DNA of 62,695 nucleotides from IMG/VR virus record IMGVR_UViG_3300020598_000002, positions 1 through 62,695 of that record. One strand, 5' to 3'. Made by a program: the position numbers and the translations under genes. The first letter of the stretch is position 1; every line of letters begins with the position of its first letter. This stretch comes from a virus (Duplodnaviria; Caudoviricetes). Under the pieces are notes generated by a model. That model did no database searches. It was not told the DNA's origin and was given only the letters and a program-made list of their open reading frames with translations. This document shows positions 1 to 62,695 of this stretch, in pieces.

Positions 1-47
1 ATATCCCCGCTGGCGGCGGGCCTTGCGGTCCGCCGCAGGCGCTTCGT

Positions 48-124
48 AGGAGTGTAGCTCAACTGGCTAGAGCACCGGTCTCCAAAACCGGGGGTTGGGG
101 GTTCGAGTCCCTCCACTCCTGCCA
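48..124 (+). tRNA. trnW: tRNA-Trp (anticodon CCA); prophage integration target
   Basis: AGGAGTGTAGCTCAACTGGCTAGAGCACCGGTCTCCAAAACCGGGGGTTGGGGGTTCGAGTCCCTCCACTCCTGCCA: cloverleaf, CCA anticodon in CTCCAAA loop, GTTCGAGTC T-loop, encoded 3' CCA. Confidence 0.97.
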
Positions 125-149
125 GCCCATTCATAAGCCATTGTTTTAT
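106..149 (+). repeat. attL core, 44 bp
   Basis: AGTCCCTCCACTCCTGCCAGCCCATTCATAAGCCATTGTTTTAT, identical to 59327-59370; covers the tRNA 3' end and the integrase stop codon. Confidence 0.95.
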
Positions 150-1258
150 CCGATCTTTTTTGAGTGAGACAAAGTGGTGAGACCAAGCTCGTTCCCGGTT
201 TGCTCGAGCTTCCGTACCGCTTCGGCGGCCAATCGCTTCTGATCCGCCGCCCGGGTGTAGGTCGTCGCTTGGCTCGAGCTCGTCCATCCGAACAGGGCCA
301 TGAGCTCCCGGTCAGTCGCGCCGGCCTCAGCCGCTCGAGCCGCCCCAGCCTTCCGCAGTCCGTGCGCCGTGCATTGCTCGAGCCCGGCTTCGTCGCATCG
401 CTTCCGAAACCACGCCCCAAATCCGGCTGCTGTGAACGGCTTGCCGTATTCCGTCACCAGGAATGTCAGATCCCCGGTCGGCGCTTCTCGGATGGCCTCC
501 TCGAGTACGGGGAGGATGGGGAGCTCGATTGCGGTTGCCCGAAGGTGCCGGGTTTTCTTGGGCACCATGCGCAGCCAGCCGTTCTTGACATGCTGCCGGC
601 CGAACGTCACCACGTCGCCGCGCCGAGCTCCGGTGTAGAGCAGTAGCGCCAGCGCCAGCCGGGCCTTGGTGCCGATCGGGTGCCGCTCCTCGAATTGCCG
701 CACGTCCTCGAGCGTCCAAGTGTAGAAGCCGTCGCTCGAGTACCGGACGGGCTTGATGTCTCGAGCCGGGTTCGCCTTCAGGTGCTTCGGGATGGCCCAG
801 CCGAACATGGCGGACAGGTATTTCAGGCGGTTGTTGGCCGCCCCGGGAAACCCCTTTCGGCGGTCTAACAGCATCTGGACGTGATCCGGGCCTAGCAGGC
901 GCATCGGGCAGTCCCGTAGCTTGTCGCTCGAGCCGGGCACCCGGGGCTCCTCGAGGCATTCCTCGATGACCCGGCGGCGGGTCCGCTGCGATTGCAGGTC
1001 CAGTTGGTCGAAGGCGGAGCTCGAGAAATACTGAGCGGCCAGCCAGCCGAACGACCCCGGGGCGGCCGACTGCCGGCGCACATCCTGGCGGGTGCCAACG
1101 GTCTCGAGCGCGGCCGAATAGGCCAGCATGAACTCAGGAGTGCCCGGGCGCTCCTTGATGCGGACGCGCCGGCCAGCCTTGCGAACGTACAGGCGGGGGT
1201 TTCCCCGGTGATCTGGCTCATTATAGAGATAGGGCAGGTCGATCTTCATCGGCTTCAT
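146..1258 (-). CDS. int: Tyrosine integrase
   Basis: Catalytic motifs YTGARRGD (R), HGLRK (HxxR), FGW, TTYT (Y); start placed at ATG 1258, overlapping the upstream stop (ATGA). Confidence 0.95.
   Translation of the reverse strand: MKPMKIDLPYLYNEPDHRGNPRLYVRKAGRRVRIKERPGTPEFMLAYSAALETVGTRQDVRRQSAAPGSFGWLAAQYFSSSAFDQLDLQSQRTRRRVIEECLEEPRVPGSSDKLRDCPMRLLGPDHVQMLLDRRKGFPGAANNRLKYLSAMFGWAIPKHLKANPARDIKPVRYSSDGFYTWTLEDVRQFEERHPIGTKARLALALLLYTGARRGDVVTFGRQHVKNGWLRMVPKKTRHLRATAIELPILPVLEEAIREAPTGDLTFLVTEYGKPFTAAGFGAWFRKRCDEAGLEQCTAHGLRKAGAARAAEAGATDRELMALFGWTSSSQATTYTRAADQKRLAAEAVRKLEQTGNELGLTTLSHSKKIG
161..183. promoter_or_regulatory. Putative integrase arm-type sites (left)
   Basis: GTGAGAC at 164-170 and 177-183; TGAGTGAGACAAA (161-173) recurs at 59234-59246. 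Confidence 0.6.
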
Positions 1259-1443
1259 GCCTTGACCTCCATCCATTTGGAGGCTTCGGGCGGCAGTGTA
1301 GCACCGACCTCGAGCTCGAGACCGGCCCCGTCCACAAGAATGGTCCCGTCCGGCGCGATGCCCCGCACGCGCAAGCCTTCGGCCTTCGCCGCACGGATGC
1401 GGCGCTGGATCTCGGCTTGGGTGCAATGGGCTCGTGCGGTCAT
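1255..1443 (-). CDS. Small protein, probable excisionase/recombination directionality factor
   Basis: 62 aa, basic N-terminus, translationally coupled to int. Confidence 0.55.
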   Translation of the reverse strand: MTARAHCTQAEIQRRIRAAKAEGLRVRGIAPDGTILVDGAGLELEVGATLPPEASKWMEVKA

Positions 1444-1465
1444 TTGAGTAACGGCGGTTTAACGG

Positions 1466-1744
1466 CTACGCAGCATCGGCTGGCGGCAGGTCAATGCCGA
1501 ACGCTTTGGCGAGTCGGGCCTTGATGTCCGGCTGGCTCTGCATGTTGATCCAATCGGCTGCGTCCCGCCAATCTCGCGGCTCGGGCGCACCAGCCCAACG
1601 ACAGTCGCACCCTGGGTCAAAATACAGTTTCCCATCCTCGACCAGATAAGCCGTCATGTATCCGCACATCCCGCAATCGTGGTGTTCAATGCGAGTGATC
1701 CCGGCCGCTTCGACGGCTGCCTTCACTTGCTCTGCTGTAATCAT
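1466..1744 (-). CDS. Hypothetical protein (Cys-rich: CGMC...CDC)
   Basis: ORF with RBS (GAGGA) in the leftward early operon. Confidence 0.7.
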   Translation of the reverse strand: MITAEQVKAAVEAAGITRIEHHDCGMCGYMTAYLVEDGKLYFDPGCDCRWAGAPEPRDWRDAADWINMQSQPDIKARLAKAFGIDLPPADAA

Positions 1745-1785
1745 CTCATCCTCTGCAGTGATGTTGTACGGGGGTGGTTAGCGGA

Positions 1786-2229
1786 TTATTCGGCACGCGA
1801 GAGCTTGCGGGCGCGCTCTAGGGCGGCTCCGAAGGTCCAGTAAAACTCAATCGGATTGGAACCGGAGACGTAGTCTTCGCCTCCGACTGCAACGTCGTTG
1901 AATCCATCCGGGAGGCCGAAATTGCCGGTGTCCGTCCAGAAACTGAATGGCCCCATGCTTTGAACGCGATACCCAAGCGCGCAGAAATACTGCGCAAGGA
2001 GGCAATGCTCTTTGCATTCGTAGTTGTACGGCGTGTCCGCCGGCTGCTTCTCCAGCCACGCGATAAGCGTTTCGAGCTTGAACGGATCGGGCTTGGTCTC
2101 GGTATTCTGTTCAAAGCGTGCATCAGCGTACATGGTGTAATTCTCCGTTAGTTCGGTATCAGCGTGCGTTCTCGCTTTGCGAATCCACGAGACCGGATCG
2201 TTCCTTTCGGCTTTCGCTTCTGTCCGCAC
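1786..2229 (-). CDS. Hypothetical phage protein (start uncertain, possibly 2133)
   Basis: ORF in the leftward operon with protein-like composition. Confidence 0.6.
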   Translation of the reverse strand: MRTEAKAERNDPVSWIRKARTHADTELTENYTMYADARFEQNTETKPDPFKLETLIAWLEKQPADTPYNYECKEHCLLAQYFCALGYRVQSMGPFSFWTDTGNFGLPDGFNDVAVGGEDYVSGSNPIEFYWTFGAALERARKLSRAE

Positions 2230-2609
2230 TCGCGCTCAATCACGTTGCGGCGGAATTCGTCGCGGGATTCGGCCGCGCGCCGATCCTTCTTGCGCCGGTG
2301 TGCGTCTGATCCGGCTGTGGTGATGCGCTTCTCTCCACCTGGGCCGTTGGTGCGCTTGTCGTGCGCTTCGATCGTCACGGCCTCGATATAATTCGGATCG
2401 TTCGCCGGCGGGATGGTGTCCCATGCCTCGGTGTCGAACTTACGCTCCCAGAGAGCGGGGCGATGATCGAATTGCGTGTTGCTCAACGTCCCGAGCTTTT
2501 CGCCCGTGGCCTTGCACTTGCCTTCCTGGCGGATCACGACGTCGAGCTTGACCCGTGTTGGAATAGCCGGGCGCTTCCAGTCTGGGTGGGGGCGGTCGAG
2601 AATGGTCAT
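2148..2609 (-). CDS. HNH-type endonuclease
   Basis: QFDHRPAL...NDPNYIEAV...AHDKRT; ATG 2609 overlaps the ninB stop. Confidence 0.7.
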   Translation of the reverse strand: MTILDRPHPDWKRPAIPTRVKLDVVIRQEGKCKATGEKLGTLSNTQFDHRPALWERKFDTEAWDTIPPANDPNYIEAVTIEAHDKRTNGPGGEKRITTAGSDAHRRKKDRRAAESRDEFRRNVIERECGQKRKPKGTIRSRGFAKRERTLIPN

Positions 2610-2995
2610 TCCGCAAACACCTTGAACTTGACGCCGCGGCGGGCGCCGAAAGCCGCGATCAATTCCATCAGGTCGGAAATTTCCTGACGTGTCAGATCCG
2701 ATGATGACCGGCCGAGACTGACAACGCCGCGCCCGTCGAGGCTCGGCACCGTGCGCGTCTCGCGGTCGAGTCCGTCCAGGAAGATCAGCTTCCATTCGTC
2801 GGCGGTCAGCTTCTGACCATGCCAGCGCACCTGGCGGGCGACGTCGGTCAGCATCGACCACATGCGGTCGTTCTGGGCCATGGTGCGCTTCACGGCTTTG
2901 AATTCGATCCTCGTGCCGTCGGGCGCTTTCAATGCCCATGACGCCGCGCGCTGGCGGTCCGCGTCAGTCCTGCAAACGACCAGCGCGCGCGACAT
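2606..2995 (-). CDS. ninB: NinB/YbcN-family recombination protein
   Basis: KRTMAQNDRMWSML, EWKLIF, SSSDLTRQEISDLMELIAAFGA motifs. Confidence 0.85.
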   Translation of the reverse strand: MSRALVVCRTDADRQRAASWALKAPDGTRIEFKAVKRTMAQNDRMWSMLTDVARQVRWHGQKLTADEWKLIFLDGLDRETRTVPSLDGRGVVSLGRSSSDLTRQEISDLMELIAAFGARRGVKFKVFAE

Positions 2996-3210
2996 CAGAA
3001 CGGTACCTCGTCATCGAGTTCGCGCTTGATCAGCGTGAATTCGACATCGGTCTTGCGCGCGCATCCGACCGTGGCGAGCACGTAGAATTCGATGCCGGGG
3101 TTGTTGCGTGCCAATCGCTCGGCTTCCGCCTTTGCCCGGCCGAAACTGTCGTGTCGGGCGGTAGGTGCGCCTTGCCCCATGCCGTAGACCATGAAGAACG
3201 GTTGCATCAC
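2995..3210 (-). CDS. Hypothetical phage protein
   Basis: 71 aa, coupled to neighbours; AKAEAERLARNNPG, ends DDEVPF. Confidence 0.7.
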   Translation of the reverse strand: MMQPFFMVYGMGQGAPTARHDSFGRAKAEAERLARNNPGIEFYVLATVGCARKTDVEFTLIKRELDDEVPF

Positions 3211-4304
3211 TCTCCCCCGAGACGGCGTTCGTGTTTCTGGTAGACGGCCATGACGTCCTCGCGCGCCGGCGGGAACATGCCGGCCATGCGCGGCTCGATC
3301 TGCTCATTGAACGCGGTCTCCAGATCTGCTGCGTCGTCGATCGTCGCGAGCATGTCATCGGCCCACTTCGTGAACCCGTCCGGGTCGGTGTCGGCCGGCG
3401 GGATGTTTTCGGCGCGCTCCGCGGCGGCCTGATGCTGGCGCTGCCGGCGCGTGGTCTTGGGCTTGTCCTCTGCGGGCGGCGCGGGTGGCGTTGCCTCTGC
3501 GGCCGGCGGCAAGTCATCGGGCGGCGGAGGCGCGGGTGGGGCCGGCGGCTTCGGCGTGACGTCGCGCGCCGCGGCGGCCGCGTCGTGCAGTCTGCGCCCT
3601 TCCATCTCCTCTGCGGTCAGTTCACCGCCGAGTTCTTCCGGGAACGCCTTGCGCAGCGCCGCGGCCTCGGCGCATTTTTCAAGCTGACCTTCCGGCCGCG
3701 TCTGCCACATCTCGTTCGGCACATCGCTGTTGCCGATCGTGGCGTAGTTCTCCAGCCACTTGACCTTTGGCCCGACAAACTTGCACGGGCGCCCGCCAAG
3801 CTCGCGATAGACCGTGATGCGGCACCACTCGGGGAATTCGACGTCAACGGTTTTCTCGACCCACGACTGCCGACCGTCCTTCCATTCCTTCACCTTGCCG
3901 GTGAATGCCCGCTTCTGCATCGGGCCGAATTCTGCCTCGTCGCATCCGGCGTAGTGCCCGGTGCGGAACGCCGTGGTGCGGAGTTCGGCAATGCCAGGCC
4001 ATACCGTCTCGACGTAGCCGCCGGACTTGTTGTCCCACATGGGAACGATGTGAACCGGCTTCTTGAACGGATCGAGGTTGCGCGCCTTGCAGTAGGACAG
4101 AACCATCGCGACGGAGTCGATAGACTTCGCCGAGGGAAACACCGCCTCGACCAAGGCTTTCCATCCGGCCTTGTCGATCCCGAAACGATCCTGGATTGCG
4201 GGATGATAGGGGAGGCGAGGCGGGGCGAAGGCGATGACATCGCCGGTGCGCTTGTCGATCGGATCGCGTTCCAGTTCTTGCGTCGGTGCGGAGCTATGCG
4301 ACAC
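3207..4304 (-). CDS. bet: Phage single-strand annealing recombinase Bet (RecT/Red-beta family)
   Basis: YCKARNLDPFKKPVHIVP, GIAELRTTAFRTG, QLEKCAEAAALRKAFPEE; GTG start at 4304 with GGAGG RBS. Confidence 0.85.
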   Translation of the reverse strand: MSHSSAPTQELERDPIDKRTGDVIAFAPPRLPYHPAIQDRFGIDKAGWKALVEAVFPSAKSIDSVAMVLSYCKARNLDPFKKPVHIVPMWDNKSGGYVETVWPGIAELRTTAFRTGHYAGCDEAEFGPMQKRAFTGKVKEWKDGRQSWVEKTVDVEFPEWCRITVYRELGGRPCKFVGPKVKWLENYATIGNSDVPNEMWQTRPEGQLEKCAEAAALRKAFPEELGGELTAEEMEGRRLHDAAAAARDVTPKPPAPPAPPPPDDLPPAAEATPPAPPAEDKPKTTRRQRQHQAAAERAENIPPADTDPDGFTKWADDMLATIDDAADLETAFNEQIEPRMAGMFPPAREDVMAVYQKHERRLGGE

Positions 4305-5220
4305 GGCGGGCCTCCTCGATTTTGACGCCGGGGACGTCGCGGCCGGCATCGACCGCGCGCTGGGCCAGTTTGGCCAGCAGTTCGACCACTTCCGGCCGGT
4401 CCCTCATGTAGCGGTACACGGCGTCCTGATCGGTGACGGTGGCGATGCGCACCAGTTTGACCGATGCGGCACGACCCGCGGCGCCCTTGATCGGCGCGGG
4501 AGCGGGCGGCGGGGCGGGTGCGACCGGCGCCGGCCTCCCGGCCTCAGCGGCCTTGCGAGCGGCCTCCTCAGCCTTGCGCTGCTCCTCTCGCTCGCGCCGG
4601 AGCTTTTCGGTTTCCCATGCGTTCATCGCCGCCGCGATGCTGTCGGCAAACGACTTCGCCATCTTCACCAGCGGTTGCCATTTCGCGTCGACGGCCTTGC
4701 CAGCTTCCATGTGCGGGCGCTTCAGATCCTCGCGGCGCTTGTCCGCGGTGCGGGACAATTCCAGGAGGCGGGACCGCAGCGTTTGCGCCTTCGCGAGCGT
4801 GGCGTCGTCTGTGATCTTCGCGTAGGCGTTTGCGCCGGCCGCCGCGGCTTCGATCTGTTCCTGCAGAATGATCGCTTCGTCCTCGGGCGGGTTATTCCCG
4901 CCGATCCCGGCACGCTGCTGATCCGCTACCGTGTCGTCGATATCGGGCCAGTTCTCGCCGCGGTCCGCGACCGCCGTGTAGACCTCGTGGCTGATCGGTT
5001 TGTCCGCGAAATAGGGCCAGCGTTCGCAGGCCGTGGTTTCGTCGACGAGCTTCCCGCCGATCACGCAAAGCTGGCGATCGTTCTCGAACCACACCGCGAC
5101 CGGCACGAGTGGGCCGCCCTTGCGATCGCGGACGCGATAATAGCCGTCCTGCGGATTGTCGGGGTTGGCCTCCGGCCTTTCACCGCGCAACGCCGCGCGC
5201 CAATATGCGTAGCGATCCAT
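4294..5220 (-). CDS. Coiled-coil phage protein typical of recombination modules
   Basis: Long ORF, RBS GGAGAGG before ATG 5220, C-terminal RDVPGVKIEE. Confidence 0.7.
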   Translation of the reverse strand: MDRYAYWRAALRGERPEANPDNPQDGYYRVRDRKGGPLVPVAVWFENDRQLCVIGGKLVDETTACERWPYFADKPISHEVYTAVADRGENWPDIDDTVADQQRAGIGGNNPPEDEAIILQEQIEAAAAGANAYAKITDDATLAKAQTLRSRLLELSRTADKRREDLKRPHMEAGKAVDAKWQPLVKMAKSFADSIAAAMNAWETEKLRREREEQRKAEEAARKAAEAGRPAPVAPAPPPAPAPIKGAAGRAASVKLVRIATVTDQDAVYRYMRDRPEVVELLAKLAQRAVDAGRDVPGVKIEEARRVA

Positions 5221-5446
5221 TTTCCTCTCCAGCTTGTTGACCACCGCTGCTGCGGCGTTGCCGATGGGGTTCATTGCATCCACTCGGAAAACTCGGCGAT
5301 CCAATCCGGCTCATCGGACGCAGAAAGCGCCAACAGGCACGCTGCCATCGCGCCGTATGTGTAGGAGCCGGGGCTAAACTGGTAGGCGAGCCGCGATTGC
5401 TCAAAAGCGTCGACAACGTATCTGCGCATATCCTTTGCGGTGGTCA

Positions 5447-7165
5447 TTATGAGACCTCGAAGCGAGATTGAATCTGGCGGATCGTCCGTGACGCGACGTG
5501 CTTTGCCGCGCCTATCGTTTTGGTTTCGGAAACCTCACGAAGCCCATCAACCGCGAACTGGATAATCTCAGACATGTCGACGACCATCTGCGTCGATGCG
5601 ACGCGCTCGCCGTGCGTTACTAGCGCCCAATGGATGCGTGACAGGCGCGCCGTTTCTTCGGTCATAGGCCCGTGCGTGATCGGGTTTTCAAATTTGGGCT
5701 TATCCTCGGTCATTGGATGCGATCTTCTGGGAGTTGAGACAGCGGGCCAGTCCACGCGCCGTGCGGCCATGGGAATTCTTGGCCCGAATACGTCATGGGC
5801 GGGCTCACCACGCGTCCCGTTGGGTCGGTGAACCGTACCTCGTGGTCCGCGGGCGCTTTACCGGGCAACGGCGTGATCACCACGTGCAGATTCGCCTTCG
5901 CGAACCGGCTGTCGATTTGATGCACCGTCTCGGCGGCGAGGCGAAGGAATTGGGCTAGTTCCACTGTTTGATCCCCCTTTAGTTAGGCGCGAGGCACCCT
6001 CACAAACCGAATATTTTCTCTGAACTCGCAGAGTTCGTCGTAAGCCCTGACTTCGGCCGCCACATCGGAGAGTGTCTTGCCGCTCAGGCGGATGCCGTTC
6101 TCCATCTCGATCGAATAGCCGTGATGGCTTTGGACGATGGCTCCGGCACCCATGGACGCGAAATTGTCGAGCAACTCCTCCAGAATTTCGCGAGGCAATT
6201 CGCTCGCTCGGAATTCCCCGTCCGGCAACTTGTCCGTCACAACCACACCCGGCCGATGCGTGTTGCTTTTGAATTTCTCCATCAGTGTTTTGCTGTTCAT
6301 GTAGATCATCACGCGTGCTCCTCCGTCTCGATCACGTCCAGCACGCTTCTCGCGAGATCACCGCGCCAGTCGGATTCCGTGACGAGCCGGTTTGCGGTTT
6401 CGAGAACGCGGCGGCGTTCAACCCGAGCTTTGGGCTGCGCGATGATCTTGTGCCGGCGGCGGACGGAGACGGGGTTTGGCGCGGTCATGCGGCCATCCGA
6501 ATGACGTTGTCGCCTTCCGCAAGTTCGCGAAAGCTGCGGGCGTTCTTGAGAACGCGGCGGGCCATCCGGTATTCGCCGCGCGTGCGCCAGAACGCGACGG
6601 ACGCCATCTCGCCCCAAAACCAGCGGTGATAGCAGGCGTCCGCGCTCGGGTCGGTCTCGCCGTCCTTGGTCGCATCAATCCGCTGCGTGATGACGCCGGT
6701 CTGCGGCCACACCGTCAGGAACCGGCCGGGATATGACCACCGGCTGCGGAACGTCGCCTCGACCGGATCGTCGAAACCCTTGTGGTCGATCACCTCGAAC
6801 AGCACGCCCTTGCGCGCGGCCCGGCGGACCAGCCTGTCGATCGACTTCGACGCCGGGCTGTTGTTCCGGTTGCGGCGGGCGGCTTCGATCTTGTCGGTAG
6901 GGGATCGCATGGCTGTCACTCCGCGACCGCTGCAGCGATGCGGCCCATAATGTCGGGATTGCTTGCGAAGAATTGCGCCGCCGTCGGGCCTTTGGCCCGA
7001 GGCTTCATCTTGTCCGCCTTGGCCTGGCATCGCTTGCAGATGTCCCAGCCGGCGCAGTCATCAATGGCGACCACGATGTGACCGCGCCGGGACTTGCAGA
7101 GCGGCTGTCCGCCGGCCCGGAAGGCGAGGTGCGCTATCGCTCGGTTTCTGACGTTGCTGGTCATC
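5447..7165 (-). other. Run of small leftward hypothetical genes (approx. 5447-5713, 5710-5964, 5983-6312, 6309-6488, 6485-6910, 6916-7165)
   Basis: Abutting or overlapping start-stop ORFs downstream of the AT-rich PL-like region. Confidence 0.65.
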
Positions 7166-7187
7166 GCGTCATCTCCGTTCTGATGTT

Positions 7188-7244
7188 CTGGAATATATTT
7201 CCAGCAAAACGGAGTGTCAACATAAATCTGGAAATTAATTCCAC
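7188..7244. promoter_or_regulatory. Two repressor operators (OL-like), TGGAA-N5-TTCCA, in a divergent promoter region
   Basis: CTGGAATATATTTCCAG 7188-7204 and CTGGAAATTAATTCCAC 7228-7244; minus-strand TTGACA between them; same motif at cI/cro. Confidence 0.8.
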
Positions 7245-7288
7245 GTTGAGGTAAAGCCGATTCCAGACCCCAAACATGGAGGCCGGAC

Positions 7289-8143
7289 TTGGCCCGCATC
7301 CGCACAATCAAGCCGGAGTTCCCTCAATCTGAAACGATAGGAAATCTGTCTCGCGACGCCCGGCTGCTTTTCGTCCAACTTTGGACAATTGCCGACGATG
7401 CGGGGAGGTCTCGCGCAGCCTCGCGAATGCTCGCGAGCCTTCTCTACCCGTATGATGATGATGCGCCCGGCCTCATGCCGGGGTGGTTGGACGAATTAGA
7501 GGCCAAAGGGTGCATCCGGAGGTACGAGGTCGACGGGTCGCATTACCTCGAAGTCGTTAACTGGTTGAAACATCAGAAGATTGACCGGCCGTCCGAAAGC
7601 CGACTGCCGTCATTCGACGAGGCCTCGCCGAACACTCGCGAGCATTCGCGAGGCCTCGATGCTGACCTTGGACCAGTACCTAGGACCGTGGACCATGGAC
7701 CTAGGACCGTGGACTCCGCTAGCGCGCAAGCCGAATTGATCCCACCCGCTGGAAATCTTCCATCCACAACGGAGGTCTCTCCCAGCCGAAAGACCGGAAA
7801 GAAGCTGGCGAGGGAAGAATCGTCATGGCCGGAAGGACTCGAACTCGACGGCGACCTGCACCGCTACGCGGAAGAGGCTGGAATTCCATTCCAAGATATT
7901 CCGAGGTTGTGGGAGCGGTTCAAAAACCACCATCAGGCGAAGGGATCGCGGTTCAAGGACTGGCGGGCCGCATGGCGGACCTGGGTGCAGAACGAAATCA
8001 AATACAGCCGGGACCGGCGGGCCAACGGAGGCGGGCGACCGGAGCGCGCCGCCTATGACCCGATCGAGGTGGCCCGCCGGCAAATCGCTCAGTTCACGCA
8101 ACCCGAGGAGGAGGGGACGCTATGGCCAAAAGCGGCGAGTTGA
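7289..8143 (+). CDS. Phage replication initiator (replisome organiser-like)
   Basis: MARIRTIKPEF...ARLLFVQLWTIADDAGR, NWLKHQKID, C-terminal FKNHH...KDWRAAWRTW; TTG start with GGAGG RBS; internal repeats. Confidence 0.8.
   Translation: MARIRTIKPEFPQSETIGNLSRDARLLFVQLWTIADDAGRSRAASRMLASLLYPYDDDAPGLMPGWLDELEAKGCIRRYEVDGSHYLEVVNWLKHQKIDRPSESRLPSFDEASPNTREHSRGLDADLGPVPRTVDHGPRTVDSASAQAELIPPAGNLPSTTEVSPSRKTGKKLAREESSWPEGLELDGDLHRYAEEAGIPFQDIPRLWERFKNHHQAKGSRFKDWRAAWRTWVQNEIKYSRDRRANGGGRPERAAYDPIEVARRQIAQFTQPEEEGTLWPKAAS
7678..7714 (+). repeat. Iteron-like repeats within the initiator gene (putative origin)
   Basis: ACCTAGGACCGTGGAC at 7678-7693 and 7699-7714 (21-bp period) within a GGAC-rich run. 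Confidence 0.55.
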
Positions 8144-8640
8144 CCCAAGGAAGTACCGTTCTACCGGTCCAGCGAGAAAGGCGGATCGCCGATGCGGTGG
8201 CTGCTTTCCTGCCGGCCTACGACAAGCTCCGGGACGGGGTGATGGAGCGGCGGGCGTCCGACATGCGGGATGGGCTGGCCGCGGTGCGCGCGGTCGACGT
8301 CGCCGGGCTCGAGCGGCTGCTGGCCGATCCGCCGCGCGCCACAGCCGTGGAAATCGCGGAGGCCGCCGGCGTGCTGATCGCCGTGACCAAGCACCTCGAC
8401 AAGACGGACGGCGAGATTTTCCAGCGCACGCTCGTGCAGTTCATCGCGGACGAACAGCCGACGCGGCTCGGGCTGGCGATCGCGATGCGCCGGGTTTTGC
8501 TGGCGGCCAAATTCACCCCGAGCATTGCCGAGGTGATCGAAACGCTGCGCGCCGCGGAATCGGACCTGCGAAGCGCCCGGCAGCGGCTGGAATGGCTCCC
8601 GGATCACGTCAAGGCGGCCGAGGCGTTGCTCAACGGTTAG
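8122..8640 (+). CDS. Replication accessory protein (helicase loader/inhibitor-like)
   Basis: Follows the initiator; KFTPSIAEVIE motif typical of such partners. Confidence 0.55.
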   Translation: MAKSGELTQGSTVLPVQRERRIADAVAAFLPAYDKLRDGVMERRASDMRDGLAAVRAVDVAGLERLLADPPRATAVEIAEAAGVLIAVTKHLDKTDGEIFQRTLVQFIADEQPTRLGLAIAMRRVLLAAKFTPSIAEVIETLRAAESDLRSARQRLEWLPDHVKAAEALLNG

Positions 8641-9098
8641 CGGCAGCGCACCGCCGCCATGGCCCGGTCGATCCCGGTCAGGTCGAAATCGTAGAACAGG
8701 GGCGGGGAGCCGGTCGGGAATAATTCGACCCGGAACCGCTTCCGCCCGGCCAGGTCGAGCCGGGGCGCCGTGACGATCGGGATCCGGTGCGGGTCGGAAT
8801 AGACCCGGAGGCCGGCGAGGTTCTGAACGGGACCATCGTCCGCCCGGAGCCGGGCTGAGATTTTCCCGCGGGTCAGGGGCGCGGATAGCTTCACGGTGAA
8901 GAGGCGCCCGCCGGCGGCGCAGGACAATTCCAGATCGGCGGTCATTCCCTGATCGGGGTTCTTTGCGGCTAGGGCGGCCCAGGATTCGTTTTTCCCCGTC
9001 ATCCGGTCCTTGGCCTCGGAAATCCGCCAGGACGCACCAGCGGGCACGACAAGGGCGGCAATCGCCATTCCAGCAATTACCGCCCCGCACCGTCTCAT
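8637..9098 (-). CDS. Exported hypothetical protein co-transcribed with cI
   Basis: Signal peptide (AVIAGMAIAALVVPAGA); ATG overlaps the cI stop. Confidence 0.7.
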   Translation of the reverse strand: MRRCGAVIAGMAIAALVVPAGASWRISEAKDRMTGKNESWAALAAKNPDQGMTADLELSCAAGGRLFTVKLSAPLTRGKISARLRADDGPVQNLAGLRVYSDPHRIPIVTAPRLDLAGRKRFRVELFPTGSPPLFYDFDLTGIDRAMAAVRCR

Positions 9099-9826
9099 AT
9101 CCGCTTCACCGCCCAGACGACGCGGCCAACGATGGCGAGATTGTCGATCGGGACGTCCTCCGGCGCGTGCGCGGTGTTGTCGGAAATGATCCGCACCACC
9201 GGCGGCTGGGTCCGTAGAACCTGCAGCCGCTTCACCACCAGAAACCCGAACTGATCCCGGAGCGCGTAGATCCCGTCCGGCGAGGGGATCTGGTGCCCGG
9301 TATCGACGATCACGCGGTCTCCGGACAGCAGGGTCGGCGCCATGCTGTCCCCGTAAGTCTCAACCACCCGTAGGTTCTTTTCGCTGACCCGGATTTCCTC
9401 CCGGATAAATCGCGCCGGGAGCTGCCAAGCCTCCTCCTTGATCGGGTCGGCGTAACTACCGTCCCGTACTACTTCACGCCCTTCCATGGTTCCTCCGCCG
9501 CCAAGGCCGGCGCGGAAGTCGATTTCCAGAATTCCGTTTCTTGGAAGCGTTATGTCGTCCGGGTCGTCCTCCACGCCGGATGCTCGACCGTATCGCAAAA
9601 ATTGCTCGGTGACATCTAGCGCCGCAGCGATGTCAGCTACCGTTGAGCCTCGCGGCTGTGCGACTTTACCCTGAAATATCTTGTACAAAGTCTCCACATC
9701 GGTCGGGTTGCCCATCTCCGTCATGACTGCGGCGAGCTGCCGCAGCGACCAGCCGCGGCGCTCCCGTAGGGCGTCCGCCCGCCGCACCCAATCAGGCAAC
9801 CGCTTTCGCTTTTTGGGCACAACCAT
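9095..9826 (-). CDS. cI: CI-type repressor, XRE HTH plus S24 peptidase
   Basis: HTH (LRERRGWSLRQLA), Ala-Gly site RAGLGG, catalytic GDSMAP and VVKRL. Confidence 0.92.
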   Translation of the reverse strand: MVVPKKRKRLPDWVRRADALRERRGWSLRQLAAVMTEMGNPTDVETLYKIFQGKVAQPRGSTVADIAAALDVTEQFLRYGRASGVEDDPDDITLPRNGILEIDFRAGLGGGGTMEGREVVRDGSYADPIKEEAWQLPARFIREEIRVSEKNLRVVETYGDSMAPTLLSGDRVIVDTGHQIPSPDGIYALRDQFGFLVVKRLQVLRTQPPVVRIISDNTAHAPEDVPIDNLAIVGRVVWAVKRI

Positions 9827-9860
9827 TCCCGACTCCAAAAGGCGCGATCCTTTTAAGTCT

Positions 9861-9915
9861 TGGAAATTTTTTCGGTATGGAAATCTTTCCGCTTGCATCT
9901 GGAATTAAATTCCAC
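9861..9915. promoter_or_regulatory. OR-like operators between cI and cro
   Basis: TGGAAATTTTTTCGG 9861-9875, TGGAAATCTTTCCG 9878-9891, CTGGAATTAAATTCCAC 9899-9915. Confidence 0.8.
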
Positions 9916-9928
9916 GATATTCCAGTTC

Positions 9929-10141
9929 ATGCGAAGCATCTCCGAGATCATCAAAGCCGCCGGTGGCGCCGTCAAAATCGCCGAAGCCTCGAATGGCACG
10001 GTGACGGCTGAGGCCGTCTACAAGTGGACGAAGATTGGCATCCCTGATCGTCATTGGGCGCTCGTGATGCCGCTGGCCGGGGCCAGCCCGGAGGAGATGT
10101 TCAAGGCAAACCTCCTTGCGCGGGAGGCAAGCGCCGCATGA
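9929..10141 (+). CDS. Cro-like HTH regulator
   Basis: 70 aa, divergent from cI; IIKAAGGAVKIAE...AVYKWTKIGIP. Confidence 0.8.
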   Translation: MRSISEIIKAAGGAVKIAEASNGTVTAEAVYKWTKIGIPDRHWALVMPLAGASPEEMFKANLLAREASAA

Positions 10142-10821
10142 CCCGCACCGCCGCTTCATGCACGAGAACCGCCGCGGGTAGCAGCGCCTGCGCTTCGTTC
10201 AGATCCCACGCGAGCACGGTGATCCGCGCCGCGATCAATTCCAATTCAGCTTGCACGGCCGGTATCGCGTCCGTGTCGAGCGGGGCCGCTCGTTCTATCC
10301 GTCGTCCCCCCGAAGGCAACGAGCGGCCTTCGCCTTTTCGCTTCGCGGCCACGTCCCAACCGTCTGCCGCGACTGGAGCCGATCGGTGTCTCACCGTGTC
10401 GTCGGTCGGCTCCACGATTTCGTCTCGTCGTCCCATGCCGCGAATCGTTGCGCGCTGTGGCGGGCGAGGCAATGCAATCTCGCGCGCGAACGTTGCGCGA
10501 ACGAGTATCCACGAGGGGCCTTTGCCGAAAGGTGGCGAGGGCATGATGGTGTCGGGATCACAGCGCTGGTGCTGCCTGACACACAAGGCGGTCGGACTAT
10601 GTGACCGCCGGGAAGAAAATCCGCACCAGCCGCCGGCCCCATTCAGCAGGGGAGAGCGCAAATGCTCTCACCACCAATTCATTTCGAATGGCGGACGGAC
10701 GAGGCTTTGGCCCGTGAGTTGCGCCTGTCGGCGGGAGGTGTCGCGTTCCACGCGGGGCCGTCTGACCGCTGATGGGCGTGGCAAGCCGGGATGGGTAGCG
10801 AGCGGTCCAGTCCATTCGGAA

Positions 10822-10955
10822 TCTCGCGGCGGCGTGGAAAGCGACACGCAAAGAGGGATCAGCCGGACCTCGGAAATCCAACCGGAAATGGCGAGGCATG
10901 TGCCGCCAGCCCGAAGGGCGAAACACATCGCCGGAGTAGCGACCGGCCCGCGAGA
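10822..10955 (+). ncRNA. tRNA-like structured RNA with an enlarged central domain
   Basis: Acceptor-like TCTCGCGG/CCGCGAGA, D-like GCGTG/CACGC, T-like GCCGG-AGTAGCGA-CCGGC; no canonical anticodon arm. Confidence 0.5.
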
Positions 10956-10979
10956 AGCTTTTCACCAAGGGGCGCACAG

Positions 10980-11450
10980 ATGAACGGACGTCCTTTCTCT
11001 CGTGCCGATTATCTCGCAATCAAATCAGCGACGCGCCGCGCATGTGAAGCAGCGGGGCCCCTCAGTGAGATAGCGTCACACACCCGCGTCGATGCTCCAA
11101 TCCTCAGCCGCTACGGCAACCCGGAGGAATCCGTTTTCATCCCGCTCGATGTTGCGATGGACCTGGATGCATTGTCCGGCGGCGCGCGCATCCTGAAAGC
11201 ATATGCGGCTGCGCTCGGATACGAACTGGTGCGCGCGGAACGCGGGAAAGCGACCGAAGACCTTTACCAGCACGTCGGCGATATCGGGAAAGCCTCGGGC
11301 AATCTTCTGTCGGAAATGTGCGAGGCGAAGTCCGATGGAGCCGTGACGCCTGCGGAGGCCGAGCGGATCGATCGCAAGGCCGATGAGGTAGAGGACAAGG
11401 TCGCCCATCTTCGCGCCGACATGCGGCGCGTGCAGGCGAGGGGCCAATGA
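10980..11450 (+). CDS. CII-family phage regulator
   Basis: Position after cro; LSRYGNP...FIPLD, DGAVTPAEAERI motifs. Confidence 0.7.
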   Translation: MNGRPFSRADYLAIKSATRRACEAAGPLSEIASHTRVDAPILSRYGNPEESVFIPLDVAMDLDALSGGARILKAYAAALGYELVRAERGKATEDLYQHVGDIGKASGNLLSEMCEAKSDGAVTPAEAERIDRKADEVEDKVAHLRADMRRVQARGQ

Positions 11451-11817
11451 CGACCCCGACGCCATCTGAGGTTCGCAACGCAAGCCACGCCGTCGCGCAT
11501 CTGAGCGCGATGCTGCGGAAGGACAATCCCCCGTCAGAAAAGGAATGGGCGCATCTGCGGTCGCTGTTCACCGCCGATGCGATTTTCTCGGTCTCTGATT
11601 GGCTGATCGAAGTCGCAAAGAAACTGGAAGCGCGGGAGCAGGCGGCATGATCTTCGCAGCGGCGTGTTTCCTCCTCCTGTGTTCCTACGGATTGGCGGTC
11701 GTTTTTGGCGTCGCGATTGAAGACGACAAGTGCCCGGAGGGATTGCCGCTGTGGGTTTTTCTCTTGGGCATGGTCTTTGCCGCGTTCGGCTTCCTGCTGT
11801 TGAGGGCCGCGGCATGA
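11447..11817 (+). other. Two small hypothetical genes (11447-11650; membrane protein 11647-11817)
   Basis: ATGA-coupled ORFs; the second has two hydrophobic segments. Confidence 0.6.
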
Positions 11818-12161
11818 TGGGCCTCACGCGAAAGCAGGCGCAGGCGCTGCAATTCATCCGGTCGTTCATTGCGGAGCGGGACTATCCGCCGTCCATCGCG
11901 GAGATCACCGCAGGGCTCGGGTTAAAGTCGCGCGGAGGAGTCACGCGGCTTGTCGTTGCTCTTGAGGAGCGCGGCTATATCCGGCGCATCCCGCGCCGCG
12001 CCCGCGCAATCGAATTGGTCGAGAACGATGACGACCTGGTGCGATTGAGCCCGCACGTCTCGCGGTTCATCGCGGATTACGCCGCCCGCACGAGATCGCC
12101 GAGCAAGGATGCGGCGGTCAACGAACTCCTCGCCGAATATCTCGGGAAGGTCGCGGCATGA
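11814..12161 (+). CDS. LexA DNA-binding-domain protein (no peptidase domain)
   Basis: LTRKQAQALQFIRSFIAERDYPPSIAEI...LEERGYIRR...RAIEL. Confidence 0.85.
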   Translation: MMGLTRKQAQALQFIRSFIAERDYPPSIAEITAGLGLKSRGGVTRLVVALEERGYIRRIPRRARAIELVENDDDLVRLSPHVSRFIADYAARTRSPSKDAAVNELLAEYLGKVAA

Positions 12162-12754
12162 GCCTCGCCGTCCCGCATGTCAAAACCGAAGTGCGGGCGC
12201 ACTCGTGGCAGCGCGACGAGGACGACTGGTACATAGAGAATCGCTGGTGCTCGGAACGCCTGTTCGTCGAGGAACGCTTCGACGGTGAGATCCTCGACCC
12301 TTGCTGCGGATCGGGACGGATCGTGAAGGCGGCGCGCGCCGCGGGCTTCATCGCTTCCGGGTCTGACATCAAGCCACGCGGATATGGCGGCGGCGGGGTT
12401 GATTTCCGCAGCATCACGCGCGCGGTCAACGTGTGCAGCAATCCGCCTTTTGACGTGATCGAGGAATTCGCGCGCCACGCCTGCACCATCGCAGAGCGCA
12501 AGGTCGCGATCATTTTTCCAACGCGCCGGTTGAACGCCGCCGGGGTGTGGCTCCAGCAGCTCCCGCTCTACCGCACATGGTTTTTGACCCCGCGCCCATC
12601 GATGCCGCCGGGCCGTGTCGCGCTTGAATACGAGCGCAACGGCAAGGAGCCGAGAGGGGGAAAGCAGGACTTCGCCTGGTTGGTGTTTTTGCGCGGTTTT
12701 GAAGGCCGCGCCGAGACCCGCTGGCTGCATCGCGACAAGGAGAAGCAGCGGTGA
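12158..12754 (+). CDS. Amino (probably N6-adenine) DNA methyltransferase
   Basis: SAM motif ILDPCCGSG followed by catalytic NPPF. Confidence 0.85.
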   Translation: MSLAVPHVKTEVRAHSWQRDEDDWYIENRWCSERLFVEERFDGEILDPCCGSGRIVKAARAAGFIASGSDIKPRGYGGGGVDFRSITRAVNVCSNPPFDVIEEFARHACTIAERKVAIIFPTRRLNAAGVWLQQLPLYRTWFLTPRPSMPPGRVALEYERNGKEPRGGKQDFAWLVFLRGFEGRAETRWLHRDKEKQR

Positions 12755-13224
12755 GCTGGACCGAGGAACGCGTCGACACGCTGCGCCGGTTGTTCGAAGC
12801 CGGAGTTTCGTTCGCCGCTATCGCAGCGGAATTAAACATCACGCGCAACGCCGCAATCGGCAAAGCACACCGGCTCGGCCTGTATCGAGAGGCGCCGGCG
12901 CAACTCGGTGGACGCCCGAAGTCGCAAAAGGAACAGCGCCCGCGCAAGGAGCGGGTGTTCTTCGTGAAGCGGTCGGTGCCGCTTCCGCCTGAAACGCACG
13001 CAGCCGATGCCGGGCCGCTGCATATCGGCCTGTTCGATCTGACCGACGCGACATGCAAATTCCCATTCGGGACGCAGACACCTTTCACGTTCTGCGGCCA
13101 CGCCACCGCGCCCGGCCTTCCTTACTGCAAGGCGCATTGCCTCATCGCCTATCAGCCGGTCGACCAGCGGCGGCAGAAATCTTCCGAGAAAAGCTCCCTC
13201 TGGCACGCGGCCAGAGCGGCGTAA
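12751..13224 (+). CDS. gcrA: GcrA-family cell-cycle regulator homolog
   Basis: MSWTEERVDTLRRL...TRNAAIGKAHRLGL; CKFPFG...FCG...PYCKAHCLIAYQP. Confidence 0.93.
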   Translation: MSWTEERVDTLRRLFEAGVSFAAIAAELNITRNAAIGKAHRLGLYREAPAQLGGRPKSQKEQRPRKERVFFVKRSVPLPPETHAADAGPLHIGLFDLTDATCKFPFGTQTPFTFCGHATAPGLPYCKAHCLIAYQPVDQRRQKSSEKSSLWHAARAA

Positions 13225-13237
13225 CGCAGGGGGTCGC

Positions 13238-13438
13238 ATGACGAGCGCCGAAAGATTGAACGAAGCGGTTTACCGCCATCGGATCATGTGGACGGACCTG
13301 GCCGCCCGCGTGATGAAAAACGAAAACATGCCCAAAGAAGACGCCGATTACCAAGTCTGCCGGCTAATCGAGAAAAAGGGTGTGAGCCTTCCGGTCGCCG
13401 TGGCCTTGATCGACATGATTGTCGAACAGCAACGCTAA
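13238..13438 (+). CDS. Hypothetical protein
   Basis: 66-aa ORF in the early right operon. Confidence 0.6.
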   Translation: MTSAERLNEAVYRHRIMWTDLAARVMKNENMPKEDADYQVCRLIEKKGVSLPVAVALIDMIVEQQR

Positions 13439-13475
13439 ACGCCGCTCGCCGCGGCATAACCCAAAGGAGAGCGGG

Positions 13476-13994
13476 ATGCTCGACAAGACGCGACAGAACG
13501 AGCCTGACCAGACTGCGATCGACACGGTGAACCTGTCACGCATCCGCGCGGCGAAGAAAGACAAATCGAGTGCGGACGGTTCGCTCCGCTCCGCCTATGC
13601 AAAGGCAGACATGCAAGGACTCAACATCAAGGCGGCGAAGCGGGCTTTGAAGATTGCAGATGGCGGCCAGGATGAGGTCGAGGACTTTCTCGACGAGGTG
13701 CAGGAAATTGTCCGTCAATGCGGCTTGCTCGGGATCGTGGTCGAGCGCGCGCAACTCGATTTGTTCAACATCATCCCGCAATCGGCCCCGGAGTCGGAAC
13801 GCGCCGAGATCGAAGGGCGGCAATGCGCCCTCGGCGGCGGGTCGGAATCCGACAACCGTTATGACGCGAATAGTCCGAAAGGCATGAAGTGGCTGGACGG
13901 TTTTCGGCAGGGCGCATCGGAGCGCGCCACCGTCATGGCGATGCAGCCGCCGGCGGAAGCAGGCGATGCGGACGACGACGGGGACGACGACTAG
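13476..13994 (+). CDS. Hypothetical protein with a GapR/DUF2312-like N-terminal segment
   Basis: LRSAYAKADMQGLNIKAAKRALKI resembles the GapR core; C-terminal NRYD...KWLDGFRQG. Confidence 0.5.
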   Translation: MLDKTRQNEPDQTAIDTVNLSRIRAAKKDKSSADGSLRSAYAKADMQGLNIKAAKRALKIADGGQDEVEDFLDEVQEIVRQCGLLGIVVERAQLDLFNIIPQSAPESERAEIEGRQCALGGGSESDNRYDANSPKGMKWLDGFRQGASERATVMAMQPPAEAGDADDDGDDD

Positions 13995-13996
13995 CC

Positions 13997-14539
13997 ATGC
14001 TCGCCGGCCTCGATTGCGCAACGACAAGCGGCCTTGCCCTCATGTCCGGGGGCAAGATCGTTTTTGCAGGCGCATTCAAGGCCACCGGCGAAACGGACGC
14101 TGAGATCTTCACATCGTTCCGCCGATGGTTCCGCGCCACGCTGCGAGATAACGGCGTCACCAATCTCGCTGTCGAGCAGCCGCTCGTCACCGATATCAGG
14201 GCGCCGGATCGCCGGGCCGGTGCCGCACCGGGCGAGACGCACAACCCTGTCACGATGAAAACCTATCTTCGCCTCTACGGGCTGCGCGCCCATGCGATCC
14301 AGATCGCGGATGCGCTCGATATCGCATGGATCGAGGTTCACCAGTCGAGCTGGCGAAAATCGTTCACCGGGAACGGCCGGGCCTCGAAAGAGGACACGCT
14401 CGCACTTGCGCGTCAGATCGTGCCCGGCCTGAAATCGAAAGACGCGGCTGAGGCGATCGGCATCGTTTGGCACCTCTCGGGCGTTTTGAAGCAAGCGCAG
14501 ATGGCGCGGCCCGGTGATCTGTTCGCGGGGGCCGCATGA
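13997..14539 (+). CDS. RuvC-like Holliday junction resolvase
   Basis: LAGLDCATTSG, LAVEQP, WRKSFTGNGRASKED, DAAEAIGI. Confidence 0.85.
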   Translation: MLAGLDCATTSGLALMSGGKIVFAGAFKATGETDAEIFTSFRRWFRATLRDNGVTNLAVEQPLVTDIRAPDRRAGAAPGETHNPVTMKTYLRLYGLRAHAIQIADALDIAWIEVHQSSWRKSFTGNGRASKEDTLALARQIVPGLKSKDAAEAIGIVWHLSGVLKQAQMARPGDLFAGAA

Positions 14540-14748
14540 CCGAACCCACGCGCGACAAGATCATTGCGGCGGTCCCGGTCGGAGAGGCATTCGCGATCAG
14601 CCAGCGCGCGATATGGAAGCGCGCGGATGTCGGAGCGCAGTCCTCATGCGGCATCTATCTGTTCGAGGCTCTTGCGTCTGGAATCGTGAAGCGGCGCAAG
14701 CAGCCCATCCCCACCGGCTTCGTCTGGCTCTACTGGCGGGAGGGGTGA
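14536..14748 (+). CDS. Hypothetical (possible winged-helix) protein
   Basis: 70-aa coupled ORF. Confidence 0.55.
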   Translation: MTEPTRDKIIAAVPVGEAFAISQRAIWKRADVGAQSSCGIYLFEALASGIVKRRKQPIPTGFVWLYWREG

Positions 14749-15810
14749 TTGTCTCGCTCGCCCGAGTTCGAAGCATGGGTCCAGCGCGCTCGCGAGGCCG
14801 ATATTCTCGAGCAAGCCTTGGCGCATGGCGCGCAACTGAAACGCCACGGCCATGAATGGACCGGGCCGTGTCCGCTCTGCGGCGGGACGGATCGATTCTC
14901 GATCAACGTGACGAAGCAGATCTTCAACTGCCGCGGCGCGGTCGGCGGCGACATCATCAAAATGGTCGAGCACATCGAAGGGCTCGGCTTTCTGCAAGCG
15001 GTGCGAGAGATCACGGGAGAGGGCGTCCCTGGCAGCCGCCGCCGTGGTGAAAGGCTCGATCCGGAGCGCCGGGCGCAACTCGACCGCCAGCGCGAACATG
15101 CCGCCGCAGAGCGCGAGAGAAGGCGGCAGGAGCAGGAAGCGAACGAGCGCGACAATCAGAGGCTTGCTGGACGCATCTGGTATGCGAGCCTGCCGATCGA
15201 AGGTACTCCGGCGGAACGCTATCTCCTCAATCGCGGCATCCCTCGACCACCGGAAGGCTGGCCGGACGTCTTCCGGTTCAATCCATCGGTCAACTATCCG
15301 CAGCATGGCAAGCATCCCGCTTTGATCTGCCGCGTCGATAATCCGCGCGGAGTCCCGCACGCGATATGGCGCATCTACATCACGAACGAGGGGCGCAAGG
15401 CGGATCTGATACAGACGAAGCGCGGGCTTGGCCCCGCGAGCGGGTGCGCGGTTCGGATCGGCGGCACAGGCCCGCATATCGGAATCGCTGAGGGCGTCGA
15501 ATCCGCTCTCGGAGCCTGGTTCCTGACCGGACGCAAATTCCCGGTGTGGGCCGCTCTCAGCACGTCAGGCCTCGTGGGCTTCAACGTCCCGGAAGGCGTA
15601 GAGCGGATTGTTTGCTTCCCCGACGGCGACAAGGGCATCCGCCGGAAGGATGGCGAATACGTCCCGTCAGAACCGCCGGGCCGCGCCGCAGCGCGCAAGC
15701 TGCGCGAGCGCCTTCACTCTCAATCCATACCCTGTGTCATCGCGTCCGAACCCCCGGCCGGGGCCGATTACCTGGACCTCTGGGTCCAGTCTCAGCGGAG
15801 CGCGGCATGA
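14749..15810 (+). CDS. Primase-like protein: zinc finger plus Toprim domain
   Basis: GPCPLCGGTDRF...FNCRG; YLLNRGI; IAEGVESAL; DGD; DYLD. Confidence 0.88.
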   Translation: MSRSPEFEAWVQRAREADILEQALAHGAQLKRHGHEWTGPCPLCGGTDRFSINVTKQIFNCRGAVGGDIIKMVEHIEGLGFLQAVREITGEGVPGSRRRGERLDPERRAQLDRQREHAAAERERRRQEQEANERDNQRLAGRIWYASLPIEGTPAERYLLNRGIPRPPEGWPDVFRFNPSVNYPQHGKHPALICRVDNPRGVPHAIWRIYITNEGRKADLIQTKRGLGPASGCAVRIGGTGPHIGIAEGVESALGAWFLTGRKFPVWAALSTSGLVGFNVPEGVERIVCFPDGDKGIRRKDGEYVPSEPPGRAAARKLRERLHSQSIPCVIASEPPAGADYLDLWVQSQRSAA

Positions 15811-16031
15811 GCGCGGACAATTACGATCTCGGTAAGCGTCACATGCAGGAGAACATCGCGCCCCTGTCCGTTGGTGGGGAGCACGTCGCGACGAATTACG
15901 CGCTAGGCGCCCTGACCGCGATTTGCTGCCACTGCATCGCAAAGCATGGCCCGAGATACACCTACGATCTTCTGCAAAACATGGCGGATCAGGCGGCGTC
16001 GAGTTTGATCGAGAGGGAGCGGCGGCCTTGA
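15807..16031 (+). CDS. Hypothetical protein
   Basis: ATGA-coupled ORF between primase and helicase. Confidence 0.55.
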   Translation: MSADNYDLGKRHMQENIAPLSVGGEHVATNYALGALTAICCHCIAKHGPRYTYDLLQNMADQAASSLIERERRP

Positions 16032-17371
16032 CCCGCAACCTCCGCCAAGCCGAGCGCGCCTTCGTCGGCTGTCTCCTCCGCAATCCGCAGGAGGTGATGC
16101 AGGTCGCGGTTGTGACTCCGCCGATGCTGTCCGAGCCGCATCTGCAGGCCGTACACAAGGCCACGCTCGACCTGACCGAAGCGGGGCGGCCCGTCACCCT
16201 GACAACGCTCCTCTCCGTCCTCCCCGATGAATTTGAAGGGCAGGGCCCGACCGCGGGAATTATCGCCGCGCTCAAGGCAAATGCGGAGGATGCCGGGTCC
16301 GCCGCAGACTATGCCGAGGCCATCATTGAACGCGAAGCGGTGCGCCGCATCGCTGAGATCAACGAATGGGTCGCGCAGGAATCGAAACGCGGCGAGCGCG
16401 ACGCCGATATCATTGCGGCGGAAGCGGCGCGAAAGCTCCAGCAGGTCATGGAGATCACGTCCCCGGTCCAGCGGGAACGGCTTGGAGCTGCCGCTGCTCG
16501 AGCCGCGGAGCGATCGACAAAGGCCAGCAACGACCACCGTGCCGTGCCGGGCATTCCAACCGGAATCCCCGCACTGGATGCCATCGTCGGCAGGCTCTAC
16601 GGGCTGTCATTTCTGATCGCGTCCCAAGGCGAAGGGAAATCCGCTCTGGCCGCTCAGATCGCGATCCATGCCGCGGAATCAGGCCGGCCCGCTCTGATCT
16701 TTCAGTTCGAGATGGACGCGGAGGAAATGGGTGCCCGTGAGGTATCGGCCCGCACCGGACTATCCGTCGAGTCCATCACAGAGCCGCAGGGCGATGCGTT
16801 CAACCTTGCCGAGATCATGCAGGCCGCGCGGGATCTGTCCGCGATACCCGTCGAAGTGATCAGCACCGAGGGCATGACGGTTCGGCAAATCGGGGCACAG
16901 TGCAAAGCGATGGAGCGCACCACCGGACTCTCTCTCGTCGTGATCGACCAGCTCGACAAGGTGAAGGCCGAGGGCAAGCACAAGGACAGGTTCGAGCGAT
17001 TGGCCGAAATAACGCTCGACCTGAAAAACCTGTCCAAGTCGATGCCGAACGTGACGTTCCTCGTCCTTGGCCAGCGCACCCGTGGCGCGCAGCGCCGGGA
17101 CGATCCCACACCCGAAATCAATGACGCCGATGCCCCGTCTATCGAGCGGGACGCTGACGTCATTGTCGGTCTGTGGTTCCCCGCGAACTGGATGCGCCGG
17201 CAGAAGCCAAAGCGGAACGTGTCCGAGGAAGCGGACAAATGGGAAGCCGAGATGCGCCGTCTTGAGGGTAAGGCGGAGGCGATCACCTTGAAACACCGGA
17301 GAAGAAAGGCATTTCAGCAATGCGAGTTGAGATTCGACGGGGGCCGGATGCGTTTCGGGGATGCCCAGTGA
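16028..17371 (+). CDS. DnaB-like replicative helicase
   Basis: AERAFVGCLL N-domain, PTGIPALD, Walker A ASQGEGKS, FEMDAEE, VVIDQL, SIERDADVIVGL. Confidence 0.9.
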   Translation: MTRNLRQAERAFVGCLLRNPQEVMQVAVVTPPMLSEPHLQAVHKATLDLTEAGRPVTLTTLLSVLPDEFEGQGPTAGIIAALKANAEDAGSAADYAEAIIEREAVRRIAEINEWVAQESKRGERDADIIAAEAARKLQQVMEITSPVQRERLGAAAARAAERSTKASNDHRAVPGIPTGIPALDAIVGRLYGLSFLIASQGEGKSALAAQIAIHAAESGRPALIFQFEMDAEEMGAREVSARTGLSVESITEPQGDAFNLAEIMQAARDLSAIPVEVISTEGMTVRQIGAQCKAMERTTGLSLVVIDQLDKVKAEGKHKDRFERLAEITLDLKNLSKSMPNVTFLVLGQRTRGAQRRDDPTPEINDADAPSIERDADVIVGLWFPANWMRRQKPKRNVSEEADKWEAEMRRLEGKAEAITLKHRRRKAFQQCELRFDGGRMRFGDAQ

Positions 17372-18060
17372 GTGAAGTCACGCCGCGCCGGCATCTCACG
17401 GCGGAGCAGATAGCCAAGCGCAAGCGGATCGAAGCAGATCAGCGCGCGCGCAACCGGGAGCGCAGGGGAGAGCCGGCATCCCGGAACGAAATCGCGCGCC
17501 ACAACGCAGAACTATCAGCTGTGAAGGCGCAGCAAAGCCAAGCCGTGGCCGAACGGGCGAAAGCCGCCGGGATGAAAAAGCGCCAGGTCAGGGCGCCGGA
17601 CGGGTCCATTCAGGAGGTCTGGTCCTTCGACGCCTCCTATCACGTCATGGGCTTTCAGGATCATCAGATCCGAGCGGCCGAGCGGTTCAATCAGGACTGG
17701 GAGGTCGCGTATTCACCATTGAAAGCGCAGGGCTACGAGCCCGGCGTCGACGGCGGAAAGTCGCTGCACGGCCCGCACGCCGCCCGGGTATCGGCCCAGA
17801 ACCGTCTCAAGAACTGCAAGGCCGCGCTCGGGGCGAGAGAATGGGAAATCGTGGTCGCTGTCGTGATCCATGGCGCGACGTCCCGCGAGATTCACCGGCT
17901 CGGCGGACACGACCACCGCACCGTGAAACAGAACATGGCGGCGGCGTTCGACAAGCTGGACGATTTCTACCACGCCTCCGCGCGGAAAGACCGGACGTGG
18001 ATCGCGTTCGCGAAATTCAACGAGGACCGGGCGAAGGCGCTGGAGGCGGTCCAGTCGTGA
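17368..18060 (+). CDS. Putative late-gene regulator (DUF6456-like, in the Q position)
   Basis: AAERFNQDW...VDGG...AQNRL...ALG...VVAVVIHG; lies upstream of a promoter-terminator pair. Confidence 0.55.
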   Translation: MSEVTPRRHLTAEQIAKRKRIEADQRARNRERRGEPASRNEIARHNAELSAVKAQQSQAVAERAKAAGMKKRQVRAPDGSIQEVWSFDASYHVMGFQDHQIRAAERFNQDWEVAYSPLKAQGYEPGVDGGKSLHGPHAARVSAQNRLKNCKAALGAREWEIVVAVVIHGATSREIHRLGGHDHRTVKQNMAAAFDKLDDFYHASARKDRTWIAFAKFNEDRAKALEAVQS

Positions 18061-18531
18061 GTTTGCAGAGATATCTCCCCCACACCCGGGAATCCGCTGA
18101 GGAAACCAAGAAACGAGCCTTCCGGGAATACGGGATGCTGGTCGCGTCGGTCGACGATCCGAGGCTCGATTGGGTCCAGCGGGAAACACTGAAACAGGTT
18201 GGAACGAAGCTTTACGGAAAGCCGAAGGAGAGGCGCGATGGGAAACATCACAGCCAACCGCACCCCTAAGCTTTGCGGGTATTGCACCCGGTGCGGCGGC
18301 GACTGTTTCGATGATGGCATCCGGAATTTTCACAAATGCCCGCCGTCCAGACCGGAGGCCAGCAGTATCGTCGGTCTGAAAAGCGCAATTGACAGGCTGC
18401 AGATGATAATCGACCGGCGGCCTTGGGCGGCGGTTGTTCGCAAAGAAGACTGCGCCGAGCTTTTGGTCGCGATGCGGGACGCGCGCGCGGCGTTGGCCAA
18501 AGCGTACCCATCAGCGCATGATTCGCACTGA
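18057..18531 (+). other. Two small hypothetical genes (18057-18269, 18238-18531)
   Basis: Overlapping ORFs; the second has CGYCTRCGGDC. Confidence 0.55.
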
Positions 18532-18690
18532 CGCCCCCCTCCCGTTCAAATCAGGAGGCCCAACATCTTGATCCCCGTCACCGCCTGTTTCCCGTGTGAC
18601 ATTATACATAGGGCTTTGATCTAGGATCGAAATTGTTCCGAAACCGACCCGCAACATGGGGTATTCGCAAGACACGGACGCCACCACCGC

Positions 18691-18775
18691 TTGACAGCGC
18701 GGACTCACTCACCCCATAAATCCACCCATTGGCCAGTCCTGTGAGCCCGCCCCGAGAAATCGCGGCGGGTTTTTC
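18691..18775 (+). promoter_or_regulatory. PR'-like late promoter followed by an intrinsic terminator
   Basis: TTGACA 18691-18696, CATAAAT near 18715; hairpin GCCCGCCCCGA-GAAA-TCGCGGCGGGT plus T-run. Confidence 0.6.
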
Positions 18776-18789
18776 ATTGGAGGCTCCGA

Positions 18790-18855
18790 CGGTGACTGCC
18801 CTCCTTGGGCGTTTCCTCCCTAGACTGCCGCCTCGGAAACGGGGCGGCCCTTTCC
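18790..18855 (+). ncRNA. alpha-r8/MmgR (Rfam suhB)-like small RNA
   Basis: CTCCTTGGGCGTTTCCTCCCTAGACT (18801-18826) followed by a GCCGCCTCG-GAAA-CGGGGCGGC hairpin; matches the family signature as I recall it. Confidence 0.7.
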
Positions 18856-18878
18856 CGCTCAACCCATCATCGGCACGA

Positions 18879-19601
18879 ATGGCAAAAAGCGGAAATATAA
18901 AAGGCATTGATTGGCCCGCCGATAAAGTCGAGCGCCGCCCGGTCGATAGCCTCGTCCCCTATGCCCGGAACGCCCGGACGCATTCGGAATCGCAGGTCGC
19001 CCAGATCGCGGCCAGCATCAAGGAATACGGGTTCACCGTCCCGGTCCTGATCGACCCCAAGGGCAACGTCATCGCGGGCCACGGCCGGATCATGGCGGCC
19101 AAGGCGCTGGGCCTGGCCGAAATCCCGGTCATGGTGGCAAAGGGCTGGTCGGCCGCAAAGCGCCGCGCCTATGTCATTCTCGATAACCAGGTCGCGCTCA
19201 ATGCCGGCTGGGACCAAGACCTGCTCAAGCTGGAACTGACGGACCTGCAGGCAGAGGGGTTCGATATCGGCGCGCTCGGGTTCGATGGGCCGCAACTCGC
19301 GGCGGTCATGGACGGCCCGGCGAGCGCCGGCCAATCCGGGGCGGGGTCGCTTTCGGAGAAATTCGGCATCCCGCCATTCTCGGTTCTAAACGCCCGTGAG
19401 GGCTGGTGGCAGGATCGCAAGCGGGCTTGGATCGCGCTGGGCATCCAAAGCGAGCTTGGGCGCGGCGAAAATCTCGCCGAAATGGGCGGGGCTATTGAGC
19501 GCCGCGAGGCCATCAAGCGCAAGACCAATGCGATCCCTGGGGGGCAATGCCGCTTGACCGCGAACGCAGCGCCCGGCGGCATCGCTGATGCCCGCCGCTG
19601 A
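18879..19601 (+). CDS. ParB/Srx-domain protein (N-terminal part of a ParB-methyltransferase locus)
   Basis: LVPYARNARTHS, IAASIKEYGFTVPVLID, IAGHGR, ILDNQ; then FGIPPFSVLNAREGWWQDRKRAW. Confidence 0.85.
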   Translation: MAKSGNIKGIDWPADKVERRPVDSLVPYARNARTHSESQVAQIAASIKEYGFTVPVLIDPKGNVIAGHGRIMAAKALGLAEIPVMVAKGWSAAKRRAYVILDNQVALNAGWDQDLLKLELTDLQAEGFDIGALGFDGPQLAAVMDGPASAGQSGAGSLSEKFGIPPFSVLNAREGWWQDRKRAWIALGIQSELGRGENLAEMGGAIERREAIKRKTNAIPGGQCRLTANAAPGGIADARR

Positions 19602-19691
19602 TTATTCGAGGCGCCGGCGCGGGAACGGCAAGGGCCAAGCCATTGGGTAAGAACGCCCGGACATTCGGCCAAGACCTTATGCGCGGCGAGC

Positions 19692-20353
19692 ATGTTGTTG
19701 GGGGGGGGCAAGGTGAATAAGCCCGCCAAGAATCTAACATGGGTCGGCGGCGACCGCGCCCCGTCGGAACTGGACGAAACCTCCCGCAAGAATCTTGCGG
19801 GAGGTAGGAAAGCCAATAGCCGTGCCGTCGGCACGGCCGAATGGGTTCGCGAACAAGGAAAATCCGGCCTTGCCGGCGAGACCGCCGGAAACGGCACGTC
19901 GATCTTTGATCCGGTCTTGTGCGAGCTGGCCTATCGTTGGTTCTGCCCGCCGGGCGGTTTGATCCTTGACCCGTTCGCGGGCGGCTCGGTTCGCGGCATC
20001 GTCGCCTCAAAGCTCGGCCGCGCCTATCTCGGGATTGATCTTCGCCCGGAACAAATCGCGGCAAACGAGGCGCAAGCGGCGCGGATATGCGGCGATCCCG
20101 CCCCGCGCTGGATCGTAGGGGATAGCCGGAATTTAGCGGCGCTCGCGGCCGGGACCGGGGCGGATTTCGTTTTCTCATGCCCGCCCTATGCGGACCTTGA
20201 GGTTTACAGCGACGACCCGGCCGACCTTTCGACTATGGATTACGCGGATTTCCGCGCGGCCTATTCGGCGATCATCTCGGCGGCCTGCGCGCTGCTAAAG
20301 CCCGATCGGTTTGCCTGCTTTGTCGTGGGCGACGTCCGGGACCGGAAAGGTTT
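19692..20353 (+). pseudogene. DNA methyltransferase truncated by IS1595
   Basis: TSIFDPVLCELAYRWF, ILDPFAGGSVRG, FSCPPY; MTase-like sequence stops at VGDVRDRKG exactly at the IS left end. Confidence 0.8.
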
Positions 20354-20420
20354 GGGAATTATATACTTGACTCCCTCGCCGTTTATTGGCATTCTTTCGC
20401 CATAGAGTGAGGGGTAAACG

Positions 20421-21338
20421 ATGTCCAAGAGCACCATTTCTACCTTCCAGCTTTTTGAGATGTTCCCTGACCAAGAGACCGCGCGATCGTACCTTGAAAG
20501 CCGCCTTTGGCCGGAAGGGCCGAAGTGTCCGGTTTGCGGCCTTGGCGAGCGGATCACGGCACGCGCTGGCGGGTTCTATCGATGTAACCAGTGCAAGGAA
20601 GACTTCACGGTGCGCACCGGCACGATCTTCGAGCGGAGCCACGTTCCCCTGCACAAGTGGATTTACGCGATGTATCTGCTTGTGACGGCCCGCAAAGGCA
20701 TATCCAGCCTGCAACTGTCCAAGCAAATCGGCATTACGCAAAAGTCCGCGTGGTTCGTCCTGCATCGGCTCCGAGAAGCCTGCGGTGACGACCTCACCAA
20801 GCTGCAAGGCATTGTGGAAATCGACGAAACCTATGTCGGCGGAATTGAGAAGAACAAGCACGAGTCCAAAAAGCTCAAGGCGGGTCGCGGCACGGTCGGG
20901 AAGACTGCCGTTGTCGCTATGCGCGAGCGCAAGGGCCGCATGAAGGCGATGGCGGTAGAGGACGCCGATATGGCGACCCTGCATACTAAAATCCACCAGC
21001 ACGTCGTAGTCGGTTCCACCCTGCACACCGATGAGGCTGGCGTTTATCGTGGCCTTGGCGGGCTGTTCTTCAACCACGAAACGGTCAACCACAGCGAAGG
21101 CGAATACGTCCGCGACGGCGTGACCACCAACGGCGTTGAGAGCGTGTTCGCGGTCATGAAGCGTGGTCTGATCGGCGTCTATCACCACGCCAGCAAGAAA
21201 CACCTTGGCCGCTACGTTGACGAGTTTGCCTTCCGCCTGAATGACGGCAACGTGAAGCGTCACACCATGGAGCGGCTGGACAGCTTTGTGGGAGGCACGA
21301 AGGGCAAGCGCTTGACCTACAAGGCTTTGATCCAATGA
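20421..21338 (+). CDS. IS1595-family DDE transposase
   Basis: Zn ribbon CPVC...CNQC, VEIDETYVGG, TDE, VNHS, TTNGVES, KHLGRYVDEFAFRLN. Confidence 0.95.
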   Translation: MSKSTISTFQLFEMFPDQETARSYLESRLWPEGPKCPVCGLGERITARAGGFYRCNQCKEDFTVRTGTIFERSHVPLHKWIYAMYLLVTARKGISSLQLSKQIGITQKSAWFVLHRLREACGDDLTKLQGIVEIDETYVGGIEKNKHESKKLKAGRGTVGKTAVVAMRERKGRMKAMAVEDADMATLHTKIHQHVVVGSTLHTDEAGVYRGLGGLFFNHETVNHSEGEYVRDGVTTNGVESVFAVMKRGLIGVYHHASKKHLGRYVDEFAFRLNDGNVKRHTMERLDSFVGGTKGKRLTYKALIQ

Positions 21339-22021
21339 GGAAGCCCCGCAAGACCCCAAAGGCGCTGGACGCCATCGTGGATAAAGTTCTCGCCTATCGG
21401 CCGAAACCTGCGAGCAAGCCCGCCAAAAAGCGCCAACGTGCGCGCCGAAAGATCGAAAGGAATAAATCCGATGATTGAGCGGCATACCCGCTGGATTACC
21501 GTGTTTCGAAAAACGAACGGCACCGAAGAACGTCTCGGAAGGCACAGATGCGAAACGCCAATGGACGTGCGCACCGCACTTACTCTCTCTGCCGCCCACG
21601 TCTTTGATTTTCCTCAGGAGAATGGCCCCGTGCTTAAGGGCGACTTTGTTGAAACCATCGTCGCCCAAGGCGACGCAGACGGCTCCATGTTCGGAGTAGT
21701 TGGAATCCGGCCTTGCCGTGATGGCGAGTGGGACATCGGGGAGCATGAAGGATGCGGGAAGGACACAGAACGGGCAGTGCGGCGGTACGCCTGACCGATA
21801 GACAGTTTCGTGCGCTCCTGTCTGCCAAGCACAAGGGCAGCGCGGCGCTTGCATTCCATAAGCCGATGCGGACGCTGCTCTCGCTGGTGCGGGTCGGCTA
21901 CATCGAACATCAAGCGCCATGGCGGCTCACGCCCAGCGGGGCCGCCGCCATTGACCGCGCCTGCGGCGTCAACCAGCCGGTTCGCTTGCGCGCTTTCGCA
22001 AATTCGAAGCTTATCCACTAG
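21335..22021 (+). other. IS passenger ORFs (21335-21478, 47 aa basic; 21471-21794; approx. 21752-22021)
   Basis: Overlapping ORFs between the transposase and the right inverted repeat. Confidence 0.55.
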
Positions 22022-22064
22022 AACTTGCTCCCGAGGGAGTCATGTATATAGTTCCCTAACAAAA

Positions 22065-22475
22065 ATGGCAGGCCGCAAGCCCTACACACCGACCCCTGAG
22101 CAGCGCAAACAGGTCGAGACGATGAGCGCCTATGGCATCCCTGGCGCCGAGATCGCCAAGGTGCTGGGCATCCACCGCGCAACGCTCGACCGGCATTACC
22201 GGGAGGAACTGGACCGCGCCTCGACCATGGCAAACGCCAAGGTGGCGGGCTTCCTCTACAAGAACGCCGAGGCCGGCAACGTCACGGCCCAGATATTCTG
22301 GCTCAAGACCCGCGCCCGCTGGAAAGAGCCGCCGGCCGAGCACAAGCATTCCGGCGCGGTCGGCCAATACGATCTGACAAAGGTTTCGGATGCGGACCTC
22401 AAGCGCCTTGAGGCAATCCTCGGGGCTGCCGCCCTTGGCGGCGATACAGGCGGAGATCCGGAGACGGGAGGCTGA
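22065..22475 (+). CDS. Terminase small subunit
   Basis: HTH (IAKVLGIHRATLDRHYREELD), AQIFWLKTRARW; directly upstream of the large subunit. Confidence 0.85.
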   Translation: MAGRKPYTPTPEQRKQVETMSAYGIPGAEIAKVLGIHRATLDRHYREELDRASTMANAKVAGFLYKNAEAGNVTAQIFWLKTRARWKEPPAEHKHSGAVGQYDLTKVSDADLKRLEAILGAAALGGDTGGDPETGG

Positions 22476-23901
22476 ACGCGAGCGCGAGCGCGTCCGGCAG
22501 AATGCCGATGCGATCCGGGCCCGGTGCCAGACCTTGGCGGGCTTCGTCCGCGAGGCATGGCATGTGCTGGAGCCGAACGCCCGCTACGTCCACAACTGGC
22601 ACATCGATTTCATCTGCGACCATCTGCAGGCCGTAACGGAGGGACGGCTTAACCCGCGGCTCCTGATCAACGTGCCGCCCGGCTCGATGAAATCGCTGCT
22701 GGTCTCGGTGTTCTGGCAGGCGTGGGAATGGGGCCCGCGCGGTATGCGCTCGATGCGCTACCTGACCACCGCGTTCAACGAGATCCCGGTCAAGCGCGAC
22801 ACCCGCAAGACCCGCGATCTGATCCTGTCCGAGTGGTATCAATCGCTCTGGCCAGAGGTCAGCCTGACCCGCACCGCGGAGCTTTCGTTCGCCAATAGCG
22901 GGACGGGGACGCGGGAAGGTGTCCCATTCGGGTCGCTCACCTCACAGCGCGGCGACCGGTTGATCCTAGACGATCCGCATTCGGTCGAGCTCGCCGAGTC
23001 CGAGACGGAGAGGGCCAACACGACCCGGAAATTCCGGGAAGGCGCGCTGAACCGCCTGAACGACCAGGCCAGATCGGCAATCGTGGTCATCATGCAGCGC
23101 CTGCATGAGGACGACATCGCGGGGACCATCCTGAAACTCGGGATGGATTTCACGCACGTCATGCTGCCGATGGAATTCGAACCGGAGCGGGCCTGCGTCA
23201 CGCCGATCGGCAAAGACCCGCGGCAATGGGATGGTGATCTGCTCGACCCGGGGCGCTTCCCGCGTGAGGTCGTGCAAGGGCTCAAGGACGGCATGGGGCA
23301 GTACGCCTATGCCGGCCAGTACCAGCAGAGGCCCGCGCCGCGCGAGGGCGGCATCTTCAAGCGGCATTGGTTCGAGATCGTGCCGGCCGCGCCGGCGAAT
23401 GCCCGCCGGTGCCGCGGATGGGACTTGGCCGCGAGCAAATCGTCGACGTCGGCCTATACCGCTGGTGTCCGCCTCTCGGTCCTGAACGGGGTCTATTACA
23501 TCGAGGACGTGGCGCGAGGGCGCGAGGAAGCGGCCGGCGTCGAGCGGATGATCCTCAACACGGCCAGGCTGGACGGCATGGGGTGCAAGATCAGCATCCC
23601 GCAAGACCCGGGACAGGCCGGTAAGGCCCAGGTCGCGGCGTTCGCAAGGCTGCTGGCCGGGTTCAATTGCCGGTTCTCACCGGAGTCGGGCGACAAGGAA
23701 TCCCGCGCCCTCCCGGTCTCAGCTCAGGCCGCAGTCGGCAATGTGAAGATCGTCAAGGGCCCGTGGAACGACGCCTTCCTCGACGAGATCACATCGTTCC
23801 CGGCCGGCACATACAAAGACCAGACCGACGCGCTGAGCCGGGCCTTCGCTGAATTGCTGCCGGCCGAGCCGCGCATCGTCATCCAATCCGCTTGGGGCTG
23901 A
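22390..23901 (+). CDS. terL: Terminase large subunit (start uncertain)
   Basis: NVPPGSMKS, LILDDPH, IMQRLHEDD, YQQRP, GWDLAAS, KDQTDA. Confidence 0.95.
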   Translation: MRTSSALRQSSGLPPLAAIQAEIRRREAERERERVRQNADAIRARCQTLAGFVREAWHVLEPNARYVHNWHIDFICDHLQAVTEGRLNPRLLINVPPGSMKSLLVSVFWQAWEWGPRGMRSMRYLTTAFNEIPVKRDTRKTRDLILSEWYQSLWPEVSLTRTAELSFANSGTGTREGVPFGSLTSQRGDRLILDDPHSVELAESETERANTTRKFREGALNRLNDQARSAIVVIMQRLHEDDIAGTILKLGMDFTHVMLPMEFEPERACVTPIGKDPRQWDGDLLDPGRFPREVVQGLKDGMGQYAYAGQYQQRPAPREGGIFKRHWFEIVPAAPANARRCRGWDLAASKSSTSAYTAGVRLSVLNGVYYIEDVARGREEAAGVERMILNTARLDGMGCKISIPQDPGQAGKAQVAAFARLLAGFNCRFSPESGDKESRALPVSAQAAVGNVKIVKGPWNDAFLDEITSFPAGTYKDQTDALSRAFAELLPAEPRIVIQSAWG

Positions 23902-23905
23902 GTAA

Positions 23906-25435
23906 ATGTCCGACGAGTTCAAGCCAGACGCGGTGTCGGATGATTACTCCGAGCAGATCGCGTTCTGGACCATGGTCGGCGCGATCCTGAGCGGGGAGGC
24001 CGCGGTCAAGGCCGGGAAGCAACGCTATCTGCCGAAATTCGTGTCGGAAACCGATGCGCAATACGCGGCGCGGCTGGAGCATTCCCCGTTCACAAACATC
24101 TTCGGGGACATCTCGAAAAACCTGGCGTCGAAGCCGTTCTCAAAGCCCCTCGAAATGGGCAAGGGCGCGACCGATCAGCACAAGAAGCTGGCGGAGAATA
24201 TCGACGGGCAGGGCAACAACCTGCATGTGTTCGGCTCAGTCGTGTTCAAGTCCGCCTTGGAGAAAGGCATCGACTGGATCCTCGTCGACTACACGCGGGC
24301 CAGGCCACGAGCGGACGGCAAGCCCCTGACCCTAGCCGATGAGCGTGAGCAGGGCCTGCGGCCTTACTGGGTCCGCATCCCGTGCGAAAGCATGGTCGCG
24401 GTCTATTCCGTGTTCATCGGCGGGGTCGAGACGATCTATCACGCCAGGATCAGGGAATGTGGTGTCGAGGTAGACGACAACCTGAAAGAGACGAAGGTCG
24501 ATCGCATCCGGTTCCTGAAGCGGGAATTGATCCGGGACGAAATGCTCAACGTGGTCGGGCTCGGCCCGGCCGTGTGGGAGCTCTGGGAGCAGCGCACCGG
24601 GACGGACGGAAAGACAGCGTGGACGATGGTCGATAGCGGCCCGATCACGATTGGCGTGATCCCGCTCGTCCCCGTGGTGTTTGGCAAGCGCCGGGGTGGG
24701 TCGTGGGTCGTAGAGCCGCCGCTCCGGGACCTGGCCCACATGCAGATGACCGAATACCGGCAAGAGTCGAATCTGGAGTGGGTCAAGATCATGACCTGCT
24801 TCCCGATGCTCTGCATTTCGGGGATGTCGGAGAACGATGATGCCGGGAAGCCGCGCAAGATCGCGGTGGGCCCAAACGCGGCATTCATCATCCCGCCCAA
24901 CCAGAACGGGACCGGCCCGGCCGGCGAGGCAAAGTTCGTCGAACCCTCGGCAGGATCGATCAAGGAAAATCGAGAACAGCTCGAACTCACGCGCAAGGAG
25001 ATGCGCGACCTCGGGATGCAGCCGTTGACGCAATCGGCTCTGACCGTCGTCACCACCGCGAACGTGTCGAAAAAGGCATCGAGCGCGGTGCAGGCGTGGG
25101 CCTATCTCTTCCAGGATGCGCTTGAGCAGGCTTGGAAGCTGACCGGCATGTGGCTCGGTCAGACCATTGAGCCGGAGATCGTCGTCCACACCGATTTCGC
25201 CGTCGAGATGGAAAGCGGCAATGAACTCGACGCCATCATCAAGGCGGTCGCCGCCGGCCTCATCTCGAAGGAAACGGGGTTCGACGAACTGAAGCGCCGG
25301 ATGACCATCGTGACCGAGCGCACCTTCGAAGAAGAGCAAGAACTGATCGCCGGCGAACAGCAGGGCATGGAAGGCGAGGAGGAGATCGACCCTCGCACCG
25401 GACAGCCGATCAAAAAGGAGCCAGCCGATGTTTAA
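23906..25435 (+). CDS. Portal protein (DUF4055-like)
   Basis: 509 aa after terL; YLPKF..ETDAQYAARL, NIDGQGNNL, ILVDY, PPLRDLA. Confidence 0.85.
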   Translation: MSDEFKPDAVSDDYSEQIAFWTMVGAILSGEAAVKAGKQRYLPKFVSETDAQYAARLEHSPFTNIFGDISKNLASKPFSKPLEMGKGATDQHKKLAENIDGQGNNLHVFGSVVFKSALEKGIDWILVDYTRARPRADGKPLTLADEREQGLRPYWVRIPCESMVAVYSVFIGGVETIYHARIRECGVEVDDNLKETKVDRIRFLKRELIRDEMLNVVGLGPAVWELWEQRTGTDGKTAWTMVDSGPITIGVIPLVPVVFGKRRGGSWVVEPPLRDLAHMQMTEYRQESNLEWVKIMTCFPMLCISGMSENDDAGKPRKIAVGPNAAFIIPPNQNGTGPAGEAKFVEPSAGSIKENREQLELTRKEMRDLGMQPLTQSALTVVTTANVSKKASSAVQAWAYLFQDALEQAWKLTGMWLGQTIEPEIVVHTDFAVEMESGNELDAIIKAVAAGLISKETGFDELKRRMTIVTERTFEEEQELIAGEQQGMEGEEEIDPRTGQPIKKEPADV

Positions 25436-25649
25436 GCTCTTGTGGGCCATCGCCGTTATGACCGCTCAAGGACCGATGCAGGGCACTATCCCGGAGAGCA
25501 CCACGTTCAAGGACCGGGCCGCGTGTGAGGCGTTCGGGGCTGAAATGACGCCGCGCCTGCAGGACTGGGCGCGTGGCAGGCTCAACGCGGACTGGAATAT
25601 CGAGGTGCGATCCGCGTTCCGCTGTGAGCCCGCGGGCGATCCGGCCTGA
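25428..25649 (+). CDS. Small hypothetical protein with hydrophobic N-terminus
   Basis: 73 aa, two Cys, GGAG RBS. Confidence 0.55.
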   Translation: MFKLLWAIAVMTAQGPMQGTIPESTTFKDRAACEAFGAEMTPRLQDWARGRLNADWNIEVRSAFRCEPAGDPA

Positions 25650-25650
25650 C

Positions 25651-26379
25651 ATGCACCGCATCTATCTTGGTTTCGACCCGCGGGAGGCGGACGCCTTCGC
25701 CGTGGCGAGGCATAGCATCCGCCGGCACAACCCGCCGCCGCGCGACATGGAAATCCGCGGCGTGGTGCTGGACAAGCTGAAAGAGTCCGGGCTCTACACG
25801 CGGCCGATCGAAACGCGGCGCGGCGTCGACCGGCCCGTGATGTGGGACGTGATCAGCGGCGCGCCGATGGCGACGCAGCACGCCGTGTCCCGATTCATGG
25901 TCCCGATCATCCAGCGGCACGGCCTGGCGCTGTTCATGGACTGCGACGTACTGGTCAGGGCCTCGCTGCAACCGCTGTTCGAGATCGCCCGGGCCGATCC
26001 GTCAAAAGCGGTATGGGTCGTGAAGCATCGGCACGAGCCGGGCGAAGGCGTGAAGATGGATGGGCAGGAGCAGACCGCCTACGCCCGCAAGAACTGGTCA
26101 TCGGTCTGCCTCTGGAACTGCGATCATCCCGCGACGCGCGCCCTGACCCTCGAAATGGTCAACACGCTGCCCGGCCGTGATCTGCACCGGTTCTGCTGGA
26201 TGCCGGACGAGGCGATCGGCGAACTCGGGCGCGAGTGGAATCACCTTGTTGGCGTCAACAAGGTGAACCCGGACGCGAAGATCGCGCACTTCACGCTCGG
26301 GCTGCCGTCAATGACCGGCTACCACGGCTGCGAGTTCGCGGACGAATGGCGCGAAGAGTTGAGCAGGTGGGCGGCATGA
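25651..26379 (+). CDS. GT-A glycosyltransferase (GT8-like)
   Basis: IYLGFDPRE, SRFMVP, FMDCD (DxD), RKNWSS, EWNHLV, AHFTLGLP. Confidence 0.85.
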   Translation: MHRIYLGFDPREADAFAVARHSIRRHNPPPRDMEIRGVVLDKLKESGLYTRPIETRRGVDRPVMWDVISGAPMATQHAVSRFMVPIIQRHGLALFMDCDVLVRASLQPLFEIARADPSKAVWVVKHRHEPGEGVKMDGQEQTAYARKNWSSVCLWNCDHPATRALTLEMVNTLPGRDLHRFCWMPDEAIGELGREWNHLVGVNKVNPDAKIAHFTLGLPSMTGYHGCEFADEWREELSRWAA

Positions 26380-26382
26380 TGC

Positions 26383-26457
26383 TTGCCGCCAGTCATAGGA
26401 GCCCGTAGAATCAGCGAGCCGACGCAGTGTTGGAAGCACTGAGCCGGCTCTAACCAG
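26383..26457 (+). promoter_or_regulatory. Sigma70-like promoter and structured leader of the HNH gene
   Basis: TTGCCG-17 nt-TAGAAT (26383-26411); hairpin GAGCCG..CAGTGTT-GGA-AGCACTG..CGGCTC. Confidence 0.6.
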
Positions 26458-26479
26458 CCCCACCTTGTAGGAGGTCGAG

Positions 26480-27070
26480 ATGGCTAAGAAGGTCGTATCA
26501 GACCTTGACCGGCTTTTTAAGTCAGTCGAGATCACCATAGACAGTTGTTGGATTTGGACCGGCCCCTTCGATAAGGACGGCTATGCCCGCCAGATGAAGG
26601 TCGGGAGCCGAACAGACAACAGCCGCCGGATGGTCCGCCCGCATCGCTTGGTCTACGAGGCAACCGTAGGGCCGATCCCGGAAGGCTTCACAATCGACCA
26701 CCTGTGCCGCCGCCGCTGTTGCCTTAACCCGGCGCATCTTGAGCCGGTGACGACCCGTGAGAACACACAGCGCGGCTCGCGCAAGAACAAAGCACACTGC
26801 AAGAACGGGCACCCTCTCAGCGGCGACAATCTGTACCTCTACGCCAGCGGCTACCGGGCTTGCAAAACCTGCCGGAACGAATTCGCGAAGCGCCACCGCC
26901 GCAAGACAAACGGTGCCGCACAGCGGAAATATTCCGAAATAAACCGAGAAAAGCGGCGTTTGGAGCAAGCGGCGCGGCGGGCTGCATGGAGCCCGGAACG
27001 CCTGCAGAAAGAGCGTGAACGGTATCGCGCTTATGACGCCAAACGCCGCGCGCGAGGGTCGGGAGGCTAA
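26480..27070 (+). CDS. Free-standing HNH homing endonuclease
   Basis: CWIWTG, HRLVYE, IDHLCRRRCCLNPAHLEPVTTREN, HCKNGH...RACKTC. Confidence 0.92.
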   Translation: MAKKVVSDLDRLFKSVEITIDSCWIWTGPFDKDGYARQMKVGSRTDNSRRMVRPHRLVYEATVGPIPEGFTIDHLCRRRCCLNPAHLEPVTTRENTQRGSRKNKAHCKNGHPLSGDNLYLYASGYRACKTCRNEFAKRHRRKTNGAAQRKYSEINREKRRLEQAARRAAWSPERLQKERERYRAYDAKRRARGSGG

Positions 27071-27071
27071 A

Positions 27072-27854
27072 ATCGGTATTGGTGACAATGTAATCGCGAC
27101 CGGGCTCGCCCGCGGTGCGGCGGCGCGCGGCAAGCGCATCGCGTTCGGTGACGGCAAGCGGATCATCTGGGACCACAACAGCGAGCCGATCTTCCGGGGC
27201 AACCCGAACATCGCGCCGCCCGGATCGGAACGCGACAGCGATATCGAGTGGAATCCGTTCCGCAAGGGAAACCGCCTCTACAACGAACACGACGTCCCCG
27301 GAAACCGCTGGCGCTGGAACATGAACTGGCGCTGCACGCCGGGGGAATTGTTCTTCTCAGGTGAGGAACTGGTCTTTGCCCGGAAGGTCGGTGCCGGCTT
27401 CGTGGTGATCGAGCCGCACATTGAGGCCTGGAAATCCTGCGCCCCGAACAAGCAATGGCCGCGTGATCGATTTGCAGAGGTTGCGCGACGCCTCAAGAAA
27501 GACGGCGCGCGCGTGGTTCAATTTTCGTATCCGAATGCGATGCCGCTTCCTGATGTGGAGAGCATCGCGACTCCATCGTTCCGTCACGCGGCGGCGGTCC
27601 TTGCGAACGCGGCGCTCTATGTTGGTCCTGAAGGCGGCCTGCACCATGCGGCGGCGGCTGTCGGAGTGAAAGGCGTGGTGATCTTCGGCTCGTGGATACC
27701 GCCAGAGGTCACGGGCTACGACATGCATGTGAATATCGGATCGGACACGCGCTATTGCGGGTCGCTTTCGGCTTGTCCGCACTGCCGGCGCGCGCTGGAC
27801 GCGATCACGGTTGAGCAGGTTTACGAGGCCGCGGCCTCGATCTTGGGAGGATGA
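27072..27854 (+). CDS. GT-B glycosyltransferase (GT9-like), apparent ATC start
   Basis: GIGD N-terminus, NKQWP, AAAVLANAALYVGPEGGLHHAAAAVG, VVIFG; GGAGG RBS 5 nt before ATC. Confidence 0.8.
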   Translation: MGIGDNVIATGLARGAAARGKRIAFGDGKRIIWDHNSEPIFRGNPNIAPPGSERDSDIEWNPFRKGNRLYNEHDVPGNRWRWNMNWRCTPGELFFSGEELVFARKVGAGFVVIEPHIEAWKSCAPNKQWPRDRFAEVARRLKKDGARVVQFSYPNAMPLPDVESIATPSFRHAAAVLANAALYVGPEGGLHHAAAAVGVKGVVIFGSWIPPEVTGYDMHVNIGSDTRYCGSLSACPHCRRALDAITVEQVYEAAASILGG

Positions 27855-27855
27855 G

Positions 27856-28092
27856 ATGGAAAAGCTGATCGCGGAACTGAAGGAAGCGCAAGAGGACTAC
27901 GAGAAGGCCATCCAAGCGGAAAGCATCGCGCGGTCGCGGCGCACCGACGCGCTGAACAAGCTGAACCAAGCGCAGCGCGAGGTCGATAAGGCGGTCGAGG
28001 CTCTGAAAAAGATGGCGCCGGGTGACAGTGATTGGAGGCGGGCCGAGCGCACCGGCATGGGAACGTCACCGGTGATTAACCGCGCCGCATGA
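27856..28092 (+). CDS. Small coiled-coil protein
   Basis: Helical, charge-rich 78 aa with GGAGG RBS. Confidence 0.6.
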   Translation: MEKLIAELKEAQEDYEKAIQAESIARSRRTDALNKLNQAQREVDKAVEALKKMAPGDSDWRRAERTGMGTSPVINRAA

Positions 28093-28634
28093 CCGAGCGC
28101 CTTCACCGCCGCGTCGCCGGGCACCACGACATCCGGCTTGACGGCCTGACCGATCTTCTGTTGCGCGCCCCGGGGGCCTCGGTTCTCGACATCGGCTGCA
28201 ATCGCGGCCTGGTCGGCTTCGAGTTCTTCGCCAACGGGGCATCCAAGGTCCACGGCGTCGATATCTATGCCGAGGGGATCGAAACGGCGCGGCACCTGTT
28301 TTGCGATCTGCGGAATTGCGAGTCCCGGTTCGAGGTCCGCGACCTGACCAAGCCGGATGCTCTGGACTGGTGCGACGCGCAATACACCATCGTCGTGATG
28401 CTCGCGACGTATCACAAGCTGAAACGGGTGATGAGCGCGGGCGAGATGAGCGCGCTGATCGGGCGGATCGGGCGGCGGACCGGCAAGTATTTCGCGTGGC
28501 GGGCCACGTCATTCGACCATGCCGCAAATGAGGAAGAAATGCGGGCGCTGGACCGCGATCTGGGTTTGAAGCGCGTCCACACCTCGTATCTCTCGAAAGA
28601 CCTTGGCGTGGCGGCGATCTGGGAGCGGAAGTGA
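28089..28634 (+). CDS. Class I SAM-dependent methyltransferase
   Basis: SVLDIGCNRG, VHGVD. Confidence 0.85.
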   Translation: MTERLHRRVAGHHDIRLDGLTDLLLRAPGASVLDIGCNRGLVGFEFFANGASKVHGVDIYAEGIETARHLFCDLRNCESRFEVRDLTKPDALDWCDAQYTIVVMLATYHKLKRVMSAGEMSALIGRIGRRTGKYFAWRATSFDHAANEEEMRALDRDLGLKRVHTSYLSKDLGVAAIWERK

Positions 28635-28897
28635 TGGCCTCCGTGCGGACTCTCAGCATTCGTTTCGAGGCGGACTTAATCTCAGATGCCGCTCGCGACA
28701 TGGAGATGATCTGGCGTGCTCTGCCAAAGTGTCACGGCGAGAAGTATCGGGATTTCGAGCGCCGGTTCGAGGAATCGTGCCGGATCGCGTCCTTCGATCC
28801 GGGCATAGAGCGCCTTGACGATGCGTGGTTCATCGTGACCCCGCCGGCCGCTTTTCAGTCGATGATCGCGGAAGCGCGGGCGCTTGGGATCATCTGA
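28631..28897 (+). CDS. Hypothetical protein
   Basis: Coupled 88-aa ORF. Confidence 0.55.
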   Translation: MMASVRTLSIRFEADLISDAARDMEMIWRALPKCHGEKYRDFERRFEESCRIASFDPGIERLDDAWFIVTPPAAFQSMIAEARALGII

Positions 28898-29437
28898 ATG
28901 AAACTCCTGCAGCGCGAGGAAGAGTTCGCCTGGTTCGTCGCGCTGTTGCAGCGCGAGGGCGTGCGCTCCTATCTCGAAATCGGGTCGAAGTTCGGCGCGT
29001 CGCTGGACCGCATCGCGCGGTCAATGCCGAAGGGGTCGAAGGTTGTTTCGGTTGACCTGCCCGGGGAAGCCGACTCCAAAACCTCGCTGGTCAACGTCGT
29101 GACGAACCTGTCCCGTGACGGCTACGACGTCCACATGGTCTGGGGCGACAGCACCTCGGAACGCACCGTCGCCATGGTGAAGCAACACGGGCCGTTCGAT
29201 GCCGTGTTCATCGATGCGAACCACACGCTGCCCTACGTCACCAAGGACTGGGAGAATTACGGCCCGATGGGGCGCATCGTGGCGTTCCACGACATCGCCT
29301 ACCGGCCGAAGCCGAACAAGCCTCCGAAGCCGATCGAAGTCGACAAGCTCTGGAACGTGATCAAGGGCGGATATCGGCACGAGGAATGCTGCCTCGACGG
29401 GCCGTTCAACGGGATCGGTGTGCTGTGGCGCGAATAA
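28898..29437 (+). CDS. Methyltransf_24-like (sugar O-methyltransferase-type) enzyme
   Basis: YLEIGSKFGAS, GDS, FDAVFIDANH, AFHD. Confidence 0.85.
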   Translation: MKLLQREEEFAWFVALLQREGVRSYLEIGSKFGASLDRIARSMPKGSKVVSVDLPGEADSKTSLVNVVTNLSRDGYDVHMVWGDSTSERTVAMVKQHGPFDAVFIDANHTLPYVTKDWENYGPMGRIVAFHDIAYRPKPNKPPKPIEVDKLWNVIKGGYRHEECCLDGPFNGIGVLWRE

Positions 29438-29615
29438 GCGAGGGTTTCTACTGGGTTCGTGACCGCCGGTCTGGCGAGCTCACGGTCGCCGAGATTGAAC
29501 TGGGGCGCGAAACTCCCGCCGGGAACGTCATGCGGATCATCGGTGATGAACGATGGTTCTATGAAGATCGCCGATTATGTCCGTTCGACGTGATTTCGAA
29601 GATCGAAAAGCCCCG

Positions 29616-30278
29616 ATGCTGACCGTCCTGACGTGGTGGTGGGGCCAGAAATACGGCCCCGAATACGTCTACCGGCTCAAGGCGGGGCTGGAACGCCACC
29701 TGAAACAGCCGCATCGTTTCCTCTGCGTCACGGATCGCGAACTCGAAGGCGTTGAGACGACCCCGATCAAAGACCCCGGCCTGACCAAGCATCCGGGCTG
29801 CATCGTCCGCCTTCGCATCTTCGATGAGGTCTGGCAGCGCGACATCGGCGCCACCGACCGCATCGTCTGCATGGATCTGGACTCAATCGTCACCGGGCCG
29901 CTCGATCCGCTATTCGACCGCGAGGAGCCTTTCATCATCCTGCAGGGCGTCAATTCACCGACGCACCCGTGTCCGTACAACGGATCGATATTCATGCTGA
30001 GGGCCGGCTACCGGCCGGACGTGTGGGACGATTTCACGCTCGAAAAGCTGGACCGGATTCCCCGGCTCGAGTTTCCAGATGACCAAGGCTGGATGCACGC
30101 CATGATCCCGGATGCGGCGGCGTATCGCTCCGCCGATGGCGTCTATGCGTTTCAGAAGCTGGGATGGCCGGGCGGCGATGTTCCGCCGCTTGATGCGCGC
30201 CTCGTGGCGTTTCCGGGACGGCGCGATCCGGCGCAGTTCACGCATCTGAAGTGGGTGCGTGAGCACTGGCGGGAATAA
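29616..30278 (+). CDS. GT-A glycosyltransferase-like protein
   Basis: KYGPEYVYRL, HRFLCVTD, MDLD (DxD), YNGSIF, DDQGW. Confidence 0.75.
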   Translation: MLTVLTWWWGQKYGPEYVYRLKAGLERHLKQPHRFLCVTDRELEGVETTPIKDPGLTKHPGCIVRLRIFDEVWQRDIGATDRIVCMDLDSIVTGPLDPLFDREEPFIILQGVNSPTHPCPYNGSIFMLRAGYRPDVWDDFTLEKLDRIPRLEFPDDQGWMHAMIPDAAAYRSADGVYAFQKLGWPGGDVPPLDARLVAFPGRRDPAQFTHLKWVREHWRE

Positions 30279-30307
30279 TTTCAGGAATTTTTTGCGCAGG
30301 TTTTGTC

Positions 30308-31105
30308 GTGATCGACCCCGGCCAAGTCTGCCTGTTCATCCCGGCTGGATTGCGCGCCTTCAAGCTCGACCTGTTCAACCGGATCGGAACGCATATCAAG
30401 GCCGCCGGCGGCGGTGTGATCGAGCACGATGCGCAGGCGCTGGATCGGCTCCCGCGCGACGTGATCCCGATAGTCGGTTGCCAGCCGGAATCGACCGCGC
30501 TGATCGCGAAATGGCGGAGCGAAGGCCGCCCGTGGATTTATTGGGATCGCGGCTATGCCCGGCGCGTCTTTGCAACCTGGCTGCCGCGCGGACAGGACGG
30601 CGGCTATTACCGATGGCATGTCGGCAGTTTCCAAGCTCAATCGATCCGGCCCGTGCCGAATGATCGATGGAAGGCTCTGAACGTCCCGGTCGAAAAGTGG
30701 AAGGTGGGCGGTCGGCACATCGTCATCGCGGCGCCGACCCGGACCTATGCTCGCTTCCACTGCTGCGAAAGCTGGATTGCTGACACGATAGACGCGCTGG
30801 CGCGGGTGACGGATCGGCAATTGGTTATCCGCGACAAGGAGTCGAAACGGTCGCTGCAATCCGACCTGCACGGCGCGCACGCGCTCGTAACGCACGGCAG
30901 CATCGCCGCGGTCGAGGCCGTGATCCTCGGCTATCCGGTGTTCGTTCACCCCGATAGTGCGGCGTCTCTGGTCGGCCGGACGGACCTGAAGAAAATCGAG
31001 AGCCCGGTCTATCCCGATCGGCAACCCTGGCTGAACGCGCTGGCCTATTCGCAGTTCAACGAGACGGAATTGATCGACGGCACGCTATGGCGCTTGCTCA
31101 ACTAG
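30308..31105 (+). CDS. GT-B-like protein (capsule biosynthesis KpsC/KpsS-like C-terminus)
   Basis: YWDRGY, LVIRDK, ALVTHGSIAAVEAVILGYPV. Confidence 0.65.
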   Translation: MIDPGQVCLFIPAGLRAFKLDLFNRIGTHIKAAGGGVIEHDAQALDRLPRDVIPIVGCQPESTALIAKWRSEGRPWIYWDRGYARRVFATWLPRGQDGGYYRWHVGSFQAQSIRPVPNDRWKALNVPVEKWKVGGRHIVIAAPTRTYARFHCCESWIADTIDALARVTDRQLVIRDKESKRSLQSDLHGAHALVTHGSIAAVEAVILGYPVFVHPDSAASLVGRTDLKKIESPVYPDRQPWLNALAYSQFNETELIDGTLWRLLN

Positions 31106-31692
31106 GACTCGTCATCGGCTGCGCAGAGGGCAATTTCGACGAGGCCCGCGCCGCGATCGCGCTGCAGAAACCGGACCTGATCTATTGCGTGAAGCTGGCC
31201 GGGGTGCATTGGCCTGAGCCTTTCGACTGGTGGGTCGGCCTGCATCCCGAATGGATGACAGGGTACATGCAGCAGCGCGCCGCGCTGGGCCATCCCCGAG
31301 GGTTCCGCACCGCGACGTGCCTTGAGAAAGAACTGGACCCGAGAAAGAAGGACGACACGTTCGAGCCCGACCGGCGCGTCTCGTATCGCTGGCCTGGCAT
31401 GAACTCCTCGGCTTCGTCAGGGATCTTCGCCGCAAAGGTCGCGCTCGAGGATTGCGAGCGGGTCATCCTCGCCGGCGTCCCGATGACGAAGAGCAAGCAT
31501 TTCACGCGCGGCCGGGAATGGTCGCTACTGGACTCGTTTCTCGTGGGGTTGAAGGAATCGATCCCGCACATGACAGGCCGTGTCCGTTCCATGAGCGGCC
31601 GCACGGCAGAGCTTCTGGGTCGTCCTGACCCGAAATGGCTGAGCGAGGTCCGCAATGTCGGTGACATGGGACGAGTCCAAACACCCGCGTGA
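31087..31692 (+). CDS. Putative glycosyltransferase-like protein (Maf/DUF115-like Rossmann fold)
   Basis: LVIGCA, SSGIFAAKVAL...RVILAGVPM pattern. Confidence 0.5.
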   Translation: MALAQLGLVIGCAEGNFDEARAAIALQKPDLIYCVKLAGVHWPEPFDWWVGLHPEWMTGYMQQRAALGHPRGFRTATCLEKELDPRKKDDTFEPDRRVSYRWPGMNSSASSGIFAAKVALEDCERVILAGVPMTKSKHFTRGREWSLLDSFLVGLKESIPHMTGRVRSMSGRTAELLGRPDPKWLSEVRNVGDMGRVQTPA

Positions 31693-32077
31693 CAAGATTG
31701 GCCGCTGGACCGCGGCCGGTGGCGAGGCGTCAGGCGATCAGGCTCAGAGCCCGGACGAATACAGCGACGAGGATCAGGCCAAGCACCGCGCCGCGATGTC
31801 AAAGATCGCTGCGGCGCGCGACACGATCAACGACGCCGCCGAACAGATCAAGGCGAAGATGGCCGAACTGGCCCAGCTTCAGAAGACCCTCGAAAAGCAA
31901 GTCGCGGCGATCGAAGCGGCGCATGAGAAGGTTGCCGAAATCGCGGACGAATACGGGCTCGACTACGAGACGGCGGACGATGACTTCAACTCCGCCGCGT
32001 CGGACCTCGCGTCCGAAATCGAAAACACGCTCGATTCCCTCAAGGAATCGCACAAGCAATTGAAGAAACACGCATAG
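31655..32077 (+). CDS. Acidic coiled-coil protein with N-terminal WDESKHPRDxxGRW motif; candidate internal head protein
   Basis: Motif as seen in MuF-associated phage head proteins. Confidence 0.6.
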   Translation: MSVTWDESKHPRDKIGRWTAAGGEASGDQAQSPDEYSDEDQAKHRAAMSKIAAARDTINDAAEQIKAKMAELAQLQKTLEKQVAAIEAAHEKVAEIADEYGLDYETADDDFNSAASDLASEIENTLDSLKESHKQLKKHA

Positions 32078-32146
32078 CCATGCCCGTCTTCAAGGCGCGG
32101 GCCAGGCTGTCGCGAAAGCCGCGGCATGAGCCGGGGCCGTCATTGA

Positions 32147-32243
32147 CCGGCAGGACGCCGGCCGAACCTCGGGCGGGGACCGCCCATCATCAAACGTCGA
32201 ATTCTGGCGAGACGCCAGGGACGCCACAACAGCGAGAGGCTGT
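32147..32243 (+). promoter_or_regulatory. Four RRGAS-loop hairpins in the scaffold gene leader
   Basis: CCGGC-AGGAC-GCCGG, GGGCG-GGGAC-CGCCC, CTGGC-GAGAC-GCCAG, ACAGC-GAGAG-GCTGT; the last covers the RBS. Confidence 0.65.
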
Positions 32244-32244
32244 A

Positions 32245-33006
32245 ATGCTGCTCAAACTGAAAATCGATGCGCTCGAATCCGTGGATGAAGCGTTCCGCCC
32301 GCTCTACGAAAAGGATGGCGACGCCTTCAAGCTCAAGGTCGAAGGCGTCGAGGATACGTCCGCTCTGAAGGGCGCCCTCGACAAGGAGCGCAAGGCCCGC
32401 GCCGACCTCGAAAAGAAGGTCAAGCGGTGGGAATCGCTCGGCAAGTCCGACGAAGAAATTGCCGAATTGCTCAAGGCGACCGAGGAGGCCGAGCGCAAGA
32501 AGGCCGAAGCCGACGGCGACCACCAGAAAATCCTGAAGCAGCTCCAGGACAAGTGGGCCAAGGAAAAGGCGGACCTGGAGGCCGAACTGACCGCCGCCCG
32601 TTCTTCGGAGCGCGGCGCGATCATCGGAACCAGCGTCATGTCGGCGCTGACGAAGGCGGGCGCGACCGAAGAGGGCATCGACCTTCTCCCGGATCGTCTC
32701 GCCGGGCGCATCAAGTACGAAACCGAGGACGGCAAGCGCGTCCTCAAGATCATGCAGGCCGATGGCGAGACGCCGATGGCCGGCAGCGGGAAAGACGGCA
32801 CCGCAACCTTTGACGATCTGGTCAAGGAAGCCGTCGCGAAATGGCCCTCGCTGTTCAAGGGGGCAAACCAATCGGGCGGCGGGAAGCAGCCTGACAACGC
32901 CGGGGGAGCCGGCGCGAAGAAGAAGTCCGATTTCAAATCCGAGAAGGACCGTGCGGCGTGGGTCGAGAAAAACGGCTTCGACGCATACAAGGCCCTGCCG
33001 GACTGA
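32245..33006 (+). CDS. Capsid scaffolding protein
   Basis: LYEKDGDAFKLKVEG, LKGALDKER coiled coil, SGGG tail, ends YKALPD; directly before the capsid gene. Confidence 0.85.
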   Translation: MLLKLKIDALESVDEAFRPLYEKDGDAFKLKVEGVEDTSALKGALDKERKARADLEKKVKRWESLGKSDEEIAELLKATEEAERKKAEADGDHQKILKQLQDKWAKEKADLEAELTAARSSERGAIIGTSVMSALTKAGATEEGIDLLPDRLAGRIKYETEDGKRVLKIMQADGETPMAGSGKDGTATFDDLVKEAVAKWPSLFKGANQSGGGKQPDNAGGAGAKKKSDFKSEKDRAAWVEKNGFDAYKALPD

Positions 33007-33044
33007 GATCGGGATCATCAACCCGGCTCACATAGGAGATTCCC

Positions 33045-34034
33045 GTGGCCGATTATCTCGCATCAAACTTCAAGGTCTATCAGGAGTACCTGAAGACCCG
33101 CGCCGCGGAGACGCTGCAGCAGAACGCGGACGTGTTCAACGCTGCCGTCAACAACGGCATCATCCTTCGCACGGTCGAAAAGCCGGGCGACTACGAATAC
33201 GAGTCCTTCTTCAAGGACATCGCGAACCTGATCTCGCGGCGTGACAATACGTCCACCGCCTCGGCGGCGAAGCTGTCGATGGCGCAGGAAGAGTTCGTCC
33301 GCGTCAAGCTGAACCGCAAGATCGGTCCCGTGGACCAGTCGCGCGACTCGTTCCGCAAGGTGTTTGCCCGGTATTCGGAGATGGAGTTCTCCGGCATTCT
33401 GGGCGGGCAGATCGCGGTTGCGCAGCAGCTCGACATGCTCAACTCGGTCCTGCTCGCGGCCGGCGCGGCGCTTGCCAACGTCTCCGGCGGGGCGCTCAAG
33501 CACACCGTCGCGTCTGGCGGCACCATCACCACGCCGTCCCTCGTGGACGGCCTGTCCAAGATGGGCGACCGTTCCGACCGCGTGGTGTGCTGGGTCATGC
33601 ACTCCAAGGTCTACTTCGACCTTGTGAAGGAGCAGATCGCGGCGAATATCGACGGCTTGTCGGTGTTCAACGTGCGCACCGGCACTCCCGTCACGCTCAA
33701 CCGCCCGGTGATCGTCACCGACTCCCCCAGCCTCGTGAAGAAAATCGTCTCGCCGGACGTGAACGACTACTACACGCTTGGCCTGGTGTCGGGCGGTGCG
33801 CTGGCCGAGGTGACGGAAACCTCGGACATCGTGATCGATGACGTCACCGGCCTCGAAGTGCTGATGACCCGCCTGCAGGGCGAGTTCGCGTACAACATCG
33901 GCCTGAAGGGCTTCAAGTACGCGACCGGCAACGGCATCAACCCGAACGACACGGTGATCGGAACCGGCGCGACCTGGGACAAGGCGGCGACTGACGACAA
34001 GTCGCTCGCTGGCGTGGTGATCCAGAGCCGCTAA
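33045..34034 (+). CDS. Major capsid protein
   Basis: 329 aa; FNAAVNNGIIL, KMGDRSDRVVCWVMHSKVYFDL, RPVIVTDSPSL, LKGFKY. Confidence 0.9.
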   Translation: MADYLASNFKVYQEYLKTRAAETLQQNADVFNAAVNNGIILRTVEKPGDYEYESFFKDIANLISRRDNTSTASAAKLSMAQEEFVRVKLNRKIGPVDQSRDSFRKVFARYSEMEFSGILGGQIAVAQQLDMLNSVLLAAGAALANVSGGALKHTVASGGTITTPSLVDGLSKMGDRSDRVVCWVMHSKVYFDLVKEQIAANIDGLSVFNVRTGTPVTLNRPVIVTDSPSLVKKIVSPDVNDYYTLGLVSGGALAEVTETSDIVIDDVTGLEVLMTRLQGEFAYNIGLKGFKYATGNGINPNDTVIGTGATWDKAATDDKSLAGVVIQSR

Positions 34035-34041
34035 CGAAAAC

Positions 34042-34080
34042 GGCGCGGCGGGGCCATCCTCGCCGCGCCTTCGCATTTTC
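34042..34080 (+). terminator. Possible terminator after the capsid gene
   Basis: GGCGCGGCGGGG/CCTCGCCGCGCC stem then TTCGCATTTT. Confidence 0.45.
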
Positions 34081-34091
34081 GCGGAGGCATC

Positions 34092-34343
34092 GTGTCCGAG
34101 ACAATCATTTACGAGCCGCATCCGGTTTCGCCTGAGAGGGTGGAGGAATTGCGCGCGCAAGGCTTCACCATCATCGACGCGATCTACGATCCGAACCGAT
34201 GGGCGAAGAATCCCGCGCCAGCCGCCGACGAATACCGGCAGATCGCGGCCAGCCTTTCGCCCGAACCGTTTGCGCGGGAGCCCGCGCCGATCAAGCGCGC
34301 CCCCGGCCGCCCCCGCAAGGAGCCAGTGACCGATGGCGCTTGA
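34092..34343 (+). CDS. Small head-associated hypothetical protein
   Basis: IIYEPHPVSPERVEELRAQGFTIIDA; GGAGG RBS. Confidence 0.7.
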   Translation: MSETIIYEPHPVSPERVEELRAQGFTIIDAIYDPNRWAKNPAPAADEYRQIAASLSPEPFAREPAPIKRAPGRPRKEPVTDGA

Positions 34344-34854
34344 GGTTGAGGACGGCACCGGGAAATCCGGCGCGGAAAGCTATGTCAGTGTTGCGGATGC
34401 CGCGTCGTATTGCGACGCGCGCGGCCTGATGTTCTCGACCGGCGAGACTGTGGCCAAGGAAGCCGCGTTGCGTCGGGCCACGACGGCCATTGACGCGCTC
34501 TACGGCTCCCGCTTCCCGGGCGCGCGGCTGAACGGTAGGGCTCAGGCCCTGCAATGGCCCCGCACCGATGCTTATGATGCCGATGGCGAGGAAATCGCAT
34601 CGAGCGAAATCCCCGACGAGGTGATCAAGGCGACCTGTGAATTCGCCGTGCGTGAATTGGCCGAGCCGGGATCGACCATGCCGGACCTTGAACGGGGCGG
34701 GGCGATCCGCGCGCTTCGGGCCGGTTCGGTCTCGATCGAATACGCCGGCAACGCCACGGCGCGCACCGTCTATTCCATCGTGGATGGGATTCTCGCCACG
34801 CTGCTCAAGGCGCGTGACATGGCATCGTTCCAGGCTGAGGCGTCGCGCGGGTAA
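34333..34854 (+). CDS. Head-tail adaptor (DnaT-like annotated family)
   Basis: MALEVEDGTG..AESYVSVADA, QALQWPR, IPDEVIKATCE, GSVSIEY. Confidence 0.85.
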   Translation: MALEVEDGTGKSGAESYVSVADAASYCDARGLMFSTGETVAKEAALRRATTAIDALYGSRFPGARLNGRAQALQWPRTDAYDADGEEIASSEIPDEVIKATCEFAVRELAEPGSTMPDLERGGAIRALRAGSVSIEYAGNATARTVYSIVDGILATLLKARDMASFQAEASRG

Positions 34855-34889
34855 AAGCAAAACCCCTCCGGGGTTAGCCGGAGGGGTTT
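34855..34889 (-). terminator. Intrinsic terminator of the repeat RNA
   Basis: 12-bp perfect stem AAACCCCTCCGG/CCGGAGGGGTTT (34860-34889), 6-nt loop, TTTTGCTTTT tail on the minus strand. Confidence 0.85.
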
Positions 34890-34953
34890 CATAGCCGGGC
34901 CACGCCGCGCCGCGCCGGATCGGGTCTCACCAAACCGGGGCTCGCCAAGAGCC
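34855..34953 (-). ncRNA. GGY-NN pentamer-repeat small RNA (candidate gapped-code guide RNA)
   Basis: 11 in-phase pentamers at 34894-34948 between a minus-strand promoter and a terminator; NN series matches codon positions 1-2 at 35109-35126. Confidence 0.75.
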
Positions 34954-34958
34954 AAAGA

Positions 34959-34986
34959 AGAATACGGCAACGCGGTTGCATTTCAA
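34959..34986 (-). promoter_or_regulatory. Sigma70-like promoter of the repeat RNA
   Basis: Minus strand TTGAAA (34986-34981), 16 nt, TATTCT (34964-34959). Confidence 0.65.
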
Positions 34987-34997
34987 AGGGATTTTGG

Positions 34998-35360
34998 ATG
35001 GCTTCGCCCCTCGAAGGATCGCTTGCGAGGCAAGTCGGGTCCGCGTTCCAATCGCTGTTTATGGCGGCGACGTTGACCCGGGACGTTATCCCGGATTCGC
35101 CAAGCTACGATCCTTTCGACCCGCCAAGCCCAATCCCTGTCGAATACCCGTGCAGGGCCATCGTGGAAGCCTACGCGGACAAATTCCGGCTCGAGGGGCT
35201 GGTCGCGGCCAACGAGCGCAAGGTGCTGATCCTCGCCACGAGCCTTTCGGTTCGGCCGCAGCCGCAGGACAGGGTGACGATCCGCGGCATCACGTTCACG
35301 ATCAATGATGTGAAGACGGACCCGGCCGAAGCGGTCTTCGAGTGTAAGGGGGCCATGTGA
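34998..35360 (+). CDS. Head-closure/neck protein
   Basis: 120 aa after the adaptor; YDPFDP...YPCRAIV, ERKVLILA, PQPQDRV, DPAEAV. Confidence 0.75.
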   Translation: MASPLEGSLARQVGSAFQSLFMAATLTRDVIPDSPSYDPFDPPSPIPVEYPCRAIVEAYADKFRLEGLVAANERKVLILATSLSVRPQPQDRVTIRGITFTINDVKTDPAEAVFECKGAM

Positions 35361-35581
35361 GCGCCGAGATCGTCAAATTCGAGCCGGTCGAAATTGGTGA
35401 GGCATATCGGTTTGAGCCAGACACCATTCTCGACGAAGCGAAAGGGAAGCCCTTCGCCAAGATGGCGGTGATCGGTCAACTCGAAGACGGTACGCTCTGG
35501 GTCACCGGAAACGCCAATGCGGGCGAGACGATGATCCTGATGGAGCGGATCAAACATAGCTTGATATTCCCGGACGACTGA
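35357..35581 (+). CDS. Hypothetical protein
   Basis: Coupled 74-aa ORF. Confidence 0.6.
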   Translation: MSAEIVKFEPVEIGEAYRFEPDTILDEAKGKPFAKMAVIGQLEDGTLWVTGNANAGETMILMERIKHSLIFPDD

Positions 35582-36591
35582 TGGCAGCCAACCGTTGGGA
35601 CCAACTGATCGACCAATGGGACGCCACGCTCCGCAAGGCGTTTCTGGACTCGGTCTACCGGCTCCGGGATCAGGCGCAGCTCGATGCCATCTCGCGCGCG
35701 CTGGAGCGAGGGGACGTAAACGGCGCGCTCCGGGCCGTGGGGCTTGACCCGGCATCGTTCCGGGCATGGGACAAGACATTTGAGGCGGCGTTCGAGGCTG
35801 GAGGAACGGCGACGGTTTCTGCGCTCCCGGTGCTTCGCGACGCCGCAGGGTATCGGCTCGTGGTGCAATTCAACATCCGCAACCCACAGGCCGAGGCATG
35901 GCTGCGCAATCACTCCTCAACACTGGTCCGGGAAATTCTGGACGATCAGCGGGACATGATCCGAACTCATCTCGCGAACGGGATGGCCCGCGGCGTCAAC
36001 CCGCGCACCTCCGCGCTGGATCTTGTGGGCCGGATTGGCGCAACAGGCCGGCGTGAGGGCGGAGTGATCGGGCTGACATCATCGCAGGCCGAATGGGTGC
36101 GCCGCTACGAGGCAGAACTGGCCAGTGATGCGCCTGGCGCGGCTCTGGCAAGGGAATTGAGGGACAGGCGGTTTGACGCCGCTGTGCGCCGCGCTGCGGA
36201 CGCTGGCGAGCCAGTTCCGGCCTCTATCCGGGCCAAGATGGTGACGGCCTATAGGAACCGGGCCCTGCGCTTCCGTGCCGAGGCGCTGGCTCGAACCGAA
36301 GCGATGGCCGCGCTTCACACCGCACAAGACGAAGCGATCAATCAGGCCGTGTCGGCCGGCGCGATCGATCAGACCGCAGTCACGTTCGCGTGGCGCACCG
36401 CGCGCGACAAGCGGGTCAGGGACTCGCACAAGGCGATGGAAGGCCAGACCAGACCGATGGGCGTGCCGTTCCGGTCAGGCTCGGGGGCGATGCTGCGCTA
36501 TCCGGGCGATCCATCCGCTCCGGCGTCCGAGCGGATCAACTGCCGCTGCTGGCGCGAGCCGGTCGTGGATTTCTTGGCGAACGTGGCGTGA
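35581..36591 (+). CDS. MuF-like minor head protein
   Basis: RAEALARTEA, WRTARDKRVRDSH, LRYPGDP, ERINCRC. Confidence 0.9.
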   Translation: MAANRWDQLIDQWDATLRKAFLDSVYRLRDQAQLDAISRALERGDVNGALRAVGLDPASFRAWDKTFEAAFEAGGTATVSALPVLRDAAGYRLVVQFNIRNPQAEAWLRNHSSTLVREILDDQRDMIRTHLANGMARGVNPRTSALDLVGRIGATGRREGGVIGLTSSQAEWVRRYEAELASDAPGAALARELRDRRFDAAVRRAADAGEPVPASIRAKMVTAYRNRALRFRAEALARTEAMAALHTAQDEAINQAVSAGAIDQTAVTFAWRTARDKRVRDSHKAMEGQTRPMGVPFRSGSGAMLRYPGDPSAPASERINCRCWREPVVDFLANVA

Positions 36592-36592
36592 C

Positions 36593-37105
36593 ATGGCGAA
36601 CCTTTCATTCGGCGCGCAAGTCGATGCGTGGGTGAAGGAAACCGAACAGCGCATCACGGCGGTTTTCCGTGAAAGTTCGCGTCGCACCGTGTCTATCGCG
36701 CAGGGGTATTTGACCCCACACGTCGACACTGGATTTCTCCGGGCCTCTGTCCGCGCCTCGAATAGCTCGATGCCGCAGATCCAGAAGGAAGGCGACGCGA
36801 TGCCGGCGGTCGGAGGCGACGTCACGATGGTGATCTCCGGTTCGGAGATCGGCCAAACCATCTATGTCGGTTATACGGCCTATTACGCCCCGTTCCTGGA
36901 ATATGGGACCGCGCCGCACATCATCGAACCGAAGGAAAAGGCCGCGCTTCACTTCGATTGGAAAGGCGAGGGCGTATTTTTCACCCGCGTGAAGCACCCC
37001 GGCACCCGGCCCGTGGCCTTCGTCGGCCGTGCCGCGGCTCAATGGAACGTCACGGTCAATCAGGTTGTTCAGGAGTTGCGGAATCGCGCTGGCGTTCGCG
37101 CTTGA
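36593..37105 (+). CDS. HK97 gp10-like tail completion protein
   Basis: PHVDTGFLRAS, YAPFLEYGT, VKHPGT. Confidence 0.85.
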   Translation: MANLSFGAQVDAWVKETEQRITAVFRESSRRTVSIAQGYLTPHVDTGFLRASVRASNSSMPQIQKEGDAMPAVGGDVTMVISGSEIGQTIYVGYTAYYAPFLEYGTAPHIIEPKEKAALHFDWKGEGVFFTRVKHPGTRPVAFVGRAAAQWNVTVNQVVQELRNRAGVRA

Positions 37106-37268
37106 CCCCGGCCTCGATCAGACCGATCGAATACATCCAGAGCGCCTTTCGCGCAGCCGTGATGATGACGTGTGCGTCCTTAGTCGCGCCCGGCGCTGTG
37201 CCCAGCACATCCAAGGCCCGCTTCAGGCGGTCATCAACCTCATTCTCGCTTAAAGGCTTGTCGTCCAA

Positions 37269-37697
37269 ATGGCTGATCCGGTCGAGGTCGCTATCGAGGC
37301 GGCGCTGCTCGCGCATCTTGGCATTTTCGCCGCTGCGCAGTCGCCTGTCATCACAATAGCACAGCCGAATGTTGCGTTCACTCCGCCGTCGCCTGTGACC
37401 CCGACCACCCGCTGGCTCCGGGCCACGTTCCTGCCCGTCCGGCCAACCCGCATCATTTCCGGCCCAAACACGCATTCCGGGCTGTTTCAGGTGGACGCGT
37501 TCTATGGGGCAGGGGGCGGCGAACTGGCCCCCGCCCGCACCGCATCGGCCCTGATCGAACACTACCGGGACCAGCGCCTGAAACGCGACGGCTTCACGAT
37601 CCAGATCAATCAACTGCCCTTTCGCGATCCACTGGTCACGGACAGCCCGTGGGTCTTCATCCCTGTCCGGATTCCCTACCAGTGCTTCGCATCATAG
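37269..37697 (+). CDS. Tail terminator protein
   Basis: IAQPNVAFTPP, GLFQVD, IPVRIPY; position before the major tail protein. Confidence 0.75.
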   Translation: MADPVEVAIEAALLAHLGIFAAAQSPVITIAQPNVAFTPPSPVTPTTRWLRATFLPVRPTRIISGPNTHSGLFQVDAFYGAGGGELAPARTASALIEHYRDQRLKRDGFTIQINQLPFRDPLVTDSPWVFIPVRIPYQCFAS

Positions 37698-37706
37698 GAG
37701 GCGAGA

Positions 37707-38198
37707 ATGTCAGACCTTTATCCCGTTGCGGGGTGCCGCTTCTATATCGGCAATGCCCCGATGGCCACCCAGGCCACCGATTTCGTTGCGGCGGATTTCA
37801 ATTCCGTGACGTGGATCGAAGTCGATGGCTGGTCGCAGGCCGGTGCGCTTGGCGATGCCGGCGCGCTCATCACCACCGCGCTGATCAATCGCGGCCGCGA
37901 CTACAAGCAGAAGGGCACAGCCAACGCCGGCTCGATGCAGAACGTATTCGGAATCATTCCGGGTGATGCCGGGCAGGCCGCGCTTCTTGCAGCCGGAGAC
38001 GCATCGAACAAGAACAACTATCCGTTCAAGGTGCTGCTGAACGATCCCACGGGATCTCCGGCCACCGCGTCAAAGCGCCTGTTCGTCGGCCTGGTCACGT
38101 CCGCTCAGGAAGCCATGGGCGAGGCGAACACCATCCAGAACCTCAACGCGACAGTCGAAATCAACTCGAACATCGTTCGCATCGCAGCGGGTGAGTAA
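37707..38198 (+). CDS. Major tail tube protein
   Basis: GALGD...INRGRDYKQKGTANAGSM...LNATVEINSNIV. Confidence 0.8.
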   Translation: MSDLYPVAGCRFYIGNAPMATQATDFVAADFNSVTWIEVDGWSQAGALGDAGALITTALINRGRDYKQKGTANAGSMQNVFGIIPGDAGQAALLAAGDASNKNNYPFKVLLNDPTGSPATASKRLFVGLVTSAQEAMGEANTIQNLNATVEINSNIVRIAAGE

Positions 38199-38766
38199 TG
38201 GCTGACGGCGAGGTCGAGATCGAACTCGGAGCGGAGGACGAGCGAAAGCCGTTCACGCTTCGATGCACGCCGCGCGCGTTCAAGGCGGTCAACCAGCTCG
38301 GCGGATTTTCCAACGTGTTCCGCCGCCTGGCAGAATTCGATGCGGACGCTTACGACGCGGTGATCGCCGCCGGGCTCAACAAGCGCCCCGGCGACGTGTC
38401 GGAACTGGTCTTCAAAACTGGCCTTCCTGACCTGACCGCTCCGCTGTCGGAATTCGTCTCGCAACTCATGAACGGCGGAAGGCCGATCAAGGCAGACGAG
38501 CCGGGCGGCGACGAAAAAAACTGATCACCCCCGCTGAATTTCTCGACGAGATTGAGAAGTTCTGCGGGGGCTGGCTTGGCTGGACCGAGGATCAGTTTCT
38601 GGACTCCTCGCTTTCCTACATCCGCAACGCACAGGCCGGCCGCGACGAGATGTTGCGAGCCATTTTCGGCGGCGGCGACAAGCCAGCCGATCCGAAAGCG
38701 CCATCCGTTGCGTCCCGTCCCATGTCCCCCGCCCTGTTTGACGCCCTGTTCGGAGCCAAGAAATGA
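38198..38766 (+). CDS. Tail assembly chaperone gpG (38198-38524) with a -1 frameshift extension gpGT to 38766
   Basis: Slippery GAAAAAAAC (A7 at 38514-38520) just before TGA; the -1 frame is open (GWLGWT...LFDALFG) to a stop overlapping the tape measure ATG. Confidence 0.85.
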
Positions 38767-40982
38767 CGATCGCCGAACTTGGGTTCAAAATCGACAGCGG
38801 CCCGGCCGCTGCCGCATCGCGCGAACTCGACAAACTCCGCGCGTCCGCAAAGGGCGTGGAGGATCAATACAAGAAGGTCGAACGCGCCGCCGCGATGGGC
38901 GGGCAGAGCCAACGCGGCTATTCGCAGGCCCTGCAGCAAGCTTATGGCATCCAGGAAAAGCTCACCGCGTCGCAGGTCAAGGCGATCCGCGCACTTGAGA
39001 CCCAGATCGCCAAGACCGAATTGCTGAACGCCGGGCAGAAGCGCGAGGCCGCGCAACTCGTCGCGCTGCGTCAGGCCGGCACCACGGCAAACACCGCCTA
39101 TGGCCGCACCGTCGCGGGCCTCGCCGGTCAGCTTTATGATCTTGAGCAGGCGCAGAACAAGACGGATCGGTCTGCCGGGAATCTCGCGAACACGCTGACC
39201 AAGAGGTTCATTACTGGATTCCTCGTCCTCCAACTGAAGGAAGCGGCGCGCGCCGTTCTCAATCTCAACACCGAACTCGCCAAGGTCGGAGACACCGCGC
39301 AGCGCACCGGCATCAACTCGGGGAATTTGCAGGGCTTCCAATTCGCCGCGCAGGTGAAGGGGAATAACCCGGCCGAATTCCTCGACACGATGCTCAAATT
39401 CAACCGAGAGGTCGGGGAGGCGCAGCGCGGTCTTGGTTCGCTGGCCACGCTTTTCCGCGCCAATGGTTTGGCGGCCAAGGACACCGAGGACGCATTCCTT
39501 AAGGTCGCTGATCTGGTTCGGAATTCCAGAACCGAGGCGGACAAGTTCTCGATCCTCCAGCAAGCCGGGCTCCCCGCCACGCGGGAAATGGTCAAGCTGA
39601 TGGAGCAGGGCGCGGATGCGATCCGGCGACAGGCCGCTGAGGCGAGCAAGATCCCGGATGCCGAAATCGAACTGGCGCGCAGGCGAGATGAGCAATTCGC
39701 GGCGCTCGTGGCGCGTCTGGAGAAGTACGGCAAGCAGGCCGCACTCGCATTCTTCGACCCGGAGGTTTGGAAGCAGGCCGCGGTTGCTGCGCTTCCGATG
39801 GGGCTCGGCCGACTGTGGCAGGGTGCGGCAGGCTTGGCGCCATCGCTCCCGGCATTTGGGGGGACTCCGCCGGCGCAAGAGCGGATCCACGACCGCAATC
39901 TCGGGGCCCTCCCGCCTCTCCCGGCCACCGCCAGCGGGCAGAACAAGCCGACCGTAGACCCCGAGGTCATCCAGCGCCTCAACGCGCTTGAACAACAGCG
40001 GACCACCCTTCTGGGCCAGACCGCTACCGTTGGTGATCAGGTCCGCGCCGTCGAAATCCAGATCGCTCAGGCCCGGATGCAGGGCGTCAACATCACAAAG
40101 GCGGAGGCCGAAAACCTGACCCGCCTTGCCCGTGAACGCGCGCTCGGAATCGACCAGATCAAGGCGCAGGCCGACGCGTACCGGATCGAAGCTGAGACGA
40201 TCGGCATGTCCACGGGACAGGCCGTCGCCTATCGCGCCGAACAGGAGCGCATCAACGAGGCCAAGCGCAACGGCGTCCCGCTGACGCACGAGAATATCGA
40301 GGCGATCCGGCGTGAAGCCGAGGCAATGGGTCAAGCCGCCCAACGCGCAGAGGATTTGCGCTTTGCCCATGACACGATGCGCGGCGTGTTCATGGACTTC
40401 GGTCGCGCGATCCGCAACGGAGCCAGTGCATGGGAGGCGTTCCGAGAGGCCGGAGCGAATGCGCTGAACAAGATCGCCGACAAGCTGATGCAGATGGCCG
40501 CTGATAATCTGTGGGCCGCAGCGTTCGGCGGGGCGGGCGGCGGTGGCGGCCTTGGCATATTCGGGTCGCTTTTCGGCGCTTCGGGCGGCGCGCCAGCCAT
40601 TGGCGTGGTGGGGGCTGCCGGTGGCATGGCAGTGCCGACGTTCTTTGCGTCCGGTGGCTACACAGGACCAGGTGGGAAATACGAGCCGGCCGGCGTCGTT
40701 CACCGCGACGAATTTGTGCTGCGACAGGAAGCGGTAAAGCGCATCGGCGTCCCGCGCCTCAACGCCATGAATCGTGGCTATGCAGAAGGCGGGCTGGTCG
40801 GTTCGATGCGCCCGGCGAGCAACGACAACAGCATGTCGATCTCCATTCCGGTCTCAATCTCTGGCGGAGATATCGACGCCGAGAAAACCGCGAAGATGAT
40901 CAAGGCCGCACTGCGCAGTCCCGAGATGGATGCGCGGATCACGGATTCGGTGCGGAAGGCGAAGCAGAGGCGCGCGCTTTGA
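38763..40982 (+). CDS. Tape measure protein
   Basis: 739 aa, Ala/Gln-rich helical, MTIAELGFKIDS start, FASGGYTGPGGKYEPAGVVHRDEFV. Confidence 0.92.
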   Translation: MTIAELGFKIDSGPAAAASRELDKLRASAKGVEDQYKKVERAAAMGGQSQRGYSQALQQAYGIQEKLTASQVKAIRALETQIAKTELLNAGQKREAAQLVALRQAGTTANTAYGRTVAGLAGQLYDLEQAQNKTDRSAGNLANTLTKRFITGFLVLQLKEAARAVLNLNTELAKVGDTAQRTGINSGNLQGFQFAAQVKGNNPAEFLDTMLKFNREVGEAQRGLGSLATLFRANGLAAKDTEDAFLKVADLVRNSRTEADKFSILQQAGLPATREMVKLMEQGADAIRRQAAEASKIPDAEIELARRRDEQFAALVARLEKYGKQAALAFFDPEVWKQAAVAALPMGLGRLWQGAAGLAPSLPAFGGTPPAQERIHDRNLGALPPLPATASGQNKPTVDPEVIQRLNALEQQRTTLLGQTATVGDQVRAVEIQIAQARMQGVNITKAEAENLTRLARERALGIDQIKAQADAYRIEAETIGMSTGQAVAYRAEQERINEAKRNGVPLTHENIEAIRREAEAMGQAAQRAEDLRFAHDTMRGVFMDFGRAIRNGASAWEAFREAGANALNKIADKLMQMAADNLWAAAFGGAGGGGGLGIFGSLFGASGGAPAIGVVGAAGGMAVPTFFASGGYTGPGGKYEPAGVVHRDEFVLRQEAVKRIGVPRLNAMNRGYAEGGLVGSMRPASNDNSMSISIPVSISGGDIDAEKTAKMIKAALRSPEMDARITDSVRKAKQRRAL

Positions 40983-41626
40983 CCATCACATATCCCCGCA
41001 CCGATATCATGGCCTATTGCGGCTACCAGCCAGACGCCGTGCCGTTGCGCCTGCAATCGAGGCAGGAAATCTCCCGCACCGCCAGCGGCGTCACGATCGG
41101 CAAAGACCTTGGCCCGGCGATCTGGATGGGGGAATTCGTCACTCAGCCTCTCGCGCTCGACGACATGGTCGATTTCGAGGCCATCCTGAACTCGCTCGAT
41201 GGCGTGGTCCGGCAATTCGAAGCGGGGGATCTCCGTCGACCATACCCGAAGGCGCACCCGACCGGATCGTTCAATGAAACCGCCTATCTCTCCGCGGTGC
41301 AGGCCGGCGGGGGGGCGATAAAGATAAACGGAACAGACATCGGCTTCACCGTCTCGCGTGGTGACTATCTCGCGTTCGATTATCCGGACGGCAGGCGCGC
41401 CCTGCATCAAGCCATGGAGACCGTGACGTCGGTATCGGGCGGCGAGACTTCATATTTCGAAGTGCGGCCGCGCCTCATCATGCCATCTGTCGCGTTGTCA
41501 CCGTCCATCACGGTTCGGTTCAAGAACCCCACCGGCCTCTTCTGTCTCGTCCCCGGCTCGGTTCAGTCACAGATGACCGGCGGCGAGCACGGCGTCGTGC
41601 GGTTTCAGGCCGTGCAGTCGTTCTGA
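40979..41626 (+). CDS. Distal tail protein
   Basis: TTG start overlapping the tape measure stop; SRTASG...DLGPAIW, FEVRP. Confidence 0.7.
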   Translation: MTITYPRTDIMAYCGYQPDAVPLRLQSRQEISRTASGVTIGKDLGPAIWMGEFVTQPLALDDMVDFEAILNSLDGVVRQFEAGDLRRPYPKAHPTGSFNETAYLSAVQAGGGAIKINGTDIGFTVSRGDYLAFDYPDGRRALHQAMETVTSVSGGETSYFEVRPRLIMPSVALSPSITVRFKNPTGLFCLVPGSVQSQMTGGEHGVVRFQAVQSF

Positions 41627-42303
41627 TGCGTCAGCGTCCCCCCCAAATCATCGCCGCGCTCGAAGCCCGCTCGCTCGTCGCCCGCGATTTCCTCTGGATC
41701 ATCGCGCGTGATCGGGAAAGCGGCGCGGCCGTACCGGATGGCTACTGGTCGGGGATTGGCACGACGGTTGCGGATGTCGTCGATCCGGAGACTGGCAATG
41801 TGGTGTCCCGCTCATTCGACGGAGCGGCGGGACTGATCGAGATATCGGCGATCAAGCGCGTTTCGAATGTCAGTGTCCAGAACTTCACGGTGACGCTGTC
41901 GCAGGTCGCCGATCGCGTGAATGAGCTTGTTCGCACCTATGACTGCAAGCTGGCCAAGGTGCAGGTTTTCCGTGCGCTGTATGACCCGGAAACCGGCGAA
42001 ATGATTGAGCAGGCGGAGTGCCGGGCCTTCGGGTTCATCGACGATATCAAGATCACGACGCCTCCAGAGGGCGAAGAGGGATCGGTTGTTCTGACCTGCA
42101 CCACGCACACGCAGGAAATGACCCGGGCGAACTCCGACACCCGTTCGGATGAATCGCAGAAGGTCCGCAGCGAGACTGATGCGTTCTTTGCCGACACCGC
42201 TGTTGTCGGTGATTGGGAAATGTTCTGGGGCAAGACCAATGGGAAGATCGTGACGCAGCAATGGACGATGCGCGAGATCGTCAGCAAGGCATTCGGCCAG
42301 TGA
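41626..42303 (+). CDS. Tail tip/baseplate protein
   Basis: 225 aa, GFIDD, RSDESQ, ends FWG; position in the tail tip module. Confidence 0.7.
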   Translation: MRQRPPQIIAALEARSLVARDFLWIIARDRESGAAVPDGYWSGIGTTVADVVDPETGNVVSRSFDGAAGLIEISAIKRVSNVSVQNFTVTLSQVADRVNELVRTYDCKLAKVQVFRALYDPETGEMIEQAECRAFGFIDDIKITTPPEGEEGSVVLTCTTHTQEMTRANSDTRSDESQKVRSETDAFFADTAVVGDWEMFWGKTNGKIVTQQWTMREIVSKAFGQ

Positions 42304-42761
42304 TCCGTCACGCAACGCCTGCCGACCGCGACGCTGTTGTCGCGATGATGCCGCGTGCCAATCTGTCGGCGGGCTTTGGCCCGGAAGGGATCATGCCGCT
42401 CGATCCGTCGCCGGCGCGGCTCGTGCTGCTGTTCGATCAGCATCTCGCGCATAGCGATGCGTGCCTGATCGTTTATGCGCCGAATGAGACGCCCGAAGGG
42501 TTTCTGATGGCGGCGCTGTTCGCTCACCCGTTCGATCCGCGGCACCGGATTGCAAAGGACACCGCCTGGTGGATTGAGGAAGGATGCCGCGGTCGTCTGT
42601 CGATCGTGAACGGGATGCTCGATGCCTATGAGGGCTGGGCGCGCTCGCGCTCATGCACCTATTCGGGGATGGCCGGGATGGGAAAAGACCCGAAGGTTGG
42701 GCGCATCTATGAGCGGCGCGGCTATGTCGCGGCCGAAACGCACTTTCTGAAGAAGCTCTGA
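42300..42761 (+). CDS. GNAT-fold acetyltransferase-like protein
   Basis: IRHATPAD, WWIEEGCRG, RIYERRGY. Confidence 0.75.
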   Translation: MIRHATPADRDAVVAMMPRANLSAGFGPEGIMPLDPSPARLVLLFDQHLAHSDACLIVYAPNETPEGFLMAALFAHPFDPRHRIAKDTAWWIEEGCRGRLSIVNGMLDAYEGWARSRSCTYSGMAGMGKDPKVGRIYERRGYVAAETHFLKKL

Positions 42762-42764
42762 TCG

Positions 42765-45700
42765 ATGCCGCTTTTTACTGCCGTCGGCGCTGCAATCTTC
42801 GGCGCTGGCACATTCCTCGCGGGTGCGACAGCGTTCGGTCTGCAGGTCGCAGCCGGCGTCGGCATGAACCTGCTTGCCCAGCAGATATCGGGCGTCTCGT
42901 CAGACAGGCCGTCGTCCGGGCCCGGATTTTCGGTTCAGGGCACGCTTGGTTCAGGCGCGGATCACCCGCGGTCTTTCGTGATGGGATGGCGGGCGACGGC
43001 GGGCTCGCTCGTTTACGCGAATACGTGGGGCAATTTCGGCAGCGCACCGAATGCGTTTTTGTCCCAAGTTATAGCCCTGAGCGATATGCCGGTTCGTCCC
43101 GCGGACGAGGGGCTTGTCGGCCTGTGGGTTAACGGCGAGTTCTGCACAATCGATTGGGATAGCGCCCTTCCAAATCTCGGATGCCCAGTCAAAGAGTATT
43201 TTGGGAAAAGCATAGAAGAAACGGACGGCACGCGCGATCATCTGTGGGTCAAGTTCTATGACGGCACACAGACGGAAGCGGATTCGTTTCTGACCGGAAC
43301 GGTATCGTCGGCGGAGCGTCCATACGGAAGCGAGCGTGTCGGAACGGGCGTCGCTTATGCGGTTGTCACCGCACTACTCAACGATCATCTGTTTTCCAGC
43401 GCGCCGAAGTTCAAGTTCGAACTGTCGGGCATCCCGCTCTATGACCCGTCGAAGGATACGTCAGTCGGCGGTGACGGCGATCAACGCTGGGATGACCCCG
43501 AAACGTGGGGCGGTGACGGCGATCATCTGCCGGCGGTGCAGATCTACAACCTTCTGCGCGGGGTCCATTACAAAGGGGAATGGCTGTATGGCCTGCAAGG
43601 CGTCACCGCGGCACGGCTCCCGGCCGCCCACTGGATCACGCAGATCGAGAAATGCCGTGAGGCAGTGAGCAAGCCTGGCGGTGGCACCGAGCCACGCTAT
43701 CGGTCCAGCATCGAGATATTCGTCAACAATGATCTGGCTTCTGCAATCGAAACCCTTCTGACGGCATGTCAGGGCAAGCTCACGGAATCCGGTGGCGTCT
43801 ACAAACTCTATTGCGGCGCGCCGGATGAAGCGGTGATGTCGTTCACCGACGACGATATCATTTCGACCGAAGAGCAGACCTTCACGCCGTTTTTCGGTCT
43901 TTCGGACACCGTCACCGGGCTGACCGCGACCTATCCCTCGCCAGAAGAGGGATGGAACAGCAAGCCGGCGAAGCCGATCTATCGGGCGGAGTATGAGACG
44001 AAGGCGGGAGGCCGGCGACTCCTTGCCGATGTCTCGCTCGATGCCGTGCCTTATGACCGGCAGGTCCAGCAGCTCATGCGCGAGGCGTTGCAGGAGGCGC
44101 AGCGCGCCCGGCGGCACACGCACACGCTGCCGCCGCGGTTTTGGCCTATCGAGCCGGGCGACATTCTGGAGTGGACATCGGTTCGCAACGGCTACTCCGG
44201 GAAGAAATTCCGGGTCGACGGCGTCGTCGATCAGCCGAACCTTGATGTCCTGGTCGACCTCACGGAAGTCGACCCGGCTGACTATGACTGGAACACTGGC
44301 AGTCACTATGTTGCGCCGGTTATCGGCCCGACCGGGATTGTCCGCCCCGCCGCGCAGGCCATAGCGGAGTTTGATGCCCAGCCGTATATCGTGCGCGATG
44401 GCCTCGGCCTTCCGCGCAGAGCAACCATCATCTGCACTTGGGACCCGCAGACCGACGACGTCACCGGGCTGTTCTATGAGGTCCGGCTCGCTGCCAATCA
44501 TGATCAGATATTTCGCGGCCGGTTCAATGCCCCCGGTGCTGCCAGCGGCATCGTCCCGCAAGACCTTTTGCCGAACACCGCCTATCAGGCGCGGGGCCGC
44601 TTTATCCCCGGTTCACCGCGACCGACCGACTGGTCGGAATGGGTCAATGTCACGACGCCCGATGCGTCGTTCAGCCTCGATGATTTCAATGCCGCTGTTC
44701 GCCACGAGGTCAACACCAAGATTGCGCAGATCAGGGCCGAGATCGATGCGTCTAATCAGCTTCTCGCAACGCTGATCGCAGATCAGGATGCGGGCAACCA
44801 GGAAGACAAGGCGCGAGTCCTCCACGAGATCATCCGCGCCCGCGGAAATCTTCGGGCGGCATGGACCAAGGATATCTCGGTTGCGGTTGGTCCCAATAGC
44901 GCGCTCGCTCAGGCTGTCGAGCAGGTCTCGGCCGCGGTTGGCAACGTCGAAGCGAACCTGAAGGTCCGCTTCATTGCAGGTGTCGCGCCAGAGGGTGCGC
45001 TGGCGCAATACGATGCGGTAGCCACGGCCGAGAGTGCGATGGCCGGCCTGTCCATCGTCGCGTTCGATGACGGAATGGGCGGGGCCTACGGTCAGGTTCG
45101 CATCATCGGCGATCGGTTTTATGTGACGGGCACGGGGGCCGGTGCTGTCCCGGTCTTCATCGTCGATACCGAACCGGAGACCCCGAAAATCTATCTGAAC
45201 GGCGACATCATCGCGCCGGGCTCGATCACGGCCGCGATGATCAGCGCCGGCGCGATCGAGGCAATCCTTGCCCAATTTGACATCGCCAACATTACCGACC
45301 TGACCGCCGCGAACATCAACTCGAACTACGCGATCTATAACTTCGTTGCGCGCAATGTAGCGGCTTTCAATTACACCGGGACCTATGTGCAGCCGCCCGG
45401 TGGCGGTTCGGCAGTTAGTCATGTCACGCCGGATTTAATCGACAAGACCTTCGTTGCTGATGCGCGCACGAACGGAATTGTGATGCTGATCGGGGTGAAC
45501 GCCGCCGGCCTTGGAGGAATCGGCAGCCAGACTGTCATCAATGCGTGGCTTGTGGTGACGCAGAATGGCGTCCCGATATTCGACAACTACGTTGCATCCA
45601 GTTCTTCATCTGCGGCCCCTGCTATTGGAGCAACGATTCAACAATATCTTGATGTCGCACCTGGATCGACGATCCGGGTGCGGCTCTACTATCGCCTCAA

Positions 45701-45809
45701 CCGGGCAGTTCCGGGCAACTCTACGCCCAATAACATCGTTCACACCTTCAGCTTCACATCACCGGCCGGCGGCACGTCGCTTGTATTGCTGGCCCCGAAC
45801 GGAACCTAG
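42765..45809 (+). CDS. Tail tip/central fibre (host-specificity J-like)
   Basis: 1014 aa; ATAGSLVY, GIPLYDP, IEPGD, FN3-like segment, coiled coil, divergent C-terminus. Confidence 0.85.
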   Translation: MPLFTAVGAAIFGAGTFLAGATAFGLQVAAGVGMNLLAQQISGVSSDRPSSGPGFSVQGTLGSGADHPRSFVMGWRATAGSLVYANTWGNFGSAPNAFLSQVIALSDMPVRPADEGLVGLWVNGEFCTIDWDSALPNLGCPVKEYFGKSIEETDGTRDHLWVKFYDGTQTEADSFLTGTVSSAERPYGSERVGTGVAYAVVTALLNDHLFSSAPKFKFELSGIPLYDPSKDTSVGGDGDQRWDDPETWGGDGDHLPAVQIYNLLRGVHYKGEWLYGLQGVTAARLPAAHWITQIEKCREAVSKPGGGTEPRYRSSIEIFVNNDLASAIETLLTACQGKLTESGGVYKLYCGAPDEAVMSFTDDDIISTEEQTFTPFFGLSDTVTGLTATYPSPEEGWNSKPAKPIYRAEYETKAGGRRLLADVSLDAVPYDRQVQQLMREALQEAQRARRHTHTLPPRFWPIEPGDILEWTSVRNGYSGKKFRVDGVVDQPNLDVLVDLTEVDPADYDWNTGSHYVAPVIGPTGIVRPAAQAIAEFDAQPYIVRDGLGLPRRATIICTWDPQTDDVTGLFYEVRLAANHDQIFRGRFNAPGAASGIVPQDLLPNTAYQARGRFIPGSPRPTDWSEWVNVTTPDASFSLDDFNAAVRHEVNTKIAQIRAEIDASNQLLATLIADQDAGNQEDKARVLHEIIRARGNLRAAWTKDISVAVGPNSALAQAVEQVSAAVGNVEANLKVRFIAGVAPEGALAQYDAVATAESAMAGLSIVAFDDGMGGAYGQVRIIGDRFYVTGTGAGAVPVFIVDTEPETPKIYLNGDIIAPGSITAAMISAGAIEAILAQFDIANITDLTAANINSNYAIYNFVARNVAAFNYTGTYVQPPGGGSAVSHVTPDLIDKTFVADARTNGIVMLIGVNAAGLGGIGSQTVINAWLVVTQNGVPIFDNYVASSSSSAAPAIGATIQQYLDVAPGSTIRVRLYYRLNRAVPGNSTPNNIVHTFSFTSPAGGTSLVLLAPNGT

Positions 45810-45815
45810 ATTCGC

Positions 45816-47963
45816 ATGGCCTACGGCGATCTATACAACATCGGCACCGCGTCGCTCGACGACACCGATCTCGACATCGTTCATATCGATGGCGCGTTGC
45901 TGCTGACGAATGCGGTGCGTGACGACACTTTCGAATACGCCGGACGCCGCGTCCGGATCGAGGAGGTGATCGACGACCAGAAGATCCGGCTGCGGTACGA
46001 TTGGCCCGACACGCCGTTCGAAGACGTATCCGATGGCGACTGGTTCATTCTGCAGGACTCGCCGCACCGCAACCCTGCCATTGCGATGGCGCGCACGCTG
46101 CGCGATCAGCTCGACAGGCTTCGCATCTTCGATGTCTCGAAACCGATCTTTGGTGTTGTCGAATTCGGCGTGAATACGCCTCCGGAGGACTATGCGGCCG
46201 GTGACATGCTGGTCGTGGGTTCGTCACCTTCGGGCGTGTTCAACGGTCAGACCAATGCGGTGGCGCGCTTCACCGAAGAGGGTGGCTGGTTCTTTTCAGC
46301 GCCCGAGTATGGCTGGCATATCATCTCGCAGGCCGATCCGAACGGGTCGAACCTCGTTCGGTCATGGGATGGCAGCGCGTGGGTTTTGTCGTCCGGTCTC
46401 GCCGCAGGCATCGAATTCGCGGGCGAATGGGATAGCGGCGAAACCTACACCAACGGCAAGGTCGTCAGGCACAACTTCAAGCTCTGGATCGCGACGCAGG
46501 AAAGCACGAACGAAGAGCCAGGTGCATCCGAATACTGGATCGAATACGTCATCCCCGGCGAGCATGGCGGCGTTCCGATCGCGCTGGAGTTCGACGCCGA
46601 TACAACGAGCGCCGAACCATCCGCTGGCGGCGTGAAGATCAACCACGCAACGCCGGGATCGGCGACTGTCCTGCGCATTTCCAAGACGGATATTTACGGC
46701 GGAAACCGGTCAGCAGAGATTGCGTGGATCGGCACATCCAACACATCGAACCAGAAAGGCCGCATCAGACTCCAGAAGGTCGGCGCGATCGAGGATTTCC
46801 GTGCCATCGTCATGACGGTGACGGAGCAGACGAACAGTTATGATCTCACGATCTCGTCACCGTCCGCACCGAACGGATTCTTCGACGATGAAGACACCGT
46901 TTTGTTCTATTTCGACTGGCGCGGCGATGTGGGAGCGACCGGCGCAACGGGGCCTGGCTATCGCGGTACGTCGGTAACAAGCCTTTCGGTCGGCGCCACA
47001 ACCCCGATCAGTTTCACCGCGACGACCGGTCTGGCTTATACCATCGGCTCGCGGTATCGCCTGAGTAAATCCGACGACGCCGAAACTTATCTGGAAGGCG
47101 TCTGCACGGCCTATAATTCGTCGACCGGCGCCTTTACCGGAACGGTCGAAATCTTCAAGGGCTCCGGCACTGTCAATAGCTGGGTGCTCAATCTGATCGG
47201 CCAGCCCGGCCGTGGCTATGCTGCAACCTCCTCGACCCCGCTTTCGATCGGGACTGGCACCAAGAACCTCACCACGCAGGCGAACCTTGCCTATGCCGCC
47301 GGTGCGCGCGTTCGGCTTTCTGCTGTCGGTGATGTGGCGTGGATGGAAGGTCTTGTGTCGTCATACAACCAGACGACTGGAGCGATGGTCGTCATCGCCG
47401 ACAAGATCAACAATTCCGGGACCTTCTCAAACTGGATCATCAATCTCGCCGGAGAGCCTGGCGCGGCCGGCCTCAATGGCGCGGACGGCGCTTCGGCCCT
47501 GACCCGTGTACGTGTGGTCGATGTCGGCGCAGGCGATCCCGCCACCGACTATCAGGCAGGTGAGGTCATTGACGGGGTAACGCTGCAGACCGGCGACATC
47601 ATCCTTCGCGCGACACCGGGGGGCGATCCCGCTGATGGTGCTTATGTCGCGCCGTCGTCCGGCGCAGCATCGCGGCATGGTGGGCTGGAGGCTTACAGCG
47701 ATCATGCCGCCGCCGAATTCAACGTCATGGAAGGCGACGTCTATGCATCGACGAAATGGCGATGCACGTCGCCGAAGTCAGGCACCCTCGATACCGACGA
47801 TCTGACCTTCGAACAGGTTCTGTCGATGGATGGGTCCAACAACCTGTCCGAGCTGACTGACGTAAGTGCAGCACGGGATACGCTCGAACTCGGCGACCTC
47901 GCAACCATGAACCAAAGCGAACTGCCTGATGCAGTCGCGATGGCGATCGTGTTCGGCTCCTAA
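45816..47963 (+). CDS. Tail fibre protein (DUF2793-like domain, short collagen-like motifs)
   Basis: GDMLVVGSSPSGVFNGQ...WFFSAPEYGW; GATGATGPG; Thr/Gly-rich repeats; NNLSELTDVSAAR. Confidence 0.75.
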   Translation: MAYGDLYNIGTASLDDTDLDIVHIDGALLLTNAVRDDTFEYAGRRVRIEEVIDDQKIRLRYDWPDTPFEDVSDGDWFILQDSPHRNPAIAMARTLRDQLDRLRIFDVSKPIFGVVEFGVNTPPEDYAAGDMLVVGSSPSGVFNGQTNAVARFTEEGGWFFSAPEYGWHIISQADPNGSNLVRSWDGSAWVLSSGLAAGIEFAGEWDSGETYTNGKVVRHNFKLWIATQESTNEEPGASEYWIEYVIPGEHGGVPIALEFDADTTSAEPSAGGVKINHATPGSATVLRISKTDIYGGNRSAEIAWIGTSNTSNQKGRIRLQKVGAIEDFRAIVMTVTEQTNSYDLTISSPSAPNGFFDDEDTVLFYFDWRGDVGATGATGPGYRGTSVTSLSVGATTPISFTATTGLAYTIGSRYRLSKSDDAETYLEGVCTAYNSSTGAFTGTVEIFKGSGTVNSWVLNLIGQPGRGYAATSSTPLSIGTGTKNLTTQANLAYAAGARVRLSAVGDVAWMEGLVSSYNQTTGAMVVIADKINNSGTFSNWIINLAGEPGAAGLNGADGASALTRVRVVDVGAGDPATDYQAGEVIDGVTLQTGDIILRATPGGDPADGAYVAPSSGAASRHGGLEAYSDHAAAEFNVMEGDVYASTKWRCTSPKSGTLDTDDLTFEQVLSMDGSNNLSELTDVSAARDTLELGDLATMNQSELPDAVAMAIVFGS

Positions 47964-47981
47964 AACCTCAGAGGCACATCG

Positions 47982-49013
47982 ATGGCTTTCAGATCAACCG
48001 CCGTCGCGGTCGCGACGAGCGATACTGATGTTTTTGAGATGCCGGCAACGCTGCAGGGCGCGGTTGTGCTCGGTATCGGCAACGTGAACGGGTCGGCGCG
48101 AACCGTCACGTTCAAGTTCTACAACGCCAATGATGACGAGACGACGACGATCGTCTCTGGATATTCGATCGCTGCCAACACGGTCGTGAAGTGGCCGTTC
48201 CCGATCCTGATGGCGGCAGGCGACAAGATCATCATGTCGGCCTCTCAGTCTAGTTCTATTGTGGCCCACGCCTCGATCACGGACTCGGCAGCCGCGCCAG
48301 TTGCGACCGGGTTCAACCCCCGCGGCAACTGGGACAACGCGACGACCTACAACACGAACGATCTCGTCTGGGTCGACGACGCGATCTCGACCGGGCGTGG
48401 CGCAGCTTACATCGCCAAGCCGAACGGGTCCGCGAACCTCAATAAGAACCCGACGACTGAAACCGCGTTCTGGATGCGCTATGCCGGGGATGGCCCCGAG
48501 GGTGATCTGTCCGCCGCGGATATTGGCGTCACTGTGCAGGCATATGACGCTGACACAGCAAAAACCGACGTGGCGCAGACTTGGACTGCGAAGCAAACGC
48601 TTGCGGCGCTCGGTTTGAAGCTGCAAGCCGCGCTGGAAAAGGTCACGATTACGGCCGATAACCCGGCTTCCGGCGACAACAATTTCGACGTTCTGACGCA
48701 AGCAATCCAATATTACACGACCGCGAACGATACAAACTGGACGCTGAATGTTCGCGGCGACGGATCGAATTCCCTTGACAGCCTCATGGCCACCGGCGAG
48801 GCGATTACCATCGCGCTAATCGTCACGAACACCGGCACCGCCTATTATCAGAGCGGCTTCAAGATCGACGGCAACTCAGTCACGCCGCAATGGCTTGGAG
48901 CGGCGGCGCCGTCTGCCGGCACCGTCAACAAGCGCGACACTTATACGTTCACCATCATCAAAACCGGCAGCGCAACGTTTATCGTGCAGGCATCGTTCGC
49001 AGGAGGCAATTAA
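47982..49013 (+). CDS. Tail fibre/spike-associated protein
   Basis: RGNWDNATTYNTND, DIGVTVQAYDAD, YTFTIIKTG. Confidence 0.7.
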   Translation: MAFRSTAVAVATSDTDVFEMPATLQGAVVLGIGNVNGSARTVTFKFYNANDDETTTIVSGYSIAANTVVKWPFPILMAAGDKIIMSASQSSSIVAHASITDSAAAPVATGFNPRGNWDNATTYNTNDLVWVDDAISTGRGAAYIAKPNGSANLNKNPTTETAFWMRYAGDGPEGDLSAADIGVTVQAYDADTAKTDVAQTWTAKQTLAALGLKLQAALEKVTITADNPASGDNNFDVLTQAIQYYTTANDTNWTLNVRGDGSNSLDSLMATGEAITIALIVTNTGTAYYQSGFKIDGNSVTPQWLGAAAPSAGTVNKRDTYTFTIIKTGSATFIVQASFAGGN

Positions 49014-49540
49014 TGGCGGCGATTGTTGATCTTATCGACGACAGCATTGTCGAGCCCTTCGTTTCTCTGCCGCATCGCATGATCTTGCCGGACGGCGGCA
49101 CCACGATTTTTGTCGAAATCGGACAGGCGGAGCCGGCGCACTCGCCACGATACAAGGCGGTTGCGACGCAAGAGGTGGTCCCGGCGCCTGACTATCCGTA
49201 CATCGAAACCGATGTTGCGCGTGAATTTGCTGACGGGAAAGTCGTTGTTACCCGAACATTCGCGCCGGATCAGGCGGCCTATCAACAGGCGATCGAGGAC
49301 CACATTCTGCAAGTCGCAGCGCAGCGCGGCTATTCGAGCGCGGTTTCGCTTGCGAGCTACGTCACGAGCGTTATTCCGCTTTGGCAGGCAGAGGCGCAGA
49401 CGTTCGTCGCCTGGCGCGATTCGGTTTGGATTTACGCGCTCTCGGAACTCGTCAAGGTGCAGAACGGACAGCGCGAGATTCCGACGCTGGCGGCGCTTAT
49501 CGCCGAATTGCCCGTCATCACATGGCCGGAGGTTGAATGA
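49013..49540 (+). CDS. Tail fibre assembly-like protein
   Basis: AAQRGYSSAVSLASY...WQAEAQTFVAWRDSVW...ELPVITWP. Confidence 0.65.
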   Translation: MAAIVDLIDDSIVEPFVSLPHRMILPDGGTTIFVEIGQAEPAHSPRYKAVATQEVVPAPDYPYIETDVAREFADGKVVVTRTFAPDQAAYQQAIEDHILQVAAQRGYSSAVSLASYVTSVIPLWQAEAQTFVAWRDSVWIYALSELVKVQNGQREIPTLAALIAELPVITWPEVE

Positions 49541-50298
49541 TGTTCGACGCGCTTCCGCCTAAACTCTGGACCCCTCCGAAACCCGCTATCATTCGTGCGG
49601 CGTCGCTGGACGATATCAATCGCGCAATGCCGTTGTTGGGTACGTTCGGCGCGGCGAGCGTGCGGGGGTTCAGGAGCTTAGGCGCATCGGTTGCGCGGCG
49701 AAGTTACATCGGCAGAACGGTAGACACCAGCAACCAGACAACCTACTCGTTTACGTCGGTCTATATCGGGACGGCTGCAGCCGATCGTATCAACGTCGTT
49801 TGTGTGGGGTCTGCTGCTGCCGCGGGCCGGAGCATGTCGGCCGCGGCCATAGCGGGGGGCTCAGCCAGTATCATCAAGGATGCAACGAACGCCGGCATAA
49901 ACACGAGCATCATTGCCGCTGCCGTCCCAACCGGAACGACTGCAACGATATCAGTCACGTATTCTGCCGGGTGCTCGGGGTGCTTTATAGATGTCTACGC
50001 GATGTATGGGGCGAGCATCACGCCAACGGCTACTGCGTCCACGACCGCGACTCCGCCGTCTGCGAGTTTGAATATAGACGCGCGTGGGGTTGCTTTTGGT
50101 TGCAGCGGGAATAACGCGAACAACGACTGTACGTGGACCGGTCTCGCTGAGGATGCAGACGCGGTGTACGATTCACCCTTCCGCGGGACATCGGCATCAG
50201 CCGAATTTGCAACGGCTCAAACCGGCCTGACCATCACCGCAGATTGGGCGACGGAATCGTTCCCCTGTATGGTGCTGGCGTCGTTCCCGCCGGCTTAG
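49537..50298 (+). CDS. Beta-rich virion/receptor-binding-like protein
   Basis: LPPKLWTPPKPAIIR leader; Ala/Thr/Ser-rich, with more A/T-ending codons than neighbours. Confidence 0.6.
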   Translation: MMFDALPPKLWTPPKPAIIRAASLDDINRAMPLLGTFGAASVRGFRSLGASVARRSYIGRTVDTSNQTTYSFTSVYIGTAAADRINVVCVGSAAAAGRSMSAAAIAGGSASIIKDATNAGINTSIIAAAVPTGTTATISVTYSAGCSGCFIDVYAMYGASITPTATASTTATPPSASLNIDARGVAFGCSGNNANNDCTWTGLAEDADAVYDSPFRGTSASAEFATAQTGLTITADWATESFPCMVLASFPPA

Positions 50299-50326
50299 GA
50301 CAGCGGCGGAGGCTTAATAATGGCGA

Positions 50327-50962
50327 CTATGCGGGCGCGCCAGCCCGTTTCTCCATCAGGAACCACGTCGTGTCGTCCCAAGGAAATACCGGGTCTTTGT
50401 GGTAGAAGAACCCGTAATCGACCATCTTGAGGTCGGGGAAGCGGTGCATCATCTCGCCCGCCCAATCGCGCTTGTAGAGCCGGTCCTTGTGTCCCCGGTA
50501 CATCAGGAAGGTCGGCTGCGGATTGTAATACTCGGCGACCAGCACATACCGGCTGCTCGCGTCGCGCATCAGCTTGTAGACCTTATCGAGGCAGTCCGGG
50601 TTGATGTGGATGAGAACCCCTGCGGTGAAAACGAGGTCGTAAGTGCGCGGAGCCTCAAAGCTCAGGATCGACTTGTGGTGGACGGTAAGTCCCTCGATCT
50701 TGTTCAGTTCTCCAACGGCCTTCGCGTTGATCTCGACGCAACTGATATCGGCGGCCGGCAATAGGGTGCGAAGCGCCTTGATGTTCATGCCGATGTTGGG
50801 GCCGAGCTCCAGAACGGATGTGATCCCGCTGGCCCTTTTAAGCATCTGAGCGAAGGCCGCGACCGCGCAGGAGTGGAAGAGGGGCGTGTTGTTTCGATCG
50901 GCGTAGTTGTCGCCGAAAGAGCCAGCCCAGAATTCCTCTTGTGGTGTCTGAAAGTTGCTCAT
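50327..50962 (-). CDS. Pseudaminic acid biosynthesis-associated methyltransferase (TIGR03587-like)
   Basis: QEEFWAGSFGDNYADRN, LELGPNIGMN, GVLIHINP, EYYNP, YRGH..RLYKRD, DDTTWFLMEK. Confidence 0.88.
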   Translation of the reverse strand: MSNFQTPQEEFWAGSFGDNYADRNNTPLFHSCAVAAFAQMLKRASGITSVLELGPNIGMNIKALRTLLPAADISCVEINAKAVGELNKIEGLTVHHKSILSFEAPRTYDLVFTAGVLIHINPDCLDKVYKLMRDASSRYVLVAEYYNPQPTFLMYRGHKDRLYKRDWAGEMMHRFPDLKMVDYGFFYHKDPVFPWDDTTWFLMEKRAGAPA

Positions 50963-51219
50963 GTTCTCTTCAGGATTACGACCCGAACAAATTGAAGGGC
51001 GATACCGACCAGCAAGGCCGGGATGAACACCGGCCAGACCAGAGCGACTGTAACGGCATCACGCTGATGCCGGCGAGCATCGAAGGGGCCAAGCATCACA
51101 GTTGCGTGCGTCTTCCAGCGGAATAGCAGGACGGCCGCGAAAGCCAGTGCCGCGCCGCCTCCGTAGATAGCCAAGATTGAAAGTGCTGTCGTCCCCATGG
51201 GTGGCGGTGCTTTTAGCAA
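50959..51219 (-). CDS. Small two-TM membrane protein
   Basis: Two hydrophobic stretches; stop overlaps the methyltransferase ATG. Confidence 0.6.
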   Translation of the reverse strand: MLKAPPPMGTTALSILAIYGGGAALAFAAVLLFRWKTHATVMLGPFDARRHQRDAVTVALVWPVFIPALLVGIALQFVRVVILKRT

Positions 51220-51278
51220 GCCTTCCCATGTGCGGGCAAGGCCAGCCCGTAACTGATTGTCATCACTAGGAAAATATC

Positions 51279-51689
51279 ATGCTCCGAGCAATCCTGCTCG
51301 CGTGCGCTCTGGCGTGCGTGGGCTCTCCTGCCTTTGCCCTTGGCTTGTACGTGCGAGGCGTGCCGGGACCGCTGCTTGCCAAGGTGCAAGAGCTGAAAGC
51401 CGCGTGCGGGGCCAAGGTGGTTTCCGCAAATCGGCCCGGCGCTCGAACGCCATCGGGGCATGTCTCAAATCATGCCATCGGGCGTGCGGTCGATCTGAGC
51501 GGCAATCCTGATTGCATGTATGCGCGGCTGCGCAACTGGCCGGGCGGCGTGTCAACCGACTATTGGACCGCTCCGGGCGGCCCGCACATTCACCTGTCCT
51601 ACAATCCCGGCGGGATGGAATGGGGGCTCCGCTTCGCACATCGCGGCGGCTCCTATTCGGCCCGCAAGAAACGGCGGTGGCGCAGATGA
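51279..51689 (+). CDS. Exported peptidase M15-type (LAS) cell-wall hydrolase
   Basis: Signal peptide; SANR, SNHAIGRAVD, HIHLS. Confidence 0.8.
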   Translation: MLRAILLACALACVGSPAFALGLYVRGVPGPLLAKVQELKAACGAKVVSANRPGARTPSGHVSNHAIGRAVDLSGNPDCMYARLRNWPGGVSTDYWTAPGGPHIHLSYNPGGMEWGLRFAHRGGSYSARKKRRWRR

Positions 51690-52060
51690 CCGCGCGCGCA
51701 AAGGACGGCCTAGCTGTCGCGGTCGGGGCCTTGATCGGGGTAGCGGCCTTCATCGTCCTGTTCGTCGCGGCGGCGTTTGCCCACCAGGCCCATACCGGAT
51801 GGGTCTACGATTCCGAATGCTGCTTCGGCGATCACAACACGGGTGACTGCCAGCAGATCGATAGCCGCACCGTCGAGATCACGTCGCAGGGCTATCGCAT
51901 CACCTTGAAGCCCGGCGATCACCGCAAGGTCACGAAGCCTCACGTCTTCATCGTTCCGCAGTCCGCCGCCCGGAAGTCAATGGACGGCGACTATCACCTG
52001 TGCCTGTGGCCATCGGAAGACGACATGCGGTGCTTCTACGCGCCGCCGCCGGCCACCTGA
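51686..52060 (+). CDS. Exported Cys-rich hypothetical protein
   Basis: TM/signal segment then GWVYDSECC...DC...DGDYHLC...CFYAPP. Confidence 0.7.
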   Translation: MTARAKDGLAVAVGALIGVAAFIVLFVAAAFAHQAHTGWVYDSECCFGDHNTGDCQQIDSRTVEITSQGYRITLKPGDHRKVTKPHVFIVPQSAARKSMDGDYHLCLWPSEDDMRCFYAPPPAT

Positions 52061-52086
52061 TCATCTGACACTCAAGGACTTCGGCA

Positions 52087-52929
52087 ATGGACGTTCGCTC
52101 CATACAGGAAGCATTGCGCGCGGCTGGCTTCGATCCGGGGCTGATTGATGGCATCGCAGGCAAGCGAACCAAGGGCGCCATCGAGGCATTCCAGCGGGCC
52201 AAGGGGCTGAAGGTGGACGGCATCGCCGGGCCTCAGACGCTGGGGGCGCTGTTCCCGAAAAGCGCGGTGCCGTCGCTGATGGAACCGGTCGAGAGCGGCA
52301 CGCTGCTGACGATGGCGCGGCTCAAGCGCATGTGGCCGCGCGGCAAGGCCGAATGGATGTCGGGTATTGTCGCATCGGCGGGCACCGTTCTGCCGCTGCA
52401 CGGCATCACCACCAAGGCGCGCCTCTGTCACTTCATGGCGCAGGTCAGCCACGAATGCGGCGGCGGCACCATCGCTGAGGAGAACCTGTATTACAGCGCC
52501 GCCCGCATGACGCAGGTGTGGCCGTCGCGTTTCCCGACCGTCGCATCCGCGGCGCCCTATGCGCAGAACGGCCGCGCCCTCGCAAACAAGGTCTACAACG
52601 GCCGCATGGGCAATCGTTCGGGCACGGACGATGGCTGGAATTACCGGGGCAGGGGCCTCATTCAGATCACCGGGCGCGACGGCTATGCGCAGGTCGGCAA
52701 GATCGCGGGCCTTGATCTCGTAGGCAATCCATCGCTCGCCAATGATCCGGGCAATCTCCTGCTTGTCGCCGCATCCTTCTGGACGTGGAAGGGCCTGAAC
52801 AAGCGCGCTGATGCCGGACTGAACGACGCCGCGCTGGTCGCCTGCACCAAGATCATCAATGGCGGAACGAACGGTCTTTCCGATCGGCGTTCGTGGTTCG
52901 CGAAGTGGAAGCGGGAGCTTGGGCTATGA
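52087..52929 (+). CDS. Endolysin: peptidoglycan-binding domain plus GH19
   Basis: DGIAGKRT/VDGIAGPQT; HFMAQVSHECGG, ENL, YRGRGLIQITGR, TKIINGG. Confidence 0.92.
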   Translation: MDVRSIQEALRAAGFDPGLIDGIAGKRTKGAIEAFQRAKGLKVDGIAGPQTLGALFPKSAVPSLMEPVESGTLLTMARLKRMWPRGKAEWMSGIVASAGTVLPLHGITTKARLCHFMAQVSHECGGGTIAEENLYYSAARMTQVWPSRFPTVASAAPYAQNGRALANKVYNGRMGNRSGTDDGWNYRGRGLIQITGRDGYAQVGKIAGLDLVGNPSLANDPGNLLLVAASFWTWKGLNKRADAGLNDAALVACTKIINGGTNGLSDRRSWFAKWKRELGL

Positions 52930-53444
52930 CCCAGATCAACGTCCAGTTCGTCTATGGCGCCGGCAATGACATGCTGTTCGGCGGCGGCCTGCGGGATCTT
53001 CAATCCGCTGTAAAGGCAAAGTTCGGCACCAAAGTCTATTCCCCCCGCATCATCGACTACACCGAATATGAAACGCTCCTGCGTCTTCTGCGACAGTGGA
53101 ACGATCCGACTATTCTTGTCGGTCATTCTTGTGGCTGCAATGCTGTCACTCACGCCGCTGTTGCTCTGTCTATGGAGCGCGTCCCGTATCTGCTGGCTAT
53201 TGCGCCATCGATCTATTGCCCCGTCGCGGCCCTTCCGCCGAATGTGGGCCGCGCAACGCAGGCGACGAGCAATCCGTTCGATTTCTTCAATCCTTTCGGC
53301 CGGACGCTTCTCCGCACGAGTTCGGTGAACAACAAGACCAAGCTGGATGTCATCAACACCGGCCTGCCGCACCTGACCGCGCCGTACCACGCGGCGGTGA
53401 AAAAGCGACTCCTCGAGGAAATCGATGTCGCGCTGACTGCTTAG
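52926..53444 (+). CDS. Small alpha/beta hydrolase
   Basis: Nucleophile elbow LVGHSCG, C-terminal His (LPHL); coupled to the endolysin. Confidence 0.7.
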   Translation: MTQINVQFVYGAGNDMLFGGGLRDLQSAVKAKFGTKVYSPRIIDYTEYETLLRLLRQWNDPTILVGHSCGCNAVTHAAVALSMERVPYLLAIAPSIYCPVAALPPNVGRATQATSNPFDFFNPFGRTLLRTSSVNNKTKLDVINTGLPHLTAPYHAAVKKRLLEEIDVALTA

Positions 53445-53572
53445 TGCGACCGCTCGCGGGTGCGCGCCAATGGCCCGCAAGCTACCAGCCGGGAGAGTCT
53501 GTGAAGGGCCCCCGGCTGGGCTCAATTCCGCGCTGGACGGCATCCAGCAATTCACGAAACAACAGGTGATTC

Positions 53573-54088
53573 ATGAGCGGCTTTGAACAGATGCTGCGCA
53601 TCGTTCTCTACAATGCGTTGGGCGCGTGGCTCGGCTACAGTGTTGCGGATGGCGCGATGGCGCAGGCCGCAATCGCGGGCGTGTGCGCCATCATCACGTT
53701 CGGATGGTGGGTCTACCGCAACTGGAAGGGCAAGGCTCCGATCCCGCCGGTTGCGCCGGTCCTCGCTTTCGTCATCATCGCGCCGATGCTGCTCGGCGGC
53801 TGCACCACCATTCAGGATGGGCTTGCCAAGGCCATGGCCTTCATCGGTCAGGTCCGCACCACGCTGGTCGAGGTCCGCGAAGGCATCCGCGTCGGCTGTA
53901 ACGCCATCGGCCTCGCCGAACAGGAGGCGGCAACGGTGAACGCAACCTGCGTTCAGAAGGTGTCGAAACTCCGTGCCGGCGTCGAAGCGATCTGCAAGAA
54001 CCAGGCGCTGCTCACGGATGATGTGGTCGGGAATTACTTCTCGACCGTCGCCAATGCGGTGAAGCAGGCGCAGGTCTCCTGCAAGTGA
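53573..54088 (+). CDS. Holin-like N-terminus fused to a lipobox-bearing helical domain
   Basis: QMLRIVLY..LGAWL two-TM unit, then a hydrophobic run ending LLGGC. Confidence 0.55.
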   Translation: MSGFEQMLRIVLYNALGAWLGYSVADGAMAQAAIAGVCAIITFGWWVYRNWKGKAPIPPVAPVLAFVIIAPMLLGGCTTIQDGLAKAMAFIGQVRTTLVEVREGIRVGCNAIGLAEQEAATVNATCVQKVSKLRAGVEAICKNQALLTDDVVGNYFSTVANAVKQAQVSCK

Positions 54089-54285
54089 CGACGTGGCTTC
54101 AGGCCATCATCGCCTTCTTTGCGTTCATCCGCGAGTTGCTTGCGTTCAAGCGATCCGCGGATGACCGGCAGGCCGGAGCCGATGCGGCTATCAACGCAGG
54201 CCGCAAAGAGGAAGACGACGCGCTCGCGCGCACGCAGGCCGCGATCGATGAAGCGGACAAGAAACCATTCGACTATAGGGATTGA
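54085..54285 (+). CDS. Membrane-anchored small protein (i-spanin-like)
   Basis: N-terminal TM then charged helix; in the lysis cassette. Confidence 0.45.
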   Translation: MTTWLQAIIAFFAFIRELLAFKRSADDRQAGADAAINAGRKEEDDALARTQAAIDEADKKPFDYRD

Positions 54286-54513
54286 GCGTCGAACAACAAT
54301 GGCTTGTTACGCTCGTGCTCTTCGACTTTTCGCCTCGCGAGCGCCCAAAGACAATTTGGCTCGTGGTCAAACATTCTGTTTGAGCTGGAGGAGGTGACAG
54401 CCTCCCAGCCGCCGCAGAAGAAGCACGACAAGCTGCCGTCAATTTCGCTCGCGTTGGAAGGATCAAGCGCGGCAAGCAGGCGGACAATTTCCTGATCGGT
54501 GCGGACGGGCATC
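54273..54513 (-). CDS. Small antisense-oriented protein with CxxC...HxxxC
   Basis: GGGAGG RBS upstream; SCFFCGG...DHEPNCLW. Confidence 0.55.
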
Positions 54514-54568
54514 GTGAAACGCCTCCCTGCTCGGAACAGCAACCACTCTAGCACAAAAAGGACGCGCC

Positions 54569-54772
54569 ATGCCAATGACCTGCATCGGCTTCGCGCTGGG
54601 CATCGCCTACATGACCTGCACGCTTCCGAAGGAAGCCCCGACCGGCAAGGCTCCGTTCTGCAACGTCATCCGTCAGGCCGGTGGCGTCCTGAAGCCCTCC
54701 CGCAAGGATACGCCGGAATCGGCCCGCTACATGAACCGCATCGCCGCCGCATACAAAGCCGACTGCAAGTAA
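54569..54772 (+). CDS. Small Cys-containing protein (o-spanin-like)
   Basis: FC...PSRKDT...YKADCK pattern. Confidence 0.4.
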   Translation: MPMTCIGFALGIAYMTCTLPKEAPTGKAPFCNVIRQAGGVLKPSRKDTPESARYMNRIAAAYKADCK

Positions 54773-54909
54773 GGCGTCAAACGTGGGGCAGCCTGTGCGC
54801 CAACACAAGCCGCCCCTGATCAAACAACAGACGGATGAGGTCTGCCGAATGACCGCAGGTACGATAGGGCCAAGACTGCAAACGAACCGTTTATGCGGGG
54901 TGCGGTGAA

Positions 54910-55191
54910 ATGGCGGAGGGGAATGGGAATAGCAATAGCAATCACTGGACGCTCGACAGGCGCGTCCCCCTCGCTGTCGTCCTCACGATCGTCGGTCAGA
55001 CCGTCGCGTTCATCGTCTGGGGCACAACCCTGACCAACCGGGTGACCGCACTTGAAGAGACCGCCCGGCTCGACGCCCCGCGCCGTGACCAGTTCATCGA
55101 ATTGCGTGTCGAGTTCCGGCAGGTCCAGGAGAACATCGCAGAGATCAAGCGGCTGATACAGACGCGGCCGCCGGCGCCTGCCGCTCAATAG
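54910..55191 (+). CDS. Single-TM coiled-coil protein (holin/antiholin-like)
   Basis: WTLDRRVPLAVVLTIVGQT..FIVW then coiled coil. Confidence 0.6.
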   Translation: MAEGNGNSNSNHWTLDRRVPLAVVLTIVGQTVAFIVWGTTLTNRVTALEETARLDAPRRDQFIELRVEFRQVQENIAEIKRLIQTRPPAPAAQ

Positions 55192-55217
55192 CGTTCCTCC
55201 CGCGTCGCGTTCAACCT

Positions 55218-55259
55218 AGCCCGGCCACCGTCATGGTGCGCCGGGCTTTTTTGTTTTTC
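55218..55259 (+). terminator. Late operon terminator
   Basis: AGCCCGGC...GCCGGGCT stem followed by a long T-run; convergent gene ends. Confidence 0.8.
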
Positions 55260-58200
55260 AATCGAGAACCCAAAACGGATTCTGGCACTTCTCGCCATCG
55301 CAGTTGCAATGGTCGGAATAGCAATGGATGTATCCGTCCGGCTCGTTGCAGCAGATTTCTACCAGTTGGTCAGTGGTCCGGCTGTCCACAAACTCCTTCA
55401 ACGCGACGCCGCTTTTTGTCAGCCACCCGAACCGGGGCGACGTGCCGTATTCGATCTGGTCATTGTTGGCGAGGATGTTGAGCATCAGCCATGCGACCTG
55501 GGGGCCTAGACCGCTTTCCAAGACCCTATAGTCGTAGCTGCGCGGGGTTTCTCTCGACTGCCCTATGAGAGACATAAAGCCCTTCAGCGCGGCGAGTGTA
55601 TGCGGCTCGCCCGTGCCGTAGCCCATGCCGAAGGTCTCGCCTTCCCAATCCCTGAAATAGTCTTCAATCGACTTCATTTGGTCGTCCCGCCATCCCCAAA
55701 AACGCTTCCTTGAACTTCTCCTGCGCCACGTCCAGCGTTTCCTCTATCCCGCATAGATTGGTGCCGTACACAGACCAGCGCCAGCCCTTACCGGTTGATC
55801 CGAAATTCCCCCGATAGCATCGCCCGACCTTCTCCCCATTGAACAGGAACTCATAGTCTGCCGGGTTCTCGAATCCGGTTGCTTTGCGGGTGAAGGTCAT
55901 CGGGTGTCATCAATCAACGCCGTTTCGGCACGTTCCGCGCATAGTCGATCCCGGCGAGAAACGCTTCCATGATGACCCATCCGTAGAACATCGGAGCGTC
56001 ATGGTTCCAGGAGTCGGCGCGCTTGATCAATTCGGCTCGAACCTTCTCGCCGGCCACCAATTCCTCTATCGGTCGCTCGCTCATTCCCCCTCCTGTGTCG
56101 TCTGTCCTGCGGTCTGGTCATTATCGCGCTTGGCGTCTACGCTCCACCGATCAAGCAGGCCGGTCACTTCGGCGCGGACCTTCTCAGCCGCCGCCAATTC
56201 CTCCGGTGTGCATTCGGCCAAGATCTCTTCGTCAGACATTCCGAGGATGTCTTCGACCATTGCGTCGGCAAGGTTGAGAAGCGGGTCGTTCTTGCGTTGC
56301 GTCATCGTTATCGCTTTCTCTGCCCGCGCAGGATTTCGACCATCATGCGGTCTCGCTTCCGGCGCTCGTGACGGGCCTCCAATTCTCTCCGCATTGATGG
56401 CGGCATTCGTAGTAGCGTCCACGCGAACTGTAGCAGGCCGGCAACGAGCGGGATCAAGCCGAGCAGCGCTAGACCCCTCAGAAAATCGGTCATGTTGCTA
56501 TCTCCTATGTCTGCTCATTATCTCGGTTTGCTTTCTCGCAATGCCGCAGTCCGGGAACGGCAGCACAGACCGCAGGATCGTCCTGACAGGTCTCGCAGGC
56601 TGGCTGGTCATTATTGAGAGCTTCCAGCTTGCCGGCCACGAACGTCTCTATCTCAGAGACCGTTAGCTCGACTTCAGCGATCTCATGCTCGCCGAGACCG
56701 AATTTGGCGAGCCGCGCTCGGTCGAGGTCGAAGCTATGCCCGCGTCGAATCGCTGCCTTGCGTCCGGCTAAGATGATCTCTGCGGCTTCTCGTTTAGTCA
56801 TCGGTATCGAACCTTCGCCATTGTGCTGACTCCTCAGTCCCGCCCGATTAGCGCCAAAACCGGCCGGCTTGCCGGACGATCCAGATGTGGAATGCGGCGT
56901 AAACAACCGCGCCGCCGGCAGCGAATGCCGGTATCAGCCACCACGCGCTCATGCTGCTTCCTTTGTAGTCATTCTCGCTGCTCCGATTTCAATGCGGCTT
57001 TGGCAAGCGGGCCATACGGGTCTTTGGCCAATTCCAGCTTGCGGGCCGATACCATCTGGCCGTCCGGGTGTCGGCGAAACAGCCATCCGTGGAATCGGCC
57101 GCCGGGGTTGCAGCAAACGGCTGTTCCGTCCGGCAGTTCGAAAAGCTCTTGCGGCATCACTGTCTCCATCGCTCGTGGATCAATTCGTCAAGGACGGCCT
57201 GCCGCAGTTCGCGCGGGCTCATGCCAAGGGCTCGCGTTGTGCGCTCGGCACCGGTTTCGTCCTTGTAGACGATGTGGGCGCGCTGGCTCGTTTTGTCCCA
57301 GCTTGCGCCTACGATGACCGCGCGGCGCTTGCCGAAGATGATCGGGGTCGTGAGTGTCGTCATTTTGGTTTGTCCGATTTCAATGCGTCGCGCGGCATCT
57401 CGAAGAACGGAGTCTCGCCGACTTTGTAGGAAACCGGAATGCCCGCGCCGACACACCCGTATGTGTGACCCGTAAACTCGAACACTCGCTCGCCCTTACG
57501 GACGGTGCCGGATAGCCAACCGCATTCCTGCGGGGTTACGTCGCGCGTGACTGTGAATTGCCTCATGGTCGTTCCGTCCTATGTCCCGATCTAAACGGCG
57601 GTTCTACCGAAAGCTTCTCGCGTTGATCGCCGATGCCGCGCCGCAATGTGCTTCGCTCTGCCGTCGATCATTTCCAGGCACTCTGGACCGTCCTGCACAG
57701 ACGGTCCGCCGTCGTGCCATGTCAGAACCGTGATGAGCGCGTTCGGGCGTTCCTTCATGAACTCTCGCAGAGTTGCAGCGATGGTACGGGCGGCAAACGG
57801 CCCCTTCTGCACCGGCACCTTTCCCGGTTCGCGAAGGATCAGCCATGTGTCCAGTTCTGCGGTCATTTGGTTTGCTCGACCTTAACGGCGGTTCGGCCTA
57901 GTCGCCCCAATAGCTTATGTCGCTATTTGCGCATTCTTCCGGCCCATCCTCGCGCTGTTCCGGGTTCTCCCAATAGGAAGGCGCAACGTCGTCCGCATAT
58001 TCTTCAATGGACTCGCCGTCGTCGAACGTCTTACCAGTGCGCGCGATCATGTGGGCCTTGAAGCGGGAACAGAACTCGTCCTTGCTGATGGTTGGTGTCA
58101 TGTCTCTCTCGTTAATGGGTTTGTGGAAGATCCGTTTAGGTGTGCTCTGTGCTGTCACCGGCCGTATCGCGTCGGGCAGTTGTTGTTCATGCAGCAGTAG

Positions 58201-59117
58201 CCATAGGCTTGGCCGTAATCGAACTTCATGCCGCACTGGCCGCATTGGATGCCCTTCTTGCGGGTGGGTGGCGTGATCGGCGGCGCGAAGTCGTAGTCCG
58301 GGTCGCGTTCGACGGTTGGCGTGTTCAATTGTTTGAACAGGGCGTTCGGTGGGTTCACGGCTGTCATCGTCCCGCCTCCATGTCGCGCGGGGGATCGTGA
58401 CGCCAATGCGTCGGCGTGTAGTAGACGTACATTGATCTATCGGGCGTCCACCAAAGCCGCCCCTTTCGGATCAAGGTTTGCTCGTTTCGAGACCCGTGCT
58501 CGTCGTCGATTTTGGTCATGACGATTTCGCCTTCGGGCGCGAGGTGGATCGGTTGCCACTCACTCATCGTCCATTCTCCGTGCTGGGAGGGGAGGCGTAG
58601 ATGGGCAACTCATCGAGGAAGTATTGCTTCCCGCTTGCCTCTGCGTCGCAAAGGTCGCGGTCTTCTTGCGCTCTCTGCACGTCGGAATAGGCGCGCATCA
58701 CGCCAGAGCCCGACTTATCCAGGTACTGCCACCACAGCACCCAAACTCGATCGATCTGCTCACTCATCGTCCCGCCTCCAGCTTTTCGAGGGAGCGAGGG
58801 GCGGAGGAGTCGCGGGCTTTCAGCGCCGCGATGCAGAGGGCGAGAGGCCAGGAACGCGCCGCCACGCGAGTCGTTGGCGATTGATGCGAGACAACCCAAT
58901 CCTTGCCGCCCATGTCGGGCGCGGTGTTGCGGTACAGGTGAAGCCCGCGTGGCAATCCATGCTCAAAGAGCTTTAGTGCTGCGTCGATAGATTCGGTGTA
59001 TCTCGGCGCAGTCAGGACGCTCCAATAGCCATCGGGCGCAACGTGGTTGGCTATATCAAGTTCGAGATAGGCATCCGGCCCCGTCGCCCGTTCCAATCTC
59101 TCGATAAGGTCTTTCAT
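55258..59117 (-). other. Right-arm array of about 15 small leftward hypothetical genes
   Basis: For example 55258-55677, 55664-55900, 56308-56493, 56969-57169, 57360-57566, 57591-57866, 58364-58567, 58764-59117; tightly coupled, all on the minus strand. Confidence 0.75.
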
Positions 59118-59233
59118 CGCCCGCCCTCCAGCCGTTCCAGATCGCGCTTCATGAATCCCCGCTCTATCTCCTGATCCTTCGGAGACTTGTGGGGGTATTG
59201 CTGATGGGAGATGCGGAGGAGGGCGGCCTGGTC

Positions 59234-59289
59234 TGAGTGAGACAAACCGGTGGGTTTTCCGCCTATTTCGTGGGTCGATTGTGAGACAA
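59234..59289. promoter_or_regulatory. Putative integrase arm-type sites (right)
   Basis: GTGAGAC at 59237-59243 and 59281-59287, just inside attR. Confidence 0.6.
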
Positions 59290-59326
59290 TTTCTGGCGTA
59301 AGTGTTTGAAGATTGGGACTTGCTTC

Positions 59327-59370
59327 AGTCCCTCCACTCCTGCCAGCCCATTCATAAGCCATTGTTTTAT
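59327..59370 (+). repeat. attR core, 44 bp
   Basis: Exact copy of 106-149; preceded by CTTC, a T-loop-like remnant lacking one G relative to GTTCGAGTCC. Confidence 0.95.
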
Positions 59371-59452
59371 ATTCGGATGGCGCATTTTTACGCCATCGCT
59401 TTCTGCTACCGGCTTGCTACCCGATAGCGTCCAGAATGTGCGCTTGCCGTTC

Positions 59453-59623
59453 TCAAGACTCGCTGGTGCGTTTTGAAACGCGAACTGGGGCTCTGAGGCC
59501 CCGCTGTAGCAACGCTCTGTAAGACGCTTTTCTCGAATCCTGGCCCGCTCTCAGGGGCGCATCGACCTTGGCCACCGCGCCCTCCTGCATTCCCGGCAGG
59601 ACGTGGCTGTAGAGGTCAAGCAT
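59453..59623 (-). pseudogene. C-terminal remnant of a second tyrosine integrase
   Basis: My translation MLDLYSHVLPGMQEGAVAKVDAPL... resembles the integrase catalytic-Tyr box; tandem TGCTACC at about 59404-59421. Confidence 0.7.
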
Positions 59624-59711
59624 AAGCCGACCTTGCTATAACCGATCGCCTTCAAAGTGTAAGCCCAAACCCGAACGCCGCTCGCCGAAGACCGAGCACC
59701 GCTAAGGATGG

Positions 59712-60577
59712 TCAAGGACCGATTCTGTAATTCAAACCCACCCGCAGGATGTTATCCGTGACCCGCACGTTGGTGGAGGCCGATCCCGCAAATGGTAAAA
59801 AAACCAAGGAGCAAATTGACTCGGTACGGAAATAGCGTTGGCAACGTTTACTGACCCAACATCGATAAACAGGTATTCCACCTTCCATGTCCACGATGAT
59901 GAGTTGGCCAGACGACCTTCGAAGCCTCCGCCCAGTGCAAAGCCTAGGTTGGTTTTTGAGGTACCGGCTGTGGTGACACCCGGTCCGTACAGATTGAGCG
60001 CACTGACTCCGTTTAGTGCCAATGTAACGGCTGTGCTGACCTGCCCAAATGACAACCCGCCGGTGCCGTAGATCAGCAGACGATCGGTCAGGAGCCAACC
60101 AAGGCGCCCGCGAGCGGTGCCGAACCAATCGATGTTTGTTTCATATGCAGCGTGGCCGGAAAAACTTATTGGCAAAACAAAGACGCAAATAGGTGGAGGA
60201 TCCTGCCGTCCAGTGCATTGATTGCCAATAAAACCGATTGAAGAAGAGCCGGATGATGACTGTTTGCCGCCCTGCAGGTCGGCTTCGAAACCAATGACCC
60301 ATCGCTGACTTTGGAAATTGTATCCAACCTGTCCGCCGCCGTTGAAGCCGCTCAGACTTGAGTGAAATTCGTCGCCGAATTGAGTGGCAGGGGGAGAAAC
60401 CACGACACCAGGGCCGAGCGAAGCCGCGCCGCTGGCCGTTGTGTCCGACGCCGCCTTCCCCCAGCCGTATCCGACATTGCCGCCGATATAAAAGCCGGAC
60501 CATTGGGGAGATTGTGCGAGTGAACACGTCGAGGAAGCGATAAGCACTGCAATGCCGGCGGCAAAAGCTTTCCTCAC
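59712..60577 (-). pseudogene. Omp25/RopB-like outer-membrane beta-barrel, frameshifted near the 3' end
   Basis: Signal peptide, WSGFYIGGNVGYGWG, GGGQVGYNFQ, WFGTARGRLG, KVEYL; terminal DNILRVGLNYR is in another frame; A7 tract at 59797-59803. Confidence 0.8.
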
Positions 60578-60900
60578 GTGGCACCTCTAAAAAAATATAG
60601 CGAAGGAAATAATTCCGGGGGTGCAGAGCTAGATCGGGCCGCGCTACTCCGCCCAGTCCCCCCAACATTTTTCTACTGTTACGTGCATCACGCTTTTTGC
60701 GGCCTATGTAGTCCACACCGCTCGGCGAACCGCCGCCTTTGACTCACGGGCACTCCCACGCGGGAGCCCATCACAATTTGCGAGTGTGCAACAATCTACC
60801 GCAACATATAGGGGCGGAGGCAAGCTATATGAATCGGTAGCTTGCGCTGGCGGCGGCGTCCCGTAACGTCCGAATTCCCCATTACGGGAGTTCCGCCTCC

Positions 60901-61317
60901 GTGACCGCTACGCCGCATCCCGCAGCAACGCATCATCTGCCGTGGTTCATCACAGCGCCCGGCCAGACGGACTATCTCTATGTGGCGACCGCCATCGTTC
61001 TGGTGCTGGCCATCTTCCTCATCGGCGTCGTCTTCTTCATGCTGCATTCGCTGCCGGAACGGCTGGGCCACAAGAAGCTGCAATTCGAGGTCGTTGCGGT
61101 CCTCGCGCTGATCTCCCTGTTCACGCATATTCACCTGTTCTGGGTCATCGCGCTTATCCTCGCCCTCATCGACATCCCGGATTTCCTCGCCCCGCTTCGC
61201 AGGATCGCCAGCGGCGTCGAAAAGCTTTCCGACAACAGGCCGGCAAGCAGCGATCACAGCGGTGCCGCACAACCTTCGTACAAGCGCGCCGAAGAAAAGG
61301 TGACGAGCGATGCTTGA
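60901..61317 (+). CDS. Membrane protein associated with HlyD
   Basis: HHLPWFITAPGQTD, LHSLPER, several TM segments; overlaps the HlyD start. Confidence 0.8.
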   Translation: MTATPHPAATHHLPWFITAPGQTDYLYVATAIVLVLAIFLIGVVFFMLHSLPERLGHKKLQFEVVAVLALISLFTHIHLFWVIALILALIDIPDFLAPLRRIASGVEKLSDNRPASSDHSGAAQPSYKRAEEKVTSDA

Positions 61318-62542
61318 GATCATCCTCTGCTCGCTGGTGACAGTCCTGCCCGACTACGGGTATCGCCGCTACGTGCAGGGCAAGCGGCTCGGCAAGGAGA
61401 TCACGTTCTATTCGGTCTGGTACGAACTGCGCTACGGCCTCACCGCATGCTTCATGCTGACGGTCGCACTGATCACCATCATCTTCTATTTCCACCCGTC
61501 GACGACCAACGTCACCTCGTTCTTTCGCGCGATCCCGATCCTGCCGGAAGCCTCCGGGCGGGTGAGCGAGGTTCTCATCAAGCAAAGCGATGTGGTGAAG
61601 CAGGGCCAGCCGCTGTTCAAGCTCGACAGCACCAAGCAGGAAGCAGCGGTCGAAGTCGCGCGGCGCCGGATCAAGGAGATCGACGCGCAGATGCTGGTTA
61701 CGCGCGCCGACATCGCCGCGTCAGAAGGGCAGATCCAGCAGGCCAAGAGCGCGCTCGAACAGGCCGTCGATGAATTGCGGACGAAGGAAGAGCTGAACCG
61801 GCGCAACGCCAACATCGTCGCCGCGCGCGAGATCGAGAAGCTGCAAACTGCCGTTGACGGCCGGCAAGGGCAGTTGGCAGCCGCGGAGGCGGCGAAACTC
61901 GCGGCGGAAACGCGCTTGAGTACATTGTTGCCGGCCGAGCGGGAGAGCGCCGAGGCGACGCTCCGGCAGTCGCAGGTCGATCTTAACAAGACGGTGGTCT
62001 ATGCCGGTGTGTCGGGTCGCGTCGAGCAGTTCGTGCTGCAGGTCGGCGACGTCGTGAACCCGTTCATGCGGGCGGCCGGCGTCCTGATTCCGGAAGAGCA
62101 CGGACGGACCGCGCTCCAGGCCGGCTTCGGGCAGATCGAAGCTCAGGTCATGAAGGTCGGCATGGCAGCCGAGGTGACCTGCGCATCGAATCCGATGGTC
62201 ATTATTCCCATGGTGGTGACGCGGGTGCAGGACTTTATCGCGGCCGGACAATTCCGGGTCGGCGAGCAATTGGTCGATGTCTCGCAGGCGATGAAGCCGG
62301 GCACCATTACGGTCGTCCTCGAACCGTTATTCGAAGGCGGGCTTGGCAACGTGACGCCCGGAAGCCGTTGCATCGCCAATGCCTATACGAGCAATCACGA
62401 ACGGCTCGCCACTGAGAAGCTCGGGGCGGGGAAATGGATGTTTCTCCACGCGGTCGACGCCGTTGCGCTGGTTCATGCCATGCTGCTGCGGATTCAGGCC
62501 CTGGTCCTGCCGATCCAGACCCTCGTTTTCACCGGACACTGA
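61310..62542 (+). CDS. HlyD-family membrane fusion protein
   Basis: N-terminal TM, SGRVSEV...VKQGQPLFKLD lipoyl half, coiled coil, VYAGVSGRV. Confidence 0.9.
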   Translation: MLEIILCSLVTVLPDYGYRRYVQGKRLGKEITFYSVWYELRYGLTACFMLTVALITIIFYFHPSTTNVTSFFRAIPILPEASGRVSEVLIKQSDVVKQGQPLFKLDSTKQEAAVEVARRRIKEIDAQMLVTRADIAASEGQIQQAKSALEQAVDELRTKEELNRRNANIVAAREIEKLQTAVDGRQGQLAAAEAAKLAAETRLSTLLPAERESAEATLRQSQVDLNKTVVYAGVSGRVEQFVLQVGDVVNPFMRAAGVLIPEEHGRTALQAGFGQIEAQVMKVGMAAEVTCASNPMVIIPMVVTRVQDFIAAGQFRVGEQLVDVSQAMKPGTITVVLEPLFEGGLGNVTPGSRCIANAYTSNHERLATEKLGAGKWMFLHAVDAVALVHAMLLRIQALVLPIQTLVFTGH

Positions 62543-62695
62543 GCTTGTCTTCATAAGTCGTTGAATTAACGCAATAATTTAATGTCTCTCGTCTTGGTTG
62601 GGCGCTAGCAACCGGAGATTTTGGCTCCGTCGCCGTAAAACCTTGATTTCGGACGACTTTGGCAGTAGCTACACGGCACGCTTCGCGGCCCGGCA

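Follow-up and report, generated by a model that had tools for sequence, protein, structure and literature searches.

A candidate solo VIPR guide RNA gene beside the head-closure gene of a Pseudorhodoplanes prophage

Described VIPR systems and the present locus

VIPR was first described in 2026, and both VIPR systems and solo vrRNAs are already in print as preprints (bioRxiv 10.64898/2026.04.26.720920,.720927; 10.64898/2026.10.15.759431). According to the discovery reports, Vipr is a RAMP-like protein. The vrRNAs are roughly 100 nt long and consist of 9-16 YNNGG units which are followed by a structured 3' tail; degenerate units inside the arrays are frequent. Each repeat is gripped at GGY by one Vipr and the NN dinucleotide is presented; G2 is contacted specifically and silencing is lost when GGY is perturbed. 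Either DNA strand is targeted by a 1-nt skip rule in which the skip bases are located mostly at wobble positions. The natural targets reported there are in competing phages, with no self hit of 80% or above (bioRxiv 10.64898/2026.04.26.720920,.720927). Non-canonical triplets are mentioned for some VIPR arrays in a further VIPR preprint. Solo vrRNAs were reported on satellites and on 346 VIPR-null phages, so far from Enterobacteriaceae phages and satellites, and their self score is below the rival score (bioRxiv 10.64898/2026.10.15.759431). The original prediction for the DNA studied here had pointed to such a link. This is borne out by the 2026 preprints, which describe GGY/NN vrRNAs, the 1-nt skip, wobble-aligned skips and solo vrRNAs.

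The unit considered here is an insert between the head-tail adaptor gene (Ad1) and the head-closure gene (Hc1) of a prophage (Table 1). On sequence grounds it is a well-supported candidate for a solo guide. Like the described solo vrRNAs of SUSP1-family phages and F5 satellites, it is a stand-alone GGY/NN array with a 3' tail on a mobile element devoid of a recognisable vipr and of vap, it is predicted to use the Vipr of another element, and its self score is below its rival score. Unlike those, it belongs to a Pseudorhodoplanes host (Alphaproteobacteria) and has a plain terminator hairpin in place of their conserved 40-nt pseudoknot tail. The solo vrRNA targets given in the preprint are vipr, satellites, other vrRNAs or unassignable, whereas the target predicted here lies in sibling phages and is a structural gene of the virion. 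Further, the guide adjoins the carrier's own mismatched allele, and it came as 143 nt inserted into the head operon, not by the vipr-vap1 deletion reported for solo vrRNAs. The locus appears to resemble published solo vrRNAs in its way of working. That it belongs to the family described is less certain, as the tail differs and a cognate Vipr was not found; the likeness in working is not affected by this.

Compared with the described VIPR systems, the number of pentamers (9-16 there), the length of about 100 nt, the 1-nt skip, the wobble-aligned skip bases, targeting of either DNA strand, a target in competing phages and the lack of a self match of 80% or above are alike. A recognisable Vipr and a vap gene are absent here, and three of the 11 units are G-N-Y rather than GGY. 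Two Vipr-adjacent arrays from the same order (L087 and L088) also have GC-rich GGC/GGT units with GCC, GAC, GTT and GCT exceptions, and their last units nearly abut an A-rich, GC-hairpin, U-run terminator. This likeness of tails is one of layout only, as sequence similarity to the tail of our insert is lacking. Our insert has a single guide under a promoter of its own and lacks a protein gene; L087 and L088, in contrast, are multi-guide staggered arrays downstream of a Vipr of roughly 220 aa. The tail in phage SUSP1 is a type II pseudoknot, here it is a generic terminator hairpin.

Phage morons are promoter-gene-terminator inserts in late operons. Similarly, our unit has its own promoter and terminator, is situated between late genes that abut in relatives and is oriented against the operon. 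Unlike in morons, the cargo is a guide-like non-coding RNA and not a protein gene.

What appears to be new is the bacterial clade of the host, a tail that is no more than a plain terminator, a target in a structural gene of near-identical rivals and the position of the guide beside an allele that would be immune. A structural-gene target class and a guide-beside-allele layout are absent from the main texts of the four VIPR preprints searched; their supplementary tables may list such targets or alphaproteobacterial systems. A term search in bioRxiv 10.64898/2026.10.15.759431 did not return a case of a guide beside an immune allele.

Table 1. Features of the adaptor/head-closure region, in window coordinates; promoter, guide and tail are predictions.
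Feature	Position	Strand	Remarks
Ad1, head-tail adaptor gene, 173 aa	34333..34854	+	phrog_477, E 8.9e-48; Pfam DnaT_2, E 5.4e-47
3' tail: TG linker, 12-bp GC-rich hairpin (34889-34860), 6-nt loop, U-run TGCTTTT	34853..34891	-	terminator-like by scan
Insert between Ad1 and Hc1, 143 nt	34855..34997		contains an entire small transcription unit
Guide array, 11 in-phase G-N-Y + NN pentamers	34892..34948	-	8 GGY; others GCC, GAC, GAT
Sigma-70-like promoter TTGAAA-16-TATTCT	34959..34986	-	consensus scan, 9/12 matches
Hc1, head-closure gene, 120 aa	34998..35360	+	phrog_161, E 2.7e-10
Carrier near-target, Hc1 codons 37-47 (YDPFDPPSPIP)	35106..35137	+	17/22, best of the window under the 1-nt skip rule

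Anatomy of the insert and its absence from relatives

The 62.7-kb virus record (62,695 nt; the whole stretch that was analysed, in the following called the window) is a prophage whose left end carries a tRNA and an integrase. The same prophage is present in a Pseudorhodoplanes MAG (locus L001, contig C365 of G001). Pfam was run on 59 of the 69 ORFs of at least 70 aa, the ten left out being located between 26480 and 33003, and PHROGs was run on 17 prophage ORFs. Most other prophage ORFs were assigned to ordinary phage functions; those without a family include 6488-7030, 8122-8637 and 55261-55677. Hc1 matched PF05354 with an E-value of 1.8e-5 and 25.7 bits, slightly below the 26-bit cut-off. A blastn search with 33045-36591 against the phage collection yielded a single 90-nt match in the major-head region and nothing else.

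The gap between Ad1 and Hc1 harbors a self-contained minus-strand unit in which promoter, array and 12-bp terminator are all as originally described. The promoter is the sole promoter-like site on both strands of 33900-36000 (shuffles: mean 0.4). Transcription is predicted to start near 34952 and to result in an RNA of roughly 95 nt. The array (34948-34892, minus) reads TT-GGC-GA-GCC-CC-GGT-TT-GGT-GA-GAC-CC-GAT-CC-GGC-GC-GGC-GC-GGC-GT-GGC-CC-GGC-TA, and its NN string is (TT) GA CC TT GA CC CC GC GC GT CC (TA). The tail is a predicted minus-strand intrinsic terminator that overlaps the Ad1 stop codon; on the plus strand merely TTT follows the hairpin stem. The whole unit folds with -52 kcal/mol (z -2.34), a stability which is accounted for by the hairpin. 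The pentamer array by itself folds no better than shuffles (z +0.89). At the Rfam gathering threshold nothing matched at the insert. RNA run X6 contained a single identical contig of 151 nt at 34680-34830, confined to the Ad1 gene and therefore uninformative on the array; in runs X3-X6 no contig covered 34855-35039.

Next to the anatomy stands the question of periodicity. Arrays were called with the array caller of bioRxiv 10.64898/2026.10.15.759431 (at least four GGY+NN units), the scoring scheme was from the same preprint and the 80% NN-match line was used as in the VIPR preprints. The array is the best period-5 GGY tract of the window, with 8/11 against 6/11 for the runner-up elsewhere. In first-order Markov surrogates (n = 200) the maxima were 4-7 GGY and 7-9 GNY of 11, and the combination of 8 GGY and 11 GNY was absent from all 200. 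The eleven G-N-Y triplets of which eight are GGY, as claimed initially, are real and their periodicity is beyond chance. Three of the 11 units depart from GGY at position 2, and this counts against a functional vrRNA. Phage SUSP1 (NC_028808.2) served as a positive control for decoding. Its four arrays had GGY in 11/11, 13/15, 10/14 and 5/6 units. Because the SUSP1 arrays show similar degeneracy, 8/11 GGY does not fall outside what real guides display. The Vipr-adjacent arrays of the same order also hold GCC, GAC, GCT and GTT units.

Part of the array is a simple GCGGC repeat, yet the 5-nt phase continues through GGT-TT-GGT-GA. Other period-5 tracts of the window, at 39777-39836 (+) and at about 53353-53395 (-), fall in coding sequence and were dismissed as chance, as was a tract within a histidine-kinase ORF on contig C19 of the host MAG. 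In the MAG the GGY pattern was no commoner than a reversed-pattern control (24+29 vs 41+41). A second credible array was not found in it, the best other tract being the one inside the histidine-kinase gene.

The original prediction expected relatives to be without the insert, and this held. Ad1 and Hc1 abut in 30 of the 35 relative loci holding both genes (approximate gap -16 to +7; loci not dereplicated), and in L006 and L007 the stop codon of the adaptor and the start that follows it overlap. Five of the 35 have other inserts at this junction, namely small ORFs without a pentamer array. In Logan metagenome contigs of relatives, one from compost and one from wastewater, the sequence continues over the insert site and is shorter by about the size of the gap, 144-151 nt: in the X4 contig 291 window letters are skipped with 140 in place, in the X5 contig 357 are skipped with 213 in place. 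The adaptor/Hc1 loci L002-L021 had no array and the later loci had just one 5-of-7 tract (L072). A BLAST search of the insert against 401 family genomes gave a full match only with the copy present in the host MAG itself; all further matches were 19-60 nt long and in the GC-repeat part. The tail hairpin had no exact match in viral_contigs. A homologous array of this guide was absent from the relatives' loci, from viral_contigs (searched by the tail) and from the 401 family genomes.

The decoded site in the carrier and in sibling phages

Under the rule of a 1-nt skip, the best site of the NN string in the window is in the neighboring Hc1 gene. The skip bases coincide with codon position 3 and the site is in frame with the Hc1 codons. 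The 17/22 match to the adjacent gene that was noted initially, at codon positions 1 and 2 with the wobble base skipped, is real. The runner-up scored 16/22, and skips of 0 and 2 gave 16 each. The significance is another matter. A score of at least 17 somewhere in the window was reached by 12-17% of shuffled guides (base-shuffled: 60/500; unit-shuffled: 83/500), and a run of six exact units arose in 36 of 300 unit shuffles. Given these frequencies, the self match is less remarkable than the initial estimate of about 4^-12 per site implies. Because shuffled arrays, a comparison proposed together with that estimate, match the window as well in 12-17%, the self match alone carries little weight, and it was rejected as stand-alone evidence. 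Its nearness to the array is its only unusual feature.

Read as YNNGG, the carrier site matched at 17/22 (77%), read as GGYNN at 16/22 (73%) and with all 12 dinucleotides at 17/24 (71%). This is below the 80% NN-match line in all three readings, and no window site scores above 17/22. The five mismatches are in guide units 1, 8, 9 and 10, i.e. mostly toward the 3' end of the guide. The 3' location of the self mismatches had been predicted, and units 8-10 indeed mismatch the carrier allele.

The alleles of sibling phages are more informative. The Hc1 homologue set comprised 62 proteins with E ≤0.001 among 69 candidates. Because the residues F, D, E, P, A, V, Y, I and T fix the first two codon bases, proteins were scored directly against the guide; L, S and R are ambiguous. 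Eight of the nine closest homologue representatives (74-87% identity) scored 18-21 of 22 compared to 17 for the carrier. The sequence FDPFDPPAPVP reached 21/22 (P0003, and the further cluster members P0185, P0186 and P0187, the last on five contigs) and YDPFDPPAPVP 20/22 (P0001, P0004). P0007 scored 20/22, P0008 (YDPLDPPAAVP) 20-21/22, P0002 and P0006 19/22 and P0005 18-19/22. Solely P0009, with 16/22, was below the carrier. Among the 53 more distant homologues 52 scored at most 16; P0010 alone was above the carrier (18) and none reached 19. When shuffled guides were run against the same 62 proteins, 300 unit-shuffled ones peaked at 13-19, with 19 once, and 300 base-shuffled ones at 12-17. None of the 600 was above 19/22. 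In the three readings the sibling alleles scored 21/22 (YNNGG, 95%), 19/22 (GGYNN, 86%) and 21/24 (all 12, 87.5%). Hence siblings are above and the carrier is below the 80% line in every reading.

The best alleles are known from protein sequences of Logan assemblies alone. At the DNA level, the same-family genome G448 has 19/22 at the homologous Hc1 site and one IMG/VR relative has 18/22. The 4.4-Mb host MAG had no site with three or fewer mismatches (reversed-pattern control: 1), and G448 had two, one being the Hc1 site (control: 1). Judged by these counts and controls, 19/22 is near the genome-wide background and 21/22 far beyond it. The original prediction called for an allele in a related phage that is matched better than self. 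This part stands, since eight of the nine closest homologues surpass the carrier. The exact allele deduced from the code, (F/L)(D/E)P(F/L)(D/E)PPAAVP, was not found and no allele had 22/22. Each of the five carrier mismatches is corrected in some natural allele, all five together in none. The pattern search for the exact code that had been suggested gave no match in viral_contigs, neither for the full 22-base code nor for a degenerate version of the sibling alleles.

Within a clade of 13 sequences the carrier Hc1 has six unique residues. S44 (AGC vs GCN, two base changes) and I46 (ATC vs GTN) are among these and correspond to guide units 8 and 10. Two of six unique residues in 11 of 120 codons amount to a weak enrichment (binomial estimate about 0.1). 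It is not significant alone and was not used as evidence.

Proposed mechanism, rival explanations and implications

The insert is probably a self-contained gene for a VIPR-type solo vrRNA without a vipr of its own. From its own promoter a minus-strand RNA of roughly 95 nt would be transcribed, consisting of a short leader, the 11 GNY-NN pentamers and the terminator hairpin as a tail. Vipr would be provided in trans by a co-infecting or co-resident VIPR-positive element, polymerise on the GGY triplets and display the NN dinucleotides. [quoted passage not shown] The NN string corresponds in sense to the coding strand; pairing is therefore expected with the template strand of the DNA, in line with the R-loop model in print, rather than with mRNA. 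We propose that the carrier escapes since its Hc1 copy, located 160 bp away from the guide, differs at A44S, a change of two bases, and at V46I and stays below 80%. Possibly, though we consider this tentative, guide and immune allele constitute a linked poison-antidote pair written in nucleotides, that is an allele-specific warfare between siblings over a virion structural gene. The cassette would disable the late operon of close relatives whenever Vipr is present in the cell. As a sibling would gain both the weapon and the immunity with one block of roughly 300 bp, recombination could carry the cassette through the phage population.

There is no recognisable vipr gene beside the array, the neighbors being Ad1 and Hc1. 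Vipr homologues with adjacent GGY arrays were present in six of 401 sampled genomes of the same order (G135 and G174 recur in the family sample). Their presence in the clade speaks for the reading as a solo guide, their rarity there against it. A VIPR-positive element that shares the tail was found neither in viral_contigs nor at the order's Vipr loci nor in the 401 family genomes. None of 18 guides from the six Vipr-positive genomes of the order scored in the window above the maximum of its own 30 shuffles. An alternative, which we consider unlikely, is a vrRNA that is not solo: a divergent Vipr, undetectable by sequence, may be encoded in the prophage or in the host, and the two would make up a split but self-sufficient VIPR system. 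RAMPs are little alike in sequence and Vipr was discovered by structure (bioRxiv 10.64898/2026.04.26.720920,.720927), several prophage ORFs are without a family, and the host genome is an incomplete MAG. The sequence-based searches argue against it. Neither a profile built from 29 type II Viprs (A2) nor one built from four alphaproteobacterial Viprs retrieved here (A3) had a match at E ≤10 in the prophage or in the 4.4-Mb host MAG. With hhalign, 12 prophage ORFs without a family had a probability below 1% for Vipr. A G-loop motif of the type G-x-G-[DE]-[WYF]-R was absent from all six frames of the prophage, and none of the ORFs without a family has a glycine-rich loop near the C-terminus. In addition, the lack of another credible array in the host MAG speaks against a resident system. 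The negative Vipr searches count against the solo guide as well, as do a tail unlike the type II pseudoknot and the failure to find a homologous array in the sets searched.

Alternatively, the guide may be a relic or passenger that was captured from a VIPR-positive rival by recombination and is still recognisable but disused. The lack of a partner protein and the three degenerate units agree with this, as does the Ad1/Hc1 junction, which is a recurrent cargo site in view of the other inserts in five of 35 relatives. Yet the 143 nt retain an intact promoter, an array in unbroken phase and an intact terminator, present-day sibling alleles are still matched at 20-21/22, and arrays which adjoin vipr genes show equal or greater degeneracy. 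We regard a relic as improbable. Even less probable is a decoy or sponge, i.e. an RNA that mainly titrates the Vipr of an invader, the spelled site being secondary. Solo vrRNAs that neutralise the VIPR of a helper phage have been described; in the same report, however, a solo vrRNA without a REP (decoy-site) target was the control and left plaquing unhindered (bioRxiv 10.64898/2026.10.15.759431). Moreover, the match is to one particular gene of close relatives and far exceeds what shuffles reach. Finally, the least probable reading is that the insert is not related to VIPR and is a small RNA of the ordinary kind, a moron that bears a terminator or a gene for a 30-aa peptide (34889-34981, minus), with periodicity and allele match being coincidental: the 30-aa ORF has a hydrophobic stretch and overlaps the array, a simple GCGGC repeat makes up part of the tract and the self match alone is not significant, but neither the surrogates nor the shuffled guides reproduced what is seen, no Rfam family was matched at the gathering threshold, the ORF lacks a Shine-Dalgarno sequence, its ATG is upstream of the predicted -10 box and would therefore be missing from the predicted transcript, and plain antisense pairing with Hc1 mRNA is impossible at the target site because the NN string has mRNA sense.

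If the solo vrRNA reading is true, solo guides extend to a temperate alphaproteobacterial phage and a head-completion gene constitutes a new class of target. The layout would make the discrimination of self and non-self readable in sequence: a guide, its own mismatched allele 160 bp away and sibling alleles at 20-21/22. With one 143-nt insert and two 32-bp sites the system is compact and testable. It could address how many mismatches, and at which positions, protect from VIPR binding, and whether a guide can make use of a foreign Vipr. More generally, a search for guides beside their own near-targets can reveal orphan guides that lack a protein anchor.

Array-associated Viprs in the same bacterial order

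A well conserved Vipr subfamily of about 220 amino acids occurs in the same bacterial order (loci L087-L090; genomes G332, G135, G048 and G026). These four share 67-82% identity with one another, and downstream lie long staggered GGC/GGT arrays with an intrinsic terminator at their end. When the guides decoded from these arrays were compared with the window, no match exceeded those of shuffled controls.

RNA and sequence features within the prophage

In a soil metatranscriptome (run X6) a single contig of 151 nt matched a stretch of the adaptor gene at every position and did not overlap the array. It could reflect expression or carried-over DNA. A second short tract with a 5-nt period runs antisense within the same gene, shortly downstream of the terminator that closes the guide. 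This tract was put down to chance because it has only 12 informative bases. Elsewhere, the suhB/mmgR match overlaps the beginning of an ORF that encodes a ParB N-terminal domain, and the IS1595-family transposase gene has a DNA methylase gene on one side and the terminase region on the other.

Coordinates of features discussed in this part
Feature	Window	Strand	Remarks
suhB/mmgR (RF00519)	18791-18863	+	Rfam match at gathering level, 47.6 bits
ORF, ParB N-terminal domain	18729-19598		
IS1595-family transposase	20421-21335	+	DDE_Tnp_IS1595, E 1.7e-46
Second period-5 tract	34658-34687	-	GGTCC GGCAT GGTCG ATCCC GGCTC GGCCA; GGY in 5/6
X6 contig	34680-34830		
Adaptor/head-closure junction	34855-34997		
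Head-closure frame	34998-35360	+	120 aa

The adaptor/head-closure junction

The copy of the head-closure gene in the host MAG is publicly annotated as a 65-aa C-terminal piece only (P0184); the full frame is backed by 62 homologues. Among the 35 relatives (not dereplicated) the adaptor and head-closure genes abut in 30. In the remaining five (L054, L055, L065, L074 and L083) the two genes are separated by other, unrelated inserts, about 240-630 nt long, that contain small ORFs on either strand. Cargo recurs at this junction across relatives.
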